A DNA stretch of 52,616 nucleotides, taken from positions 1 to 52,616 of the IMG/VR virus record IMGVR_UViG_3300020193_000035; one strand, given 5' to 3'. The notes below the pieces were generated by a model, which did no database searches, was not told where the DNA came from, and was given only the letters and a program-made list of their open reading frames with translations. This DNA comes from a virus. Taxonomy: Duplodnaviria > Caudoviricetes. Positions 1 to 52,616 of the stretch are shown here, in pieces. Position 1 is the stretch's first letter; each line of letters starts with the position of its first letter. The position numbers and the translations under genes were made by a program.

Positions 1-195
1 AAGAGTTTCAAACCTGAATGGCTCAGCGTGGACATTGTCAATGTGTATCAGGAAGTGCGATGGTATTTCCCCAAGCTCAAGTATGGTCACTTGTTGGCAT
101 TGCCGTTGACCACGGGATCAGAACCGTTGTGTGCCTACTTCGTCAAAGAAACAAATAAGATTCCTGAAGTGCTCGACATTGCCAAGATGTGGTGA
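1..195 (+). CDS. 3' end of a conserved phage hypothetical protein (partial)
   Basis: Frame 1 is open from base 1 to TGA at 193-195 (...VYQEVRWYFPKLKYGHLLALP...); truncated by the window edge. Confidence 0.75.
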   Translation, partial: KSFKPEWLSVDIVNVYQEVRWYFPKLKYGHLLALPLTTGSEPLCAYFVKETNKIPEVLDIAKMW

Positions 196-207
196 TATAA
201 TAACAAC

Positions 208-726
208 ATGCCAGCAAAGAAAACAGCCAAGTCCAAACAAACTGCTGCTTCCAAAGAACGCAAGCTGGACCTCTTTAGAGAAGTCCTGCCGGCTTTGGAT
301 AGACGCAATCTAGGATGGTACGAACAACTGTCCGATGAGCAGAAAAAAGAATATAGTCCGTGGTTGCTGCAAAGATACGCCACGGCAGTGGAAAACAATC
401 CAGACGCACACGAGTATTTCATACAAGCATTCAACGAGCGTTCTAATCGGCACATGAATGATCTCAAGAATCATCCAGAGCTGTTGTGGATGTTGCAGGC
501 CAGCTGCGGTGTGGGTCGCAACTATCGTAGATCCTGGCTGGGTGCTGGCAAGCGTGTGCCCAAGGATCGTGTGACTGAATTCATATCCGATCTGTATCCA
601 GCTGCTGGAGAGGAAGAAATAGATCTCATGAGAGCCATCAACGATGAGAAAGATCTGCGAGAGATAGCCGAGCAGATGAACTTCAAGCGATCAGAGATCA
701 AAGAAGTATTTGGTGATGGTCGATAA
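208..726 (+). CDS. Putative sliding-clamp loader small subunit (T4 gp62-like) or conserved phage replication protein
   Basis: 172 aa; the YSPWLLQRY and HPELLW motifs resemble gp62-family proteins; lies in a replication neighbourhood. Confidence 0.5.
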   Translation: MPAKKTAKSKQTAASKERKLDLFREVLPALDRRNLGWYEQLSDEQKKEYSPWLLQRYATAVENNPDAHEYFIQAFNERSNRHMNDLKNHPELLWMLQASCGVGRNYRRSWLGAGKRVPKDRVTEFISDLYPAAGEEEIDLMRAINDEKDLREIAEQMNFKRSEIKEVFGDGR

Positions 727-1411
727 TATCCGATGCCGCTGGTGCGGCAAGTCGTTCCAGAAAGAAAGTACCTTGATCGCTCACATGTGCGAGACCAAGC
801 GTCGCATGCTGGCAGAGAACGATCGTCCCAATCGTATTGGTTATCATTCTTGGTTGATGTTCCGCAAACTGATGACTCCCAATGTCAAGAAAACACCTGT
901 CTATGAAGACTTTGTCAAAAACAAGTATTACTCCACCTTCGTCAAGCTGGGACATCGCATAGTGGATCTCACCATACCAGATCCAGATGCGTTTGTGCAT
1001 TTCCTGGTCATGAACTCGGTCAAGTTCTCTAACTGGTCCAAGGACTGGGTGTATGAGATGTATATACGAGAGTTGACCAAAAAAGAAACCATACAGCGTG
1101 CCAGTGAACGCACAGTGCTGCTGATGGAACAGTGGAGCATGACAGTCAATAAAGACATTTCTTGTTTCTGGGATGATGTCAGCACCACACAAGCTCTCCA
1201 TTGGATCAGGACAGGAAAACTGAGTCCATGGGTGTTGTTGGGAACCACACCAGGCAAACATCTATTGAACAGGTTTGACGAGAAGCAGCTACAAGATGTC
1301 ACGGCATATATAGAACTAGACCCTTGGCGTATCAAGATCGCACGCAACAAAAAGGAGTGCGAGTGGATGCGAGAGGTATTTGATAAGGTGAGTAAAAATG
1401 GACCAGTATAA
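716..1411 (+). CDS. Conserved phage protein with N-terminal zinc finger
   Basis: CRWCGKSFQKESTLIAHMC (C2H2/C2HC-type pattern); overlaps the upstream stop. Confidence 0.7.
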   Translation: MVDNIRCRWCGKSFQKESTLIAHMCETKRRMLAENDRPNRIGYHSWLMFRKLMTPNVKKTPVYEDFVKNKYYSTFVKLGHRIVDLTIPDPDAFVHFLVMNSVKFSNWSKDWVYEMYIRELTKKETIQRASERTVLLMEQWSMTVNKDISCFWDDVSTTQALHWIRTGKLSPWVLLGTTPGKHLLNRFDEKQLQDVTAYIELDPWRIKIARNKKECEWMREVFDKVSKNGPV

Positions 1412-1598
1412 AGATCCGCAAGAAACCTCAGCACGTGTGGTAGAAGACAATAACCAACAGGATCTCAAGGAACTGAGATTTTTGGTTTCCAAGCTGTTCA
1501 AGAAGTTGGAAGAAGTAGAAACACGCCTGGCACGCATGGAAGATGGCAGCAAGACACATGCTACAGCGATCAGGACTTTGAGCAAGAGAACACGATGA
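1398..1598 (+). CDS. Small coiled-coil hypothetical protein
   Basis: 66 aa with heptad pattern; ATGA coupling to the next gene. Confidence 0.65.
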   Translation: MDQYKDPQETSARVVEDNNQQDLKELRFLVSKLFKKLEEVETRLARMEDGSKTHATAIRTLSKRTR

Positions 1599-2194
1599 AA
1601 GCCCAAGGCACAGATATTGATATTGACTTGGCTGACAGGGATCAGCTGCTGAAGTTGTTGCCTCATGTGTCGGCTATGCAGAAAGACAACCGAGGCCGCA
1701 CCGTCAAACACAACACTGGTGTGTATTTCCATGATGTGCCCACGGATCCTTATACTGGATTATGCACACTGGATTTCAGACGTGCAGAAGAAGTGGGCTA
1801 CTTCAAGATAGATCTGCTGAACGTGGGCATCTATCAAGGCGTGCGTGATCCAGGACATCTAGATCGTCTAGCTGACACTGAACCCGACTGGGATATGTTG
1901 CAGCACAAATCCATCATCCAACAACTGTTTCACATACATGCGCATGCAGATCTAGTGATACGGATGCAGCCACGTAGTCTGGATCAACTGGCCATGGTGC
2001 TGGCACTGATACGTCCAGGCAAGCGCCATTTGGTAGGACGTTCCTGGGCCGATATCGAACACCAAGTATGGGATCGCAACGAGGACGATGGATACAGCTT
2101 CAAACGCAGTCATGCATTGGGTTATGCATTGGCCATCGTTACGCAGATGAATCTGTTGGCCGAACAGGCACAACAGACCAGCTCACACTTCTAG
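1595..2194 (+). CDS. Miniature DNA polymerase III alpha (DnaE, family C) core fragment
   Basis: DnaE motifs in order: TDIDID, KHNTGVY, GYFKIDLL, LALIRPG, YSFKRSHALGYA; only 199 aa. Confidence 0.85.
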   Translation: MKAQGTDIDIDLADRDQLLKLLPHVSAMQKDNRGRTVKHNTGVYFHDVPTDPYTGLCTLDFRRAEEVGYFKIDLLNVGIYQGVRDPGHLDRLADTEPDWDMLQHKSIIQQLFHIHAHADLVIRMQPRSLDQLAMVLALIRPGKRHLVGRSWADIEHQVWDRNEDDGYSFKRSHALGYALAIVTQMNLLAEQAQQTSSHF

Positions 2195-2593
2195 TGGCAA
2201 TTTCATCTGTGGATCTCTACAGGTCTTACGCAGTCCTCGGAACAAGAGATTCTGACTCACGATCTTGCTTTGTAGACCATCTGTGATGACAGGTATGGCA
2301 GATCTAGGATCACATTGCCCGCACATGAATATGTCCACAGCAGAATATCCTTCTTCGGGCCAGGTGTGTATGCTGATGTGGCTTTCAGACAGTACCACCA
2401 CCCCAGTCACCCCGCATTCGTCACCAAAGTAATGGAAACTGTCCGATAGCACAGTGGCTCCGGCTTCTTTTGCTGCCTTTATCAGGCAAGACCTTATGAG
2501 GTCTGAATCTTTGAGTATTTGCGGGTCTGATCCCCAGAACTCCGCGATAAGATGTATGCCAGCATAGGTGGCTTGATTAAAATGTCCGCTCAT
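2183..2593 (-). CDS. speD: S-adenosylmethionine decarboxylase proenzyme
   Basis: GVTGVVVLSESHISIHTWPEEGYSAVDIFMCG, including the ESH self-cleavage site; start placed at ATG 2593. Confidence 0.95.
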   Translation of the reverse strand: MSGHFNQATYAGIHLIAEFWGSDPQILKDSDLIRSCLIKAAKEAGATVLSDSFHYFGDECGVTGVVVLSESHISIHTWPEEGYSAVDIFMCGQCDPRSAIPVITDGLQSKIVSQNLLFRGLRKTCRDPQMKLPLEV

Positions 2594-2732
2594 GACACAC
2601 GACGAACTCCTTAGTGCAAGTGTCAGAACCCCTTGCCCAATGGACATGTCATCCTGTGTATCAATAATTTATCATCGATGATTCGACGTAGGTCTTGTGC
2701 GTGGCCGCCAGTAGGTAGATTATTTCAGTCAT

Positions 2733-3119
2733 TTAAGGTTGAGGATCATTCTTGCGTATCAGCTGTATCTGGCGTCGTTTGATACGTTTAGTGATGACGT
2801 TCTGCAATGTGACCACATGCCCTACTACCACATCAAATTCTTTGACAGAAAACGTGTGCAAGCAATATTGGAATCTCTTGAATTTCATACCCAAGACAAT
2901 GTTGATAGGCAACCGCCGGTTGGTAGCCCACCACCATTCGTCTCCACACTCTAAAAAAGACTTTTTGTCGTCTTCTTGCAGGCGATTGAAAACATACATG
3001 CTGACGATGGTATTGTCGTAGTTCTGTATGATACCAATGTATTCTTGTCCGCTGTAGCGGGCCAGGCACAAAAATGGGAATCGTTCTAGCAGTTGATTCA
3101 CTTCTTCGTTATTAGTCAT
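2733..3119 (-). CDS. Conserved phage hypothetical protein (late)
   Basis: 128 aa; TAAATA on the minus strand at 3126-3131. Confidence 0.8.
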   Translation of the reverse strand: MTNNEEVNQLLERFPFLCLARYSGQEYIGIIQNYDNTIVSMYVFNRLQEDDKKSFLECGDEWWWATNRRLPINIVLGMKFKRFQYCLHTFSVKEFDVVVGHVVTLQNVITKRIKRRQIQLIRKNDPQP

Positions 3120-3125
3120 CAGGGT

Positions 3126-3145
3126 TATTTACCAAAACATAAATA
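3126..3145. promoter_or_regulatory. Back-to-back late promoters (TAAATA, T4 gp55-like)
   Basis: TATTTA 3126-3131 and TAAATA 3140-3145 between divergent genes. Confidence 0.75.
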
Positions 3146-3166
3146 TGGTATGGCACGGAAAAAGGC

Positions 3167-3922
3167 ATGACAGTAGCTTACGTATATGAACAGATCCTGG
3201 ATATAATGGTCCGGGAAGGAACCCTAAGGAACACACCTATGAATGAGCGTAGATACATTGCTTACATAGGCGTCGATAACACCATTGACTTGCAGTTCAA
3301 GAACAGAGACCGCAAGCCTTATGATATCACGCTTAAAACAGTCATTTGGCAGATGACAGATCCCACCACGGGTGATGTATTGGTCAGGAAGCCCGCACCT
3401 GCCCAAGATGCAGCAGCCGGTCGTGCTCGTTTGGTGCTGCTGGATCATGACACAGCGGGTTTGCAGCCTGGCATATATCATGTGGGCGTGATGATGGTCA
3501 GCAGCGACGGCATCACTGCTGCCAGCTACACTGATCTCAACTATGATGCACGTGCCGAAATAGAACTGCGCAATGGGGCCTACGAACAGTTTCGTTCCAG
3601 TGCGACCACATATCAGTTCTCTGGACCATTTGATGCACCAGGCTCAAGCGAGGCGTTGCGTGCCACAGGATTGGTCAGCAATGTCAGCACCTTGAACACT
3701 GCTGCTGTCTACATGACCAACTACACCGGCGATGTGATTTGGCAGACAAGTTTGGAAGACACCCCGGTCAACTGGGCGGACATTGGCGACACTGCCAGTT
3801 ACTCTGGATTCACTGGCATAGCGGATTTCAACATCGATACACGCGCCAAGTGGTTGAGAATCAGATACAATCCTGATCCTCTGAATGCCGGCACTATTGA
3901 CAGGATCATCAATAGAGCATAA
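3167..3922 (+). CDS. Putative virion/baseplate structural protein (BppU-like N-terminal Ig fold)
   Basis: 251 aa, beta-rich; DNTIDLQF...GRARLVLLDHDTAGLQPGIYH pattern; late promoter upstream. Confidence 0.55.
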   Translation: MTVAYVYEQILDIMVREGTLRNTPMNERRYIAYIGVDNTIDLQFKNRDRKPYDITLKTVIWQMTDPTTGDVLVRKPAPAQDAAAGRARLVLLDHDTAGLQPGIYHVGVMMVSSDGITAASYTDLNYDARAEIELRNGAYEQFRSSATTYQFSGPFDAPGSSEALRATGLVSNVSTLNTAAVYMTNYTGDVIWQTSLEDTPVNWADIGDTASYSGFTGIADFNIDTRAKWLRIRYNPDPLNAGTIDRIINRA

Positions 3923-3931
3923 AATAGTCTT

Positions 3932-4909
3932 GTGAATCTTATACAAGACACCATAAAATCCCACGCGAGAGGACTGCGTTCCACACCCAAAGGTTGGTGG
4001 ACCACCAACTGTCCCATGTGCTTGACTTTTGGACAACCGCGTCCAGACACACGCCGGCGCGGCGGATTCATCTTTCATCCAGACGGTGCCACTGCCTATC
4101 ACTGTTTCAACTGTGGTTTCAAAACCAAATGGCGCCCTGGCCAGACTATGGGTCACAAGCTCAAGAGCTTGATGAAACAGATAGGCGTAGACGAAGCAGA
4201 GATACAGCGTATCAACATGCGGCTGTTGGCTGAAAAAGACGACACAGTTGATCAGGCACCAGTAGACGACAAACCAATATGGCGTCCAGCATGGCCTCCT
4301 TGCGATGTTCCTGGTACCAACCAGCTGCCAGATGATGCATTCGAATATCTAGACAACAGGCGCATGCTGGATCTTGCTGACTGGCATTACAGCAACGACA
4401 ACAAGTTTTGGAATCTAGATCGGCGTGTGATATTGCCTTATGTGTGGCAAGGTGCCACTGTAGGATATTCTGCCAGATGGATAGGAGATCCTCCCAAAGG
4501 GTCACCCAAGACACTGCGCAAAGCACCACCAGACTTTGTGTTCAACCTTGATCCTCAAGGTGCACCACGGCGTTTTGTATTGGTGGTAGAAGGTGAATAC
4601 GACGCCTTGGCCATCGACGGTGTAGCTGTGTTGCATAACGATATCAATGCCAGGCAAGTGCAGCTGATCACAGATCTAGACGTGGAACCCATAGTGGTTC
4701 CAGACCAAGACAACAGCGGAGGACGACTGGCTGAGCGTGCGATTGAATTGGGATGGAGCGTGGCATTTCCAGAATGGGATCCAGGTATCAAGGATGCAGC
4801 AGACGCAGCTAGATCATATGGCCGCGTGGCTGCGCTAAACAGCATACTACAATCAAGAGAAGACAATCAGTTGAAGATCAAAATAAGATTAAGGAAAAGC
4901 AATGGCTGA
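3932..4909 (+). CDS. DNA primase (T4 gp61/DnaG-like)
   Basis: Zn ribbon CPMC...HCFNCG; TOPRIM motifs VVEGEYDAL and PDQD; KDAAD; adjacent to helicase. Confidence 0.92.
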   Translation: MNLIQDTIKSHARGLRSTPKGWWTTNCPMCLTFGQPRPDTRRRGGFIFHPDGATAYHCFNCGFKTKWRPGQTMGHKLKSLMKQIGVDEAEIQRINMRLLAEKDDTVDQAPVDDKPIWRPAWPPCDVPGTNQLPDDAFEYLDNRRMLDLADWHYSNDNKFWNLDRRVILPYVWQGATVGYSARWIGDPPKGSPKTLRKAPPDFVFNLDPQGAPRRFVLVVEGEYDALAIDGVAVLHNDINARQVQLITDLDVEPIVVPDQDNSGGRLAERAIELGWSVAFPEWDPGIKDAADAARSYGRVAALNSILQSREDNQLKIKIRLRKSNG

Positions 4910-6389
4910 CAACAACGAAGTCAAGGAATATTCAGATGATCTGCAAAAGCTGTTCTTGGAATTCCTGATTGCCGACGGAGAGCTGGCCAGCCGATGCCAA
5001 GGCATCATGAGCCACGAGTATTTCTCCAGGCGTTTGGCACCAGCAGCAGAGTTCGTCAAGAAATATGTGGACGAGTATTCCAATGTGCCCACTGCCGAAC
5101 AGATCAATGCCACATGCGGTACCTCTCTACAGCAGTTGGGCGAAGAAGTGCGCATACACAGCGAATGGTTTTTGGTCGAGTTCGAACAGTTCTGCAGATA
5201 CAAGGCTCTAGAGAAGGCCATCCTCAAGAGTGCAGACATGCTGGAGAAGCAGCAGTATGGCGGCGTGGAAAAGCTCATAAGAGAAGCCACACAGATTGGC
5301 CTGGCCAAGAGCTTTGGTACAGATTATTATGCTGATCCGCGTTTGCGATTGACCACGCTGAAAGATTCCAACGGACAGGTCTCTACTGGTTGGAGGACCG
5401 TGGACGAAAAACTGTATGGCGGATTCAATAGAGGCGAACTCAACCTCTTTGCAGGTGGCTCAGGTGCAGGTAAGAGTCTGTTCTTGCAGAACATTGGATT
5501 GAATTGGAGCCAGGCAGGCTACAACGTAGTCTACTTCAGTCTCGAACTGAGCGAAGGCCTGACCAGCTTGCGACTAGACAGCATGATCACTGGTATGCCT
5601 ACCAAGGAAGTGTTCCGCAACATCGACGATGTGGAACTCAAGGTCAAAATGTCAGGCAAGAAAGCAGGCAAGCTACAGATCGTCCAGCTGCCCAACGGCA
5701 TCACCATTAACGACCTGCGTGCATGGTTGAAAGAGTTCCAGGTCCAGACAGGACAAAAGGTAGATGCCATCATCGTAGATTACTTGGATCTCATGATGCC
5801 AGCAGGGCAGAAAATTTCGGTATCAGACTTGTTCGTCAAAGACAAGCTGGTATCCGAAGAACTGCGTAACTTGGCCATCCAGCTGAACTTGCTCTTGGTC
5901 ACAGCATCACAGCTGAATCGTTCAGCAGTGGAAACAGTGGAATTTGACCACAGCCATATCGCAGGTGGTTTGAGCAAGATCCAGACAGCCGACAACGTGC
6001 TTGGTATCTTCTCCAGCATCGTGTTGCGTGAACGTGGGCGGGTGCAGATACAGTTCATGAAGACTCGCAGTTCCAGCGCAGTTGGACAGAAGATGGAACT
6101 GGCATTTGATGTGCACAGCCTGCGCATACGAGACATGGATCCAGATGCCGATGACGGACCCAGTGATGCTGATGTGCTCTACAACAGGATGAAAAATCAA
6201 AGAGGCCAAGAAAAAAGTGTCACTGGTGTGGCCAGTGACACTGCTGTGGTCAAACGTGTCGCTAGTGCTGAACAGCTGAGAGCCATGTTGCGCAAAACTC
6301 CCAGCGTACCGGAATCATCTCCTCCGGTCAAATGGGAAAAAGCGACCGGTATTCCTGCTTGGGAAAAACCAACGCAGGATTCAGGTTAA
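4902..6389 (+). CDS. Replicative helicase (T4 gp41/DnaB family)
   Basis: Walker A GGSGAGKS, FSLELSE, IIVDYLDLM, TASQLNR, KTR. Confidence 0.95.
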   Translation: MADNNEVKEYSDDLQKLFLEFLIADGELASRCQGIMSHEYFSRRLAPAAEFVKKYVDEYSNVPTAEQINATCGTSLQQLGEEVRIHSEWFLVEFEQFCRYKALEKAILKSADMLEKQQYGGVEKLIREATQIGLAKSFGTDYYADPRLRLTTLKDSNGQVSTGWRTVDEKLYGGFNRGELNLFAGGSGAGKSLFLQNIGLNWSQAGYNVVYFSLELSEGLTSLRLDSMITGMPTKEVFRNIDDVELKVKMSGKKAGKLQIVQLPNGITINDLRAWLKEFQVQTGQKVDAIIVDYLDLMMPAGQKISVSDLFVKDKLVSEELRNLAIQLNLLLVTASQLNRSAVETVEFDHSHIAGGLSKIQTADNVLGIFSSIVLRERGRVQIQFMKTRSSSAVGQKMELAFDVHSLRIRDMDPDADDGPSDADVLYNRMKNQRGQEKSVTGVASDTAVVKRVASAEQLRAMLRKTPSVPESSPPVKWEKATGIPAWEKPTQDSG

Positions 6390-6778
6390 GCAGCAGGTTC
6401 CTGCTGCTTTTTCAGATCCTGCTTGATGCGTGCTACCAAACTGTTATCGTCGCCGATTAGATCCATCAGCGTGGTCATCACGTCCAACATGACCATGCGC
6501 TGTGGGCTGCTCAATGAATTGCCAGCCATCAGTGCTTTCATGGCTGTGCCAAGTGCTGAAACTTGTCCTTTGTCAACCAAGCCATTTTGGGCCAAGCTAT
6601 ACATGCGGCTGATAGCTCTCTGCGTTTTGTTGCGCTCTTCGGCATCGCTTTGTCCTGCAGGTTGTGCATCGTCAATTTTGGCACTGATTCCTGGCTGTTC
6701 CTTTGGTGCTTCTTCCAGCTCTGATTCCAGTATGGCCAAACGATCGATGATGTCTCTGATTTGTTGTGTTGCTCGCAT
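6386..6778 (-). CDS. Hypothetical late protein (probable virion protein)
   Basis: 130 aa; GGAGGA RBS and minus-strand TAAATA at 6801-6806. Confidence 0.8.
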   Translation of the reverse strand: MRATQQIRDIIDRLAILESELEEAPKEQPGISAKIDDAQPAGQSDAEERNKTQRAISRMYSLAQNGLVDKGQVSALGTAMKALMAGNSLSSPQRMVMLDVMTTLMDLIGDDNSLVARIKQDLKKQQEPAA

Positions 6779-6800
6779 GGGTGCAATCCTCCTATGGATC

Positions 6801-6817
6801 TATTTATGCCATAAATA
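6801..6817. promoter_or_regulatory. Back-to-back late promoters
   Basis: TATTTA 6801-6806 and TAAATA 6812-6817 between divergent genes. Confidence 0.75.
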
Positions 6818-6835
6818 CATTTGGGAGCCAAGATC

Positions 6836-7087
6836 ATGAAGAAACAAACCCGGAGTTTATTGCAAGAAATCAATGACCTGGTACCGCAGCGCGACATACA
6901 TTTTTTCGTGGAAAGCAAAGCGGTGCAAGCTATTGCCAGTGTGCAAAACCTGATCAGGCTCATCGAAAACAACTACAAGCCAGAAGAGTCATCAGACTTG
7001 ATCAAGCGTCTGTTCAACAGCATGAAAAGTGGCGATCAGGAAAAATTCCGTCGTGGCGTAAAGAACATAAGAGAGTCTAAGCAATGA
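6836..7087 (+). CDS. Conserved phage hypothetical protein
   Basis: 83 aa from ATG 6836 with GGAG RBS; ATGA overlap with the next gene. Confidence 0.8.
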   Translation: MKKQTRSLLQEINDLVPQRDIHFFVESKAVQAIASVQNLIRLIENNYKPEESSDLIKRLFNSMKSGDQEKFRRGVKNIRESKQ

Positions 7088-8232
7088 AGTTTAGCGATCT
7101 GAACGAGCGACGCCAGCTTACCGAAGCCAAAGTAGGCAGAGATCTACAGCATCTGGAGGACTATCTCATAGTGGATGGTGCTGAAGGTGGTATGGACAGC
7201 TTGGTCGAGCTCAAGAAGATGTCACAAAGCGCAGGTTCTGCATCTGTCAAATGGGATGGCACCATGGCCATATACTGGGGCAATGATGCACAGGGCAAGT
7301 TTTATCTGGTTCCAAACGCACAGTGGGCCAAGAGCCTGGTGTTGGATCGCGAAAGCCTGGCTCAAGAAATACAAAATACTGGACGCAAACGTCCAGATCA
7401 GAGCGACGAACAATTTGCTGCCAACCGCAAGTCGCTCAGCGACAAATACATAAAGCTGTGGGACGTTTTTGAAAAAGCCAGTGCTGGCACCCGGGGTTTT
7501 TTCAAAGGTGACATAATGTTTGCTGAAAAGCAGTCGCCAGACAAGAGTGGCAACTATGTGTTCACCCCCAACAAAGTCACTTACACTGTGGCTCCCAAAG
7601 GATTATATGGCAAGATGCCCACTGCTGAAGTTTTCGTCACGGTGCATGGCAAGGCCGAAGAGCTGGGTTCATCCAAACTGGTAGCAGCCAATCCTGCCGA
7701 AATCAAACGTCTGAACAGCACAGCTGAACTGATAGCCTTGGACATACAGCGTCCCTCACAATCGACCACTGTGAACACCACAGGTGTGGACAAAGCACTG
7801 GCCTTGGTCAAGCAAAATGCAGGAGCCATCAATGCCATAGCCAATTTCACAGCTCCCAAGTTCACCACGCTCAAGCAGATACTATACAGTTATGCAGTCA
7901 AGCTGGGCAAAAGCCACGATTCATTGAACTTTGATGATTGGTTGCTGACTGCCAAGGTCAGCGAGCCACAGAAGGTGATACTGAAACAGCTACAGGCCAA
8001 AACCGAATGGCGTGTGTTCTTGAGCACGTTCTTGGCCATCAAGCGTGCCAAGCAAGAAGTGTTTGACCAACTGACACAAAAACACGGTGATGAGATGGCA
8101 CGCAGCCTGGGCGTGACACAAACCATCAATGGACGAGCCGGCGGAGAAGGTTATGTGACCCCGGCAGGAAAGATAGTGAACCCACATTTCCGCAGCGCAC
8201 CAGACAATCCCAGGTTTACCGGAGAGATATAA
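7084..8232 (+). CDS. Ligase/nucleotidyltransferase-fold phage protein (DUF6267-like)
   Basis: SVKWDG (motif I-like), FKGDIMF, GGEGYV (motif IV-like), GKIVN (motif V-like). Confidence 0.6.
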   Translation: MKFSDLNERRQLTEAKVGRDLQHLEDYLIVDGAEGGMDSLVELKKMSQSAGSASVKWDGTMAIYWGNDAQGKFYLVPNAQWAKSLVLDRESLAQEIQNTGRKRPDQSDEQFAANRKSLSDKYIKLWDVFEKASAGTRGFFKGDIMFAEKQSPDKSGNYVFTPNKVTYTVAPKGLYGKMPTAEVFVTVHGKAEELGSSKLVAANPAEIKRLNSTAELIALDIQRPSQSTTVNTTGVDKALALVKQNAGAINAIANFTAPKFTTLKQILYSYAVKLGKSHDSLNFDDWLLTAKVSEPQKVILKQLQAKTEWRVFLSTFLAIKRAKQEVFDQLTQKHGDEMARSLGVTQTINGRAGGEGYVTPAGKIVNPHFRSAPDNPRFTGEI

Positions 8233-8233
8233 C

Positions 8234-8995
8234 ATGGATCAAAATCTAAAACAAGAAATAGACGAAGCTTACAAGAGCATATTCTTGGAGAGCAAACTGT
8301 TCAGAAGCAAGAGTGCTGTGGCCGGCATGAGCATCAAGGACGTGGCTGATTATACATTCATGAACATGATAGCATTGTGGATAATGTATAACGAACCCAT
8401 CACCTCAGGTGCTGCTGCTGGATACGCTGACAGGACTGCCAGTTTTGGCAATTTCAAAGCCGAGCGCAACATGGCTACGGATCTCTATGTGGCACTGAAC
8501 ACCTTGGTCGATCCTGAGACTACTATCAGCAAGCGACTGGCTGACCAAGCAGAAAACGTGGCCGACCGTCGCAGCATCAGAGTCAATCAGTTGGTGGTCA
8601 AAACCTTCTTGGATGACATGGCTTCTCGCAGGTCGGATTCCACTGATGCAGCCAGATTCTTGCTGCGACTGGAACGCATGCTCAACATCAAGAACATGAC
8701 TTATCGCAGCATACGCAGATTGGCACAGGAGTGGAATGCCATAACTCCGCACGAACGCAACTTGGTCATGACTCGACTGTTGCAGTATTTCAACCTACAT
8801 GCCAAGCGCAGCGAGCTCAAACCACTGCTGGATGATCTTGCCTTGACTGGTGGCTACAAGCTGGACAGGATCGACAAACCCGGCAAGGAAGACTTGGCTG
8901 ACAAAGCCAAGCTGCTGGCCTTGGCTGCCGCCAGCATGTATGGCGGTTACAGGCTGGGCAAAGCATTGATAGATCCTAAATCTCTGCTGAAATAA
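8234..8995 (+). CDS. Hypothetical late protein
   Basis: 253 aa, GGAG RBS, operon position. Confidence 0.8.
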   Translation: MDQNLKQEIDEAYKSIFLESKLFRSKSAVAGMSIKDVADYTFMNMIALWIMYNEPITSGAAAGYADRTASFGNFKAERNMATDLYVALNTLVDPETTISKRLADQAENVADRRSIRVNQLVVKTFLDDMASRRSDSTDAARFLLRLERMLNIKNMTYRSIRRLAQEWNAITPHERNLVMTRLLQYFNLHAKRSELKPLLDDLALTGGYKLDRIDKPGKEDLADKAKLLALAAASMYGGYRLGKALIDPKSLLK

Positions 8996-9084
8996 CACAA
9001 TCTCGGGCCAAAAGAAAGTGCTGAGCTAAATAACAGCATGAGAGACATAGTCTTTCTAGAGATTGAATATCAAGGAGATATAAT

Positions 9085-9459
9085 ATGCCAACTCGTATCA
9101 ATGGTTCAGTAGGAACCGAAACCGGCGGAATTTACAGCCCAGGCGTAAGCACCGCTTTCTACCTCGTTACCGTCAAGAATGCCGCTGCTGCTGCTGTCGA
9201 CCTCCGTCCAGAATCAGAAACAGACGAAGCCATCGAGCATGTTGTTCGTGCTATCCCCAGCGTGATCGTTTATGACATCGCCAACGCTGCTACAGGCGTG
9301 ATCCATGCCATCAGTGATGGCCATGCTGCATCGTCAGCTGCTGCTCTGCAGACAGCTATCCGGGCACTGGGCACAACTGTTGGTGTCAACAGCATCGACG
9401 TGTCTGGTACCACTGTCCAGGCAGGTCTTGGTTTCTCAGTCAGCACAACTGCTGTCTAA
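9085..9459 (+). CDS. Small Ala/Thr/Val-rich structural protein (capsid decoration-like)
   Basis: Own late promoter at 9027-9032, strong AAGGAGA RBS, biased codons, own terminator. Confidence 0.6.
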   Translation: MPTRINGSVGTETGGIYSPGVSTAFYLVTVKNAAAAAVDLRPESETDEAIEHVVRAIPSVIVYDIANAATGVIHAISDGHAASSAAALQTAIRALGTTVGVNSIDVSGTTVQAGLGFSVSTTAV

Positions 9460-9482
9460 TAACCAAGTTGTTTCACCCTAAG

Positions 9483-9506
9483 GAAAGCCGCCGCAAGGCG
9501 GCTTTC
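9483..9506 (+). terminator. Hairpin terminator
   Basis: GAAAGCCGCC-GCAA-GGCGGCTTTC perfect stem with GNRA loop. Confidence 0.8.
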
Positions 9507-9546
9507 TCATGACCAGTTAAATAGTCTGATAACAAAGGCCTCAAGC

Positions 9547-9993
9547 GTGACACGACAGGTACAAAAAAAATCAGACGACATGGATCATTTTGTGTGCTAT
9601 ACACTGGTCGACATCACCGATACCAAGGTATCTGATCCTGCACGTGCATTGCCTTACCAACAGTTTCAGAATCTCAACACCTTGATTCAATGCGTGGGAC
9701 TGCGTGCTCAGCCATTTGCCATAACTGTGCAAAAGAAACTTCAGCAAGATCTGCAGGGTTATGCATTCGGAACTGACTATCAAGGACAACACAACATATG
9801 GGTGATGACATGGTCCACGGAAAAACTGGGCTATGTTTCTGTGCACAATCTCATCGGCGACAGCGAAGGCTTGCCCATACACACAAGGTTGGAAGAAACT
9901 GTGTTTTTGCCCACACAAATGTTGGAACCCAGAGACACAGTCCGACTCAATACCTATTTTGTCAATACCAGACCGGTAGCATTAGACACATAA
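9547..9993 (+). CDS. Conserved phage hypothetical protein
   Basis: YTLVDITDT...QNLNTLIQCVGLRAQP; late promoter at 9518-9523; start may be ATG 9580. Confidence 0.75.
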   Translation: MTRQVQKKSDDMDHFVCYTLVDITDTKVSDPARALPYQQFQNLNTLIQCVGLRAQPFAITVQKKLQQDLQGYAFGTDYQGQHNIWVMTWSTEKLGYVSVHNLIGDSEGLPIHTRLEETVFLPTQMLEPRDTVRLNTYFVNTRPVALDT

Positions 9994-10151
9994 ACCTAAT
10001 TCAAAGCTAAATAATGCAGCGGTATTATCGCCGTTTTGGTCAGCTCAGGTCTCCATGACAACACCCCTTATTTTGATCACACAGGCATCTTTGGGTCTAT
10101 GTAAACAGCACATCTCTACCGATGGATGTGCAATGATATTGGAGACGATAG

Positions 10152-10445
10152 ATGATGGCTTCGAATACGACGAAATTAGAGAAAGAAAATCTCGAAGCGC
10201 ATGTTGAGCTTTGCGCTGAAAGGTATCTGCGGTTGGAAGAAAAGTTTGAGGCCATGACCAGCAGGCTTGAGGCTGTGGAAGAAAAACTGGAGACCATGAC
10301 TCTCCGTGCTGCCACTGCACACGAAGAACTCAAGAAGATGGTAAGAGAAGGTCAAGAAAGCAAATTCAAAGTCATGGTCACCACAGCTGGATCTGTGATC
10401 GCTGCTCTGTTGGCCACACTGGGTTATTTGATAGCAAAAAAATGA
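10152..10445 (+). CDS. Coiled-coil protein with C-terminal transmembrane helix (holin/XhlA-like)
   Basis: LEAHVELCAERY coiled coil followed by hydrophobic VMVTTAGSVIAALLATLGYLI-AKK. Confidence 0.6.
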   Translation: MMASNTTKLEKENLEAHVELCAERYLRLEEKFEAMTSRLEAVEEKLETMTLRAATAHEELKKMVREGQESKFKVMVTTAGSVIAALLATLGYLIAKK

Positions 10446-10732
10446 GACTGTACGAGCTTTTCGAGGATGAGGAAGAAGAGATCACCGAAGCCAAACTGGT
10501 ATGGGCCAGGCGTGGCAAAAAGGTGGTGCGCAAGGTGCGATGCACATCTGGCAAGCGCAGAGGTCGCGCCGTGGCATCTGCTGCCAGCTGCGGCAAGAGG
10601 ATAGACATGAAAAAGCGTTTCGTGATGAAGCGCACCCAACGACGCTACAAAGCACGCATCAAGATCAAAGCACGACGCACAAAGAAATTCAATCCTGCCA
10701 GTCGCAGGGTGGCCAAGCTCAACAGAAGGTAA
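10442..10732 (+). CDS. Highly basic protein with acidic N-terminal propeptide
   Basis: MRLYELFEDEEEEITEA followed by a K/R-rich body. Confidence 0.8.
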   Translation: MRLYELFEDEEEEITEAKLVWARRGKKVVRKVRCTSGKRRGRAVASAASCGKRIDMKKRFVMKRTQRRYKARIKIKARRTKKFNPASRRVAKLNRR

Positions 10733-10738
10733 CCACAC

Positions 10739-11236
10739 ATGACACACAAGAAAAAGCAGTTGGTTGAAAAACTGTCCCAGGCCGTGGATCGCGCTCAGGA
10801 ACTGCTCGATGAAGATTTTGTCAGTGCCAGCAAGTTCTGTGCTCGTGCGCAGAAAAATGGTCCAGACATGGTGTTTGACAATGGGTTCGTGATCCGTACC
10901 AAACTAGTCACATGGTTGGGCAAGCACAAGAATTTCTACGATGTGTATGATGCCAAGACTGGCGCCAAGCATGGTCAGGACCTGGGACTGTTCATATCAG
11001 CCATGGCCTTGGTCAAGATAAATTCCACCAAGCGTGCCAGACGCTTTCTGGATTCACAACAAATAGTGTCAGCAGACGGGCGTTATCAGCATCATCTTAA
11101 TGATGCAGCCCTGTTCAGCTTGAGGCTGAAAAAGAACAGTATAGATTCGTTCAAACGGGATTTCTACACGATACGCATGGAAGAAGCCATGCTGCAATGC
11201 AAGACAGCCAAGCGCGAATTACTCTCTTTCGTCTGA
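10739..11236 (+). CDS. Hypothetical protein
   Basis: 165-aa ORF in operon. Confidence 0.75.
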   Translation: MTHKKKQLVEKLSQAVDRAQELLDEDFVSASKFCARAQKNGPDMVFDNGFVIRTKLVTWLGKHKNFYDVYDAKTGAKHGQDLGLFISAMALVKINSTKRARRFLDSQQIVSADGRYQHHLNDAALFSLRLKKNSIDSFKRDFYTIRMEEAMLQCKTAKRELLSFV

Positions 11237-11271
11237 GCAATAATAAATATCTCCATAGGAAGGTTATCAAC

Positions 11272-11946
11272 ATGAAATTAAACGATCTCGAAATATCGCA
11301 GCCGCAAAAGAACAACAAGGCCAGACGCTTTCTGGAGAGCCAGCATCGCGTCAAGGTCAATGTTGATGTCAACAAAGCCAACGAACTACTGGCGCGGGTG
11401 CACAAGCTCAAGGAAGAGCAGTTTTACTCCAAAGAAAACTTCCATCTGGATCCAGCATATACCAAGCTGGCCATGTTGGAGCAGTTGCTACGTGAAACAA
11501 CGGAAAATGGTCCTACTGTGATCGCCGAAGAAGACATGGCAGCACCAGCAGTGTCAGGCGAAAGCCTGGAACAAGCCGAATTGATACTGGCTGTGCAAGA
11601 CATGATCGACGATGTCATGGGCATGGCTGAGGACATCGCAGAGATGCAGGTCCAGAAGATGATGCCAGTGACCGCCAAGATGAAAACAGCATATGGTATG
11701 AACAAAGCACAGGCATTTGAAACATCAGCCAATGCAGCATTGTCAGCTGCGCTGGATGCCATGAAAGCATGCCACGATTCTATGACCGATGCCGTGGCCG
11801 TGCTACAGGGTGCAGCACCTGCCACAATGACACCAGAGATCTCCACAGACTCCGAAGACACCACGGATGCTTTGGCTGCTCATGACGCTGCCAGCGGTCC
11901 AGAACAAGAACCACTGGGACGCGGACTCAAAGATGAAGCTATTTGA
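11272..11946 (+). CDS. Acidic helical late protein (possible prohead core/scaffold-type)
   Basis: Late promoter at 11244-11249; AGGAAGG RBS; E/A-rich helices. Confidence 0.65.
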   Translation: MKLNDLEISQPQKNNKARRFLESQHRVKVNVDVNKANELLARVHKLKEEQFYSKENFHLDPAYTKLAMLEQLLRETTENGPTVIAEEDMAAPAVSGESLEQAELILAVQDMIDDVMGMAEDIAEMQVQKMMPVTAKMKTAYGMNKAQAFETSANAALSAALDAMKACHDSMTDAVAVLQGAAPATMTPEISTDSEDTTDALAAHDAASGPEQEPLGRGLKDEAI

Positions 11947-12241
11947 AGTTGATGCGCAGCTGGATGATCTGCGCGATGAGATACAAGGACTGGTGTTAGC
12001 GTCCAAAGCCGCTGGCATGCAAGAGATATCTCCCAATCAGCTGCTGTTTGATCTGCGTCGTTCAGGCAACAAGATTGGTATGGACGAGCTGATGTTGATA
12101 CTGAAAGGTCTTCCGGGGATTGAAACATCCAATCCTAGAATGATAACCATGACCACGACTTCACCAGAAGAAAAGCTCAAGAACAAAGACGACGAGATCA
12201 TATCCAAGATGGCTTCAAAGTCACTAGACAGGAAAATGTAA
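11933..12241 (+). CDS. Hypothetical late protein
   Basis: 102 aa from MKLFEVD; overlaps the upstream stop. Confidence 0.75.
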   Translation: MKLFEVDAQLDDLRDEIQGLVLASKAAGMQEISPNQLLFDLRRSGNKIGMDELMLILKGLPGIETSNPRMITMTTTSPEEKLKNKDDEIISKMASKSLDRKM

Positions 12242-12242
12242 G

Positions 12243-12587
12243 ATGCCTACATATACCCCCATGCTGACAGCAACAGAGTCAAGATCCAAGAGTCGCAACG
12301 ATCGAGTGATCTTTGATGAAATACGAGACATCGAATCTGCTATATTGGATGCTGTCGACGCAGGGAATTATGAAACTACTCTGGACGATACCTTGATGAC
12401 CGATTCCGGTGCTGGCATCGCAGTGGCCAGGCAGTATTATGCCACATGGACAGCAGTGGACCAGGATCGAAAAAGAGCAGTCCAGATGAATTCGGTTATC
12501 GACTATTTTATTGCCATCGGTTACTCGATCGAACGACGTCTCAATTCTGCCACAGGTGACACCTTTATTTGGTATGTGGCCTGGTAA
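12243..12587 (+). CDS. Hypothetical late protein
   Basis: 114-aa ORF in operon. Confidence 0.8.
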   Translation: MPTYTPMLTATESRSKSRNDRVIFDEIRDIESAILDAVDAGNYETTLDDTLMTDSGAGIAVARQYYATWTAVDQDRKRAVQMNSVIDYFIAIGYSIERRLNSATGDTFIWYVAW

Positions 12588-12590
12588 AGG

Positions 12591-12619
12591 TTGACACCTG
12601 TCAAACAATCGCTTATACT
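12591..12619 (+). promoter_or_regulatory. Sigma70-type early promoter, probably giving a leaderless mRNA
   Basis: TTGACA-17nt-TATACT; ATG follows 7 nt after the -10 box. Confidence 0.8.
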
Positions 12620-12626
12620 GTAAGCG

Positions 12627-13298
12627 ATGATCACAATAAATCCTCCTGTAACATATCACCGTTTGGAACGCCTTGATGGCCCTGGTGGCCGCAAGTATCT
12701 CAATCCCAATGGCGGCGAAAAGCTGCCGTCGGTGACCGAGATCCTGAGCAAGACCGGGGACAAGACTGCATTGATCGAGTGGCGCAAGCGAGTAGGCGAT
12801 GCAGAAGCCAATCGCATCTCCAAAGAGAGCACAGGACTGGGCACTTTGGTCCACAAACATGTAGAGAACTTCATACTGGGCGAAGAACGTCCTGCTGGTA
12901 CCAACGAGGTACGTGTGATGGCCAAGGCTCTGGCTGACAGCATCATTGGTCAAGGTCTCATCGAGGTGGATGAGATATGGGCCATGGAACAGCCGCTTTA
13001 TTATCCAGGGCTGTATGCAGGCACAGCAGACTTGATTGGTGTGTTCCGAAGCCAAGCAGCCATCATGGATCACAAGACTTCTAGACTGATCAAGAAAGAA
13101 GAGCGGGTGCAGGATTATTTCATGCAGCTGGCAGCATATGGCCTGGCCCACAACGAAGTGTATGGCACTGACATCAAGTCTGGTGCTATTTTTATGGCTG
13201 CAAGAGACGGAGGCTACAAGACCTTCGTGTTAGAAGGCAACAAATGGCAAGAAGTATGTGATGCTTGGACCCGCCGCGTGGAAGAGTTCTATAGCTAA
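12627..13298 (+). CDS. PD-(D/E)xK exonuclease
   Basis: LPSVTEILS, GTLVH, E...YAGTADL...IMDHKTS, QLAAY. Confidence 0.9.
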   Translation: MITINPPVTYHRLERLDGPGGRKYLNPNGGEKLPSVTEILSKTGDKTALIEWRKRVGDAEANRISKESTGLGTLVHKHVENFILGEERPAGTNEVRVMAKALADSIIGQGLIEVDEIWAMEQPLYYPGLYAGTADLIGVFRSQAAIMDHKTSRLIKKEERVQDYFMQLAAYGLAHNEVYGTDIKSGAIFMAARDGGYKTFVLEGNKWQEVCDAWTRRVEEFYS

Positions 13299-13322
13299 AT
13301 AGCTCTGAGCGAGGTTAAAACG

Positions 13323-13985
13323 ATGACAGATACCCTGATTTCTCGGATACAACTAAGGCGCGGACTCTTAGAAGAGCTGCCTATCCTAAAGGAAGGCGAG
13401 CTAGGTTACGCCACAGACAAGAAAAGGCTTTTTATTGGCAATGCATCTCAGACCATTACGTCTGGCGGTGGATCCACTTACGAGTTGGAATTCCGTATCG
13501 CTCGTCCCAGCCAGATCAAAGTATTCGTAGACAACACGCAGAAAACACCAGGTGTGCATTATACCACTTCAGGCACACAGTTGGTGTTCAATGCTCCAGC
13601 ACCCGTGGCTGGGCAGGTCATCAACATCGGAGTCAACAATGAAATCGTCCTGGACAAGGCTGATGGAATTTTTGACACTTTGCCTATCTTGGCAGCAGTC
13701 AGTGACACTTTTACCGGTATCTTTTTTGATGTCACTGTTTACAATACAGCTATCGTTGATTACAGCCTCAAAGACACATCTGGCAACATGCAGGTAGGAC
13801 AGATACGCATAATATCCAATGGCATAAACATCAGTGTGTCTGACAACAGCAACGCTATAGGATCGCCCACCGTGACCTTTTCAGGAGAGATCGATGGCGA
13901 TGACATATTCCGTCTGAACTATACCAACAGTTCAGCCGCAGCAGGAACCCTTTATTACACGATCAAGCTCTGGTACACACAGTGA
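13323..13985 (+). CDS. Virion tail/baseplate-associated protein
   Basis: N-terminal IQLRRG...LKEGELGYATDKKRLFIG motif shared by tail-fibre/tropism proteins; late promoter at 13296-13301. Confidence 0.7.
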   Translation: MTDTLISRIQLRRGLLEELPILKEGELGYATDKKRLFIGNASQTITSGGGSTYELEFRIARPSQIKVFVDNTQKTPGVHYTTSGTQLVFNAPAPVAGQVINIGVNNEIVLDKADGIFDTLPILAAVSDTFTGIFFDVTVYNTAIVDYSLKDTSGNMQVGQIRIISNGINISVSDNSNAIGSPTVTFSGEIDGDDIFRLNYTNSSAAAGTLYYTIKLWYTQ

Positions 13986-14437
13986 ATTGGGAATCAACAC
14001 CTGAGTCTAGGTTGGTTCTCTGGCGGTCTTTCCGCAAGACACTGGAGGGTCATGATCTACTGGAATCTGCGCAGCGGGTCGCTGAGTGGTGGGCACAAGT
14101 GCCTACGCTGTCTAAAATATCTACTCCATGGGCCACGGATACATGGCCCGATCCTTGGACCCTGCTGGCATTCGGCCCACTGGATCATACCCTGACCAGC
14201 GTGGCCATGGCCTACAGCTTGTGGATGGTGATGCCTCTGGATCAAAGACCCAGGGTCACTCTGGGTGTGCTGAACGACGTCGAAAGACGGCAGATAATAC
14301 TGGTTCCGGTCATAGACAATCGCTGGTTGATCAATTATAATGCAGGACAATTGATCGACATGAGTCGGTTGGATAAAAGAACGGAAATGCTATCGTCCCA
14401 CGCCTACGAGGTCTTTAAGAACCGTATAAAGGCGTAG
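13982..14437 (+). CDS. Conserved phage hypothetical protein
   Basis: 151 aa, WPDPWTLL motif, GTGA coupling. Confidence 0.75.
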   Translation: MNWESTPESRLVLWRSFRKTLEGHDLLESAQRVAEWWAQVPTLSKISTPWATDTWPDPWTLLAFGPLDHTLTSVAMAYSLWMVMPLDQRPRVTLGVLNDVERRQIILVPVIDNRWLINYNAGQLIDMSRLDKRTEMLSSHAYEVFKNRIKA

Positions 14438-14497
14438 ATATAGAAGTGGACTGAGATGTAAATACCTCATCCTCGACAGATTCAATGAGAAGAAAAC

Positions 14498-16801
14498 ATG
14501 ACAGACAAGAATCCAATATACGTGATAAAGAGAGACGGACGCAAAGAGCAGCTGGATATAAACAAGATACACAGGATGGTCGAGGAAGCAGTTGACGGAC
14601 TCAGCGGAGTCAGCGTCAGCCAGGTGGAAATGAATGCAGACCTGCAATTCCATGATGGCATGACCACAGCAGATATCCAAGAAATCCTGGTACGCAGCGC
14701 CAGCGATCTCATCAGCCTAGAAAAACCCAACTATCAATATGTGGCAGCTCGTCTGTTGCTTTACGGACTACGCAAGGAGGTGTTTGGACAATTCAACTAC
14801 ATTTCATTGATCGGACTGGTCAAGCAGAACGCAGCTCGCGGTGTGTATGACAAGAGCATCGTGGAAGCATATTCCATTGACGAATGGGAAACTCTTGATG
14901 ATTATATGAACCATGACAGAGATCTGCACTTTACCTATGCAGGCATGAGGCAGATCGTTGACAAGTATTTGGTACAGGATCGCAGCAATGGCAAGATCTT
15001 TGAAACCCCACAATACATGTATATGTTGATCGCAGCCACTTTGTTCCAGCGATATCCACGCGACAAGCGCATTTCCTATGTCAAGAAGTATTACGATGCC
15101 ATCTCCACTTTCAAGATCAACATCCCTACACCTGTGATGAGCGGGGTCAGGACCCCCATCCGACAATTCGCCAGCTGTGTGTTGGTCGATGTTGATGATA
15201 CACTGAACAGCTTGTTCAACAGCAGCACCGCGATTGGCTACTACATAGCCCAGCGTGCAGGTATTGGGTTGAACATGGGAAGGGTGCGTGCCATTGGCAG
15301 TAAAATCCGAGGAGGTGAAATCGCACATACCGGTGTCATCCCCTTCCTTAAAGTCTACGAAGCAGTGGTACGAAGCTGCACACAAAATGGTGTGCGTGGT
15401 GGATCAGCCACAGTTCATTTCCCAATTTGGCACAAAGAAATCGAAGACATCATCGTGCTCAAGAACAACAAGGGCACAGAAGACAACCGTGTGCGCAAGT
15501 TAGACTATTCGATACAGCTCAGCAAGATATTCTATGAGAGGCTGCTGTCTGGTGGAGATATAACCCTTTTCTCGCCCCACGATGTTCCGGGATTGTATGA
15601 AGCATTTGGCGACAACGAACAGTTTGATGCGCTCTATCTCAAGTATGAAGCTGACAAGAGCACGCCCAAGAAAAGCATCAATGCCATGAAGCTGTTCACA
15701 GAGATCCTGAAGGAACGTGCCGAAACTGGACGCATCTATATCATGAACATAGACCATGTGAACAGCCATAGCAGCTTCCTGGATCCTGTGCGCATGAGCA
15801 ACCTATGCCAAGAGATCACTCTACCAACAGATCCAATCCAGAGCCTGTCGGGCGATGGTGAGATCGCGCTCTGTATCCTGAGTGCTATCAACGTCGGTAC
15901 CTTGAGAAATCTAGATGATTTTGAAAATCTGTGTGATTTGGTTGTTCGTGCTCTGGACGAGATCATCGACTATCAAGGTTATCCTGTAGCAGCAGCAGAG
16001 CGCAGCACCAAAGCACGACGCAGTTTGGGCGTTGGTTATATTGGCCTGGCACACTATCTTGCCCGCCTCAGACTGTTCTATCACAGCCCCGATGCACCAC
16101 AAGCAGTGAACAGGCTCACAGAAGCATTCCAGTATTATCTGCTTCGAGCATCAGTGAACCTGGCCAAGGAAAAAGGACGTTGTGAGTTCTTTGACCGTAC
16201 CAAGTATGCGCAAGGCATTTTGCCTGTTGACACATACAAAAAAGAAGTGGACGAATTTCTTGATTCAAAATTACACTACGATTGGGAAGGATTGCGCAAT
16301 GATATCAAAGAACATGGCCTCCGCCACTCTACGCTTTCAGCACAGATGCCAAGCGAGTCGTCGTCAGTGGTTTCTAATGAAACAAATGGAATCGAACCAC
16401 CGCGAGCTTTCCTTTCAGTCAAGAAATCCAAGAAAGGACCTCTCAAGCAGATCGTCCCCAGCTATCAAGGTTTGAAGAACTACTACACCTTGTTGTGGGA
16501 CATGCCCAGCAACGAAGGCTACTTCAAGGTCATCGCTGCTATGCAGAAGTATTTTGACCAAAGCATCTCAGGCAACTGGAGTTACAATCCCACACAGTAT
16601 CCCAACAACGAAGTGCCCATGAGCGTGTTTGTCAAAGACATGCTGATGACCTACAGGTGGGGATGGAAGACTTCCTACTACCACAACACATACGACATGA
16701 AGAACGACGACAGTGTGGATGATGCACCACCTGCATCATTGGCTGCTGCCGAACCAATCAACAACAGCGACGACGCTGCATGCGATTCATGCACAATTTA
16801 A
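14498..16801 (+). CDS. nrdA: Ribonucleotide reductase class Ia alpha subunit
   Basis: ATP cone VIKRDG, FASCVL, SNLCQEI, TSYY, C-terminal CDSC. Confidence 0.98.
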   Translation: MTDKNPIYVIKRDGRKEQLDINKIHRMVEEAVDGLSGVSVSQVEMNADLQFHDGMTTADIQEILVRSASDLISLEKPNYQYVAARLLLYGLRKEVFGQFNYISLIGLVKQNAARGVYDKSIVEAYSIDEWETLDDYMNHDRDLHFTYAGMRQIVDKYLVQDRSNGKIFETPQYMYMLIAATLFQRYPRDKRISYVKKYYDAISTFKINIPTPVMSGVRTPIRQFASCVLVDVDDTLNSLFNSSTAIGYYIAQRAGIGLNMGRVRAIGSKIRGGEIAHTGVIPFLKVYEAVVRSCTQNGVRGGSATVHFPIWHKEIEDIIVLKNNKGTEDNRVRKLDYSIQLSKIFYERLLSGGDITLFSPHDVPGLYEAFGDNEQFDALYLKYEADKSTPKKSINAMKLFTEILKERAETGRIYIMNIDHVNSHSSFLDPVRMSNLCQEITLPTDPIQSLSGDGEIALCILSAINVGTLRNLDDFENLCDLVVRALDEIIDYQGYPVAAAERSTKARRSLGVGYIGLAHYLARLRLFYHSPDAPQAVNRLTEAFQYYLLRASVNLAKEKGRCEFFDRTKYAQGILPVDTYKKEVDEFLDSKLHYDWEGLRNDIKEHGLRHSTLSAQMPSESSSVVSNETNGIEPPRAFLSVKKSKKGPLKQIVPSYQGLKNYYTLLWDMPSNEGYFKVIAAMQKYFDQSISGNWSYNPTQYPNNEVPMSVFVKDMLMTYRWGWKTSYYHNTYDMKNDDSVDDAPPASLAAAEPINNSDDAACDSCTI

Positions 16802-16831
16802 TAAAATTTTTAATAAAAGAAGAGACGAGAA

Positions 16832-17926
16832 ATGTCCACAATATTCAACCGGAACAAGATCGACTTCACCAAAGAAATGATGTTCTTTGGTGCCGAACCC
16901 AACACACAAAGATATGATGTTTTCAAGTATCCTGTATTCGACAAGCTGACGCAACAGCAGCTGGGTTATTTTTGGCGACCAGAAGAAGTCAGCCTTCAGA
17001 AGGATCGTGGTGATTATCTTGAGTTCCGCGACGAACAGAAGTTTATCTTTACTGCCAATCTCAAATATCAGACACTGCTGGATTCGGTACAAGGTCGCGG
17101 AGTGCTACAGGCGTTTGGTCCCTATTGCAGCCTGCCAGAGCTGGAAAGCTGCATGAATACATGGCAGTTCTTTGAGAACATACATAGTCGATCATACACG
17201 TATATCGTCAAGAATGTGTATAGCAACCCAGCCGAGGTATTTGATACCATCCTGGATGACGAGAAGATCGTTGCACGTGCCAAGAGCGTGACCGAAGCGT
17301 ATGATCGATTCATTGACTATGCCAAGACTTGGAAAGTGACCGGAAAAGGCGATGCCAAGGAACTGCGTCGTTTGTTGTTCCTGGCGTTGATGAATGTCAA
17401 CGCCTTGGAAGGTCTGCGTTTCTATGTCAGCTTTGCTTGTACCTTTGCATTTGGTGAATTGAAGAAGATGGAAGGCTCTGCCAAGATAGTGAGCCTGGTC
17501 GCTAGAGACGAGTCACAGCATCTGGCCATCAGCCAACACATCATCAAGAACTGGCAACGCGGTGACGATCCGCTGATGCTGGAAGTGATGAAAAACTGTG
17601 ACGACGATGTGTATGAGATATATTGCAAGGTCGTGAACGAAGAAAAAGAATGGGCCAATTACCTGTTCAGTCATGGCGCAATCGTAGGCCTCAATGAAAA
17701 ACTGTTGCATGGTTATATCGAATACATGGCCAATCGCCGTTTGCGTGCCATGAACTACAACGAGATATATGAACGCCGATCAGACAATCCTCTGCCTTGG
17801 ACTCAGCATTGGTTGAGCTCCAAAGGCCTACAGACTGCTCCACAGGAAACCGAAATCGAGAGCTACATAGTAGGAGGCATCAAACAAGACATCACCGCAG
17901 ATACATTTGCGGGATTCAAATTATAA
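16832..17926 (+). CDS. nrdB: Ribonucleotide reductase class Ia beta subunit
   Basis: FWRPEEV, ENIHSRSY, EGLRFYVSF, RDESQH, APQETE. Confidence 0.98.
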   Translation: MSTIFNRNKIDFTKEMMFFGAEPNTQRYDVFKYPVFDKLTQQQLGYFWRPEEVSLQKDRGDYLEFRDEQKFIFTANLKYQTLLDSVQGRGVLQAFGPYCSLPELESCMNTWQFFENIHSRSYTYIVKNVYSNPAEVFDTILDDEKIVARAKSVTEAYDRFIDYAKTWKVTGKGDAKELRRLLFLALMNVNALEGLRFYVSFACTFAFGELKKMEGSAKIVSLVARDESQHLAISQHIIKNWQRGDDPLMLEVMKNCDDDVYEIYCKVVNEEKEWANYLFSHGAIVGLNEKLLHGYIEYMANRRLRAMNYNEIYERRSDNPLPWTQHWLSSKGLQTAPQETEIESYIVGGIKQDITADTFAGFKL

Positions 17927-17938
17927 AAGGAGGCATAC

Positions 17939-18205
17939 ATGGAAATCGTCAATCAGGCCAGACCCTTGGTGGAAATATACGGGACCAAGGTTTGTCCATA
18001 CTGTGTTCGTGCCAAGAATCTTGTCGCACGCAAAGAATGGGAACTCAAAGAATACAAGGTGGATGAGCAAGAAACACTCAGAGAAGAAATGCTCCATCGT
18101 GCAGGTCAAGAAGTCAGGACTGTGCCTCAGATATTCGTCAATGGTACCTATGTTGGCGGATACACTGATTTCGTAGAGTTCCTGGACACCACTGAACTGG
18201 TCTGA
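17939..18205 (+). CDS. Glutaredoxin
   Basis: CPYC, TVPQIF, GGYTD. Confidence 0.95.
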   Translation: MEIVNQARPLVEIYGTKVCPYCVRAKNLVARKEWELKEYKVDEQETLREEMLHRAGQEVRTVPQIFVNGTYVGGYTDFVEFLDTTELV

Positions 18206-18226
18206 ATCCTTTTCAGATCTCGCATG

Positions 18227-18256
18227 AAAAGGCCCGTTTTACACGGGCTTTTTTGT
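18227..18256 (+). terminator. Intrinsic terminator
   Basis: AAAAGGCCCGT...ACGGGCTTTTTT. Confidence 0.85.
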
Positions 18257-18285
18257 TGGGTAAATAGTCTATAATGGAGGATTTC

Positions 18286-18597
18286 ATGCTATTGATTAAC
18301 GTAACCAAACCTGGAGACATCGTCAGCTTGAAGTTGGTATCTGGAGACGAAGTGGTAGGTAAATTGGTATCGACAGAAAACGATATCTATACGCTGGACA
18401 AGCCAGTGGTGTTGGCCATGGATCAACAAGGTGCTACCATGGTACCTTACATGCTGACAGCAGACCCCGGTGTGCATCAATTCCAGTTCATCAAGTCTCA
18501 TGTGCTGACTTGTGTGAACACAGCTAAGACGTTGGCCAATCGGTATATACAAGGAACCACAGGCATCATGCCCGCGAATGCTGGCATCCTGAAGTAA
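18286..18597 (+). CDS. Conserved phage protein (Sm-like fold, baseplate-hub neighbourhood)
   Basis: IVSLKLVSGDEVVGK; GGAGG RBS; late promoter at 18261-18266. Confidence 0.7.
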   Translation: MLLINVTKPGDIVSLKLVSGDEVVGKLVSTENDIYTLDKPVVLAMDQQGATMVPYMLTADPGVHQFQFIKSHVLTCVNTAKTLANRYIQGTTGIMPANAGILK

Positions 18598-18609
18598 GAG
18601 GTAACATCG

Positions 18610-21273
18610 TTGGCCAATTTCATATCAGGTTGGGGTGCTTCTCGCTCTGGTGGATCAAGAGCGCACGCCGGCGGCGATTATGCTGCTCCGCGCGGCACTC
18701 CTATGTTCAACAACAGCGATATGAAATTGGGTCGTGTGCTCGACAGCGGTCCATATGGCAAGCGTGTGGAACTGATAGACGATAATGGTACAGTCTATCA
18801 AAACGCACACCTTGAAAACTTTGGCGACATAGGCAAATATCAACCTGGTGACACCATACCCAAAGGCACATGGATTGGATCTGTGGGCGATAGTGGTAAT
18901 GCCAAAGGAACGCCGACTCACAGTCATTTCGAAGCACGCCCACAGTCAGATGGGAACTTTGCCGATGGAAAAGGTCCTCAAAGCCAGACCAATCCCGAAC
19001 TGATAGATCCAAAGACTGAAAAGCCCTACGCAGATGCTTTTTCGATGGGCAGACCAGATGCTGGCAGCTTGCATACCGACAGAGGTGGTATCACAGGTGA
19101 TCCCAAGTATGACAAAACAGGTGACGATCGGGCAGTGGCACAGCCCGACGAGTCTCGCAACGAAAACGATCCAACCAAGAAACCTGGAGAAAATCCGCCC
19201 GAAGGTGTCAAACAACCAGTCAAGCAAGGCAGCCAAAGAAGACCTGCGGGTCGTGTGCACAGATTGACTGATCGAAACTCTGCTGGTGGTGTGATCGATC
19301 TCTGCGTGGCCAAGACGGTGTTTGTGGACAATCTTCCCATCAGCACTGACGGTAGCCAAGGCACAGAACATCCACCATGCGATGACGACGATGACGAAAA
19401 TGATACCAATCATTGCTATCATTATTGGTTCACCGATAACGGCAGCAAGAGTGTGTTTGTAGAAAATCGACCTGTGAACTTTGAAGGCAACGCAGACACC
19501 TGCGGTCATGTCAGGATCGAAGGGTCTCCGGATGTGTTTGTAGGAGACTCCGGCGCCGAAGGGCGGCGGGGGATCGCCAGTCCACCGGTGCGAGCATTGG
19601 GCTATGATAGTCCTGCAAGAAACTACAAAGAAGCCAATCGCGGAGGCAATGCCAGCCCCAGCAACATACGCTGCCGACAGAAAGGACTTGATGATCTAAA
19701 GAAAAAAGCAGATCCCAATGATCCCAACGCAAATGGTCCACAATGGACAGCTGACCCAGACGATCCCAACAAACCTACCGGATCCAATCCGGGTGTTCCT
19801 GCTGGCATCATACCCACAGATGGTCAGACCAGCAGAGATCGACTGATACAACAGATGGATCAAGATTATTCCAATAGAGATCAATGGAACGGCGGCAAGA
19901 GTTCTCCAGCAGGACAAGCAGCATTCAGCAATCTCGGTTTTGGTGGTATGCCAAATGGAACAGCTTGGTGCGCGGTTTATGTGAACAGCAATCTCAAAGA
20001 CTCCGGGGCAGGATATGCTCCCAGTATGGCAGCAGCTTCTCCCAAGTGTTTCAAACAGGTACAACCCAGCCAGGCCAAGCCCGGAGACATCTTGGTGTTT
20101 AGCGGACACACGGCCTTGGTGAGAGAAGTCAAGTCCAACGGCAATATAGTGTTGCAAGGTGGTAATCAAGGCGGCGGAGCAGGTGCAGTCACACGCAATA
20201 CCATAAGTGCCAGCAACGGTTACAACTATGGCGGACAAGGTCTGGTGGGTGTGTATGATCCACACGACAAGAACTGGAACGACGCCAATGTTTCCAGGGA
20301 TTGCAAACCAGGCGGCAGTCCAGCAGATCCCAACAACACTCGACCATCAGCACCTATCAATGGTTCAGATTGTCCTGCAGAGACTGTAGGAGAAAAAGCA
20401 GCAGCCGAAGGCAAAGGCATCAAGACAGACCAAGATGGCGTCGATCCAGGACCAGATTCTGGACGACCACCTGACTCTACATTTGGTGGGTCCAGCAGTA
20501 TATTGGCAGGAGTATCTATTGGCGGCACAGGTGGTACGACACCAGGTGGCATCACTGGTTCTATATTGGGTGGAATGGGACAGTCGGGGTTTGGTGCTGG
20601 CGCGGGCCGCGGCTTTATCAATCCTCCGTTGGTTGATCCTACCAAAGGACCTTATAATGCTCCAGCACAGGTCGATTCGATCAAACAAGCAGCAGCAGCA
20701 TTTGATTCAGCGATGACCAGTGATCCAGGACCTGCGATTTCTCCCATGAGCACATGTGATCGTGCATTGGAACTGGCAAGAGAAGCAACAGGCAAACAGT
20801 ATCCATCAGGAACAGAAGTAGCAGCACAGCTGGCAAACGCACAGAAACTGTGGTGGAACGAAACTACGGCTGCCAACAATCATAGATATACCAAATTGGT
20901 AGCAGCATACAAGCAAGCAGGTATAAACATCTATCGTCCAATGAAAGCGGAAACCATGACACGCATGATGGCTTATCAAAGCGGATGGGGCGATTCAAAG
21001 TGCGTGAAGAATTCAGCATATAACAAAAACAATCCCATTGGTGTGGGTTGGGACGGCAATTCATGGTACGAATATCCCAGCAAGGCCGCAGGCTACACAG
21101 CCATGTGGGGTTTCTTGACACTAGGTACAGATGGTAGTTTGGGCAGATATATGTTGCCTCAGAATCTAGAAGATACTGTTTCAGCGGAAGTTGATTACAT
21201 CTACAAGCAAGGGCTGACCGATGGAACAGTCCCTCCGGCTGTGATGTTGATCAAGGATCCCAACACGATTTAA
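18610..21273 (+). CDS. Multidomain tail-spike peptidoglycan hydrolase: M23 peptidase + PAAR-like + CHAP-like + glucosaminidase-like
   Basis: HAGGD...HSHFE (M23); VFVDNLP...GSKSVFVENRP...CGH...GSPDVFVG (PAAR); AWCAVYV...GDILVFSGH (CHAP); QSGWG...NNPIGV (GH73-like); TTG start with GAGG RBS. Confidence 0.8.
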   Translation: MANFISGWGASRSGGSRAHAGGDYAAPRGTPMFNNSDMKLGRVLDSGPYGKRVELIDDNGTVYQNAHLENFGDIGKYQPGDTIPKGTWIGSVGDSGNAKGTPTHSHFEARPQSDGNFADGKGPQSQTNPELIDPKTEKPYADAFSMGRPDAGSLHTDRGGITGDPKYDKTGDDRAVAQPDESRNENDPTKKPGENPPEGVKQPVKQGSQRRPAGRVHRLTDRNSAGGVIDLCVAKTVFVDNLPISTDGSQGTEHPPCDDDDDENDTNHCYHYWFTDNGSKSVFVENRPVNFEGNADTCGHVRIEGSPDVFVGDSGAEGRRGIASPPVRALGYDSPARNYKEANRGGNASPSNIRCRQKGLDDLKKKADPNDPNANGPQWTADPDDPNKPTGSNPGVPAGIIPTDGQTSRDRLIQQMDQDYSNRDQWNGGKSSPAGQAAFSNLGFGGMPNGTAWCAVYVNSNLKDSGAGYAPSMAAASPKCFKQVQPSQAKPGDILVFSGHTALVREVKSNGNIVLQGGNQGGGAGAVTRNTISASNGYNYGGQGLVGVYDPHDKNWNDANVSRDCKPGGSPADPNNTRPSAPINGSDCPAETVGEKAAAEGKGIKTDQDGVDPGPDSGRPPDSTFGGSSSILAGVSIGGTGGTTPGGITGSILGGMGQSGFGAGAGRGFINPPLVDPTKGPYNAPAQVDSIKQAAAAFDSAMTSDPGPAISPMSTCDRALELAREATGKQYPSGTEVAAQLANAQKLWWNETTAANNHRYTKLVAAYKQAGINIYRPMKAETMTRMMAYQSGWGDSKCVKNSAYNKNNPIGVGWDGNSWYEYPSKAAGYTAMWGFLTLGTDGSLGRYMLPQNLEDTVSAEVDYIYKQGLTDGTVPPAVMLIKDPNTI

Positions 21274-21289
21274 GAGGATACATAGTAAT

Positions 21290-24200
21290 ATGGCATTGGT
21301 AAATGTAGGAATCGGCGCAAACACATTAAAGGTAGGTTTGCCAACGGAATTGGACATCAAGCGTCTGCTTTGTGCATTGCTGGCTGGCGATATCAACAAT
21401 CTGTTGAAAGGACCATTGGTCTGTATAAACATCGCAATTGAGGATCTCCTGGGTCAATTGCCATCCAGCGCACTGACTGATGCGTTAAGGAATCTACAGA
21501 ATGGCGTAGGCGATCTGCTGCAACAGTCAGGCATCAATGATACCTTGGGTCGATTGAACAGCGCGACAGCACAGCTGGAAAGCCTGTTTGGTCTTGGCGG
21601 CATCTGCCCTGTGCCTTTCACGCTGCCTCGTATCGGCAACATATTAGGAGACATGGTCAATGCTTATTCAGCAGCAGCCAGAGGTATCATCCAGGATATC
21701 GCTGACCTAGAGCAAGCACTCAGCAACATCTGCTTGGGCACAGGAGGCATCGGCGCCAACTGGAACAATATGGTAGGTGGATCTCTCAAGAGACTCAAGA
21801 CCGACATAGACAATTTTGGTACCAATCTGCCCGGTAATGTGATCGCCCAGTATACGGCACAGCTCAATCAGTCTAAAACAGCCATTGGTGGAATCATTAA
21901 TAGGATGAGTGGCGGCGGCGGCAATGATGCAACACGGGTCGCAGCAGCAGCAGGTCTTGCTTTCCAACTGAACGGTTTGTATGATCGCATTGGTTCATAT
22001 CCTGTAACAGATGGCAACATCGTGTATGACAATGTGTTCAAGATGTTCCTTGATCCAGATGTGTATGATGCGCTGATCGCTGTGCAAGGTGGATCATCGC
22101 TGATCACCCAAGAACAACCTGTGCTGGACAACTGCGGACGAGTGATATCAACCAAGACCGTGGTTTTGCAAGGCGACATAGCAGCAGCACCGTTTGATGC
22201 TACCATAGATGCCACCACAGTTCCTATCCCTGCGCCAGCCTTGGGTGATTTCAAATTCCGCGAACAAGATGGCAGTTTCAAAGTCAATTTACTGAGCGGA
22301 AACAATCCGAAAGTGACCTTGATCAAAGGTCGTAGCTACAACATCGCACTGGAAACAGAAAATATCGGGGTCAACATACTGTATCCCAACAACAATCAAT
22401 TCTACAGCGAAGGACTGTTCCACGAAGACGGAACATCAGGCAATAGCGCACAGAACAAGAAGTCTGGTTTCTTGACCTGGAACATACCCATCGATGCTCC
22501 AGATGAACTCAAGTATCAAGACGTAGGTGGAACTCAGACTGGTACGATCAAACTGCAAAATGTCAGCGTGGCTGGCATACCTTTGCCACCGGACCCTTCG
22601 GGAGTCAACAGCTTTGGTCGATTGACAGTCACTGGTGGCAGCCCAATCGAAGCCGGACAACCAGGAGACACACTGGCACTTTCAGCTGGTAATAATATCA
22701 CATTCGTCACTGATCCTGTGAACAAAATATTGACCATCAACAGTACCGGAGGCGGTGGAGGTGGAGGTGGAGGTGGAGATACGTTCAAGACCATACGTGT
22801 GGGAACCACAGATGTCGTAGCCGATTCAGGAGAGGATGTTCTCACGCTGGCAGCAGGTTCCAACATTGTGTTGGCAGCAGATCCTGCTACCGATACCATA
22901 ACCATATCCAGCACAGGCACATCATCCAATAGCTTCAATAATTTTGTGGTTGACACCACTACCATCACTCCTGATCAGCCAGACGATACACTGACTTTTG
23001 TTGCAGGCCGAGGAGTGGCACTGACTGGCAATGCCACATCCGATCAGATCACCATAGCCAATGCATTGGAATTCTTAGCTGGCCCAGGAATCAATATCGC
23101 ACGTGATGATATTACCAACACAGTGACCATCACCAATATTGGTGGGGGTGGAGGCGGAGGCGGCAACAATTTTGCTATCGTAGCTGTTCCAGGGCAGAGC
23201 AACATCGTGGCTGAAACTGCCAATGACACGTTGACCATAGCAGCAGGATCCAATGTTACCATAACTACAGATTCTGCGACCGACACGTTGACCATAGCAG
23301 CCATAGCAGCTTCGCAGCCAACTTTTAGAAACGTAATAGTAGGCGCTACCACGGTGGTCGCTGACGGACCCGAAGATACACTGACCTTGGTCGCTGGACC
23401 CAATGTCACATTGACTGCCAATGCTGCAACCGATACTATAACCATCGACAGCACCGCAGCCAGCGACACATTCAAGACAGTCAAGGTGGGTGCGACCGAT
23501 GTGGTTGCGGATTCTCCCAACGATACGCTGAACATCGTGGCAGGCAACGGCATACAGATAACCGCAAACGCTACAACCGATACCATAACCATCGCAAGCC
23601 TGACTTCAGGTAACACAGCATTTGTGCAGTTTGATGTTGCGGGACAAAACAGCGTGGTAGCAGATAATGCCAGCGATGTGGTGACATTCGAAGCAGGTGC
23701 AGCGATCACATTGACAACAGATGCTGCTACCGACAAAATCACATTTGCTGTCACTGATAATCCTATCATCCCAGGTACGCAATACATGCGTGTGCCTCGT
23801 GGTGCAACAACAGCAAGACCAGCATCTCCTCAAAATGGCATGCTGAGGTACAATACCACTACTACAGCATTTGAAGTCTATTACAACACCATATGGAAGA
23901 GTCTGATAGACGAAGTGGTCAGTGTAGGCACAGGAACCAATGTTATCAAATCAGTGACTGATGCCAAAGTAGAAATACGCAGCATCAAGGCCGGTACAGG
24001 TATTTCGGTTACCACAGACGGCGATGACATAACCATAACATCCACTGCCGCGGGCTCGATTACTGGTATCAATGTAGGAACTGGCACAGGTGTGTTCAAA
24101 GAAAAGACCGGAGACCAGCTGATATTCCGCAGCATCAAGGCTGGTACAGGTGTTTCGGTCACCACAGATGGCAACGACATAACTATCTCATCGCCCAGAG

Positions 24201-24565
24201 ATCAATATGTCGAAGCAGGCACGGCCACAACAACTGACGCAGCTTTCACCAACATAGTTTGGTCCAACACACTGGCTCCAGCCAACAACAGCTCTTGGTT
24301 CTTTGAAGCTACCTTTATCGGACGCAGGACAGGCGGAGTGGTCGAACGCAATGCGTTCAAACTGGAAGGCGTGCTGGACAACACTTCGGGTGTGATCAGT
24401 TTGGTTGGACCAGCTGCCAAGACCACTTACCAAAACAACGCCACACAATGGGATGTGGATGTCAGTATCACATCCAATCAAGTTCGATTCCGAGTCAAAG
24501 GCGAAGTCGGCAAGACCCTCAAATGGACGGGTTGGTTGAGATATCAGCAGGTCACTGAGGTATAA
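21290..24565 (+). CDS. Tail fibre / virion structural protein with internal repeats
   Basis: 1091 aa, Thr/Gly/Ala-rich, about seven ~49-aa repeats and poly-Gly hinges. Confidence 0.8.
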   Translation: MALVNVGIGANTLKVGLPTELDIKRLLCALLAGDINNLLKGPLVCINIAIEDLLGQLPSSALTDALRNLQNGVGDLLQQSGINDTLGRLNSATAQLESLFGLGGICPVPFTLPRIGNILGDMVNAYSAAARGIIQDIADLEQALSNICLGTGGIGANWNNMVGGSLKRLKTDIDNFGTNLPGNVIAQYTAQLNQSKTAIGGIINRMSGGGGNDATRVAAAAGLAFQLNGLYDRIGSYPVTDGNIVYDNVFKMFLDPDVYDALIAVQGGSSLITQEQPVLDNCGRVISTKTVVLQGDIAAAPFDATIDATTVPIPAPALGDFKFREQDGSFKVNLLSGNNPKVTLIKGRSYNIALETENIGVNILYPNNNQFYSEGLFHEDGTSGNSAQNKKSGFLTWNIPIDAPDELKYQDVGGTQTGTIKLQNVSVAGIPLPPDPSGVNSFGRLTVTGGSPIEAGQPGDTLALSAGNNITFVTDPVNKILTINSTGGGGGGGGGGDTFKTIRVGTTDVVADSGEDVLTLAAGSNIVLAADPATDTITISSTGTSSNSFNNFVVDTTTITPDQPDDTLTFVAGRGVALTGNATSDQITIANALEFLAGPGINIARDDITNTVTITNIGGGGGGGGNNFAIVAVPGQSNIVAETANDTLTIAAGSNVTITTDSATDTLTIAAIAASQPTFRNVIVGATTVVADGPEDTLTLVAGPNVTLTANAATDTITIDSTAASDTFKTVKVGATDVVADSPNDTLNIVAGNGIQITANATTDTITIASLTSGNTAFVQFDVAGQNSVVADNASDVVTFEAGAAITLTTDAATDKITFAVTDNPIIPGTQYMRVPRGATTARPASPQNGMLRYNTTTTAFEVYYNTIWKSLIDEVVSVGTGTNVIKSVTDAKVEIRSIKAGTGISVTTDGDDITITSTAAGSITGINVGTGTGVFKEKTGDQLIFRSIKAGTGVSVTTDGNDITISSPRDQYVEAGTATTTDAAFTNIVWSNTLAPANNSSWFFEATFIGRRTGGVVERNAFKLEGVLDNTSGVISLVGPAAKTTYQNNATQWDVDVSITSNQVRFRVKGEVGKTLKWTGWLRYQQVTEV
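22610..23760 (+). repeat. Tandem ~49-aa protein repeats (FxxxxV...VAD...DTLTLxAGxNxTxTxxxxTDTITI)
   Basis: Seen directly in the translation; boundaries approximate. Confidence 0.85.
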
Positions 24566-24629
24566 ACTCATTGACTTCCTGTGTTGACACTGTTATCATA
24601 TAGTCAACTTTTTCAAAACAGGACATGTC

Positions 24630-25175
24630 ATGAATACTGATTTAGATCAGACTCTCTGTACCAAATATCCCAAACTCTTTAGAGACCGCCATGCACCCAT
24701 GACCGAAACCTGCATGTGCTGGGGGTTTGATTGCGGCGATGGCTGGTACAACATCATTGATCAGCTGTGCTGGTCGATCCAAAGCTACCTTGATTCGAAA
24801 CAGGAACAACACGATCGTGATGTGGTATACAACGTAATGATACAAGCTGGCTTGGCCGGAGATCTCACACTTTTGAATGAGTATTACAAGAGAGGTCTCA
24901 ATTCGAATCAATATATACAAGAAGCCTTGATCAAAGGCCCAAGACAAGTGGAACCGTTGATACCGCAGGTGGTGGTCACGCAAGTCAAGGAAAAGTTTGG
25001 AACTTTGCGTTTTTACTACAGCGGCGGCGATGACTACATCAGTGGATTGGTATCCATGGCCGAAGTCATGTCAGCAGTGACCTGTGAAGAATGTGGCGTA
25101 CCGGGAAAACGGCGTCATGGCGGATGGATACGAACTTTGTGCGACACACACGAGCAAGAACATCAGAATCGTTAG
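24630..25175 (+). CDS. Conserved phage hypothetical protein
   Basis: CGDGWY, QVKEKFGTLRFYY, CEECG...WIRTLC motifs. Confidence 0.8.
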   Translation: MNTDLDQTLCTKYPKLFRDRHAPMTETCMCWGFDCGDGWYNIIDQLCWSIQSYLDSKQEQHDRDVVYNVMIQAGLAGDLTLLNEYYKRGLNSNQYIQEALIKGPRQVEPLIPQVVVTQVKEKFGTLRFYYSGGDDYISGLVSMAEVMSAVTCEECGVPGKRRHGGWIRTLCDTHEQEHQNR

Positions 25176-25184
25176 GAGAATAAA

Positions 25185-25505
25185 ATGCCAATATGGAAAC
25201 CAGCATCAGTTGATCGGGCACCCGAGGTGACCATGAGCGAATGGCGTATCATGGAAGTGACCAGCCCTTACTGGGATGGTGCTAGCAGACACTTCGTGGG
25301 TCATAATGTGACCGACGGTGAAGGCCGTGTCAGCAGCAACATCGTTGAGTTTGACAAAGAAAAGATGGTAGGTATCACTCGCAGTGGTCGTGTATATCAT
25401 TTGGTAGGTTCTTCTAGACAAGATGCAGATGCCGGTTATGTGTGGAATCAATGGAAAAAAATCAATCACGTCGATTCAGAACTGGATGTATCGGAGAGCA
25501 TATGA
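25185..25505 (+). CDS. Hypothetical protein
   Basis: AGGAGA RBS; GRVSS...GITRSGRVYHLVG. Confidence 0.8.
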   Translation: MPIWKPASVDRAPEVTMSEWRIMEVTSPYWDGASRHFVGHNVTDGEGRVSSNIVEFDKEKMVGITRSGRVYHLVGSSRQDADAGYVWNQWKKINHVDSELDVSESI

Positions 25506-25506
25506 G

Positions 25507-25650
25507 ATGTCAGACGAACGCGGTTATCAGCTGCTGGAGGAAAGGCTCAATAGTTTTATGAGTATAACCGAAAAACTATTTTTTATCGAAATCATTGGAT
25601 TATGGGTAGCCATATTTTTATTGATGTTGTTAATCATTATGAAAAAATGA
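25507..25650 (+). CDS. Small membrane protein
   Basis: 47 aa with a C-terminal hydrophobic helix. Confidence 0.5.
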   Translation: MSDERGYQLLEERLNSFMSITEKLFFIEIIGLWVAIFLLMLLIIMKK

Positions 25651-25659
25651 AAGGAGGGT

Positions 25660-26532
25660 TTGATGTCCAGAAGATACTATTCAGATTCGCGTTTTTTCAA
25701 ATGGTTACGAGTTAATGTGTTCAAAGTGGACAAACCCGTGGCGTTGGAATGGGGTGGATGGGACAAGTGGGATGAAAAGACCAAAGCCGAACGTCCGTTG
25801 GCTTATTTCTTCACAGAAACTCTCCCTGACTGGTTGGAGAAGCCAGCTGAGTGGTTGATCGATCCCATCTATGACGTAAAGTATTACATAGTCAATCGCT
25901 GGATAGACAAGACACATGTCCTGGAGTCGAAACTTAGTAAGGGCAAATGGCACGAGCTTGAAACACGGCTGCTGCACTGCATGTTTGACGAGTTGATCAA
26001 TCATGTGGAAATTGAAATGGCCTGGAGCCACATAGCTTGGAGCGACCAAGAAGAACGTGCCAAGTATCACGCACCCTGGTATGCCACAGGCTGGTTCCGC
26101 ACACGCACCTGGCGCTGTCCTGAAGCAGCATTGGATCATCTGCACTGGGAACAAGGGCTGGTGTGGAAGGCCGAAGAAGTAGGCGAAGATAGCGAGCTGG
26201 TAGGACAGCGCATGGACCAGGCCGTACGGGCGGACGAAATACTTGCACTCTACACTTGGTGGAAAGAAACAAGACCCAGCCGCGGCGATGCCTGGGACGT
26301 CACTGGTTTCCGTGCGTTTTGGGAAAGCATGGATGCAAAATATGATGATTCTGATGGAGAACGCACCAGCTGGATAAACTTCAAGAAAAACGACAAAAAT
26401 CTCACACCAGAGGAAGACGCCGAATACTGGCGCTTACACAAACTGGTTGAACAGCAGGAACAAGCATGGGAAACTGAAGATGAAAACATGATGATACGTC
26501 TGATCAAGGTCCGACGTGGGCTTTGGACTTGA
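25660..26532 (+). CDS. Trp-rich conserved phage hypothetical protein
   Basis: 290 aa; AGGAGG RBS; C-terminal RLIKVRRGLWT. Confidence 0.8.
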   Translation: MMSRRYYSDSRFFKWLRVNVFKVDKPVALEWGGWDKWDEKTKAERPLAYFFTETLPDWLEKPAEWLIDPIYDVKYYIVNRWIDKTHVLESKLSKGKWHELETRLLHCMFDELINHVEIEMAWSHIAWSDQEERAKYHAPWYATGWFRTRTWRCPEAALDHLHWEQGLVWKAEEVGEDSELVGQRMDQAVRADEILALYTWWKETRPSRGDAWDVTGFRAFWESMDAKYDDSDGERTSWINFKKNDKNLTPEEDAEYWRLHKLVEQQEQAWETEDENMMIRLIKVRRGLWT

Positions 26533-26559
26533 TCCAAAGCCTAATGTCCGTTGGGCATC

Positions 26560-26607
26560 GCCGATGGGTTAAATACAGTCATAGCCGATGGGTTAAATAC
26601 AATCATA
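26560..26607 (+). repeat. 24-nt tandem duplication carrying two TAAATA late promoters
   Basis: GCCGATGGGTTAAATACAGTCATA / GCCGATGGGTTAAATACAATCATA. Confidence 0.9.
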
Positions 26608-26653
26608 AGAAGAACATAATAGGGCCGTGACGAGCCACCCCAGAGGAGTCGTG

Positions 26654-28594
26654 ATGACAAACATTTTTGATCGCTTCAGGAAAGAACAGATCGCTCGCAG
26701 TGTAGAGTATATTGGCTTCAATGAATACCTAGACTTTTGCAAGGATGACAGGCTGGCATACGCTACCGCAGCTGAACGCATGCTGTCAGCCATCGGCGCA
26801 CCAGAGCTGATAGATACCAGCAGAGATCCAAGACTCAGCAGGATATTCCTCAACAGGACGGTGCGTAGATATCCGGCCTTTTCTGATTTTTATGGCATGG
26901 AAGAAGCCGTCGAACGCATAGTAGGTTATTTCAAGCACGCAGCCCAAGGATTGGAAGAGCGCAAGCAGATACTTTATCTGTTGGGTCCTGTGGGTGGAGG
27001 AAAAAGCTCATTGGCTGAACGTCTCAAAGAATTGGTACAATCGTATCCTATATATGTGTTGGCAGCAGAAGATGGAACTCTCAGCCCTGTGATTGAAACA
27101 CCGCTGAATCTTTTTGATCCAGCGAAATATGCAGATGCTCTCAAAGACGAATATGGCATCGAACGCAGGTACATCTCAGGTATCGCTAGCCCTTGGGCGA
27201 TCAAACGCCTGAAAGAGTATGGCGGCGACATCAGCCGCTTCCAAGTGGCCAAGGTATGGCCCAGCAAGCTGGAACAGATTGGTGTGGTCAAGACCGAACC
27301 CGGAGACGACAACAATCAAGATATCTCGGCACTGGTTGGCAAAACCAATATCCGCATGCTGGAACATTACAGTCAAAGCGATCCTGACAGCTACAGCTTC
27401 AGTGGTGCCTTGTGTCGCGGCAACCAAGGTATAGTAGAATTTGTAGAAATGTTCAAGGCACCGATCAAGATGTTGCATCCACTGCTGACAGCAACACAAG
27501 AAAGCAACTATATCGGTACTGAAGCCATTTCGGCTATTCCATTCAACGGTGTGGTTCTGGCACACTCAAACGAAGCGGAATGGCAGACCTTCAAGAGCAA
27601 CAAAAACAACGAAGCATTCATTGATCGTATCAATGTGGTCAAGATTCCCTACTGCCTCAGGATAACAGATGAAATATCCATCTATGAAAAGATGCTGGAA
27701 GTTTCCAGTCTTGGTTCGGCACCATGCGCACCACAGACTCTGAACATGCTGGCCAAGTTCAGCGTGCTCACTCGTTTGAAGGAGCATGAAAATTCCAACC
27801 TTTACAGCAAGATGCGTGTGTATGATGGTGAGGCGGTCAAGGATGTTGATCCCAAGGCCAAGAGCATGCAAGAATACAGAGATGCTGCTGGAGTAGACGA
27901 AGGCATGGAAGGCATTTCTACTCGTTTTGCTTTCAAGGTCTTGTCAAAGACGTTCAACTTTGATCCAGCCGAAGTATCTGCAGATCCTGTGCATCTCATG
28001 TATATACTCGAGGATGCCATCCGTAGAGAACAATATTCCGACGAAAAGCAAAACGAATACATCGGCTTCATCAAAGAGTATCTCAGTCCCAAATACGCTG
28101 AGTTCATTGGACATGAGATACAGAAGGCCTATCTTGAAAGTTACTCAGACTATGGTCAGAACTTGTTTGACCGTTATGTAGAATATGCTGATGCTTGGAT
28201 GCAGGAAATCGATTTCAAGGATCCAGACACAGGTAACTTGTTTGATCGTGACATCTTGAACAATGAACTGGAAAAGATCGAAAAGCCAGCAGGCATCGCC
28301 AATCCCAAAGATTTCCGCAACGAAGTGGTCAATTTCGTGTTGCGTGCACGTGCCAAGAACACCGGTGGCCTGGTCAAGTGGACCAGTTACGAAAAGCTGC
28401 GCGAAGTGATCGAAAAGAAGATGTTTGCCAGCACCGAAGAGCTGCTGCCCATCATCAGCTTCTCTGCCAAAGGCAACAGCGAAGATCAGAAAAAGCACGA
28501 AGCCTTTGTTGACAGGATGGCCAGCAAAGGTTACACGCCCAAACAGGTCAAGAGGCTAGTGGAATGGTACATGCGTGTTCAGAAGAGCTCATGA
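26654..28594 (+). CDS. prkA: PrkA/YeaG-family AAA+ ATPase (annotated serine protein kinase)
   Basis: LLGPVGGGKSSLAE, KTEPGDDNNQDIS, EFVEMFKAPIK, AHSNE. Confidence 0.97.
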   Translation: MTNIFDRFRKEQIARSVEYIGFNEYLDFCKDDRLAYATAAERMLSAIGAPELIDTSRDPRLSRIFLNRTVRRYPAFSDFYGMEEAVERIVGYFKHAAQGLEERKQILYLLGPVGGGKSSLAERLKELVQSYPIYVLAAEDGTLSPVIETPLNLFDPAKYADALKDEYGIERRYISGIASPWAIKRLKEYGGDISRFQVAKVWPSKLEQIGVVKTEPGDDNNQDISALVGKTNIRMLEHYSQSDPDSYSFSGALCRGNQGIVEFVEMFKAPIKMLHPLLTATQESNYIGTEAISAIPFNGVVLAHSNEAEWQTFKSNKNNEAFIDRINVVKIPYCLRITDEISIYEKMLEVSSLGSAPCAPQTLNMLAKFSVLTRLKEHENSNLYSKMRVYDGEAVKDVDPKAKSMQEYRDAAGVDEGMEGISTRFAFKVLSKTFNFDPAEVSADPVHLMYILEDAIRREQYSDEKQNEYIGFIKEYLSPKYAEFIGHEIQKAYLESYSDYGQNLFDRYVEYADAWMQEIDFKDPDTGNLFDRDILNNELEKIEKPAGIANPKDFRNEVVNFVLRARAKNTGGLVKWTSYEKLREVIEKKMFASTEELLPIISFSAKGNSEDQKKHEAFVDRMASKGYTPKQVKRLVEWYMRVQKSS

Positions 28595-28600
28595 CATCGC

Positions 28601-29896
28601 ATGGCAGATTATCAGATAATTGATCGCAGGAAGAACCCCAGCGGCAAGAGCCTTTCCAACCGCCAGCGTTTCCTACGCAAAGTAAAAAAGCACCTTCGGG
28701 ATCAAATCCGGGAGGCCATGAACAGTCGCAAGATCGAAAGCAAGGACGGCGAGGAAATCGTCGTCCCTGGCGACGGAATCAACGAACCCAACTTTGATTA
28801 CGATCGCAACACAGGCGAACGGGAAAGGATCTTGCCTGGCAACAAAGGATTCATTGTTGGTGACAAGATCAACAAGACGCAGCAGGGCAGCGGCGGCCAA
28901 GGACGTCAGGGCAGCACCAGCGGCCCAGATCAAGATGAATTTCGTTTCAGCATAACCAGAGACGAGTATCTTGATCTGGTGTTTGAAGATCTTGAGCTGC
29001 CAGACATGATCAAGAAAAACGAAAAGGCCGCAGTGGCCTTCCAGAAGCAGCGTGCAGGATATCAAGTCATTGGTTCTCCAAGTGCATTAGACATGATACG
29101 CAGTCTCAAGAACAGCCTAGGACGTAGATTGGCTCTAGGCCGTCCCAAAGAAGAAGAAATAGAAAAAGCCAGGCTGTTGGTTGAAGAATTGGAAAGCAAT
29201 CCAAGATCCACACCTGAGATGTTGGCAGATGCTAGATTCTTTTTGGACAGCATGCTCAAAAAACGCAAGTTGGTGCCTTGGGTCGATCCCATAGACATAC
29301 GCTATCGTCGCTGGGATCAAAAGCCCATACCCAACGCACAGGCAGTGATGTTCTGTCTCATGGATGTGTCAGGATCCATGGGCGAAGCCGAAAAAGAAAT
29401 AGCCAAACGATTCTATCTACTGTTGTACCTGTTCCTGCAAAGAAAATACGAGAAAGTGGATATCGTGTTTGTTCGTCATACTGAACATGCCAAAGAATGC
29501 GACGAAGGCGAGTTCTTCAACAGCCAGGAATCAGGCGGCACGGTCATCAGTACCGGATTGGAACTGGTCAACGATATCATCAACAAGAGATATCCTCTCG
29601 ATGCCTGGAACATATATGTGGTGCAGGCCAGTGACGGAGACAACTTCGCGCACGATAATGGTCGTGTGAAAGACCTTTTGGATCTCATGCTGCCCAAGGT
29701 ACAATACTATGTGTATGCCGAAGTCAAGGATGTGCCGCGTCAGCAGTCGTTCATGTATGGAACACATGATACTCATGTGTGGGCCATAATGAAAGAAATG
29801 TCAGAGGCCTATGATCAGCTGTGTTATATAAAGATAGAGAACATACAGCAGGTCGTTCCTACCTTCAGGAAAGTGTTTTCCAAGGAGATCAAATGA
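28601..29896 (+). CDS. yeaH: YeaH/YhbH-family vWA-domain protein
   Basis: IIDRRKNPSGKS..NRQRF, FCLMDVSGSM (MIDAS), ESGGT, QASDGDN. Confidence 0.95.
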   Translation: MADYQIIDRRKNPSGKSLSNRQRFLRKVKKHLRDQIREAMNSRKIESKDGEEIVVPGDGINEPNFDYDRNTGERERILPGNKGFIVGDKINKTQQGSGGQGRQGSTSGPDQDEFRFSITRDEYLDLVFEDLELPDMIKKNEKAAVAFQKQRAGYQVIGSPSALDMIRSLKNSLGRRLALGRPKEEEIEKARLLVEELESNPRSTPEMLADARFFLDSMLKKRKLVPWVDPIDIRYRRWDQKPIPNAQAVMFCLMDVSGSMGEAEKEIAKRFYLLLYLFLQRKYEKVDIVFVRHTEHAKECDEGEFFNSQESGGTVISTGLELVNDIINKRYPLDAWNIYVVQASDGDNFAHDNGRVKDLLDLMLPKVQYYVYAEVKDVPRQQSFMYGTHDTHVWAIMKEMSEAYDQLCYIKIENIQQVVPTFRKVFSKEIK

Positions 29897-31368
29897 CGAC
29901 CCCATTGTTTGAAGGTTCAGAATGGAACTATCAGCTGCTGGAACGTGCCATGGACGAATGTGCCAGGATAGCACACGAAGAACTACGACTAGACACATAC
30001 AAGAACCAAATAGAAATCATATCCAGCGAACAGATGTTGGATGCTTATGCGTCGGTAGGCATGCCTATATTCTATAGGCATTGGAGTTTTGGCAAGAAAT
30101 TCAGCAGAGAGCGCGACCTATATCAAAAAGGCAAACGTGGGCTGGCCTATGAACTGGTGATCAATTCAAATCCTTGCATCAATTATCTCACGGAAGAAAA
30201 CACGGCCTGCGCACAGACTTTGGTGATCGCCCATGCTGCATTTGGTCATAATCATTTCTTCAAGAACAATTATCTGTTTCGCCAATGGACAGATGCAGAT
30301 GGCATCATTGACTATCTAGTGTTTGCCAGGAACTATGTTGCACAGTGCGAAGAAAGATATGGGGAGCAAGCAGTAGAACAAACTTTGGACGCTGCACACA
30401 GCCTCATGATGAATGGTGTGGATCGTTACAAGAGACCCAGGAAGTTGAGCCTGGCCGAAGAAGAAAAACGCCAGAAAGAGCGTGTGGCCTACATCGAAAA
30501 AAACATCAACGACCTATGGAGGACACTTCCTACCAGTCCCGAACACAAAGAATCAAAGGAAGAACGTTTTCCCAAACAACCAGAAGAAAACATACTCTAC
30601 TTTTTGGAGAAGAACAGTCCTACTCTCAAGATATGGCAGAGAGAACTCCTACGCATCGTGCGCAAGACTGCACAGTATTTCTATCCACAATACCAAACCA
30701 AGGTCATGAACGAAGGTTGGGCCAGTTTCTGCCACTATTACATCATGAATCGTCTGTATGAAAAGGGCTTGCTCACAGATGGAGCCATGATGGAGTTTTT
30801 GCAGCTACACACGTCTGTGCTCTGGCAACCGGCATTTGACAGTCCATACTATTCGGGCCTAAATCCTTACTATCTTGGATTTGAGATGTTCCAGGACATA
30901 CGTCGCATCTGTACCGAACCCACCGACGAGGATAGAGAATGGTTTCCAGATCTTGTGGGGCAGGACTGGTTGGAAGTCTGTTTGGATGCAGTGGCCAATT
31001 ACAGGGACGAAAGTTTTATCAGGCAATTCCTCAGTCCGCATCTCATACGCAAGTTGAAGCTGTTTTCCTTGGTCGACGATGCCAGGTTGGAAGATTATGT
31101 GATCAGCAACATACATGATTTTGGTGGTTACAAAAAGATCAGGTCCATATTGGCCAGTCAGTATGAGTTGGAAGAATGGGCTCCCAAGATAGAAGTGACT
31201 GAAGCGGATCTCAAAAACACTCGAAAATTGGTGTTGACTTATTATCGCAGGAAAGGCCGAGACCTCAGCGACTCGTGGTTAAATATGCTGATAAACATCA
31301 AACAACTCTGGGGACACAAGACCGTGTTGCAGACACAGAGAGGAAATGTGATAGGCGAAGATGAATAA
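29893..31368 (+). CDS. spoVR: SpoVR/YcgB-family protein
   Basis: HWSFGK, LAYELVINSNPC, AHAAFGHNHFFKNN, TKVMNEGWASF; ATGA coupling at 29893. Confidence 0.95.
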   Translation: MTTPLFEGSEWNYQLLERAMDECARIAHEELRLDTYKNQIEIISSEQMLDAYASVGMPIFYRHWSFGKKFSRERDLYQKGKRGLAYELVINSNPCINYLTEENTACAQTLVIAHAAFGHNHFFKNNYLFRQWTDADGIIDYLVFARNYVAQCEERYGEQAVEQTLDAAHSLMMNGVDRYKRPRKLSLAEEEKRQKERVAYIEKNINDLWRTLPTSPEHKESKEERFPKQPEENILYFLEKNSPTLKIWQRELLRIVRKTAQYFYPQYQTKVMNEGWASFCHYYIMNRLYEKGLLTDGAMMEFLQLHTSVLWQPAFDSPYYSGLNPYYLGFEMFQDIRRICTEPTDEDREWFPDLVGQDWLEVCLDAVANYRDESFIRQFLSPHLIRKLKLFSLVDDARLEDYVISNIHDFGGYKKIRSILASQYELEEWAPKIEVTEADLKNTRKLVLTYYRRKGRDLSDSWLNMLINIKQLWGHKTVLQTQRGNVIGEDE

Positions 31369-31951
31369 CCAACCCTTTTGTTTTCCTACCGATCTCACTT
31401 TTGAGCTCGACAAGATATTAGAAGAATATCGTTACCTCATGAGCCAGGTGCTCTACGAGGATGCCAACACCTGGGTTGGCAAAGACTTTGATATTAACCT
31501 GGTGCACCGGCCAGAAAAAGAAGGTCGTGATAGATTCTTCGCAGAAGCTGCACAGCCTTATACCTATACTGCCAAGTTCAAAGAATCCGAATACACTGAG
31601 TTTGTCAAAGAACTGCGCGGCGGGTACCTGCATCATATCTATGAAATACTGAACAAACGCAGTGAAAAAGGTCTGCGCAAGTTCCGATTGCACAACAGAG
31701 GCCCGGGCAAATACATATCTTGGCACACGGATCCTCACAGCGGACAACGCTATCACATAGCCATGTGGACCAATGATGCTTGCCTTTTGTTGGCCAAGAA
31801 AGAAAAAGATATCAATCAAGGACAGATGACTGTGCACATACCTACAGACGGTCGTGTTTGGGAGCTCAAAGCATATGAATATGAGCATGCGGTCATCAAC
31901 ATGGGAAACAGTTATCGTTGTCACCTATTGGCCAGTGACTGGAGCGATTGA
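31361..31951 (+). CDS. Putative 2OG-Fe(II) oxygenase (Asp/Asn beta-hydroxylase-like)
   Basis: SWHTD...RYHI...HAVINMG...RCHL (HxD...H...R pattern). Confidence 0.7.
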   Translation: MNNQPFCFPTDLTFELDKILEEYRYLMSQVLYEDANTWVGKDFDINLVHRPEKEGRDRFFAEAAQPYTYTAKFKESEYTEFVKELRGGYLHHIYEILNKRSEKGLRKFRLHNRGPGKYISWHTDPHSGQRYHIAMWTNDACLLLAKKEKDINQGQMTVHIPTDGRVWELKAYEYEHAVINMGNSYRCHLLASDWSD

Positions 31952-31979
31952 TCCATAAATATCCCGAAGGAGGTACCAC

Positions 31980-32150
31980 ATGGCAGTGAAACTATGGCGT
32001 CACCAGTGCATGGAGACCGGCAAAGAAGAGATCAATTACGAAGGCGAGGATTGTCCTCATTGCGGCGAAAAAAGCCCTGAGCCAGGCGAAAAAAGCCCTG
32101 AGCCCAAATTCAATGGATCTTTTCCAAATCCTCCAATGTTTTTGCCTTAG
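31980..32150 (+). CDS. Small Cys-containing late protein with internal duplication
   Basis: AAGGAGG RBS; late promoter at 31956-31961; CPHCG; GEKSPEP twice (21-nt repeat at 32064-32104). Confidence 0.7.
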   Translation: MAVKLWRHQCMETGKEEINYEGEDCPHCGEKSPEPGEKSPEPKFNGSFPNPPMFLP

Positions 32151-32221
32151 CCAGCAGACAATTCAGCACCTACCGAAGATTAACGGTAGCACAAGTCAAT
32201 GACATTCTGTGAGCATTGTTG

Positions 32222-32229
32222 TATAAATA
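32222..32229 (+). promoter_or_regulatory. T4-type late promoter driving the tmRNA
   Basis: Exact TATAAATA immediately upstream of the acceptor piece. Confidence 0.75.
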
Positions 32230-32230
32230 T

Positions 32231-32686
32231 GTCTGTAGCGTTGAAGCAAGCTGAAAAGCATACTGGACGCGGGGGCGGTACCCGCCGCCTCCACCATAAG
32301 GAAATTGAATGAATATTGAAACACATTTTAAAAATCAAGTAGATTCCGGTGCTACGAAAATGTTCTTTTACGGACTTGAAAATGAAGACCAATCCAAGGT
32401 TGAAATTAAAAGTCACAAAGGTACATTGGAAAGTTTTCCAAATACACTAGAATATATTAGACATTTAAGTGAAGGTATTCCATTATTCAAAGTTTCTTTA
32501 TGATGGGGGCGAAATAGGATCGACAGGTGTGTAATAGGCAAGTGGAGTTACCGGGCGCAAGCACCGTTATCGCAAGAAAACAAGTAACTGCAAACGATAA
32601 TTTCTTTGCACTGGAAGACAATCGCCTAGCGGCGTAATTCTTTCGGGGTTTTGGTGGTTGCACCTGGCAACAGAAGCAATCACCGC
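32231..32686 (+). ncRNA. ssrA: Circularly permuted two-piece tmRNA: acceptor piece ~32231-32296, intervening segment 32297-32504, coding piece 32505-~32686
   Basis: T-arm GCGGG-GGCGGTA-CCCGC then CGCCTCC-A-CCA; downstream GGGGGCG completes the acceptor stem with a G3:U70 pair; tag frame 32590-32637 reads ANDNFFALEDNRLAA*. Confidence 0.95.
32309..32503 (+). CDS. 64-aa ORF inside the tmRNA intervening segment
   Basis: AAGGA RBS just after the CCA; the ORF fills the segment and its stop ends 2 nt before the 5' G of the coding piece; AT-rich. Confidence 0.65.
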   Translation: MNIETHFKNQVDSGATKMFFYGLENEDQSKVEIKSHKGTLESFPNTLEYIRHLSEGIPLFKVSL

Positions 32687-32729
32687 ACAGTTGTCACAGA
32701 GAGTGACACACAGTAACAGGAGAATAGAA

Positions 32730-32969
32730 ATGGCACAATCAGGATACGAAATCCGTCTCGAATTACTCAAGATGGCAAAAGAGCTGCTGGAGCAGGAATA
32801 CAACTCCAAGCGAGATTTGATCATGAGCGAATATGGTTACAAGTGCGGTATAGCGATGGACGCTAAGACTGAACTCCCACCATTGCCCACCTTACCTAGC
32901 ATGCCAACCATGCAGGAAATCGTGGACAGGGCAGGCGAACTCAATCAGTTCATCAACCAGAAAAGCTGA
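32730..32969 (+). CDS. Conserved small phage protein
   Basis: AGGAGA RBS; GYEIRLELLKMAKELL. Confidence 0.8.
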   Translation: MAQSGYEIRLELLKMAKELLEQEYNSKRDLIMSEYGYKCGIAMDAKTELPPLPTLPSMPTMQEIVDRAGELNQFINQKS

Positions 32970-32990
32970 AATTCAGCTTGAACGGTAAAT

Positions 32991-33015
32991 AATAGGGCCC
33001 GAAAGGGCCCTATTT
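32991..33015 (+). terminator. GNRA hairpin, probable terminator or 5' stabiliser
   Basis: AATAGGGCCC-GAAA-GGGCCCTATT directly after TAAATA at 32986-32991. Confidence 0.6.
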
Positions 33016-33032
33016 CATTGGAGCATAACATC

Positions 33033-33155
33033 ATGCTAGACATTCTACTTTTGGTTGCCGTTGGTGTATTTGTGGGCTGGAACTTCCCACAGCCATTTTG
33101 GGCCAAGGCCATACAGGACAAGATTTCCGGATTTTTTGTCAAGAAAAACGGTTGA
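33033..33155 (+). CDS. 40-aa membrane peptide
   Basis: GGAG RBS; MLDILLLVAVGVFVGWNFPQPFWAK. Confidence 0.7.
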   Translation: MLDILLLVAVGVFVGWNFPQPFWAKAIQDKISGFFVKKNG

Positions 33156-33245
33156 GAAGACTCTTGCGCCTTGTCTGATTATATTGCATAATGTCCTTAC
33201 GATTTAAGGCAGAGCCTTAATCGATATGATTAAAGGAAACTTATT

Positions 33246-33542
33246 ATGACTCTTCAGACCAGGTCAATCAGGTCTTTCGACCTTGATACCAAGCAAGGCC
33301 GCCTTTTCAAGGCACTCGTGCTCAAAGGCGAAACGCTCACCGAGAGCCAGATTGTCAAGCGTTTTGGCATCGCCAATCCCACTGCTACGATCTCTACGAT
33401 CCGCCAGCGTGGTTATGCCGTTTATGCCAACCAGCGCACTGCTGGCAATGGCGTGAAGGTAACCGAGTACCGCCATGGTAACGCAAGCCGCAAGATGGTT
33501 GCTCTTGCTTACAAGGCACAGAGCCTAGGCATTACTGTCTAA
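33246..33542 (+). CDS. Small winged-helix DNA-binding protein
   Basis: LTESQIVKRFGIANPTATISTIRQRGY; strong RBS; own terminator. Confidence 0.75.
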   Translation: MTLQTRSIRSFDLDTKQGRLFKALVLKGETLTESQIVKRFGIANPTATISTIRQRGYAVYANQRTAGNGVKVTEYRHGNASRKMVALAYKAQSLGITV

Positions 33543-33576
33543 GAACTCGAACATAAAAAACTAATCTTCAAACTTT

Positions 33577-33606
33577 AAGCCACCCTTTCATGGGTGGCTT
33601 TTTTTT
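33577..33606 (+). terminator. Intrinsic terminator
   Basis: AAGCCACCC...GGGTGGCTT followed by a T-run. Confidence 0.88.
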
Positions 33607-33614
33607 GATTTTGC

Positions 33615-33643
33615 TTGACAACCCACGCAGAGCTAACTATACT
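33615..33643 (+). promoter_or_regulatory. Sigma70-type promoter for the kinase-ligase pair
   Basis: TTGACA-17nt-TATACT. Confidence 0.8.
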
Positions 33644-33668
33644 ATGCGCATATCATAGGAAAAAGACC

Positions 33669-34160
33669 ATGAAAGCCGCAGATGTTACCAAGACTGTTTT
33701 GTTCCTGATCGGACCTCCGGGTTCGGGCAAGACCACATGGGCACAACCTTATTTGGATCAAGGATGGACGCATATTTCAACGGATCAATGGATCGAACGA
33801 GTAGCTCGTGATCAAAAGAAAACCTACGGCGAAGTGTTCCAGTCTGAGATCAAAAATGCCGAACAAGACATGCAAGCTCGTTTGGACGCTGCTATTCAGG
33901 AAGGTCGCAACATCGTGTGGGATCAGACCAACATGAGTCGCAGAGGACGGCGTGCCAAGCTAGACAAATTGATCTCTGCAGGTTATACGGTGGATGCACA
34001 TGTGTTCATGCCCGACGGCCTGGAATTGAACCGTAGGCAGATGAAACGTGCTATAGAAACTGGCAAGACCATACCGCAGAGAGTGATTGACATGATGATG
34101 GACAATTATGAGTCTCCAATCGAAGCTGAAGGATTTGCCAGCATAACCGACCATGCCTAG
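33669..34160 (+). CDS. P-loop polynucleotide kinase-like protein (AAA_33)
   Basis: IGPPGSGKTTW, ISTD, VWDQTN; directly upstream of the RNA ligase. Confidence 0.85.
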   Translation: MKAADVTKTVLFLIGPPGSGKTTWAQPYLDQGWTHISTDQWIERVARDQKKTYGEVFQSEIKNAEQDMQARLDAAIQEGRNIVWDQTNMSRRGRRAKLDKLISAGYTVDAHVFMPDGLELNRRQMKRAIETGKTIPQRVIDMMMDNYESPIEAEGFASITDHA

Positions 34161-34166
34161 GAGAGC

Positions 34167-35348
34167 ATGATGAATTATGAATTTCCGCGCATCGAATGTA
34201 TAGAAGATGTTTTGCCAGCCATCAAAGGCCGCGACGAATTCGTAGTGGCTCATCGTGAATGGGGCACTGTGATCAACTATATGGTTTCCATGTCTGATAC
34301 TTTTCCGGACGTGGACTCTCCAACGATGGCCTTGCGTCGTGAATGTCGTGGGCTGCTGTTCTATCCAGACGGTCGCATCATGAGTCGTCGCCTGCACAAG
34401 TTCTTCAATGTGAACGAGCGCGAGGAAACTGCTGCGCAACGGATCGATCTGAGCCGGCCGCATGTGATACTGGAAAAGCTGGATGGATCCATGATCACTC
34501 CAGTCTATACCGACAAAGGTATACGTTGGGGCACCAAGATGGGCATCACTGATGTCGGCCAGCAGGCTGAACAGTTTGTCAACCGTCATAGTGTTTATCA
34601 GGAGTTTGCGGCCGAATGTCGTATCGCGGGTGTGACTCCCATCTTTGAATGGTGCAGCCGCAAGCAGCGCATCGTGGTAGACTATCCTGAAGATCGGCTG
34701 GTGTTGATAGCCATGCGCAACAATGTGACTGGCGCTTACACTTCTTTCCAGACTCTGAAAGGACTGGGTTCATACTGGCATATACCTGTGGTGCGTGCCT
34801 ATGCTGGAACCAGCCACAACATGCAGAGCCTGGTAGATGAGACTCGGGCCAGCGAAGGCATGGAAGGTTGGATCATACGTTTTGATGATGGGCAGATGCT
34901 CAAGGTCAAAGGCGAATGGTATCTACGTATCCACAAGACCAAGGACGGGCTTACTTTAGAAAAGAACGTGATCGATATGATCGTAAACGAAAAACTAGAC
35001 GACGTCAAGCCGTTCATGTTGGACGAAGATCGTCGGCGTGTGGAAGCCTTTGAGAAAGAGTTCTGGGATGGAGTAGCCAACAGTGTGGAAATATACGAAC
35101 GCTATTTCCAATCTGTTGTCAGCTCAGGACTGGATCGCAAGAGCTATGCATTGCAATATATGCCCACCGTCAAGGACAATGATCCTTTTGCTCCGTCATA
35201 CGTGTTTGCACGGTTTGACGGCAAAGATCCGCGCACCTTGGTATTGGAAGCTATCCGCAAGAACATTGGCACTCAGACCAAGGTAGATGCTGCCCGAAAC
35301 TTGTGGCGCGGTGCTCGGTGGAACTATTTGTTTGACGGAGATGCATGA
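34167..35348 (+). CDS. RNA ligase (T4 Rnl1-like)
   Basis: RECRGLLF, HKFFN, EKLDGS, FEW, EGWII, LKVKGEWY. Confidence 0.92.
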   Translation: MMNYEFPRIECIEDVLPAIKGRDEFVVAHREWGTVINYMVSMSDTFPDVDSPTMALRRECRGLLFYPDGRIMSRRLHKFFNVNEREETAAQRIDLSRPHVILEKLDGSMITPVYTDKGIRWGTKMGITDVGQQAEQFVNRHSVYQEFAAECRIAGVTPIFEWCSRKQRIVVDYPEDRLVLIAMRNNVTGAYTSFQTLKGLGSYWHIPVVRAYAGTSHNMQSLVDETRASEGMEGWIIRFDDGQMLKVKGEWYLRIHKTKDGLTLEKNVIDMIVNEKLDDVKPFMLDEDRRRVEAFEKEFWDGVANSVEIYERYFQSVVSSGLDRKSYALQYMPTVKDNDPFAPSYVFARFDGKDPRTLVLEAIRKNIGTQTKVDAARNLWRGARWNYLFDGDA

Positions 35349-35409
35349 TGTTTGATTTTTTGCTAGAAGCCACACTATCCGAAAACATTAACCAAGAAGG
35401 AGTAGAATC

Positions 35410-35934
35410 ATGATCACTATGAAAGAATTTTTGGAAGTTATCGACTATCGTATCACCGAAGGCAGCGACTATTGCTGGAAATCCTTTGGACCAAATGCAC
35501 GCTGGCTGGACAGCAACACCAGCGATGACTATTCTGCCAGCATCATCTTTGATTCAAAGACACAGGAGGTGTATCGTGCTGAGGTATGCGACCACATAAA
35601 CGATCGCGCCTATCGTCTGACCAATCCGACCTATGCAGAAGCCGTCAAACAGGAAGCCAAGGAACGAAACAACGACGATCTCCAGGCCTGGGACGAAGTA
35701 AAATGGACCGAGCTAGAGACCGCAGAGGATTGGGTTGAAAAGGCCACTGCTATACGCGATGGTCGGGAATACGACACACGTGTATCCATTCCGTTGGATC
35801 TGCCACACGATGTTCTTTTCCAACTGATGCGCATGGCACACGAGAAAGATATCACGCTGAATCAGATGATGATACAAATGGTCATGACAGCCGTTGACCG
35901 TGTGGATTTTAATCACGAAATGGACAAAGCATGA
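35410..35934 (+). CDS. Conserved phage hypothetical protein
   Basis: AAGGAG RBS; C-terminal ribbon-helix-helix-like AHEKDITLNQM. Confidence 0.8.
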   Translation: MITMKEFLEVIDYRITEGSDYCWKSFGPNARWLDSNTSDDYSASIIFDSKTQEVYRAEVCDHINDRAYRLTNPTYAEAVKQEAKERNNDDLQAWDEVKWTELETAEDWVEKATAIRDGREYDTRVSIPLDLPHDVLFQLMRMAHEKDITLNQMMIQMVMTAVDRVDFNHEMDKA

Positions 35935-36081
35935 TGCAGGAGATTCATTGGTTCATTATCGCATTAGCAATCGCTTTCATGCTTATGGGAATCTATTTAT
36001 GAATAGGCCAATGTATGAAACTCATGTCAACAGACAAACAATCCGAGACGTTAAATAAGCATAGTGAAAGGAGTGCCTGAC

Positions 36082-36393
36082 ATGAAGAAGTTGGTACTCG
36101 TAACAATGTTGGCTTGTGCTGCTTTGCTTTCTGCACCAGCACAAGCACGCCATAGAGGATACCAGTGGGTTCCGCCAGCGATTGGTGGTGTCATAATCGG
36201 TGGGATCATCGTGGATCAATACTATCGTCATTCACCTCCAGTTTACTATCCACCTCCAGTTTACTATCCACCTCCAGTTTACTATCCACCCCCAGCCGTT
36301 TATGTAGATCCGCCCTTCTATCCTAGAGAGTGTAGGCGATACCGCAGAGTGGATGCCTGGGGCAATTGGATCATAGTGGAAAAATGCTTTTGA
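36082..36393 (+). CDS. Secreted Pro/Tyr-rich protein
   Basis: Signal peptide ending AQA; PPVYYP three times. Confidence 0.75.
   Translation: MKKLVLVTMLACAALLSAPAQARHRGYQWVPPAIGGVIIGGIIVDQYYRHSPPVYYPPPVYYPPPVYYPPPAVYVDPPFYPRECRRYRRVDAWGNWIIVEKCF
36233..36290 (+). repeat. 18-nt tandem repeat x3 (coding)
   Basis: CACCTCCAGTTTACTATC three times. Confidence 0.9.
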
Positions 36394-36477
36394 TTCGATG
36401 CGTTAGCACACTGGTTGACACAGCCCACAGATGCTGTTAAAGTCAAGATGTTAGGTTAAAACAACACGGAGGCCAAG

Positions 36478-36663
36478 ATGGGCTATCGCGTAATCAGCAA
36501 GACAGAAGACATCTTCCAGGGCTTTGGTCCGCGCAAGGGCCTCGAAGGTCCTTTCTATTATGATGGTCGCATCCTGTATTATGACCCCCGGGCTGGCCAG
36601 TATTGGGACCCACGCACCGACTTCTACGTGGAAAGCGACGAGCTGGCCCAGATCATCAGATGA
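36478..36663 (+). CDS. Small early phage protein
   Basis: Promoter TTGACA(36415)-17-TAAAGT; GGAGG RBS; GLEGPF...LYYDP..GQYWDP.TD. Confidence 0.8.
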   Translation: MGYRVISKTEDIFQGFGPRKGLEGPFYYDGRILYYDPRAGQYWDPRTDFYVESDELAQIIR

Positions 36664-36881
36664 CACCAACCCAAGAAGATTACAAAGAAGCCCATGCAGT
36701 GTTTACTGCCATGGATGCAGTTCAGATGGGCGCGGATGATTTTGGACACGTGCTCACATTGGTAGATGCTGACTTTGCTGCATCCTTGCTGGAGGTGCTG
36801 GAGCGCAATCTAGCTCTGAAAAACCCACCAGAAATCAGGGTTTTTACGGAAGAAAAAATCCTAAAGAAATCAGTGGGTTAG
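36660..36881 (+). CDS. Hypothetical early protein
   Basis: ATGA coupling; 73 aa. Confidence 0.65.
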   Translation: MTPTQEDYKEAHAVFTAMDAVQMGADDFGHVLTLVDADFAASLLEVLERNLALKNPPEIRVFTEEKILKKSVG

Positions 36882-36994
36882 CCTAGACTAAAAATCCTAA
36901 AGAAATCAATGACTTAGCACAGGTGTTGTATTTTTGCAACACCTGTATTTTTCGTGATTTTTCGGTTGACCGCACCTAAAACGGGTGCTATACT
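36854..36994 (+). promoter_or_regulatory. Direct repeat + palindrome + sigma70 promoter
   Basis: 29-nt imperfect direct repeat at 36854/36890; palindrome 36919-36946; TTGACC-17-TATACT at 36966-36994. Confidence 0.75.
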
Positions 36995-37000
36995 GTGAGC

Positions 37001-37192
37001 ATGAATAAGGGAACGGAGAACACGATGGAGCGAATCAGGGAATACGGAGAGAAGGCCGCCTATGAGCAAGGTCAGTGGGGACGGCGTGTCGAGAGGCGCG
37101 CAGTCCTAGCGAACCCCTACAAGGATTCGGCGTTCGAGTTGGCCTGGGAGCAGGGCTGGCTGGACGAGGATAACGCCCTGCGCAATGGGTAG
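37001..37192 (+). CDS. Hypothetical early protein
   Basis: NPY...AWEQGW motif; start either 37001 (leaderless) or 37025. Confidence 0.65.
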   Translation: MNKGTENTMERIREYGEKAAYEQGQWGRRVERRAVLANPYKDSAFELAWEQGWLDEDNALRNG

Positions 37193-37403
37193 GGGATTGG
37201 ACTTTTATGTAAAATGGACAGCGACCTCTGTGATAGTGGCTGCTGCGATGACCACCTCGTTTGACATCGTGCCGCTGAACAAGGTGCTGTTCTTGCTCGG
37301 ATGCATGTTATGGACATGGGTAGGCTTCCTTTGGAAACAACCTAGCCTGTGGTCCTTGAACATCTTTTGTGGAACACTCTACATGATAGGATTCATGCGA
37401 TGA
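37185..37403 (+). CDS. Small multi-pass membrane protein
   Basis: Three hydrophobic segments; PLN, WKQPSL. Confidence 0.75.
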   Translation: MGRGLDFYVKWTATSVIVAAAMTTSFDIVPLNKVLFLLGCMLWTWVGFLWKQPSLWSLNIFCGTLYMIGFMR

Positions 37404-37780
37404 AACTGCGCACGGCAGCAGCCGCTTTGGTCCTGGCAATGTCTTCCGCTGCGATGGCCGACGAGGTCAATCGCAAGTGGGATTGCTGGGACACCTACAC
37501 GGACATCAAGATCGGCAGCGACCACACTGGCTGGGAACTGTCGATCACACCCAATCGAGTGACCTTGGTCTCTGCCGAAGGGCAGATCGTTGGATCCGTC
37601 GCGCGGAATGTGCGATTCGACCAGAACTGGATCAGCTTCGAGGCTTTTGCCATAGACCATGTGCTGACAGCCACATGTCGCAAGAACGATGTTGGACTGG
37701 TCGTGCACGGCGTGCCCTATACACTCCAACGCGGCAGCTGGACTCGTCGCTATGATGTGAGACCGCTGTGGGTGGACTGA
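37400..37780 (+). CDS. Secreted/periplasmic hypothetical protein
   Basis: Signal peptide MKLRTAAAALVLAMSSAAMA; ATGA coupling. Confidence 0.7.
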   Translation: MKLRTAAAALVLAMSSAAMADEVNRKWDCWDTYTDIKIGSDHTGWELSITPNRVTLVSAEGQIVGSVARNVRFDQNWISFEAFAIDHVLTATCRKNDVGLVVHGVPYTLQRGSWTRRYDVRPLWVD

Positions 37781-37853
37781 GTGTTGCAAAAATACAACAC
37801 CCTAAAAAATCTCAAAAGAAATGGTTGACAGCTCAGCGGTTTGGGTGCATAAT
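37781..37853 (+). promoter_or_regulatory. Palindrome + sigma70 promoter
   Basis: GTGTTGCAAAAATACAACAC (exact reverse complement of 36923-36942); TTGACA-17-CATAAT. Confidence 0.75.
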
Positions 37854-37885
37854 TATGAAACTGAAACACTAAACAGGAGCGAAAA

Positions 37886-38206
37886 ATGTATGAAGTTGAC
37901 AGTGCAGTGCGAGAAGCTCGTGCAGAAGCCGCTAAGGCTACCAAGGACTTCATCGCCAAGCACGGCGATAACGACCTTTGCGGCTTTGCATGGGTCACGG
38001 TCCGCGAGAAAGGCAGCACCAAGATGGGTCGTGCGCTGATCAAGGCAGGCTTCCGTAAAGAGTATGGGGGTGGTCTTCAGATGTGGAACCCGTCGGGTCA
38101 CATGACTCAGGCCATCACTGCCAAGGAAGCGGGTGCAGAGGCTGCGGCCCGAGTGCTTCGTGAGAAGTTGGGCGTGAATGCCTACGCTGGTTCGCGTTTG
38201 GATTAA
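37886..38206 (+). CDS. Conserved early phage protein
   Basis: AGGAG RBS; CGFAWV...KEAGAEA...SRLD. Confidence 0.8.
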   Translation: MYEVDSAVREARAEAAKATKDFIAKHGDNDLCGFAWVTVREKGSTKMGRALIKAGFRKEYGGGLQMWNPSGHMTQAITAKEAGAEAAARVLREKLGVNAYAGSRLD

Positions 38207-38281
38207 GCCACACCGGGCGGATTGGTTGACAGTCCGCCCAAATGGCTGCATAATGGGAACATGAACACTCGGGAGAACGCA

Positions 38282-38530
38282 ATGAGCAACTACCCAAATA
38301 TGAGCTATTGCCAGTTCGAGAACACTCTGCTGGCCCTCAAGCAGGTGCTGGACACTATGGAAGATGAAGGTCCTATGTTCCTCAAGGAAATGAGCCGTAC
38401 GGAGCGCCGTGCGTTTGAGGAACTGTTTGGCTACTGCAAGAGCTTCCTTACCCTCAGCGAAGAGCTTGAGGACGAGATGAGCCGCGAGGAGTATGACGGA
38501 CAGCCCGACGAAGCTCAGGAAGCAGTATAA
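38282..38530 (+). CDS. Conserved early phage protein
   Basis: Promoter TTGACA(38226)-17-CATAAT; NMSYCQFENT motif. Confidence 0.8.
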   Translation: MSNYPNMSYCQFENTLLALKQVLDTMEDEGPMFLKEMSRTERRAFEELFGYCKSFLTLSEELEDEMSREEYDGQPDEAQEAV

Positions 38531-38826
38531 TGAGCACACTCACCATCCAGCAAGTCAACTCTGCAATCATGCAGCAGACTTGGACCAACGATCAGCTGAA
38601 CAGCATGGGCTCGGCCGTCAAGTATGCGCGAGCCCAGCTGGGTCGACAGACTGTGAGAGAGCTGCGCATGAGCTTGTGCACCCGCGATGGTGTGCTAGTT
38701 CGTTTCGTTGATCGTTCAGGACGTTATATCACTGGTACGGTTCTTGAGTGCAAGCTCAAGAACGTGATCGTTGAATGCGGCCGCACTCGTTACCGTGTGC
38801 CTGCTTCCATGTTAGAGGTCATATGA
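38530..38826 (+). CDS. Early phage protein (SH3-like C-terminus)
   Basis: TAATG coupling; YRVPASMLE. Confidence 0.75.
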   Translation: MSTLTIQQVNSAIMQQTWTNDQLNSMGSAVKYARAQLGRQTVRELRMSLCTRDGVLVRFVDRSGRYITGTVLECKLKNVIVECGRTRYRVPASMLEVI

Positions 38827-39014
38827 ACCCGGAGGGTAAGAAAATGTTCACAGGCTTGATTGGTACCATCATAGGTGGTGTGGTGTTGTATTACCTGCCA
38901 GGCATCGTGAGCAAGATCGCACGTGGTGCCGGGCGGTATGGAAATGATCTAGCAGATCATCTGGAACGAGACTTTCCAGATGGCAAGGTCAACTTTGGCA
39001 ACAAGAACAAGTGA
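38823..39014 (+). CDS. Small membrane protein
   Basis: ATGA coupling; hydrophobic N-terminal helix. Confidence 0.6.
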   Translation: MNPEGKKMFTGLIGTIIGGVVLYYLPGIVSKIARGAGRYGNDLADHLERDFPDGKVNFGNKNK

Positions 39015-39021
39015 GCCTATC

Positions 39022-39195
39022 ATGATCCGATTCATGCTTGGTCTCTTCATAGTGTTTGGTGCTGTCGGAAATCTGGATTACGATCCAGAAGCCAGCTTGC
39101 TGGCCAACACCATCCTGGCTGTCATTGGGCTTGCGCTCTGTTGGTGGCCAATTTTGGACAAGACGCTGGTTGACGACAGCCCGTCTTTTTGTTAA
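39022..39195 (+). CDS. Small two-helix membrane protein
   Basis: MIRFMLGLFIVFGAVG...ILAVIGLALCWW. Confidence 0.65.
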   Translation: MIRFMLGLFIVFGAVGNLDYDPEASLLANTILAVIGLALCWWPILDKTLVDDSPSFC

Positions 39196-39244
39196 ACTGA
39201 CTATAACGTCACCGAAGTGACATACACAGAGAAGGAAATATCAT

Positions 39245-39538
39245 ATGACTGACAAGACCTATACCATCGTTGGCACCTCTGTCTGCAATGGCAAGATGAA
39301 GGTCCGTTGGGCCACTGACATGATGCGCATCAAGGTTCTCCAGCGCACCGGTCACACCGACATCGAGCTCTTTGAGCTGCCTGAAGCCATGAACAAGGCT
39401 GACGCTGTGCAGTTCATGCTGGACAAGCATGGTGCCGCTATGACGCCTGAGCGCATGAAGGCAGCACGTTCTGCTCTGAACAAGCGCGGCGTTGAAGTGT
39501 CCGCAGAGGACGTGGTCGCTGAAGCTGCAAACGGGTAA
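39245..39538 (+). CDS. Conserved early phage protein
   Basis: Promoter TTGACG(39170)-17-TAAACT; KVRWA...GHTDIELFELPEAMNK. Confidence 0.8.
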   Translation: MTDKTYTIVGTSVCNGKMKVRWATDMMRIKVLQRTGHTDIELFELPEAMNKADAVQFMLDKHGAAMTPERMKAARSALNKRGVEVSAEDVVAEAANG

Positions 39539-39549
39539 TGAATGGGCAA

Positions 39550-39660
39550 GTGCTAAGTCATTGATTTTGCTAGAGAAAAAAATCTCCGCAATTTCAATGA
39601 CTTAGCACCAGAAAAACCCATAAAATAACGGTTGACAAACGGGTGGGTATGCACTAAAAT
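39550..39660 (+). promoter_or_regulatory. 15-bp inverted repeat + sigma70 promoter
   Basis: GTGCTAAGTCATTGA (39550-39564) / TCAATGACTTAGCAC (39594-39608); TTGACA-17-TAAAAT. Confidence 0.8.
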
Positions 39661-39692
39661 AGTGACATAGAGTTAGGAGACAGAGGCAGGTC

Positions 39693-39947
39693 ATGAAACG
39701 GATTCTTGCAGCAGGTGCGGTAGTAGCGGTTGCTTTGTCTGCCAGTGGTTGTGCAGTCCATCATGGGCCGCATGATCCCTACTATCAAGGCCACCATCGA
39801 GCGATCCAAGGACCTACTATCTATCCTACTCCTTATCATCGTCCGTGGTCACATACAGACCGCCAGAGTGCATATGAGCAGCATCAGTGGCATCGCTGGT
39901 ATTCTTGCCAACGATACTACGGCGACCGTGGTCGTTGTGTCCACTAA
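39693..39947 (+). CDS. His/Tyr-rich lipoprotein
   Basis: Signal peptide with lipobox ASGC. Confidence 0.7.
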   Translation: MKRILAAGAVVAVALSASGCAVHHGPHDPYYQGHHRAIQGPTIYPTPYHRPWSHTDRQSAYEQHQWHRWYSCQRYYGDRGRCVH

Positions 39948-39971
39948 ATAATGCTGAAGGAGAGATCAATC

Positions 39972-40310
39972 ATGAAGAAGTCAATGCTCGTATCGGTAGT
40001 AGCAGTATCCTTGGTCCTGACAGGTTGTGCACAGATGGGTCCTAATCAGACCGTGGGCACAGGTGTAGGTGCCGTGGGTGGTTATGCGGTAGGGCGTGCT
40101 CTTGGTGGTGGTTTTGTTGGTTCGGCGTTGGGTGCAGTAGTAGGAGCCACAGTGGGTGGCAACGTGGGACAGAGCATGGATCGACCTCCGGCAGTCTACT
40201 ACGAGAGGCCTACGGCAGGCTACTACGAGAGGCCGCGCTGTCATATCGAACACCATTGGGATCATTACTACGGTGCCTACGTGGAACGCCGTGTGTGCCA
40301 TCGTTATTAA
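39972..40310 (+). CDS. Glycine-zipper lipoprotein
   Basis: Lipobox LTGC; GTGVGAVGGYAVG...GSALGAVVGATVGGNVGQSMD. Confidence 0.85.
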   Translation: MKKSMLVSVVAVSLVLTGCAQMGPNQTVGTGVGAVGGYAVGRALGGGFVGSALGAVVGATVGGNVGQSMDRPPAVYYERPTAGYYERPRCHIEHHWDHYYGAYVERRVCHRY

Positions 40311-40311
40311 G

Positions 40312-40467
40312 ATGGTGTTGGTAGTGTCCAGCCTGGCCTTGATCGGATGTGCACAAGTGCAGAAGGTGTGTGACGCAAACGATCGTAGTCCAATTGAATC
40401 AGGCAACAGCCAGACAGGCAACAGCCAGGGATGTGTTGTCCCTGCGCTGATCAAGATAAGGTTTTAG
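40312..40467 (+). CDS. Small putative lipoprotein
   Basis: LALIGC lipobox-like; GNSQ duplicated; start uncertain. Confidence 0.45.
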   Translation: MVLVVSSLALIGCAQVQKVCDANDRSPIESGNSQTGNSQGCVVPALIKIRF

Positions 40468-40476
40468 AGTTTGAAC

Positions 40477-40553
40477 GCGCCTGTAGCTCAATTGGTCAGA
40501 GCAGCGGACTCATAATCCGTTGGTTGGGGGTTCGAGTCCCTCCGGGCGTACCA
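40477..40553 (+). tRNA. tRNA with CAT anticodon, probably Ile2 (lysidine type)
   Basis: Cloverleaf; GACTCATAATC anticodon arm resembles tRNA-Ile2; CCA encoded. Confidence 0.9.
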
Positions 40554-40607
40554 TCTTTTCGCAGGAAAGAAAAAGAAGTTTTTTGGCTAACTCAACCTTG
40601 ATTGAAG

Positions 40608-40635
40608 TTGACCAGATAAATAGACATCATACTAT
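40608..40635 (+). promoter_or_regulatory. Nested promoters: late TAAATA (40617-40622) and possible sigma70 TTGACC-16-TACTAT
   Basis: Motifs immediately upstream of the leader ORF. Confidence 0.6.
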
Positions 40636-40645
40636 GAGGACTATG

Positions 40646-40798
40646 ATGCAAACAACGTCGGTAACATCAATGTTGGAAACATGCTCACCCGAGATCGAGG
40701 AACGCCAATCTTTTGGCAACACACTCGGTCACCAGTGGTATGCCAAGCCAGCAAGTAGTGATCCGGTCAGGTCCTCGTTGGGGGGCTGTTCCAAGTAA
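40646..40798 (+). CDS. Putative attenuator leader peptide (50 aa)
   Basis: GAGGA RBS at 40636-40640; MQTTSVTSMLETCSPEIEERQSFGNTLGHQWYAKPASSDPVRSSLGGCSK; 3' end overlaps the antiterminator strand; in-frame ATGs also at 40634 and 40643. Confidence 0.65.
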   Translation: MQTTSVTSMLETCSPEIEERQSFGNTLGHQWYAKPASSDPVRSSLGGCSK

Positions 40799-40832
40799 GA
40801 ACAGACTCAACAAACAACAAGGACCCCGGATC
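40760..40832 (+). promoter_or_regulatory. Antiterminator stem
   Basis: GATCCGG(TCA)GGTCCT(C)GTTG 40760-40780 pairs with CAAC(A)AGGACCCCGGATC 40815-40832 (17 bp). Confidence 0.8.
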
Positions 40833-40852
40833 GAAAGATACCGGGGTTTTTT
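40823..40852 (+). terminator. Intrinsic terminator, mutually exclusive with the antiterminator
   Basis: ACCCCGG-ATC-GAAA-GAT-A-CCGGGGT followed by TTTTT. Confidence 0.9.
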
Positions 40853-40872
40853 ATTCATCGGACACAAAGAGG

Positions 40873-40901
40873 TTGACTGGCGCAACGAAGCTTAGTATAG
40901 T
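40873..40901 (+). promoter_or_regulatory. Sigma70-type promoter
   Basis: TTGACT-17nt-TATAGT. Confidence 0.7.
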
Positions 40902-40907
40902 ACCATC

Positions 40908-41030
40908 ACTACGTGCGATGCGGAACGAGACTGCGGAAGGCACGCTAAACTTCTTCCATATGGGCGGAGGCCAGGATGAAATCTGCGGCGGTAACGCAGA
41001 GAGTAAAATTGGTCGGCGATCATTGGAACG
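40908..41030 (+). ncRNA. Unidentified structured RNA at the head of the tRNA array
   Basis: Five stems found by eye; no credible ORF or RBS. Confidence 0.5.
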
Positions 41031-41045
41031 AATGTTAAAGTATAT

Positions 41046-41124
41046 CTCGGTGTAGGATAGTCTGGTTCATTCCGCCTGCTTTGGGAGCAGGATGTCGCAA
41101 GTTCGAATCTTGCCACCGAGACCA
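41046..41124 (+). tRNA. tRNA-Pro(TGG)
   Basis: Cloverleaf, CCA. Confidence 0.93.
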
Positions 41125-41128
41125 TTAT

Positions 41129-41202
41129 TGGGGATTCGTCTAACGGTAGGACGTCGGATTTTGATTCCGACTATGGTGGTTCGAGTCCATCATCCCCAGC
41201 CA
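41129..41202 (+). tRNA. tRNA-Gln(TTG)
   Basis: Cloverleaf, CCA. Confidence 0.93.
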
Positions 41203-41214
41203 ATTAGCCAATTT

Positions 41215-41289
41215 GGAGCGTTCGTCTATCGGCTAGGACGCTGGCCTTTCACGCCGGAAAGAGGGGTTCGATTCCCCTACGCTCTACCA
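41215..41289 (+). tRNA. tRNA-Glu(TTC)
   Basis: Cloverleaf, CCA. Confidence 0.93.
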
Positions 41290-41316
41290 AACACCATACT
41301 ATTTTGTATATTTAAT

Positions 41317-41394
41317 GTACCGATACCAGAGCGGTCTAATGGCTACGCCTGCAAAGCGTGTGATTCGTAGGTTCAAATCCTACTCGGTACTCCA
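41317..41394 (+). tRNA. tRNA-Cys(GCA)
   Basis: Cloverleaf, U73 discriminator, CCA. Confidence 0.92.
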
Positions 41395-41402
41395 AACGAA
41401 AT

Positions 41403-41485
41403 GCGCTAGTGGCGGAATTGGTAGACGCACTGGATTTAGGTTCCAGCGGGCAACCGTGGGGGTTCGAGTCCCTCCTGGCGCACCA
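41403..41485 (+). tRNA. tRNA-Leu(TAG)
   Basis: Cloverleaf with variable arm, CCA. Confidence 0.95.
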
Positions 41486-41494
41486 ATGATCAAT

Positions 41495-41570
41495 GGGGGT
41501 GTAGCTCAGTTGGGAGAGCGTTAGCTTTGCAAGCTAAATGTCGTCGGTTCGATCCCGTCCACCTCCACCA
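41495..41570 (+). tRNA. tRNA-Ala(TGC)
   Basis: Cloverleaf, G3:U70, CCA. Confidence 0.95.
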
Positions 41571-41577
41571 AATCAAT

Positions 41578-41656
41578 TCCGCAGAACCCGAGCTAGGTGC
41601 ATGGGCGTGACTGTTAATCACTGGTTAGCTGAGTTCGAATCTCAGATGCGGAGCCA
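41578..41656 (+). tRNA. tRNA-Asn(GTT), atypical
   Basis: GTT anticodon loop, T-arm and GCCA end; irregular base 8, acceptor base pair 7 and D-arm. Confidence 0.8.
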
Positions 41657-41660
41657 ATTT

Positions 41661-41739
41661 GACTCGTTAGCATAGTCTGGCCTATTGCGCCGCCCTGTCA
41701 CGGCGGAGGACACCGGTTCGAATCCGGTACGGGTCGCCA
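41661..41739 (+). tRNA. tRNA-Asp(GTC)
   Basis: Cloverleaf, GCCA. Confidence 0.93.
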
Positions 41740-41746
41740 TATAAAT

Positions 41747-41823
41747 GAGTCAGTAGTTCCAATTGGCAGAACGGCAGTCTCCAAAACTGCATGTTGTAGG
41801 TTCGAATCCTACCTGGCTCGCCA
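41747..41823 (+). tRNA. tRNA-Trp(CCA)
   Basis: Cloverleaf, GCCA. Confidence 0.93.
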
Positions 41824-41861
41824 GTTTAGTTTGTTTGATTTTTTTCGGTTTTGCTCTTTTA

Positions 41862-42518
41862 TCACTTGGCTAGATAGGTACGATTGAGCATGGTGTGGTT
41901 GTGGTCGGTAGGACCCCAATCACCATCAGGATGGAAAGCAATCACAGTCATGAAACTGTTTTCTGTGCGAAAGCGATGGCGTTCCTGCTCGGACAGAGAA
42001 AAGGTAGTGCCCGTGAGCAATGCATCTTCTTCTATCGCACCTGTTTCACCGTGGCTGCTGAATCCTTGTCCATCGATCACACAACCTATGCGTATGCTGG
42101 GGTGACGATGGAAAGTCTGGTCGATGCCAGGCGGGAAGTAAAGTAGATTGAGACTGCTGTCGCCCATGCGTGCTGGATACACCAGCAAGCTGTCGCTGCA
42201 CCCATCGATGTAACTGAGTCGGCCTTGTTTTTCGACCCAGCCGATGGTGTTCATGACCATGTATCCTAGGCGCAAGACCAAGAACAAACGATCTTCGGCC
42301 ACGCCGTTGACCTTATTGGCTACGCTGAGTCCAAAGTATTGTCTTGCTTCCAGGTGATGTGTTTTGCCATCCACTTCCAAGTGGGAGTTGCCATAGCTGT
42401 AGCCATAGATAGAACAATACTTGGCGAACTCAGGCAATTGGAACTTTTCGTTGTGGAACATGTGTCCTTTGGTAGGATACATACTGGTGAGTTGGTCAAG
42501 ATTTTTGCCGATAAGCAT
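41862..42518 (-). CDS. Cupin-domain protein
   Basis: FPPGIDQTFHRHPS.R.G.V..GQG...HRFRT...FHPDGDWGP; minus-strand TAAATA at 42542-42547. Confidence 0.85.
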   Translation of the reverse strand: MLIGKNLDQLTSMYPTKGHMFHNEKFQLPEFAKYCSIYGYSYGNSHLEVDGKTHHLEARQYFGLSVANKVNGVAEDRLFLVLRLGYMVMNTIGWVEKQGRLSYIDGCSDSLLVYPARMGDSSLNLLYFPPGIDQTFHRHPSIRIGCVIDGQGFSSHGETGAIEEDALLTGTTFSLSEQERHRFRTENSFMTVIAFHPDGDWGPTDHNHTMLNRTYLAK

Positions 42519-42565
42519 TTGAAATATTTCCTTTCAATGAATATTTATTGTTCTAAAGAACAACC

Positions 42566-42659
42566 ATGTCTGCCTCGAGCTAGGTTCGGGGCCGCGAATT
42601 CATTGCCGCCTGGTACATGCCAGTGAATGTTGGGTGCGAAAAGCCCAATACGGAGACAT
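42566..42659 (+). ncRNA. Candidate four-way-junction (tRNA-shaped) RNA of unknown class
   Basis: Closing stem ATGTCT/AGACAT enclosing three hairpins; no canonical anticodon loop, TTC loop or CCA. Confidence 0.45.
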
Positions 42660-42680
42660 AACCGTAGCGAACGAGATCGC

Positions 42681-42767
42681 GGGGAAGCGGCGAAGTTGGA
42701 GAGTCACGGCAGACTGTAAATCTGTTGCCTTAGGGCTGAGTTGGTTCGAATCCATCCTTCCCCACCA
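42681..42767 (+). tRNA. tRNA-Tyr(GTA)
   Basis: Cloverleaf with variable arm, CCA. Confidence 0.92.
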
Positions 42768-42909
42768 TAAATATCCCAACCAAAAGATTTGGTCAAACAC
42801 AAGGATCAACCATGCCAAGCAGTGGTAGTATCTAGTCGATATTGACAAGTTAGATGTATCACATCTCCTGTTGGTATCGACGCAATATTCGCGTTAGCAG
42901 GAGAAGATC

Positions 42910-43224
42910 ATGGGCTCCTTCATCCAAAATAGATTCGAGATCCTGGCACATTGGATCTCAGCGAACCTAGGACATCCTTATGCTTTCACCAGCGCACTTT
43001 TTGTCGTGACGCTGTGGGCAGTGACAGGACCGGTCTTTGGTTACTCAGACACGTGGCAGCTGGTGATCAATACCAGCACCACCATCATCACTTTCCTCAT
43101 GGTGTTCTTGTTGCAGAATACTGGCAACAGGACCATTGAGGAACTGCACGAGCGCCTTAGGGTGCTTGAAGAACAGAACAATGAATTGTTACACGAGATC
43201 AGGCAGATGCGAGCTGCCGATTGA
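42910..43224 (+). CDS. Low-affinity iron permease family (Fet4-like) small membrane protein
   Basis: WAVTGPVFGYSDTWQLVINTSTTIITFLMVFLLQNT signature. Confidence 0.9.
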   Translation: MGSFIQNRFEILAHWISANLGHPYAFTSALFVVTLWAVTGPVFGYSDTWQLVINTSTTIITFLMVFLLQNTGNRTIEELHERLRVLEEQNNELLHEIRQMRAAD

Positions 43225-43262
43225 TGAGATACAACATTGGTTATATACTTTTTGCTGTTTGC

Positions 43263-43337
43263 GGGCGGTTAGCTCAGTGGTAGAGCGCCTCGTTTACACC
43301 GAGGATGTCGGGAGTTCGACCCTCTCACTGCCCACCA
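43263..43337 (+). tRNA. tRNA-Val(TAC)
   Basis: Cloverleaf, CCA. Confidence 0.95.
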
Positions 43338-43342
43338 GACAT

Positions 43343-43417
43343 GCCGGATTAGCTCAGCGGTAGAGCAGCGGTTTTGTAAACCGAAGGTCGGGAGTTCAAT
43401 CCTCTCATCCGGCACCA
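43343..43417 (+). tRNA. tRNA-Thr(TGT)
   Basis: Cloverleaf, CCA. Confidence 0.95.
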
Positions 43418-43423
43418 ATTTAT

Positions 43424-43499
43424 TGCGGGTTACGTCAGTGGTCAGACTATCAGGCTCATAACCTGAAGGACGGAGGTTCGAATCCTTCACCCGCAACCA
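43424..43499 (+). tRNA. tRNA-Met(CAT), initiator-like
   Basis: TCAGGCTCATAACCTGA arm and CCCGCAACCA end resemble alphaproteobacterial tRNA-fMet. Confidence 0.88.
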
Positions 43500-43537
43500 T
43501 ACCAAAATAATTAACGCAGTTGGCATTGAAAAATTAA

Positions 43538-43629
43538 GGAAGTGTGGCAGAGCCCGGTTTAATGCACCTGACTTGAAATCAGACGAGGGGGCGACTCCTC
43601 CGTGAGTTCGAATCTCACCGCTTCCGCCA
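43538..43629 (+). tRNA. tRNA-Ser(TGA)
   Basis: Long variable arm, GCCA. Confidence 0.93.
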
Positions 43630-43657
43630 AACCTGGTTTGGCTGTTTTGAAGATTAA

Positions 43658-43749
43658 GGTGGGTTGGCCGAGAGGTTGAAGGCACTGGTTTGCTAAACCG
43701 GCGTACCTTGTAAAAGGTACCATTGGTTCGAATCCAATACCCACCGCCA
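43658..43749 (+). tRNA. tRNA-Ser(GCT)
   Basis: Long variable arm, GCCA. Confidence 0.93.
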
Positions 43750-43753
43750 TATC

Positions 43754-43830
43754 GCCTCCGTAACTCAGTGGACTAGAGTCATGCGCTTCGAACGCATTGG
43801 TCGGGGGTTCGAATCCCTCCGGAGGCTCCA
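43754..43830 (+). tRNA. tRNA-Arg(TCG)
   Basis: Cloverleaf, ATGCG-CT-TCG-AA-CGCAT, CCA. Confidence 0.92.
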
Positions 43831-43847
43831 GGGCATATAGTTCAGTT

Positions 43848-43921
43848 GCGGGCGTGATGTAATGGAAGCCTGAAACCCTGCCATGGTTTACGCACGAGTT
43901 CGATTCTCGTCGCCCGCTCCA
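43848..43921 (+). tRNA. tRNA-Gly(GCC)
   Basis: Cloverleaf with weak D-arm, TCCA. Confidence 0.88.
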
Positions 43922-43974
43922 CTTTATCCCACCTAGTATTCTCACGGACATCGCAATGGGAGTTTGGTGACTTT

Positions 43975-44050
43975 GGGCCGGTAACTCAATAGGTAGAGTA
44001 TCAGACTTTTAATCTGAGAGTTGTGGGTTCAAGTCCCACCCGGCCCCCCA
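43975..44050 (+). tRNA. tRNA-Lys(TTT)
   Basis: Cloverleaf, CCA (C discriminator). Confidence 0.93.
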
Positions 44051-44054
44051 AACT

Positions 44055-44137
44055 GCAAGCATGGTGGAATTGGCAGACACGAGAGACTTAAAATCTTTTG
44101 CTTAGGCGTGCCGGTTCGAATCCGGCTGCTTGCACCA
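44055..44137 (+). tRNA. tRNA-Leu(TAA)
   Basis: Cloverleaf with variable arm, CCA. Confidence 0.93.
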
Positions 44138-44160
44138 GGAATACCAAAATAATTTTTTCA

Positions 44161-44243
44161 GCCCTAGTGGTGGAATTGGTAGACACGCCTGACTCAAAAT
44201 CAGGTTCGCAAGAGTGGGGGTTCGAGTCCCTCCTGGGGCACCA
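44161..44243 (+). tRNA. tRNA-Leu(CAA)
   Basis: Cloverleaf with variable arm, CCA. Confidence 0.95.
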
Positions 44244-44269
44244 AAATAAATAAAAAACTGCGAGAGAAC

Positions 44270-44821
44270 ATGTTCTTTACAAAGCTAAAATTACCTGTTG
44301 AATTGAAGCCATATGATTATGGAATGAACAACCCAGAAGAATTCTGCGAGTTGGAAATGTCAATGGACCATATCAATAGAGAGTTGCATGACTTTTTACG
44401 CAGTCTAAATTTAGAAATAATAAAGCCTCGATATTTTCACAGCGGCCCTCCACATATATATCGCTTGCACATAGACATTCCAACAAGACCAAATCGTTAC
44501 ACAAGGCTGAACTGGGTGTTTGGTGGTGCAGGAAGCGAAATGGTTTGGTATGCATCGAAACCAGGCAAGGTTCCAACTGTGATGCAAAATAACTTGGGTG
44601 AAAATTATCAAATATACGACCTTGAGGATTGTGACGAAATTGGACGAGGACATGTTATTGGTCCAAATCTTGTGGACGTGGGTACCATACACAATTTAAT
44701 AGGTGGTAGCGAACAGCGACATTGTTACTCTTTCTTTCTTAGAGATAAGAAAGGAAACGGTGATAGACTAGAATGGTCACAAGCGATTGAGAAATTTGCT
44801 CCGTTCATGGAGAGATCATGA
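44270..44821 (+). CDS. Cupin/2OG-Fe(II)-like protein, paralogue A
   Basis: RLHID...NWVFGGAGSEMVWY...TIHNL...RHC (HxD...H...R). Confidence 0.7.
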   Translation: MFFTKLKLPVELKPYDYGMNNPEEFCELEMSMDHINRELHDFLRSLNLEIIKPRYFHSGPPHIYRLHIDIPTRPNRYTRLNWVFGGAGSEMVWYASKPGKVPTVMQNNLGENYQIYDLEDCDEIGRGHVIGPNLVDVGTIHNLIGGSEQRHCYSFFLRDKKGNGDRLEWSQAIEKFAPFMERS

Positions 44822-45384
44822 ACGCTACCTCTGACAGATGCTATAGAAATATCAATATACCAGTGGATTTCAGGCCATGGGACTTTGGTTATGCAAACAA
44901 AAATGAATTTTGTGAGCTTGATATCAAGCCCAACATGGTCAATACAGAAATACATGATTTTTTTGATTCAATTGGTCTTGTGCTTTTACGAGGAAGATAT
45001 TTTCATTGTTTGCCCGGTGTGAGATACAATTTACACACAGACAATAAATTTGAATCCAGTAGAGAACTGATAAAAGTCAATTGGGTATTTGGTGGTGCAG
45101 GCAGCAATATGATTTGGTACAATCTTAAACCAGGTAAAGGTCCTAGGATCTATAAAAATAGCATGGGCGAAGAAATAGTAGGGTACAATGAAGAAGACTG
45201 TGTTGAAATATGCCGTGCACATATTCCCAAACTGGCGATTGTAAATGTTGCGGTTGTGCATACAATACAAAATGCAAACGAATTTAGAGATTGCTATTCT
45301 ATGGTATTGGCGCACAAGCATAATAAAGTAAGATTGGAATGGAATGAGTCTATGGAAAAGATGTCTCCATATATCACAAATTAG
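44818..45384 (+). CDS. Cupin/2OG-Fe(II)-like protein, paralogue B
   Basis: NLHTD...NWVFGGAGSNMIWY...VVHTI...RDC; ATGA coupling. Confidence 0.7.
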   Translation: MNATSDRCYRNINIPVDFRPWDFGYANKNEFCELDIKPNMVNTEIHDFFDSIGLVLLRGRYFHCLPGVRYNLHTDNKFESSRELIKVNWVFGGAGSNMIWYNLKPGKGPRIYKNSMGEEIVGYNEEDCVEICRAHIPKLAIVNVAVVHTIQNANEFRDCYSMVLAHKHNKVRLEWNESMEKMSPYITN

Positions 45385-45422
45385 GTTGTTCTAAAACAAG
45401 CAATCTGTTATATTACAATATT

Positions 45423-45446
45423 GCGAGCGTGGAGAAATTGGTAAAC
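45423..45446 (+). pseudogene. 5' fragment of a tRNA-Leu-like gene
   Basis: GCGAGCG-TGGAGAAATTGGTAAAC matches the acceptor/D-arm pattern of the three Leu tRNAs here, then runs straight into an AAGGAGG RBS. Confidence 0.65.
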
Positions 45447-45459
45447 AAAGGAGGGCACG

Positions 45460-46062
45460 ATGCCTAGCGTATTCTTAGTAAGCGATACGCACTTTGGTCA
45501 CGAAAAGTGCTGCACGGTCTTCAAACGTGTAGACGGTAACCCGTTGCGTCCTTTTGCTTCAGCAGAAGAAATGGACGAAACCATGATCGCACTCTGGAAC
45601 GAACGTGTGCGCCCTTCTGACAAGGTCTACCACTTGGGTGATGTAGTGATCAGCCGCAAATACCTCAAGACGTTGAGCCGGCTCAATGGCGACAAGGTCT
45701 TGATCCGTGGCAATCATGATATCTTCCACTTGGAGGACTACCTGGAGCATTTCCGTGACGTGCGTGGTTACCATGTGATGAACGGACTTATTTTAAGTCA
45801 TATCCCTGTCCACGAATCAAGTCTTGGTAGGTTTGGTTGTAATATACACGGACACTTACACGCCAACAGAGTTATGAAGGCGAGAGGTGTCGATGTTAGA
45901 ACTGGTGAAATCTTATACAGCGATGAGATTGATCCAAGATACTGGTGTGCCTGTGTTGAACAAACAGACTTCGCTCCTATCCTGTTCGAGGATGTCTTAA
46001 AGAGGATTACGGAACAAGGTGGCACCGTGGGATTTAGAAACGGCAATGGGCCCACGATGTGA
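45460..46062 (+). CDS. Calcineurin-like metallophosphoesterase
   Basis: SDTHFGH, HLGD, GNHD, LSH, HGHLH. Confidence 0.93.
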   Translation: MPSVFLVSDTHFGHEKCCTVFKRVDGNPLRPFASAEEMDETMIALWNERVRPSDKVYHLGDVVISRKYLKTLSRLNGDKVLIRGNHDIFHLEDYLEHFRDVRGYHVMNGLILSHIPVHESSLGRFGCNIHGHLHANRVMKARGVDVRTGEILYSDEIDPRYWCACVEQTDFAPILFEDVLKRITEQGGTVGFRNGNGPTM

Positions 46063-46113
46063 GTGTTGACACCGTGGGCTTCATGCATATATAATGCCTG
46101 TGTGAAAAGATAT

Positions 46114-46188
46114 GCGGGTGTAGCTCAGTGGTAGAGCTTCTGCCTTCCAAGCAGAATGTCGTGGGTTCGAATCCCATCGTCCGCTCCA
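46114..46188 (+). tRNA. tRNA-Gly(TCC)
   Basis: Cloverleaf, TCCA; promoter TTGACA(46066)-18-TATAAT. Confidence 0.95.
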
Positions 46189-46220
46189 TTTTCATGCATT
46201 TACATAGAGGAAATCTAAAT

Positions 46221-46709
46221 ATGAAAAAAATCATCATCGCAGCACTGATGTCAATTGGTATCATGGGCGCAGCTAGCGCACAAAGTATCGTTACCGACGG
46301 TAAGACTTATGTTTCAGTTGGCGCCGGACGTGTGACAGCGTCCAACGACAAACGCACTGACTACAGTGTGACAGTTGGTCGTGAAATTGATCAGCAGCTA
46401 CGTGCTGAACTGTCATATGACTATCTTGATCCAAATTCAACGACGAATGTTGCACGCGGTCAGGCAGTGATGGGCAACGCCATCGGCCAGTTCAAGGTCC
46501 CCGGAACCATCTTTGTTCCTTATGCTCTTGTGGGTACCGGTTATGGCTGGGACACCTTTGGCGATCGCGCACTGTACCAAGCAGGTGCAGGCGTGCGTGC
46601 TGAAGTTACCAAGCAGGTTGATCTGGATCTGCGCTTTAGGCGTATCGGCAATTTTGATAACGATGCACACAGCAATGTTGTCGCTGCTGGTGTCAGCTTC
46701 AAGTTCTGA
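46221..46709 (+). CDS. Eight-stranded outer-membrane beta-barrel (OmpA/Ail/Lom-like)
   Basis: Signal peptide ending ASA; amphipathic strands (LRAELSYDY, PYALVGTGY, YQAGAGV); C-terminal Phe. Confidence 0.88.
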   Translation: MKKIIIAALMSIGIMGAASAQSIVTDGKTYVSVGAGRVTASNDKRTDYSVTVGREIDQQLRAELSYDYLDPNSTTNVARGQAVMGNAIGQFKVPGTIFVPYALVGTGYGWDTFGDRALYQAGAGVRAEVTKQVDLDLRFRRIGNFDNDAHSNVVAAGVSFKF

Positions 46710-46714
46710 TTGAT

Positions 46715-47503
46715 ATGAAGCTGGGCATCGTCGGAGTTGGTGTGATTGGTCGTGCGGTGCTTGCCGCCGCAGAGTCCAAAGGCTTCGAGACGGTGCTGGT
46801 AGATCATGCTTTGCAGGATTCACACAGCCTGCAAAGCATGTTATCTCAAAATACAGATGCCATCTTCATCTGCTTGCCTACTCCGGCATCGCCAGATGGA
46901 GGTTGTGACATTTCGACATTGCGTTCTGTATTGAATAGGATAGCATACAGAGGATATGATGGTCCCATCATATCGCACAGCACGGCTCCGTGGAAGTTTT
47001 ATGAATCCTGGAGCCAGATCATGCGCAATCTTGTGCACGTGCCAGAGTTTGTGACAGGCGCTGGTGCCAATCAAGAATACAAACAACAACAGCGCATGAT
47101 AATTGGTGGTGAGCTTTGGTCGACCAAAGCTGCTGCCGTGATACTGAATGCTTTGCTGTCACCGCAAGAGCTGATCCACATGCAAATAGGTGAAGCAGCT
47201 TTTGTGAAGTATCTGGCCAATTCGTTCCTGGCCACCAAGGTGGTATTCATGAATCAGATGTATGATCTTTGTCGTGCAGCTGGTATGGATTGGAACAACG
47301 TGAGTGGCGCAGCCCAGAGAGATACTAGGTTGGGAAACACACATTGGCAAGTACCGGGTCCAGATGGTCAGAGAGGATTTGGGGGAGCATGCTTTCCCAA
47401 GGACACTGATGCATTGTTACATCAGTCTGATCAGCTGGGGATCAGACTTTCGATATTGGAAGCGGCCCTAAAGGCCAACGAAAAGTTACGTAAGATATAT
47501 TAA
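46715..47503 (+). CDS. ugd: UDP-glucose/GDP-mannose dehydrogenase family (lacks the C-terminal domain)
   Basis: GVGVIG, ICLPTP, PEF, KYLANSFLATKVVFMN, GFGGACFPKD. Confidence 0.88.
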   Translation: MKLGIVGVGVIGRAVLAAAESKGFETVLVDHALQDSHSLQSMLSQNTDAIFICLPTPASPDGGCDISTLRSVLNRIAYRGYDGPIISHSTAPWKFYESWSQIMRNLVHVPEFVTGAGANQEYKQQQRMIIGGELWSTKAAAVILNALLSPQELIHMQIGEAAFVKYLANSFLATKVVFMNQMYDLCRAAGMDWNNVSGAAQRDTRLGNTHWQVPGPDGQRGFGGACFPKDTDALLHQSDQLGIRLSILEAALKANEKLRKIY

Positions 47504-47519
47504 GGGGTTTGTATATCAT

Positions 47520-47566
47520 GACATGATCAAGAAAAACGAAAAGGCCGCAGTAGCCTTTAAGCAGCG
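47520..47566 (+). repeat. Dispersed copy of an internal yeaH segment (29003-29052)
   Basis: 32-nt identity GACATGATCAAGAAAAACGAAAAGGCCGCAGT, extending to 37/38 nt. Confidence 0.9.
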
Positions 47567-47625
47567 CATCTTTCGTGGATGCAGCGATGGGAAAGACATA
47601 TAGAACAATATAGATCAGCAAACGG

Positions 47626-47654
47626 AAAGCGGTGCTCTAGCACCGCTTTCTCTT
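47626..47654 (+). terminator. Hairpin terminator
   Basis: GAAAGCGGTGCT / AGCACCGCTTTC inverted repeat followed by TCTT. Confidence 0.75.
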
Positions 47655-47742
47655 GAGTGCCCCAAGATCATCTCATTATAGGCTACGATAAATATTTGCA
47701 AGAAACATCACAACAGACAACCATGTTATTAAGGAACACACT

Positions 47743-48366
47743 ATGAAGATGACGATCATCGATTACAGCAACGAAGGCATACTGTATGTGGGCGACAGCC
47801 AAGCTGTAGTCAATCAGCTCAAGGCTGGTTTGGTAGATACAGAGATGCGCATGTTCTATCCACGTCATCCCAGTTACAACAAGATCATACGCGAAGAGAT
47901 CATGTTGCAAGACAAGCATGTGTTCGTCAAACGAGACAATTCCGTGGTCGAGCTGCCAAAGACAGCTTTCAATCCTGCATACCTAGAACGACGCCGAGTA
48001 ATCAGGCTGCGTGCACCTCTCATGGAGATGCTGATACGCTTTACATGGACCAGCACACAGATCTGCAGACAAACAGCATGGGAAGGGTTGGAGAACAATC
48101 TACAGTTTGCTCTGCGTGACTGTGATCCCAATGCTGGCGTGTGGAGCGATGCCATACAAGAATACTCGCAGATCAACAACATAGAACCCGAGTATGCTTA
48201 CAGAGAAATCAAGCTACAGATGGACAATATACACAGCGTCAAGATGCGTGTGTATGGCTTTCTCAAACATTTTTCAGACAAGATCAATCAGGTGCAAGAC
48301 GAAGAACAAGCCCGCAAGATTGCTGCAGATATGGAAAACAAGTTTTTCAAGGACACATGGATATGA
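47743..48366 (+). CDS. Helical hypothetical protein, first gene of the PP-loop operon
   Basis: Late promoter at 47689-47694; AAGGA RBS. Confidence 0.8.
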   Translation: MKMTIIDYSNEGILYVGDSQAVVNQLKAGLVDTEMRMFYPRHPSYNKIIREEIMLQDKHVFVKRDNSVVELPKTAFNPAYLERRRVIRLRAPLMEMLIRFTWTSTQICRQTAWEGLENNLQFALRDCDPNAGVWSDAIQEYSQINNIEPEYAYREIKLQMDNIHSVKMRVYGFLKHFSDKINQVQDEEQARKIAADMENKFFKDTWI

Positions 48367-49460
48367 GATCTGCATACTGTTTCAACGCCAATCGATTCAA
48401 GGATCTGCCAGGCGAAGATGTGCGCCGCTGGAACACTTTGTTTGAGCTCATCAACTTCAACGTCACATTCATCGATCGCACTGGTGGTATCACCATGCCC
48501 ATACGCAGTTCCTTTCCCAAACAGTTGACCATGCCTGTTTACGATTCAAACTTTGACATGACCTATGAAGAATGCTGCCAGGCACGTGTGAGAGAGATCC
48601 TGGCCAAACAGATAGAGAAGGATGTGCCCATACGTTTGCTCTACAGCGGTGGTATCGACAGCAGCCTCATCCTGACCAGCTTCATCAAGGAAATTGGCCA
48701 GGCTGAAACCGAGAAACGTGTGCAGTTGGTGCTCAGTGTAGAAAGCATCGAAGAAAATCCTTGGATGTGGGAACGTGTGTTGCGCCGCAGCCGTTTCCAG
48801 ATGCTGAACGGAGAGGCACATGCTGGAGACTGGAGACAGGATCGCATCTTGATCGGGGGCGAGTTCAACGATCAGGTGCTGGGATCAGATCTATACAAAG
48901 ACGTGGTGCGCTGGAAGGGTGATGCCATACTGGACCAACCTTGGACAGAAGATCTCATGACCGAATACTACATGAGAAAGATCAGCCGTGAAGACGCAGA
49001 AATGTGGACACGCATATTCAGCCAGCATCTACGCCGTGCTCCGTGTTCGGTAGAAACTGTGGCTGACTGGTGGTGGTGGATCAACTTCAGTTGCAAGTGG
49101 AACTCGGTCTACTTCCGCATCTTGATGTATGCACGCGATCATGCCAACATCAACGAAGACTATCTCAACAACTATTACTACCAGTTCTACGGCGACGAAA
49201 ACTTCCAGCGTTGGAGCATGGTCAATCGAACAGACAAGATCAAAGGCAGCTGGCATACCTACAAGTGGAAGGCACGTGAGCTGGTGGCTGATTTCTGTGG
49301 ACAAGAATATCTGCAGAAGATGAAGCGCGGCAGCCTGTGGCGCTTGTTGGGCTACAAGCGCGGAGCCGAACTGATAGATGACCAGTATGACTATGTGATG
49401 GACGTCACAGCAGCTGATTGGTATGAACCCAACAATTCGTTTAGAAAGGACGCACGATGA
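48363..49460 (+). CDS. PP-loop adenylating enzyme (asparagine synthetase C-terminal-like)
   Basis: LLYSGGIDSS, GGEFNDQ; ATGA coupling at 48363; no glutaminase domain. Confidence 0.8.
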   Translation: MRSAYCFNANRFKDLPGEDVRRWNTLFELINFNVTFIDRTGGITMPIRSSFPKQLTMPVYDSNFDMTYEECCQARVREILAKQIEKDVPIRLLYSGGIDSSLILTSFIKEIGQAETEKRVQLVLSVESIEENPWMWERVLRRSRFQMLNGEAHAGDWRQDRILIGGEFNDQVLGSDLYKDVVRWKGDAILDQPWTEDLMTEYYMRKISREDAEMWTRIFSQHLRRAPCSVETVADWWWWINFSCKWNSVYFRILMYARDHANINEDYLNNYYYQFYGDENFQRWSMVNRTDKIKGSWHTYKWKARELVADFCGQEYLQKMKRGSLWRLLGYKRGAELIDDQYDYVMDVTAADWYEPNNSFRKDAR

Positions 49461-49906
49461 AGAAGATCAAGACTGCCCCAGACGCCAAGGGAGAACTGTT
49501 GGATGTGTATTGGCAAGACACCTTGGTCAACTGTCCGGCCATGAGCACTCTTCTCAAGGTATATGCTGAGACTCTGGACCGGGGTTATGCCAATCCTTAC
49601 GTGACATGGAGCAACAAGAATCGCGTGGTCTGGGCACAGTCCAGAGCCCAAGTCATCGTGGGTGGTATCTGCTATGAGTATGTACCAGAACCCAAGATGG
49701 GCTGGATCGTGCTCAGCTTTACAGACCCTGCTTGGCGTGGCCGTCGCATCAATGAGATGTTGCACACGGTCATGGAAGAAGATGTCAAGAAGCTGGGCGG
49801 TGAGCGCATCTCTAGCTTGGTGCATGTGGACAACATCAGCCGGCAGAAGTCAGCTGAACGTGTGGGACTCAAGCCGCAGTTTTATCGCATGAACAAGGTT
49901 CTTTGA
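49457..49906 (+). CDS. GNAT-family acyltransferase
   Basis: FTDPAWRGRRI (motif A), VHVDN..QKSAERVGL. Confidence 0.85.
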   Translation: MKKIKTAPDAKGELLDVYWQDTLVNCPAMSTLLKVYAETLDRGYANPYVTWSNKNRVVWAQSRAQVIVGGICYEYVPEPKMGWIVLSFTDPAWRGRRINEMLHTVMEEDVKKLGGERISSLVHVDNISRQKSAERVGLKPQFYRMNKVL

Positions 49907-51075
49907 TGCCCAAGAAGTTGGTATGGTTCCATGACAATCTCTTGCTGTCCTATCACAATCCGTTGCTGACCGAAATAGCGGCCAACAACCAGTATCTACA
50001 GCGCCTGGTAAAACCAAAGCACTCGCAAAATCCCAAACTGCTTTGGCATCAGACCATGCATGTGGTGTGCCAGACCAACATGACCATGATCGACCAATCT
50101 GGTACCAGCCGAGATCATGGTGACGGTATGAACATAGTGCCAACCTCTCACCTGGCAGGATTGCCCTCCAGCTTTGATCACACACGCGGCTCTTACATAG
50201 ATCAGCATTTCAAAGACTCTGCCATGCAACGTGTTGATCAACTGTATGACCAAGCCGAGAGGATCGGCGCAGAAGAAATACGCATCAGCTGGAGTGGAGG
50301 CATAGATTCCAATGCTGCATTGGCGTCAGTGATGATGCATCCTCGAAGTATGCTGTGGATGCGCGACGGCCGCATCGTGATCTATACCACACCCATGGCC
50401 AAGAGGGAAGACATAGACATATGGAACTGGTTGGTGTCTTCGGGACTGCCTGTGAGATATCTCGATTATGATGCCTTGGTAAAAGATCAAAGCAAATGGT
50501 TGTTTGTGACAGGCGATGGAGAACCATATGGCAGCACGTTTTGCAAGCTGCACAAATCGCACGTCGCACAAGAAGACATAAGATACGGACATTGGTCACA
50601 GATAGAACCTTATATGTTGGAAAAAGATCCAACAGGCTTGGCCTGGAACTATTTCAAGGCCTTGATAGCCAAGAGTCCCATTGCGATCGACACCAGTTTA
50701 CATGCATGGTGGTGGCTGGAGGCAAACATCACCGAGCAGAATTTCTTCTACAGGATACCCAGCTACTCAACAGCCGGCGCGATCGACCCAGCTCTGGCAT
50801 TGCCAGGCGAAAGGATGTTTTGGTTCTTGGGTTCACAGGATTTTGCGGATCATGGCATATACTCCGTGGTCAACAGGCTGATACCAGAACAGGATGATCA
50901 AGTCAAGCTACGACTGAGAGAGCTGGTGGCACAATGGCAAGGATGGACAGAACCCAAACCCAAGAAGAAATACTTCAGCCAGTTCCTGATACCCAAGCGC
51001 ATCAGGAAGACACGCATATACGAGGATCTCACATGGGATTTCTGTTTGGATTTTGAGGATTGGTTCAACACATGA
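49906..51075 (+). CDS. Second PP-loop adenylating enzyme (paralogue)
   Basis: ISWSGGIDSN, FVTGDGE, AWWWLE; TGATG coupling. Confidence 0.78.
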   Translation: MPKKLVWFHDNLLLSYHNPLLTEIAANNQYLQRLVKPKHSQNPKLLWHQTMHVVCQTNMTMIDQSGTSRDHGDGMNIVPTSHLAGLPSSFDHTRGSYIDQHFKDSAMQRVDQLYDQAERIGAEEIRISWSGGIDSNAALASVMMHPRSMLWMRDGRIVIYTTPMAKREDIDIWNWLVSSGLPVRYLDYDALVKDQSKWLFVTGDGEPYGSTFCKLHKSHVAQEDIRYGHWSQIEPYMLEKDPTGLAWNYFKALIAKSPIAIDTSLHAWWWLEANITEQNFFYRIPSYSTAGAIDPALALPGERMFWFLGSQDFADHGIYSVVNRLIPEQDDQVKLRLRELVAQWQGWTEPKPKKKYFSQFLIPKRIRKTRIYEDLTWDFCLDFEDWFNT

Positions 51076-51602
51076 AAAAATGGGAAAATCTGTTAGTGGT
51101 CATTGACAAGTCAACAGAAAGATTGGTATTCCGATCGTTCTGGACGGAATGGCCACAAATGATACCTGGCAACAATAGATTTGCAGTGCGCAACTGGCGA
51201 GGCTGGAATGATTGGACCAATGACGATTGGAACAACTTTACTCTAAGGTGGCACAATGTCATGCATCCAGTTGAGCGTGCAACACCGGACGATGTTCTTT
51301 CTGATGAAGATCGTGCACGTTTACCTATCGAAAGAGAAAAGTCTGCCGTGGCATGGCACTGGCTGAATGTGTTGCATGCGCTTCATCGCAGCACCGAAGG
51401 CATGATACAAGGCATACACATGTATGATTCAGCTGCTGAAAAAGAACTCTTGGAACAGGAACATCAGGCTGTGAAAGATCTGATACGACGGGACTTGTCT
51501 CAGCATTGGGCAAGGATATGGAATGCCTCCACCATGGAGGAAATAGAAAACCTGGCTGAAGAACTGAGATTTACCAGTCGCAACAGCCAGGCTTATTTTT
51601 GA
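51072..51602 (+). CDS. Trp-rich helical hypothetical protein
   Basis: ATGA coupling; last gene of the operon. Confidence 0.75.
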   Translation: MKKWENLLVVIDKSTERLVFRSFWTEWPQMIPGNNRFAVRNWRGWNDWTNDDWNNFTLRWHNVMHPVERATPDDVLSDEDRARLPIEREKSAVAWHWLNVLHALHRSTEGMIQGIHMYDSAAEKELLEQEHQAVKDLIRRDLSQHWARIWNASTMEEIENLAEELRFTSRNSQAYF

Positions 51603-51617
51603 ACGACTACAATCGCA

Positions 51618-51914
51618 TCAAACGATGCTGGTGTTGCGACTGTTAGCGATGTTGTTGCTGTCGTTGTAAGCATTACGGGTATTGAAATGTGCCTGGCAAA
51701 CAGGATCCGCCAGATACTCGTTCCAAGTAGGTTCATCTTTCCACATTGTGGTGATGACTTGCGTGGTCTTGTCTTCGCTCAATGTGGTGGTGCTGCTGAG
51801 TATCTTGCCCGAATCCATGTATGCTGCATTGTAGTGTGTCATAAACTCATCAGCGGGCCGATAGAATGGCACGTTGTTGTTTTGACGAGTAAAAACCCTC
51901 TGAACTAGAAACAT
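51618..51914 (-). CDS. Small alpha/beta-barrel-like late protein
   Basis: AGGAGA RBS; minus-strand TAAATA at 51970-51975. Confidence 0.75.
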   Translation of the reverse strand: MFLVQRVFTRQNNNVPFYRPADEFMTHYNAAYMDSGKILSSTTTLSEDKTTQVITTMWKDEPTWNEYLADPVCQAHFNTRNAYNDSNNIANSRNTSIV

Positions 51915-52109
51915 ATCGTTTTCTCCTATAGAGTGCGCCCAACAAATGGGTGTGAGCTACATCTTTTTTTATTTATCCGCCCTTGACACGATTCACGTGC
52001 GATCGTAAAATACACAAGTTGACATCTAAATGAACTGGACATCTGTTGCTACAGTAGCTGACGACCTGCTATATATTATATAGACCGCAAAACACTGAAA
52101 GGATTAGGT

Positions 52110-52505
52110 TTGATGAGATCTATCATAGACAAGATGCTAACCCATAGTCCAGTAGTGCTTCTAGCCGTCATCCTCGCAGGCTCGGCTGAGGCCCAAACCA
52201 AGCCGTATCGTATGCAAATTCCAGTCATATGTGGGCCGGTTGAACAAATGACGGACCCTGTCATGAGTAACAAGGGGGAGTATAAGGAACAGCCGTATAT
52301 TGGTTGGGCCGTTCAAGATGGGTTATTTGGAGTCATAACACTGAATCATGAGACTAAGACTTCTACAATATTCTTAATCAAAGAAGACCAGGCCTGCATT
52401 TTGACTAGCGGCACCGATACTAAGATATATGAACCAAGAAAGGGGGTGACCCCCTTTCTTCAAAATCCGCAAGAAAGGGGAACCGGGGAACATGATAAAA
52501 AATGA
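52110..52505 (+). CDS. Secreted/periplasmic hypothetical protein
   Basis: Signal peptide ending AEA; PVICG...ACIL..G. Confidence 0.7.
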   Translation: MMRSIIDKMLTHSPVVLLAVILAGSAEAQTKPYRMQIPVICGPVEQMTDPVMSNKGEYKEQPYIGWAVQDGLFGVITLNHETKTSTIFLIKEDQACILTSGTDTKIYEPRKGVTPFLQNPQERGTGEHDKK

Positions 52506-52616
52506 TCACTGAAATACCGCGTCCCAAAAGACGCAGTTGACTATGTTGCTGGCAAGATTCGTGCCGGAGGCAAAGGTGTCTGAAGACAGATTCAATGCCT
52601 GCCCAAGCATATACCG

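Follow-up and report, generated by a model that had tools for sequence, protein, structure and literature searches.

A permuted phage tmRNA gene with a predicted, conserved protein gene as an apparently exchangeable cassette in its spacer

The locus examined here is a permuted tmRNA gene on the forward strand of the window, by which we mean the entire 52.6-kb stretch of DNA that was analysed. ARAGORN calls the gene at 32204-32728 (+) with the tag ANDNFFALEDNRLAA, and according to its verbose output the 3′ tRNA domain ends with the CCA at 32296 and the 5′ tRNA domain starts at 32505. Two Rfam models are matched over their full length, namely alpha_tmRNA (RF01849; 121.9 bits with a gathering score of 50; 32195-32684; model positions 1-355 of 355) and tmRNA_permuted (RF04321; 108.4 bits with a gathering score of 47; 32235-32637; model positions 1-213 of 213). 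The stretch from the CCA to GGGGGCG is a single long unaligned insert in both alignments. An earlier note, made from the letters of this DNA, had proposed that a CCA at 32296 and a coding piece starting at 32505 enclose 208 nt. The ARAGORN limits confirm this layout, and both ARAGORN and the Rfam alpha_tmRNA model return a full-length permuted tmRNA.

The acceptor piece, with its encoded CCA (32294-32296), lies upstream of the coding piece (Table 1). The two pieces form a 7-bp acceptor stem of GGGGGCG with CGCCUCC, which includes the wobble pair G3·U70 (G32507·U32290), an identity element for alanine. The tag reading frame holds a resume codon and runs to its stop through a C-terminal LAA degradation tag. 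Twenty-one tRNAs follow the tmRNA further along the window (ARAGORN), and Rfam gives 23 matches at gathering score in the window as a whole. The SmpB family (PF01668) has no match in the window record, which is 14% complete, in the complete 364-kb genome of a relative (G003) or in G005, and SmpB is presumably supplied by the host. Permuted tmRNA is itself a known family, and the unusual part of this gene is the cargo of its spacer.

Table 1. Coordinates of the elements at the permuted tmRNA locus, in window positions
Feature	Position	Strand	Content	Basis
Promoter-like element	32199-32229	+	ATGACA 32199-32204, 17-nt spacer, TATAAATA 32222-32229	Sequence and comparison; putative function
Acceptor piece	32235-32296	+	3′ half of tRNA-like domain; T-arm; CGCCUCC 32286-32292; ACCA 32293-32296	RF04321 start, ARAGORN
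Closing helix, 5′ strand	32293-32306	+	ACCAUAAGGAAAUU; holds CCA end and Shine-Dalgarno AAGGA 32298-32302	Pairing with 32491-32504
Intervening segment (IVS)	32297-32504	+	208 nt; apparently exchangeable cassette	Absent from mature tmRNA by homology; Rfam insert, ARAGORN limits
64-codon gene	32309-32503	+	Predicted small alpha/beta protein (MNIETHFK...PLFKVSL), ATG to TGA	ORF, dN/dS, family, AlphaFold2
Closing helix, 3′ strand	32491-32504	+	AGUUUCUUUAUGAU; encodes last codons V-S-L and stop	Pairing, covariation
Coding piece	32505-32684	+	5′ acceptor strand GGGGGCG 32505-32511; tag frame 32590-32637	ARAGORN, Rfam

The window is a fragment of an uncultured virus that CheckV estimates to be 14% complete, and because this completeness is so low, the whole genome is probably very large. 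Near-identical DNA is present in lake-water metagenomes. A DNA contig from another lake sample (run X3) covers 32119-32800 with one difference, and the arrangement is therefore not a chimera or an assembly artefact. The whole arrangement also occurs in four other viral contigs (L002, L003, L004 and L006), which represent three distinct versions, and a fifth contig (L005) has the same arrangement with a truncated coding piece. Among 50,697 phage records, blastn with the tmRNA and tblastn with the ORF gave no match to a cultured relative, and none of 59 candidate stretches in bacterial genome contigs was confirmed. The carrier of this tmRNA gene is a large uncultured lake phage.

A promoter-like element ends 5 nt ahead of the acceptor piece. 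Its -10 part, TATAAATA, occurs once in the 52.6-kb window (0.61 occurrences are expected by chance). Comparison points to a role in transcription: of 75 unique upstream regions of viral tmRNAs, 54 have TATAAAT at an equivalent distance from the CCA end, 73-82 nt ahead of it (66 nt in one case), and several of these also have a TTGAC -35 box. A generic scan for sigma-70 promoters and terminators found no upstream promoter and returned only AT-rich matches inside the ORF; the element escaped it owing to an A at position 6 of the -10 hexamer. With only 12 nt between the CCA and the ATG, a promoter belonging to the ORF alone would not fit downstream of the acceptor piece.

RNA contigs give weak hints of processing and of a joint transcript. 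Those of relatives about 95% identical to the window, all from one metatranscriptome study, start at 32514 and 32517, right after adapter sequence, and none reaches into the IVS; they are low-depth assemblies, and contigs of this kind cannot map RNA ends. In an RNA-library contig of a relative resembling L002, the spacer ORF and the coding piece are continuous at a depth of 3; DNA carry-over is possible in all of these RNA data. Two other signals in the RNA runs were set aside. Small word shares turned out to be conserved tmRNA parts of other organisms, and joints lacking about 206 nt trace back not to this phage but to other tmRNAs, whose spacers are short.

The ends of the IVS zip onto the acceptor stem. 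Positions 32293-32305 pair with 32492-32504 at 12 of 13 places (10 Watson-Crick and 2 G-U pairs), with a C·A mismatch at 32294/32503, and an additional pair, U32306-A32491, brings the helix to 13 of 14. The duplex energy is -12.3 kcal/mol, or -27.7 together with the acceptor stem. RNAfold stacks this helix on the 7-bp stem in both the minimum free energy and the centroid structures (z = -3.66; none of 100 shuffles as good), and the pairing probability of the Shine-Dalgarno sequence in the precursor is 1.00 in the equilibrium fold. The earlier note had described the same 12-of-13 pairing as an extension of the acceptor stem that buries the CCA, the Shine-Dalgarno sequence and the stop codon, a description upheld by our own reading of the sequence and by RNAfold.

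To place this helix among its relatives, ARAGORN was run on 132 sequences, which comprised the window and loci L002-L132, most of them retrieved with a 20-nt motif taken from where the coding piece begins. Permuted tmRNAs were called in 87 cases, and their spacers measure 8-247 nt. For covariation, we assembled 50 unique viral pre-tmRNAs with spacers of at least 40 nt, with or without ORFs. The A73-U(-1) pair forms in 96% of them and the C74·A(-2) mismatch is conserved, being unpaired in 47 of 50. C75-G(-3) and A76-U(-4) are then paired, followed by about ten more pairs. Helix positions 6-14 are 84-100% paired, with three to six pair types at each. Overall, 91% of positions are paired. Exchanging partners among the sequences at random lowers this to 64% (no shuffle out of 1000 comes up to the real figure), and sliding the register gives 38-60%. 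UGAU is thus the lineage-wide partner of ACCA, also in spacers that lack an ORF.

Because the closing helix is found in short ORF-less spacers as well, it was not built for the ORF of the window. Here the claim of the earlier note divides, in that the helix around the ORF is present and covaries but is a lineage-wide property of pre-tmRNAs and not special to the ORF. Rather, the gene has been fitted into the helix, with the Shine-Dalgarno sequence on one strand and the stop codon on the other. In the window cassette, the 5′ strand UAAGGAAAUU contains the Shine-Dalgarno sequence and the 3′ strand GUUUCUUUAUGA encodes V-S-L and the stop. All spacer-borne copies end in LFKVSL*, whereas free-standing homologues end in LFKETA*, LFKNK* or LFKELQ*. 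The fit follows from this difference, since the VSL* ending is the helix strand and is confined to spacer copies. When permuted viral tmRNA spacers are compared, different ORFs are found behind the same kind of closing helix. One of these is a second, unrelated family, encoding a membrane peptide, which shows the same pattern of selection as the ORF described here.

The AT-rich 64-codon ORF with a ribosome-binding site that had been read from the letters is present as described. It occupies 94% of the IVS, its ATG lies 6 nt downstream of AAGGA, and its UGA stop (32501-32503) falls 1 nt short of the 5′ end of the coding piece. Dinucleotide shuffling of the IVS yields an ORF of at least 64 codons in 6 of 1000 trials, with a mean of 28 codons. 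The 64-residue product matches 11 viral loci at 67-86% identity. At six of these (L007-L012), the homologue is an ordinary free-standing gene that is abutted by other genes and has no surrounding tmRNA. Two relatives have both a free-standing copy and a short-spacer tmRNA: the two are about 42 kb apart in the complete 364-kb genome (G003; spacer of 71 nt), and in G005 the copy is found 1.5 kb upstream of the tmRNA (spacer of 68 nt). Searched against 1.84 billion proteins, a profile built from nine copies finds 49 cluster representatives at E ≤ 1e-3 and 16 at E ≤ 1e-10, and nearly all of the 49 are 59-94 residues long. There is one family copy per record, in five fragments.

Members of the family, at about 60-75 residues, follow the pattern F-x2-Q ... 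FFYG-x-E ... IKSHKG-x-LD-x-FP ... PLFK, which the window protein fits. Twenty-nine columns are invariant in one alignment (A1); the window protein is the first row both of this alignment and of a second one with 51 rows (A2). From A2, AlphaFold2 predicts a short helix followed by four strands with a pLDDT of 94.3 and a pTM of 0.80. This is a confident fold, and the protein is taken to be soluble. Among the spacer-borne copies (window, L002, L004 and L006), dN/dS is 0.06-0.26 at dS values of 0.45-0.98 (Nei-Gojobori). The earlier reading took the ORF to be a gene, and both the homologues in relatives and this dN/dS range agree with it. Judged by these comparisons, the spacer ORF is a real, conserved protein gene that has been under purifying selection while inside the spacer.

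The family has no name in the collections that we searched. Pfam and PHROGs together gave no family for three of the proteins, Pfam assigned no family to the window ORF at E ≤ 1, and none of the 51 members of A2 had a match in PHROGs. The best hit of a PDB profile search had an E value of only 0.83. Neither Foldseek against the PDB (best E 0.13, protein L B1) nor a wide VIA-align search (best Z 2.8) gave a usable fold match, and the ESM Atlas returned only unnamed or unrelated clusters, at 0.90-0.92. Neighbors of the free-standing copies include GIY-YIG genes and small ORFs, as well as SbcD-like and clamp-loader-like genes that were assigned by reading translations by eye rather than by family search. 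No consistent partner gene was seen beside the free-standing copies.

Sequence conservation at the locus forms an island. Among the window, L002, L004 and L006, nucleotide identity is 76-87% in the spacer, 44-71% in the acceptor piece, 46-65% in the coding piece and 20-55% in the flanks. The only shared neighbor is orf79 (32730-32969), with 42-46% protein identity. This contrast taken on divergence alone does not reject vertical co-divergence, because the p-distance of the tmRNA is about equal to the pS of the ORF. In a tree of 77 unique tmRNA bodies with their spacers removed, the body from the window falls among alpha-like viral tmRNAs, nearest to that of L067 (77% identity), which has a 74-nt spacer lacking an ORF. 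The bodies of L002, L004 and L006 cluster with those of the short-spacer loci L009, L134 and L005b (SH-aLRT 100). An AU test rejects a single clade of the four cassette-bearing bodies (p = 0.0096, delta lnL 57.5), with the group named after the first tree was seen and with several rows on long branches. Vertical co-divergence as the sole cause of the conserved island is thereby rejected, and the same spacer cassette appears, from these sequence relationships, to have been swapped between two distant tmRNA lineages. The region of high identity starts within ..CCTCCACCA and ends within TGATGGGGG. Recombination at the conserved acceptor-stem borders would be the simplest route for such an exchange.

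The base composition of the cassette also sets it apart. The GC content is 0.26-0.33 inside the IVS and about 0.46 around it; the ORF of the window has a GC of 0.29 and a GC3 of 0.18 in a neighborhood of 0.47, and spacer ORFs of relatives have 0.32-0.33 in records of 0.35-0.38. Free-standing copies are likewise AT-rich (0.33-0.35 in genomes of 0.43; L008-L010), and for this reason a low GC content by itself is no proof of recent transfer. Loss of the gene is documented by locus L137, a tmRNA like that of L002 whose spacer of about 52 nt retains TAAGGAAATT and approximately the last 40 nt of the ORF (..LSESIPLFKVSL*). The remainder of the ORF is gone and the helix is kept. This deletion shows that at least one phage can do without the gene. 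At L005, a GIY-YIG/NUMOD3 endonuclease gene cuts short the cassette-bearing tmRNA, and a second, complete tmRNA with a 25-nt spacer follows. The tmRNA loci of these phages are recombination hot spots.

We consider it probable that the locus is best explained as a functional-looking permuted tmRNA whose 208-nt spacer is a cassette with a genuine 64-residue gene that works as follows. A single strong promoter directly upstream would give one precursor, and in this pre-tmRNA the ORF would lie 74 nt from the start of transcription. Because the Shine-Dalgarno sequence and the AUG are made about 190 nt before the strand that pairs with them, ribosomes can load on the nascent RNA, and the ORF might be translated from the precursor before the helix closes. 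A ribosome at the UGA covers the 5′ acceptor strand, and translation and formation of the tRNA-like domain would hence be mutually exclusive on any one molecule. Once the last ribosome has gone, the helix would zip onto the acceptor stem, bury the Shine-Dalgarno sequence and stop initiation. Processing of the tRNA type would come next, by RNase P at G32505 and by 3′ trimming to the CCA at 32296, to yield the two tmRNA pieces. Translation of the spacer ORF and its coupling to tmRNA maturation are what we infer from this arrangement. The amount of translation could be very low, since the Shine-Dalgarno sequence is fully paired in the equilibrium fold, and in L004 and L005 that sequence is weakened to AAAGAAA. 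The spacer may thus serve as a portable expression slot, whose cassette would derive from a free-standing gene, would have passed between tmRNA genes that are not related and can be deleted again.

A broader version of this proposal is more doubtful, and we regard it as possible but rather unlikely. Perhaps small genes captured into tmRNA spacers quite generally adopt the strands of the closing helix, one for ribosome binding and the other for the stop, and pass between unrelated phages as cassettes whose limits are exactly the RNA-processing sites. Each transcript would then be a messenger first, with a burst of translation set by the time that the helix takes to close, and a stable-RNA precursor thereafter, the two states being mutually exclusive. 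Any product made from the released spacer would be policed by the tmRNA, since its translation would end very near the 3′ end of the RNA.

The earlier note had left open whether the excised loop is a cargo mRNA or a selfish insert. That the IVS holds a real protein gene and is an exchangeable insert has held up, on the evidence of the dN/dS values, the family, the predicted fold, the AU test, the GC content and the deletion at L137. The selfish part has fared less well: no nuclease and no other Pfam or PHROG family was found, and no self-encoded mobility is therefore seen. Taken as a full alternative, the idea is that the cassette spreads for its own sake, its protein either promoting transfer or being neutral cargo, with no benefit to the phage. 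It draws on the presence of the same cassette in two distant tmRNA lineages, on its foreign base composition and on the intact tmRNA left behind after its loss, and it is also plain that true selfish elements visit these tmRNA genes, as the GIY-YIG/NUMOD3 gene that splits the L005 locus demonstrates. However, searches of 51 family members revealed no mobility domain, whether nuclease, integrase or any other. Their fold, about 60 residues in size, matches nothing significantly, and the family is mostly free-standing in ordinary strings of genes. Strong purifying selection, moreover, suggests a useful product. Such a purely selfish spread therefore strikes us as unlikely.

It is even harder to sustain the notion of a silent passenger, a recently inserted ORF whose Shine-Dalgarno sequence is locked in the helix and whose spacer is degraded after processing. 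The complete pairing of that sequence, its weakening in L004 and L005 and the loss of the ORF in L137 are all consistent with silence, and a precedent exists in the ORF of the Coxiella 23S rRNA IVS, which according to the accessible text of PMC4990558 is decaying and whose product is apparently not made in vivo. Against this stand four spacer copies that have diverged to dS values of up to about 1 and keep an intact frame with dN/dS of 0.06-0.26; they diverged inside the spacer, because the spacer-specific C-terminus is common to them. AAGGA is kept at the right distance from the ATG in three of four lineages, and the unrelated membrane-peptide family repeats the pattern. We judge this possibility to be very unlikely. 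Another alternative concerns the other end of the ORF. Trans-translation acts on ribosomes that have very little mRNA 3′ of the A site. A released spacer mRNA would end 1 nt past the UGA, given the predicted RNase P cut after 32504, and its product might be partly tagged by its own tmRNA, such that its level would track tmRNA activity. The stop of the membrane-peptide ORFs likewise lies 1 nt before the end of the spacer, and ORFs in some other spacers extend 13 nt into the coding piece, which would make them true non-stop messages after processing. The position of the stop is nevertheless explained by the helix alone, because UGAU is also kept in ORF-less spacers, and the excised RNA, for which translation is only conjectured, folds into a panhandle that hides the Shine-Dalgarno sequence. 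A message that senses its own tmRNA in this manner thus seems quite unlikely. The reading that we favor continues to be translation from the nascent precursor of a gene carried as a cassette.

If this reading is correct, its implications reach beyond one phage. The spacers of tmRNAs are treated as discarded material, and the pipelines that annotate tmRNAs leave their interior unread. Here a protein gene that appears to be under selection is hidden in such a spacer, is wired into the closing helix of the precursor and has apparently moved between tmRNA lineages. The transcript could serve as a natural bifunctional RNA, a messenger and then a stable-RNA precursor, on which one could study directly how ribosomes and tRNA-processing enzymes compete. 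In the set of sequences covered here, no fewer than two unrelated families of cargo show purifying selection, and the locus points to a new kind of slot for gene cassettes in aquatic phages.

The literature on permuted tmRNAs provides the background for this view. The accessible text of the Melnitz paper (PMC9004378) lists 53 two-piece phage tmRNA structures, 50 of them aquatic, and makes no mention of spacer ORFs. Of the 97,179 sequences in a 2025 tmRNA database, 11,946 are permuted (PMC11915505). On the subject of spacers, the accessible text of that report mentions two cases only: the longest contains a repetitive element, and one has a tRNA-Ala gene, termed a 'unique feature'. Protein genes nested in tmRNAs are mentioned there only as endonucleases in T-loop group I introns. 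Full-text searches turned up no account of a protein gene within the spacer of a tmRNA, though long spacers might be listed in the supplementary tables of PMC11915505 and PMC9004378.

Three known systems resemble parts of the locus. The permuted two-piece tmRNAs themselves (RF04321/RF01849; for example those of Caulobacter and of the OM43 phage Melnitz) have the same order of acceptor piece, spacer and coding piece, the same encoded CCA, a tag frame that ends in LAA and full-length Rfam matches. Their spacer is usually a short discarded loop, whereas the one described here has a Shine-Dalgarno sequence and a protein gene that bears the marks of selection. Group I introns with a homing endonuclease in tmRNA genes (PMC11915505, accessible text) likewise nest a protein gene that is removed from the mature RNA. 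The 23 Rfam matches in the window include no intron family, however, and the spacer protein has no nuclease domain. Moreover, the intron sits in the T-loop, while the insert in the window lies between the CCA and the 5′ end and its removal is predicted to be the work of tRNA-processing enzymes. By analogy, the closest functional counterpart is the IVS of Coxiella burnetii 23S rRNA, in helix 45, with its S23p ORF, which is also closed by a stem, excised from a stable-RNA precursor, horizontally acquired and furnished with an ORF (PMC4990558, accessible text). The host RNA in the present case is a tmRNA and the ORF is unrelated to S23p (it has no Pfam match). Furthermore, as that text describes them, the Coxiella segment is excised by RNase III and its ORF is seemingly untranslated and decaying, whereas the ORF in the phage spacer carries the signature of purifying selection.

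Two viral loci show altered forms of the cassette or of the tmRNA that bears it. The cassette comprises the 64-codon open reading frame (ORF) in the spacer of the permuted tmRNA together with the strands of the closing helix. In one of these (L005), the coding piece of a cassette-bearing tmRNA is broken off at about 70 nt by an endonuclease gene. In the other (L137), an L002-like tmRNA has a spacer of about 52 nt, in which just the last ~40 nt of the ORF are left and the closing helix is kept. This spacer is a natural deletion derivative of the cassette. The closing helix is also touched by a base variant at the first spacer position of the window (32297), which is T in the window and C in an independent lake DNA run (X3). 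With C at this position, the U32297-A32500 pair would become a mismatch.

A promoter-like box (a TTGAC-like -35 box, 17 nt and TATAAAT) is conserved in the window and in 54 of 75 viral tmRNA loci. In these permuted tmRNAs it lies at a fixed distance upstream of the acceptor piece. The winged-helix protein encoded in the window is a conserved tmRNA neighbor, because at least 17 further viral loci have a homologue of it next to their tmRNA. The pair formed by the kinase-like gene and the 393-aa ORF recurs in L017, where it adjoins the tmRNA of that locus.

Relatives with free-standing copies of the cassette gene (L009, L010 and L012) carry tRNA genes with a CTA anticodon, which hints that TAG might be reassigned in these phages. 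The gene copy in L009 has TAG as its stop codon.

Coordinates of features in the window and in the viral loci compared with it
Feature	Location	Strand	Remarks
Promoter-like box	window 32199-32229		
Winged-helix protein, 98 aa	window 33246-33542		HTH_39, 21.6 bits vs cut-off 21.3
AAA_33 kinase-like gene, then 393-aa ORF	window 33615-35348		AAA_33, 91.6 bits
tRNA gene array, n=21	window 40477-46188	+	
tRNA genes, anticodon CTA	L009:2250-2325, L010:1413-1487, L012:2380-2454		ARAGORN call tRNA-Pyl, amber-suppressor-like
Broken cassette-bearing tmRNA locus	L005:1-1300		
GIY-YIG/NUMOD3 endonuclease gene	L005:340-906	minus	truncates cassette-bearing tmRNA
Second permuted tmRNA, complete	L005:1005-1226		25-nt spacer; after endonuclease gene
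L002-like tmRNA, shortened spacer	L137:10500-10600		

Spacer ORFs in seven other loci (L024, L026, L073, L074, L071, L052 and L015) cross the predicted RNase P site. These ORFs have the C-terminus ...GAK* and a UAG 13 nt into the mature coding piece. Processing would remove their stop codon.

A second spacer cargo, unrelated to that of the window, is a hydrophobic peptide of 38-59 codons (MKNPLVKKISVAMFKLYILWSICAD...) encoded in the tmRNA spacers of nine loci (L043, L054, L081, L124, L059, L090, L099, L113 and L030; spacer length 159-192 nt). Its ORF has its own SD. In 27 of 28 pairs dS is unsaturated, and across these pairs dN/dS is 0.07-0.51. The UGA stop lies 1 nt upstream of the coding piece, which is the same geometry as that of the window ORF.

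What the first reader, a model, noticed from the sequence alone, without database searches (positions are those of the whole stretch)
40608..40852. Candidate 'all-amino-acid' ribosome-stalling attenuator gating the phage tRNA array
Seen: a late promoter (TAAATA 40617-22) precedes a 50-codon ORF (40646-40798), then a strong intrinsic terminator (40823-40852), then the tRNA array. Codons 39-45 of the ORF (40760-40780) are complementary over 17 bp to 40815-40832, which contains the whole 5' arm of the terminator. The stop codon sits in the loop of an inner hairpin (CTGTTC-caagTAA-GAACAG). The peptide contains all 20 amino acids, 19 of them within the first 34 codons, upstream of the antiterminator strand. 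Established: this is the geometry of trp/his-type attenuators, but those leaders carry runs of one or a few amino acids. Inference: a ribosome that finishes the leader melts the antiterminator and transcription stops. A stall at almost any codon (starvation, or host anticodon-nuclease attack) lets it form and transcribes the replacement tRNAs. That would be a general tRNA-shortage sensor in a phage; I know of no description of one.
Basis: partly seen in the sequence, partly recalled or inferred. Interest (0 to 1): 0.92.

Follow-up and report, generated by a model that had tools for sequence, protein, structure and literature searches.

The report
Leader-ORF attenuator before phage tRNA genes
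A short reading frame, a terminator and a competing RNA hairpin sit at the head of the tRNA genes in a family of uncultured lake jumbo phages, arranged like a switch that would let transcription run on into the tRNA genes when translation lags.

Summary
The helix between codons 39-45 and the terminator's 5' arm is beyond chance: -26.2 kcal/mol, reached by 0 of 2000 shuffles.

I found 10 homologues in uncultured phage contigs, giving 11 sequences with the window. All 11 keep the same parts:
- a sigma-70-like promoter
- ATGATG followed by an open frame of 44-51 codons; stops in frames 0/1/2 total 0/34/39
- a TAA at the tip of a long hairpin
- a terminator stem starting 17-34 nt after the stop
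- upstream pairing that covers the terminator's 5' arm, with compensatory changes

Conservation is at nucleotide level, not amino-acid level. The module always lies in tRNA regions.

Most likely this is a ribosome-dependent transcription attenuator. No expression data exist.

In the window and its two nearest relatives a conserved second promoter (40873-40901) follows the terminator. There the attenuator modulates the array rather than gates it.

The "all-amino-acid" idea is suggestive only. Of 59 database relatives, 29 contain all 20 amino acids, but they share ancestry. The leader's codons are not biased towards the phage's own tRNAs.

It is a new variant of a known mechanism.

The parts
40477..40553 (+). 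tRNA-Met (CAT) just upstream of the module
   Evidence: ARAGORN and Rfam. A tRNA ends 70-90 nt before the ATG in 6 of 11 homologues.
40608..40635 (+). Promoter P1. It is sigma-70-like (TTGACC-16-TACTAT), with ATAAATA (40616-40622) inside the spacer.
   Evidence: Relatives carry TTGACA-17-TACAAT, 11 of 12 matches in L009, L208 and L220. TAAATA(A) is kept in the spacer. The -10 hexamer ends 6-7 nt before the ATG.
40636..40640 (+). Purine-rich GAGGA, Shine-Dalgarno-like, 5 nt before ATG 40646
   Evidence: Sequence. AGG/GAGG is kept in L150 and L162. In the other relatives it was part of the search pattern, so it does not count as independent there.
40643..40798 (+). Leader ORF: ATGATG start, 51 codons, then TAA
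   Evidence: The frame is open in 11 of 11 homologues (44-51 codons). Stops in frames 0/1/2 total 0/34/39. P(open) per sequence in shuffles is 0.03-0.11.
40671..40754 (+). Structured domain inside the ORF (stem UGUUGG...CCAGCA with inner hairpins)
   Evidence: MFE. CCGAGG..ACGCCA..TTTGGCA..ACTCGG is invariant among the window, L150 and L162.
40760..40780 (+). Antiterminator 5' strand (segment 2), codons 40-46 of the 51-codon frame
40786..40804 (+). Apical hairpin CTGTTC-CAAGTAA-GAACAG with the stop codon (40796-40798) in its loop
   Evidence: The stop lies near the tip of the long hairpin in all 11 homologues.
40815..40832 (+). Antiterminator 3' strand (segment 3). 40821-40832 is also the terminator's 5' arm.
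40837..40852 (+). Terminator 3' arm and T6 run
   Evidence: The stem covaries among homologues: CCCCGG/CCGGGG, CCCTGG/CCAGGG, CCCTAGG/CCTAGGG.
40873..40901 (+). Promoter P2 (TTGACT-17-TATAGT) between the terminator and the tRNA array
   Evidence: 10 of 12 matches. It is invariant in L150 and L162. It was not found at that place in L009, L208, L213 or L220.
40910..41029 (+). Conserved structured leader RNA of the tRNA array. It consists of a hairpin with an AACGAGR loop, CACNNTAAAC, GGGCGG, and a helix enclosing a second hairpin.
   Evidence: nhmmer E 4e-27 and 7e-24. Ten sequences were aligned, and 15 of 16 predicted pairs show compensatory changes. No Rfam family matches.
41046..41823 (+). 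First block of the tRNA array: Pro, Gln, Glu, Cys, Leu, Ala, Asp, Trp

Best explanation
The region 40608-40852 is one member of a conserved ribosome-dependent transcription attenuator. It stands at the head of tRNA gene arrays in a group of uncultured freshwater jumbo phages.

A promoter drives a reading frame of about 50 codons. The last 10-14 codons form the 5' strand of a long hairpin, the antiterminator. The stop codon sits at the tip of that hairpin, and its 3' strand is the whole 5' arm of an intrinsic terminator.

The antiterminator is transcribed first, so it forms by default and transcription reads through. If a ribosome has reached the end of the frame when the polymerase makes the terminator's 3' arm, the antiterminator cannot form. 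The terminator stem starts 17-34 nt beyond the stop codon, so it folds freely and transcription stops.

A late, slow, stalled or absent ribosome therefore gives read-through. Read-through runs into a conserved structured RNA and the tRNA genes, and in most relatives first into a second small ORF.

Shown here: the anatomy, its conservation, the covariation and the kept-open frame. Inferred: translation, termination and the direction of the response.

In this window the array also has its own sigma-70-like promoter, so the element would add to tRNA transcription rather than be its only gate.
For: Helix in the window:
- Duplex -26.2 kcal/mol, reached by 0 of 2000 shuffles. The terminator is displaced in the real MFE and kept in 298 of 300 shuffles.
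- With 40760-40798 blocked, the terminator forms.

Family: 11 homologous DNA sequences.

Frame kept open:
- 0 stops in frame 0 against 34 and 39 in the other two frames. P(open) per sequence is 0.03-0.11.

The peptide itself is not what is conserved:
- Codon-position differences are 0.295/0.229/0.245.
- The conserved blocks coincide with predicted helices.
- The segment-2 motif GGGTCC/GGGTTC is read in all three frames among homologues.

Switch architecture:
- Before the 3' arm emerges, 6-12 of the 9-12 nt of the terminator's 5' arm pair upstream in 11 of 11 sequences. The partners lie just before the stop codon.
- The two states differ by 0-7 kcal/mol.
- Per-sequence shuffle tests: 0, 3, 3, 1, 27, 0, 4, 9, 1, 0 and 0 of 1000 shuffles reach the real duplex energy.

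Covariation:
- An arm C/U is matched by G/A in both partners.
- GGA to GAA is matched by CCU to CUU in L162 and L208.
- 10 of 14 antiterminator columns and 3 of 10 terminator columns carry both-sided changes.

Ribosome simulation:
- A footprint on codons of about 37 or later raises the cost of the antiterminator by 10-20 kcal/mol in all 11. Footprints further upstream do not.

Spacing:
- The stop codon lies 17-34 nt before the stem.
- Li et al. 2015 (PMC4824070, section 10 read) report that 10-15 nt of free RNA lets a terminator fold. They measured about 90% termination at 28 nt and under 10% at 5 nt.

Context:
- An ARAGORN tRNA lies 372-735 nt downstream in 8 of 11. Rfam tRNA-type hits lie downstream in L217 and L220. 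L211 has only 182 nt of flank.
- No + strand sigma-70-like site lies between the terminator and the downstream RNA in L213 or L220.
Against: - There are no expression data. Translation, termination and read-through are therefore unobserved.
- In the window, L150 and L162 an invariant promoter follows the terminator.
- In 6 of 11 homologues (L150, L162, L009, L208, L213, L216) the full-length MFE keeps the terminator. The antiterminator there relies on order of synthesis, not on stability.
- No consistent anti-antiterminator was found. There is only a 4-bp GCCC/GGGU pairing in one subfamily. Simulated stalls at codons 4-34 behave like no ribosome at all. The design cannot tell a stall from a failure to initiate.
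- There are no runs of regulatory codons.
- The -10 hexamer ends 6-7 nt before the ATG. Transcripts from P1 would be leaderless, and their translation efficiency in the unknown host is uncertain.
- Promoter-like sites in the region are no more frequent than in shuffles: 9 found against 10.1 +/- 3.6.
Confidence: 0.6

Rival explanations
1. It is an ordinary small gene with its own promoter and terminator. The roughly 50-aa peptide is the functional product. The long hairpin only stabilises the 3' end of the mRNA or tunes translation termination. Read-through is not regulated.
For: - The frame is kept open in 11 of 11 homologues.
- 59 database relatives share LG.SAYWS and NDRTPEI blocks.
- There is a Ser codon switch, TCT to AGC, between the window and L150.
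- In the window clade a promoter follows the terminator, as at an ordinary boundary between transcription units.
Against: - There is no third-position excess: 0.295/0.229/0.245.
- By my reading of the codon alignment, codons of the conserved residues are mostly invariant at the third position: 9 of the 12 degenerate columns with an identical residue.
- The C-terminal third changes frame and sequence while its pairing to the terminator arm is kept.
- A 3' stabiliser need not sequester the terminator's own arm.
- No Pfam or PHROG family matches.
Confidence: 0.13
2. It is an attenuator, but with a specific signal. The nascent peptide (invariant Trp, conserved DRTPEI) would act as an arrest peptide of the TnaC or SecM kind (comparison recalled). 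Alternatively the conserved RNA domain would bind a ligand or a tRNA. The switch would then report one molecule rather than general translation.
For: - M1, M2, Q3 and one Trp are invariant, and one Arg nearly so.
- The central blocks are strongly conserved across 59 clusters.
- A conserved structured domain lies within the ORF.
Against: - The window clade lacks DRTPEI and shares only 15-27% identity with the main clade, yet it keeps the switch.
- Conservation is at nucleotide level.
- No riboswitch or T-box family matches, even at E up to 10.
Confidence: 0.1
3. The terminated transcript of about 210 nt is itself the product. It would be a stable small RNA, possibly dual-function, acting in trans. 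The attenuator-derived rnTrpL of Sinorhizobium is an example (PMC6614838; only its listing and abstract start were seen). This does not exclude attenuation.
For: - The whole transcript is strongly structured: z = -5.61, reached by 0 of 200 shuffles.
- Conservation is at nucleotide level.
- It has its own promoter and terminator.
Against: - No target is known.
- A kept-open frame with the stop fixed at the hairpin tip is not needed for a trans-acting RNA.
Confidence: 0.1
4. It is a chance ORF and chance complementarity in a spacer between tRNA genes.
For: - The amino-acid diversity of the single window ORF is only mildly unusual.
- Promoter-like sites are not enriched.
Against: - Ten homologues keep every part.
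- Shuffle tests are significant in all 11.
- Stops in frames 0/1/2 total 0/34/39.
Confidence: 0.01

Closest known systems
Leader-peptide transcription attenuators of amino-acid operons (trp, his, leu, thr, pheA; Rfam Trp_leader RF00513, Thr_leader RF00506)
   Same: A short translated leader. An intrinsic terminator. An antiterminator whose 5' strand lies at the end of the leader ORF and whose 3' strand is the terminator's 5' arm. A ribosome at the end of the frame favours termination.
   Different: - There are no runs of cognate codons.
- The stop codon lies inside the antiterminator loop rather than before segment 2.
- There is no clear 1:2 hairpin.
- The downstream genes are tRNAs and a structured RNA, not biosynthetic enzymes.
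- The element is phage-borne.
- The Rfam scores are far below threshold: Trp_leader 17.8 against 41 bits, Thr_leader 13.3 against 55.
Ribosome-mediated attenuators that answer to translation inhibitors (leaders of ABC-F and other resistance genes such as vmlR, lmo0919, bmrCD). Recalled from the Term-seq literature; no paper was read here.
   Same: A leader ORF without amino-acid-specific codon runs. Any slowing of the leading ribosome switches a terminator off, so the element reports general translation stress.
   Different: Those elements control resistance proteins in Firmicutes chromosomes. This one stands before tRNA genes in phage genomes, and no sequence relation was found.
pyrBI attenuator of E. 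coli (recalled)
   Same: Termination depends on how closely the leading ribosome follows the polymerase, that is, on coupling rather than on particular codons.
   Different: The logic is the reverse. In pyrBI a close ribosome prevents the terminator hairpin directly. Here the stop codon lies 17-34 nt before the stem, so a close ribosome should permit termination.
T-box leaders (recalled)
   Same: A terminator/antiterminator switch that reports on tRNA status.
   Different: T-box leaders bind uncharged tRNA directly and have no translated frame. No T-box match was found at E up to 10.
T4 tRNA region with its small stable RNAs, species 1 and 2 (recalled)
   Same: A phage tRNA cluster with extra structured RNAs and nearby RNA-repair genes. 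An Rnl1 homologue is encoded at 34167-35348.
   Different: To my knowledge no leader ORF with a terminator switch has been described there. No sequence similarity to catalogued phages was found beyond the tRNAs themselves.

Membership tests
Ribosome-mediated (leader-peptide) transcription attenuator | A short ORF in the leader that is translated | tested here: inconclusive
   The frame is kept open in 11 of 11 homologues, with 0/34/39 stops in frames 0/1/2. It has a conserved ATGATG start. Translation itself was not observed.
Ribosome-mediated (leader-peptide) transcription attenuator | An intrinsic terminator between the leader ORF and the regulated genes | tested here: met
   A hairpin of -13.4 to -20.4 kcal/mol followed by a run of 5-6 T is present in 11 of 11 homologues. 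The stem covaries.
Ribosome-mediated (leader-peptide) transcription attenuator | A mutually exclusive antiterminator that joins the 3' part of the ORF to the terminator's 5' arm | tested here: met
   It is significant in 11 of 11 (0 to 27 of 1000 shuffles reach the real energy) and carries compensatory changes.
Ribosome-mediated (leader-peptide) transcription attenuator | Runs of regulatory codons for the amino acid being sensed | tested here: not met
   There are no runs. The leaders hold 18-20 kinds of residue in 44-51 codons.
Ribosome-mediated (leader-peptide) transcription attenuator | A 1:2 (anti-antiterminator or pause) hairpin that gives termination when the leader is not translated | tested here: inconclusive
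   RNAalifold on 6 sequences gives only a 4-bp GCCC/GGGU closure. None is seen in the window fold. Simulated upstream stalls behave like no ribosome.
Ribosome-mediated (leader-peptide) transcription attenuator | The regulated genes depend on read-through, with no promoter after the terminator | tested here: inconclusive
   In the window, L150 and L162 a conserved TTGACT-17-TATAGT follows the terminator, so the feature is not met there. No + strand site is found in L213 or L220. Only weak ones are found in L009 and L208. Phage-specific promoter types cannot be recognised with these tools.
Ribosome-mediated (leader-peptide) transcription attenuator | Read-through changes when translation of the leader is slowed or abolished | not testable with these tools
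   This needs reporter assays or 3'-end mapping.
Rfam Trp_leader (RF00513) / Thr_leader (RF00506) | A score at or above the curated gathering threshold | tested here: not met
   Scores are 17.8 against 41 bits and 13.3 against 55 bits. The aligned part is mostly the terminator.
T-box or any other Rfam cis-regulatory family | A covariance-model match | tested here: not met
   No family reaches its threshold in the window or in 10 related loci, apart from tRNA and tmRNA types. Nothing relevant appears at E up to 10 in 40540-41060.

The most novel reading that the evidence does not exclude
The leader is a general sensor of aminoacyl-tRNA supply, built by the phage. The frame would hold at least one codon for nearly every amino acid. 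Shortage of any one charged tRNA, through starvation, phage-induced codon demand or a host anticodon nuclease, would then delay the leading ribosome, keep the antiterminator, and raise transcription of the phage's own tRNA array. That would be a homeostatic feedback on a viral translation-rescue island (tmRNA, Rnl1 RNA ligase, tRNAs).

For it:
- 29 of 59 database relatives contain all 20 amino acids in 43-50 residues, and 57 of 59 contain at least 19.
- The expectation is P(20) = 0.05-0.11 with M, Q and W held fixed.
- Frame 0 averages 19.2 kinds against 16.8-18.0 in the other five frames.
- Cys turns up at several different positions.

Against it:
- The relatives share ancestry.
- The diverse core is held at nucleotide level.
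- Leader codons show no preference for those read by the phage's tRNAs.
- 22 of 59 relatives lack Cys.
- One natural variant removes the only His.
Probability: 0.25. Interest if true: 0.9.

Novelty: new variant of a known kind. Interest (0 to 1): 0.8.

Why it matters
Leader-peptide attenuation is a classic bacterial mechanism tied to amino-acid biosynthesis. Five full-text searches found no description of one in a phage, or of one placed before tRNA genes.

If it works as its anatomy suggests, large phages regulate their tRNA supply by measuring translation directly. That bears on two questions:
- why phages carry tRNA arrays at all
- how phages answer host defences that cut tRNAs

The family is compact (about 250 nt), has clear alternative structures and offers many natural variants. 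It could therefore be tested directly with reporters.

The work also uncovered a second conserved structured RNA between the attenuator and the tRNAs. It matches no catalogued family.

Tried and rejected
**Searches that found no relative of the element**
- blastn of 40400-41100 against catalogued phages matched only tRNAs.
- 42 loci around relatives of the cupin-like gene were mostly not syntenic, and nhmmer found nothing there.
- The leader peptide as query found no relative in viral contigs or in metagenome contigs, where 596 pattern matches gave no relative.
- 80 viral loci around Rnl1 relatives gave no hit by nhmmer or tblastn.
- The neighbouring proteins 44270-44821 and 39245-39538 gave one distant hit and none.
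- An exact 28-mer of the upstream tRNA-Met gave 3 unrelated loci.
- An exact 22-mer of the spacer RNA gave 0 hits in viral contigs.
- The start-region pattern in species genomes gave 18 hits, none of them true.

**Rows dropped from the pattern scan**
- L209 and L218 (the same sequence), L210 and L212 were dropped. They lack the -35 and TAAATA context, the peptide similarity and the terminator.
- L214 duplicates L208.
- L219 is the contig of L009.

**Other negative or unusable results**
- L128 is the closest relative (Rnl1 88% identical), but its contig ends 800 nt after Rnl1 and cannot show the element.
- The four DNA runs that were laid are near-identical over the element. Run X2 shows 40606 A>G and 40731 A>G, so they gave almost no variation to analyse.
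No statement about expression can be made.
- Leader codons are not enriched for codons read by the phage's tRNAs: 22 of 51, P = 0.25.
- ORF1 and ORF2 match no family in Pfam or PHROGs.
- I considered and rejected 6S RNA, Y-RNA-like, GOLLD/ROOL and T-box identities for the two structured RNAs. None gave an Rfam match.
- In one search, four database proteins (P0001, P0023, P0031, P0058) kept an N-terminal extension that my trimming missed. Counting by hand on the trimmed forms gives the same numbers of residue kinds.
- Supplementary files of papers were closed and were not consulted.
Full report
**What the window is.** The window is a whole IMG/VR viral contig of 52,616 bp that CheckV rates 14% complete. 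It is therefore a fragment of a jumbo phage. DNA runs from lake-water metagenomes hold it. It carries:
- a permuted alpha-type tmRNA at 32195-32684
- a T4 Rnl1-type RNA ligase at 34167-35348
- ribonucleotide reductase and a DnaB-like helicase
- 21 tRNA genes between 40477 and 46188

**Checking the observation.**
- TAAATA lies at 40617-40622.
- The ORF 40646-40798 encodes 50 residues with all 20 amino acids. Nineteen of them occur in the first 34 codons.
- The stop codon lies in the loop of CTGTTC/GAACAG.
- 40760-40780 pairs with 40815-40832 over 17 bp.
- A terminator hairpin of -18.2 to -18.6 kcal/mol is followed by T6.

The TAAATA lies in the spacer of a sigma-70-like site, TTGACC-16-TACTAT (40608-40635).

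The helix is not chance.
- The duplex is -26.2 kcal/mol against -14.0 +/- 2.4 in dinucleotide shuffles, and 0 of 2000 shuffles reach it.
- The real minimum-energy fold (MFE) displaces the terminator, while 298 of 300 shuffles keep it.
- The whole transcript 40640-40860 folds with z = -5.61.
- The antiterminator domain alone is -35.7 kcal/mol. Blocking 40760-40798 restores the terminator.

The amino-acid diversity of this one ORF is only mildly unusual. P(>=19 kinds in 34 codons) is 1.1-1.5% and P(20 in 50) is about 3%. In the window, 2 of 526 ORFs of at least 34 aa do as well.

**Finding relatives.**
- Catalogued phages, viral loci around two neighbouring genes, and peptide-based scans gave nothing.
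- A metagenome scan with the Rnl1 protein returned 80 loci. Two of them, L150 and L162, hold homologues of the element (nhmmer E 2.5e-15 and 7.4e-15). They also hold homologues of the spacer that follows it (E 7e-24 and 4e-27).
- A profile of the three sequences then found L009 (E 3.2e-5).
- A pattern taken only from the promoter's -10 element and the start found 13 viral loci. Nine are true homologues and four are not.

After removing a duplicate (L214 = L208) and a second copy of one contig (L219 = L009), there are 11 sequences: the window, L150, L162, L216, L213, L009, L208, L215, L211, L217 and L220. The search pattern contained nothing of the ORF body, the stop, the hairpin or the terminator. 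Those features are therefore unbiased by the search.

**What is conserved.** All 11 sequences share the same parts.
- A promoter-like site with TAAATA(A) in its spacer. It reads TTGACA-17-TACAAT in L009, L208 and L220, with 11 of 12 matches.
- ATGATGCAA placed 6-7 nt after the -10 hexamer.
- An open frame of 44-51 codons ending in TAA.
- An intrinsic terminator.

The frame has 0 stops in 11 sequences, against 34 and 39 in the other two frames. The chance that a shuffled version stays open is 0.03-0.11 per sequence. The frame is therefore kept open by selection.

The sequence, however, is not conserved in the way proteins are.
- In the six-member subfamily with a reliable alignment, differences per codon position are 0.295/0.229/0.245.
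- The codons of the conserved residues (GGC, GCC TAT TGG, GAT CGC, GAG ATT) are invariant in all three positions.
- These blocks coincide with helices predicted by RNAalifold: UAGGC/GCCUA, UGGUCU/AGAGAUU and GCGA/UCGC.
- The segment that pairs with the terminator arm (GGGTCC/GGGTTC) starts at codon position 1, 2 or 3 in different homologues. It is therefore held as RNA while the peptide tail varies.

**The switch.**
- *Fold before the 3' arm appears.* I folded each RNA as it exists before the terminator's 3' arm is made. In 11 of 11, 6-12 of the 9-12 arm nucleotides pair with a strand inside the ORF that ends just before the stop codon. The stop lies near the tip of the resulting hairpin.
- *Energy of the two states.* The state with the terminator enforced and the state with the 3' arm unavailable differ by 0-7 kcal/mol.
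- *Shuffle test.* The 18 nt ending at the last arm base were tested against shuffled upstream sequence. 0, 3, 3, 1, 27, 0, 4, 9, 1, 0 and 0 of 1000 shuffles reach the real energy.
- *Covariation.* Where the arm differs (CCCCGG, CCCUGG, CCCUAGG; GGA or GAA), both partners differ to match. This includes C-G to U-A between the sisters L150 and L162, at the cost of a Ser-to-Phe change. With columns anchored on the CCC core, 10 of 14 antiterminator columns and 3 of 10 terminator columns carry both-sided changes. The pairs come from per-sequence MFE folds, so the outer columns show that a helix exists there rather than strict column homology.
- *Ribosome simulation.* A simulated 30-nt ribosome footprint on codons of about 37 and later penalises the antiterminator by 10-20 kcal/mol in all 11. 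Footprints on codons 4-34 leave it as without a ribosome.
- *Spacing.* The stop codon lies 17-34 nt before the terminator stem. Li et al. 2015 (PMC4824070; abstract and section 10 read) report that 10-15 nt of free RNA suffice for the hairpin. They measured about 90% termination at 28 nt against under 10% at 5 nt. A ribosome waiting at this stop should therefore permit termination while holding the antiterminator open.

**Context.**
- ARAGORN finds a tRNA 372-735 nt downstream of the ATG in 8 of 11 sequences.
- L217 has an Rfam tRNA hit at its contig end. L220 has a tRNA-Sec-type hit 610 nt downstream. L211 has only 182 nt of downstream sequence.
- In 6 of 11 a tRNA also ends 70-90 nt upstream of the ATG.
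- Seven relatives have a second small ORF of 44-54 aa (MKKIDL... or MQAIES...) after the terminator. The window, L213, L216 and L217 lack it.
- All sequences with enough flank then carry a conserved structured RNA before the tRNAs.
- An invariant sigma-70-like promoter (TTGACT-17-TATAGT; window 40873-40901) precedes that RNA only in the window, L150 and L162.
- L213 and L220 have no + strand candidate there. L009 and L208 have only weak ones, no more than shuffles give.
- ATAAATA occurs 9 times on the + strand against 5.3 expected, mostly just upstream of ORFs.
- If P1 is used, the transcript would start at or next to the first ATG and be leaderless. If the TAAATA motif is used, the GAGGA at 40636-40640 would be in the 5' leader. 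Both of these are inferences.

**The all-amino-acid idea.**
- The 11 leaders hold 18-20 kinds of residue, with a mean of 19.2. Random codons of the same composition give about 17.0. The other five frames give 16.8-18.0.
- A profile search of 5.8 billion proteins gave 59 clusters at E <= 0.01 among 132 candidates. All are unnamed or "hypothetical" and none has a Pfam domain.
- Of those 59, 29 hold all 20 amino acids, 28 hold 19 (22 of them lacking only Cys) and 2 hold 18. The mean length is 48.
- With M, Q and W held fixed, the null gives a mean of 18.05 at 48 codons. P(>=19) is 0.26-0.42 and P(20) is 0.05-0.11 for 44-50 codons.
- The excess is real but not independent. Most members share one conserved core that already holds 19 kinds, and that core is constrained as RNA.
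- Counting four deep lineages as independent gives a probability of the order of 0.01. The thresholds were chosen after the fact.
- Against a tuned sensor: leader codons are not enriched for codons read by the phage's tRNAs (22 of 51; windows of phage genes give 18.9 +/- 3.9; P = 0.25).
- Also against it: the 40731 A>G variant in run X2 turns the only His into Arg, at a base that is unpaired in the predicted fold.

**Verdict.**
- The best explanation is a ribosome-dependent attenuator that reports whether the leading ribosome keeps up with the polymerase, placed at the head of phage tRNA arrays (confidence 0.6).
- In this window it modulates the array rather than gates it, because of the second promoter.
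- It fits the logic of leader-peptide attenuation but lacks codon runs and a clear 1:2 hairpin. It is not a member of any Rfam leader family.
- Five full-text searches found no description of such an element. For those papers I saw only search listings, except PMC4824070.

Noticed in passing
window 40910-41029; also L150, L162, L009, L208, L213, L215, L216, L217, L220: A conserved structured RNA lies between the attenuator and the first tRNA. It has a hairpin with an AACGAGR loop, then CACNNTAAAC, then GGGCGG, then a helix that encloses a second hairpin with a GYGRUAA-type loop. Fifteen of 16 predicted pairs show compensatory changes in 10 sequences. No Rfam family matches. In several relatives it continues for another 150-250 nt, with a roughly 20-bp long-range helix. 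Weaker profile hits occur in L203, L200, L082, L199, L202 and L064.
   Followed up: partly
L009:8379-8537; also L208, L211, L215, L220, L150, L162. Remnant in window about 40860-40901.: A second small ORF of 44-54 aa, basic and helical-looking (MKKIDL... or MQAIES...), follows the terminator in 7 of 11 homologues. In the window only its 3' end survives, and that end carries promoter P2. No Pfam or PHROG family matches.
   Followed up: partly
window 32195-32684, 34167-35348, 40477-46188, 45460-46062: Genes that serve or repair the translation apparatus cluster together: a permuted alpha-type tmRNA, a T4 Rnl1-type RNA ligase, 21 tRNAs and a calcineurin-like phosphoesterase. The tmRNA-Rnl1 neighbourhood is about 85% identical in DNA to L128. 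A tmRNA also lies upstream of Rnl1 in L162 and L150.
   Followed up: partly
window, + strand: 3139, 6811, 11243, 31955, 32223, 40616, 42767, 44246, 47688: ATAAATA occurs 9 times on the + strand and 4 times on the - strand, against 5.3 expected per strand. Most copies lie 20-60 nt before a start codon or directly after a tRNA. It may be a phage-specific (late-type) promoter motif.
   Followed up: partly
window 40400-40429: A 15-nt unit, CAGGCAACAGCCAGR, is present as two tandem copies just before tRNA-Met. One contig of run X2 lacks 15 nt there.
   Followed up: no
L220:1461-1545: A tRNA-Sec-type Rfam match just above threshold (48.1 against 47 bits) lies downstream of the module, where ARAGORN calls no tRNA. 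L215 has a similar sequence before its tRNA-Phe.
   Followed up: no
L009:6734-6825; L208:232-323; L213, about 150-260 nt upstream of the module: Unusually long (92 nt) genes called tRNA-Ile with anticodon TAT recur next to the module in three relatives.
   Followed up: no
window 41862-42518 (- strand): A 218-aa protein with weak cupin similarity is encoded on the opposite strand inside the tRNA array. It has 42 relatives in viral contigs at up to 72% identity. Of the 14 loci checked, 11 have no tRNA within 6 kb.
   Followed up: partly
L009:8332-8358; L213:10304-10328; L208:578-602: In relatives the pattern scan also calls the attenuator's terminator on the opposite strand, because the loop and the upstream flank are A-rich. 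It may therefore act in both directions.
   Followed up: no
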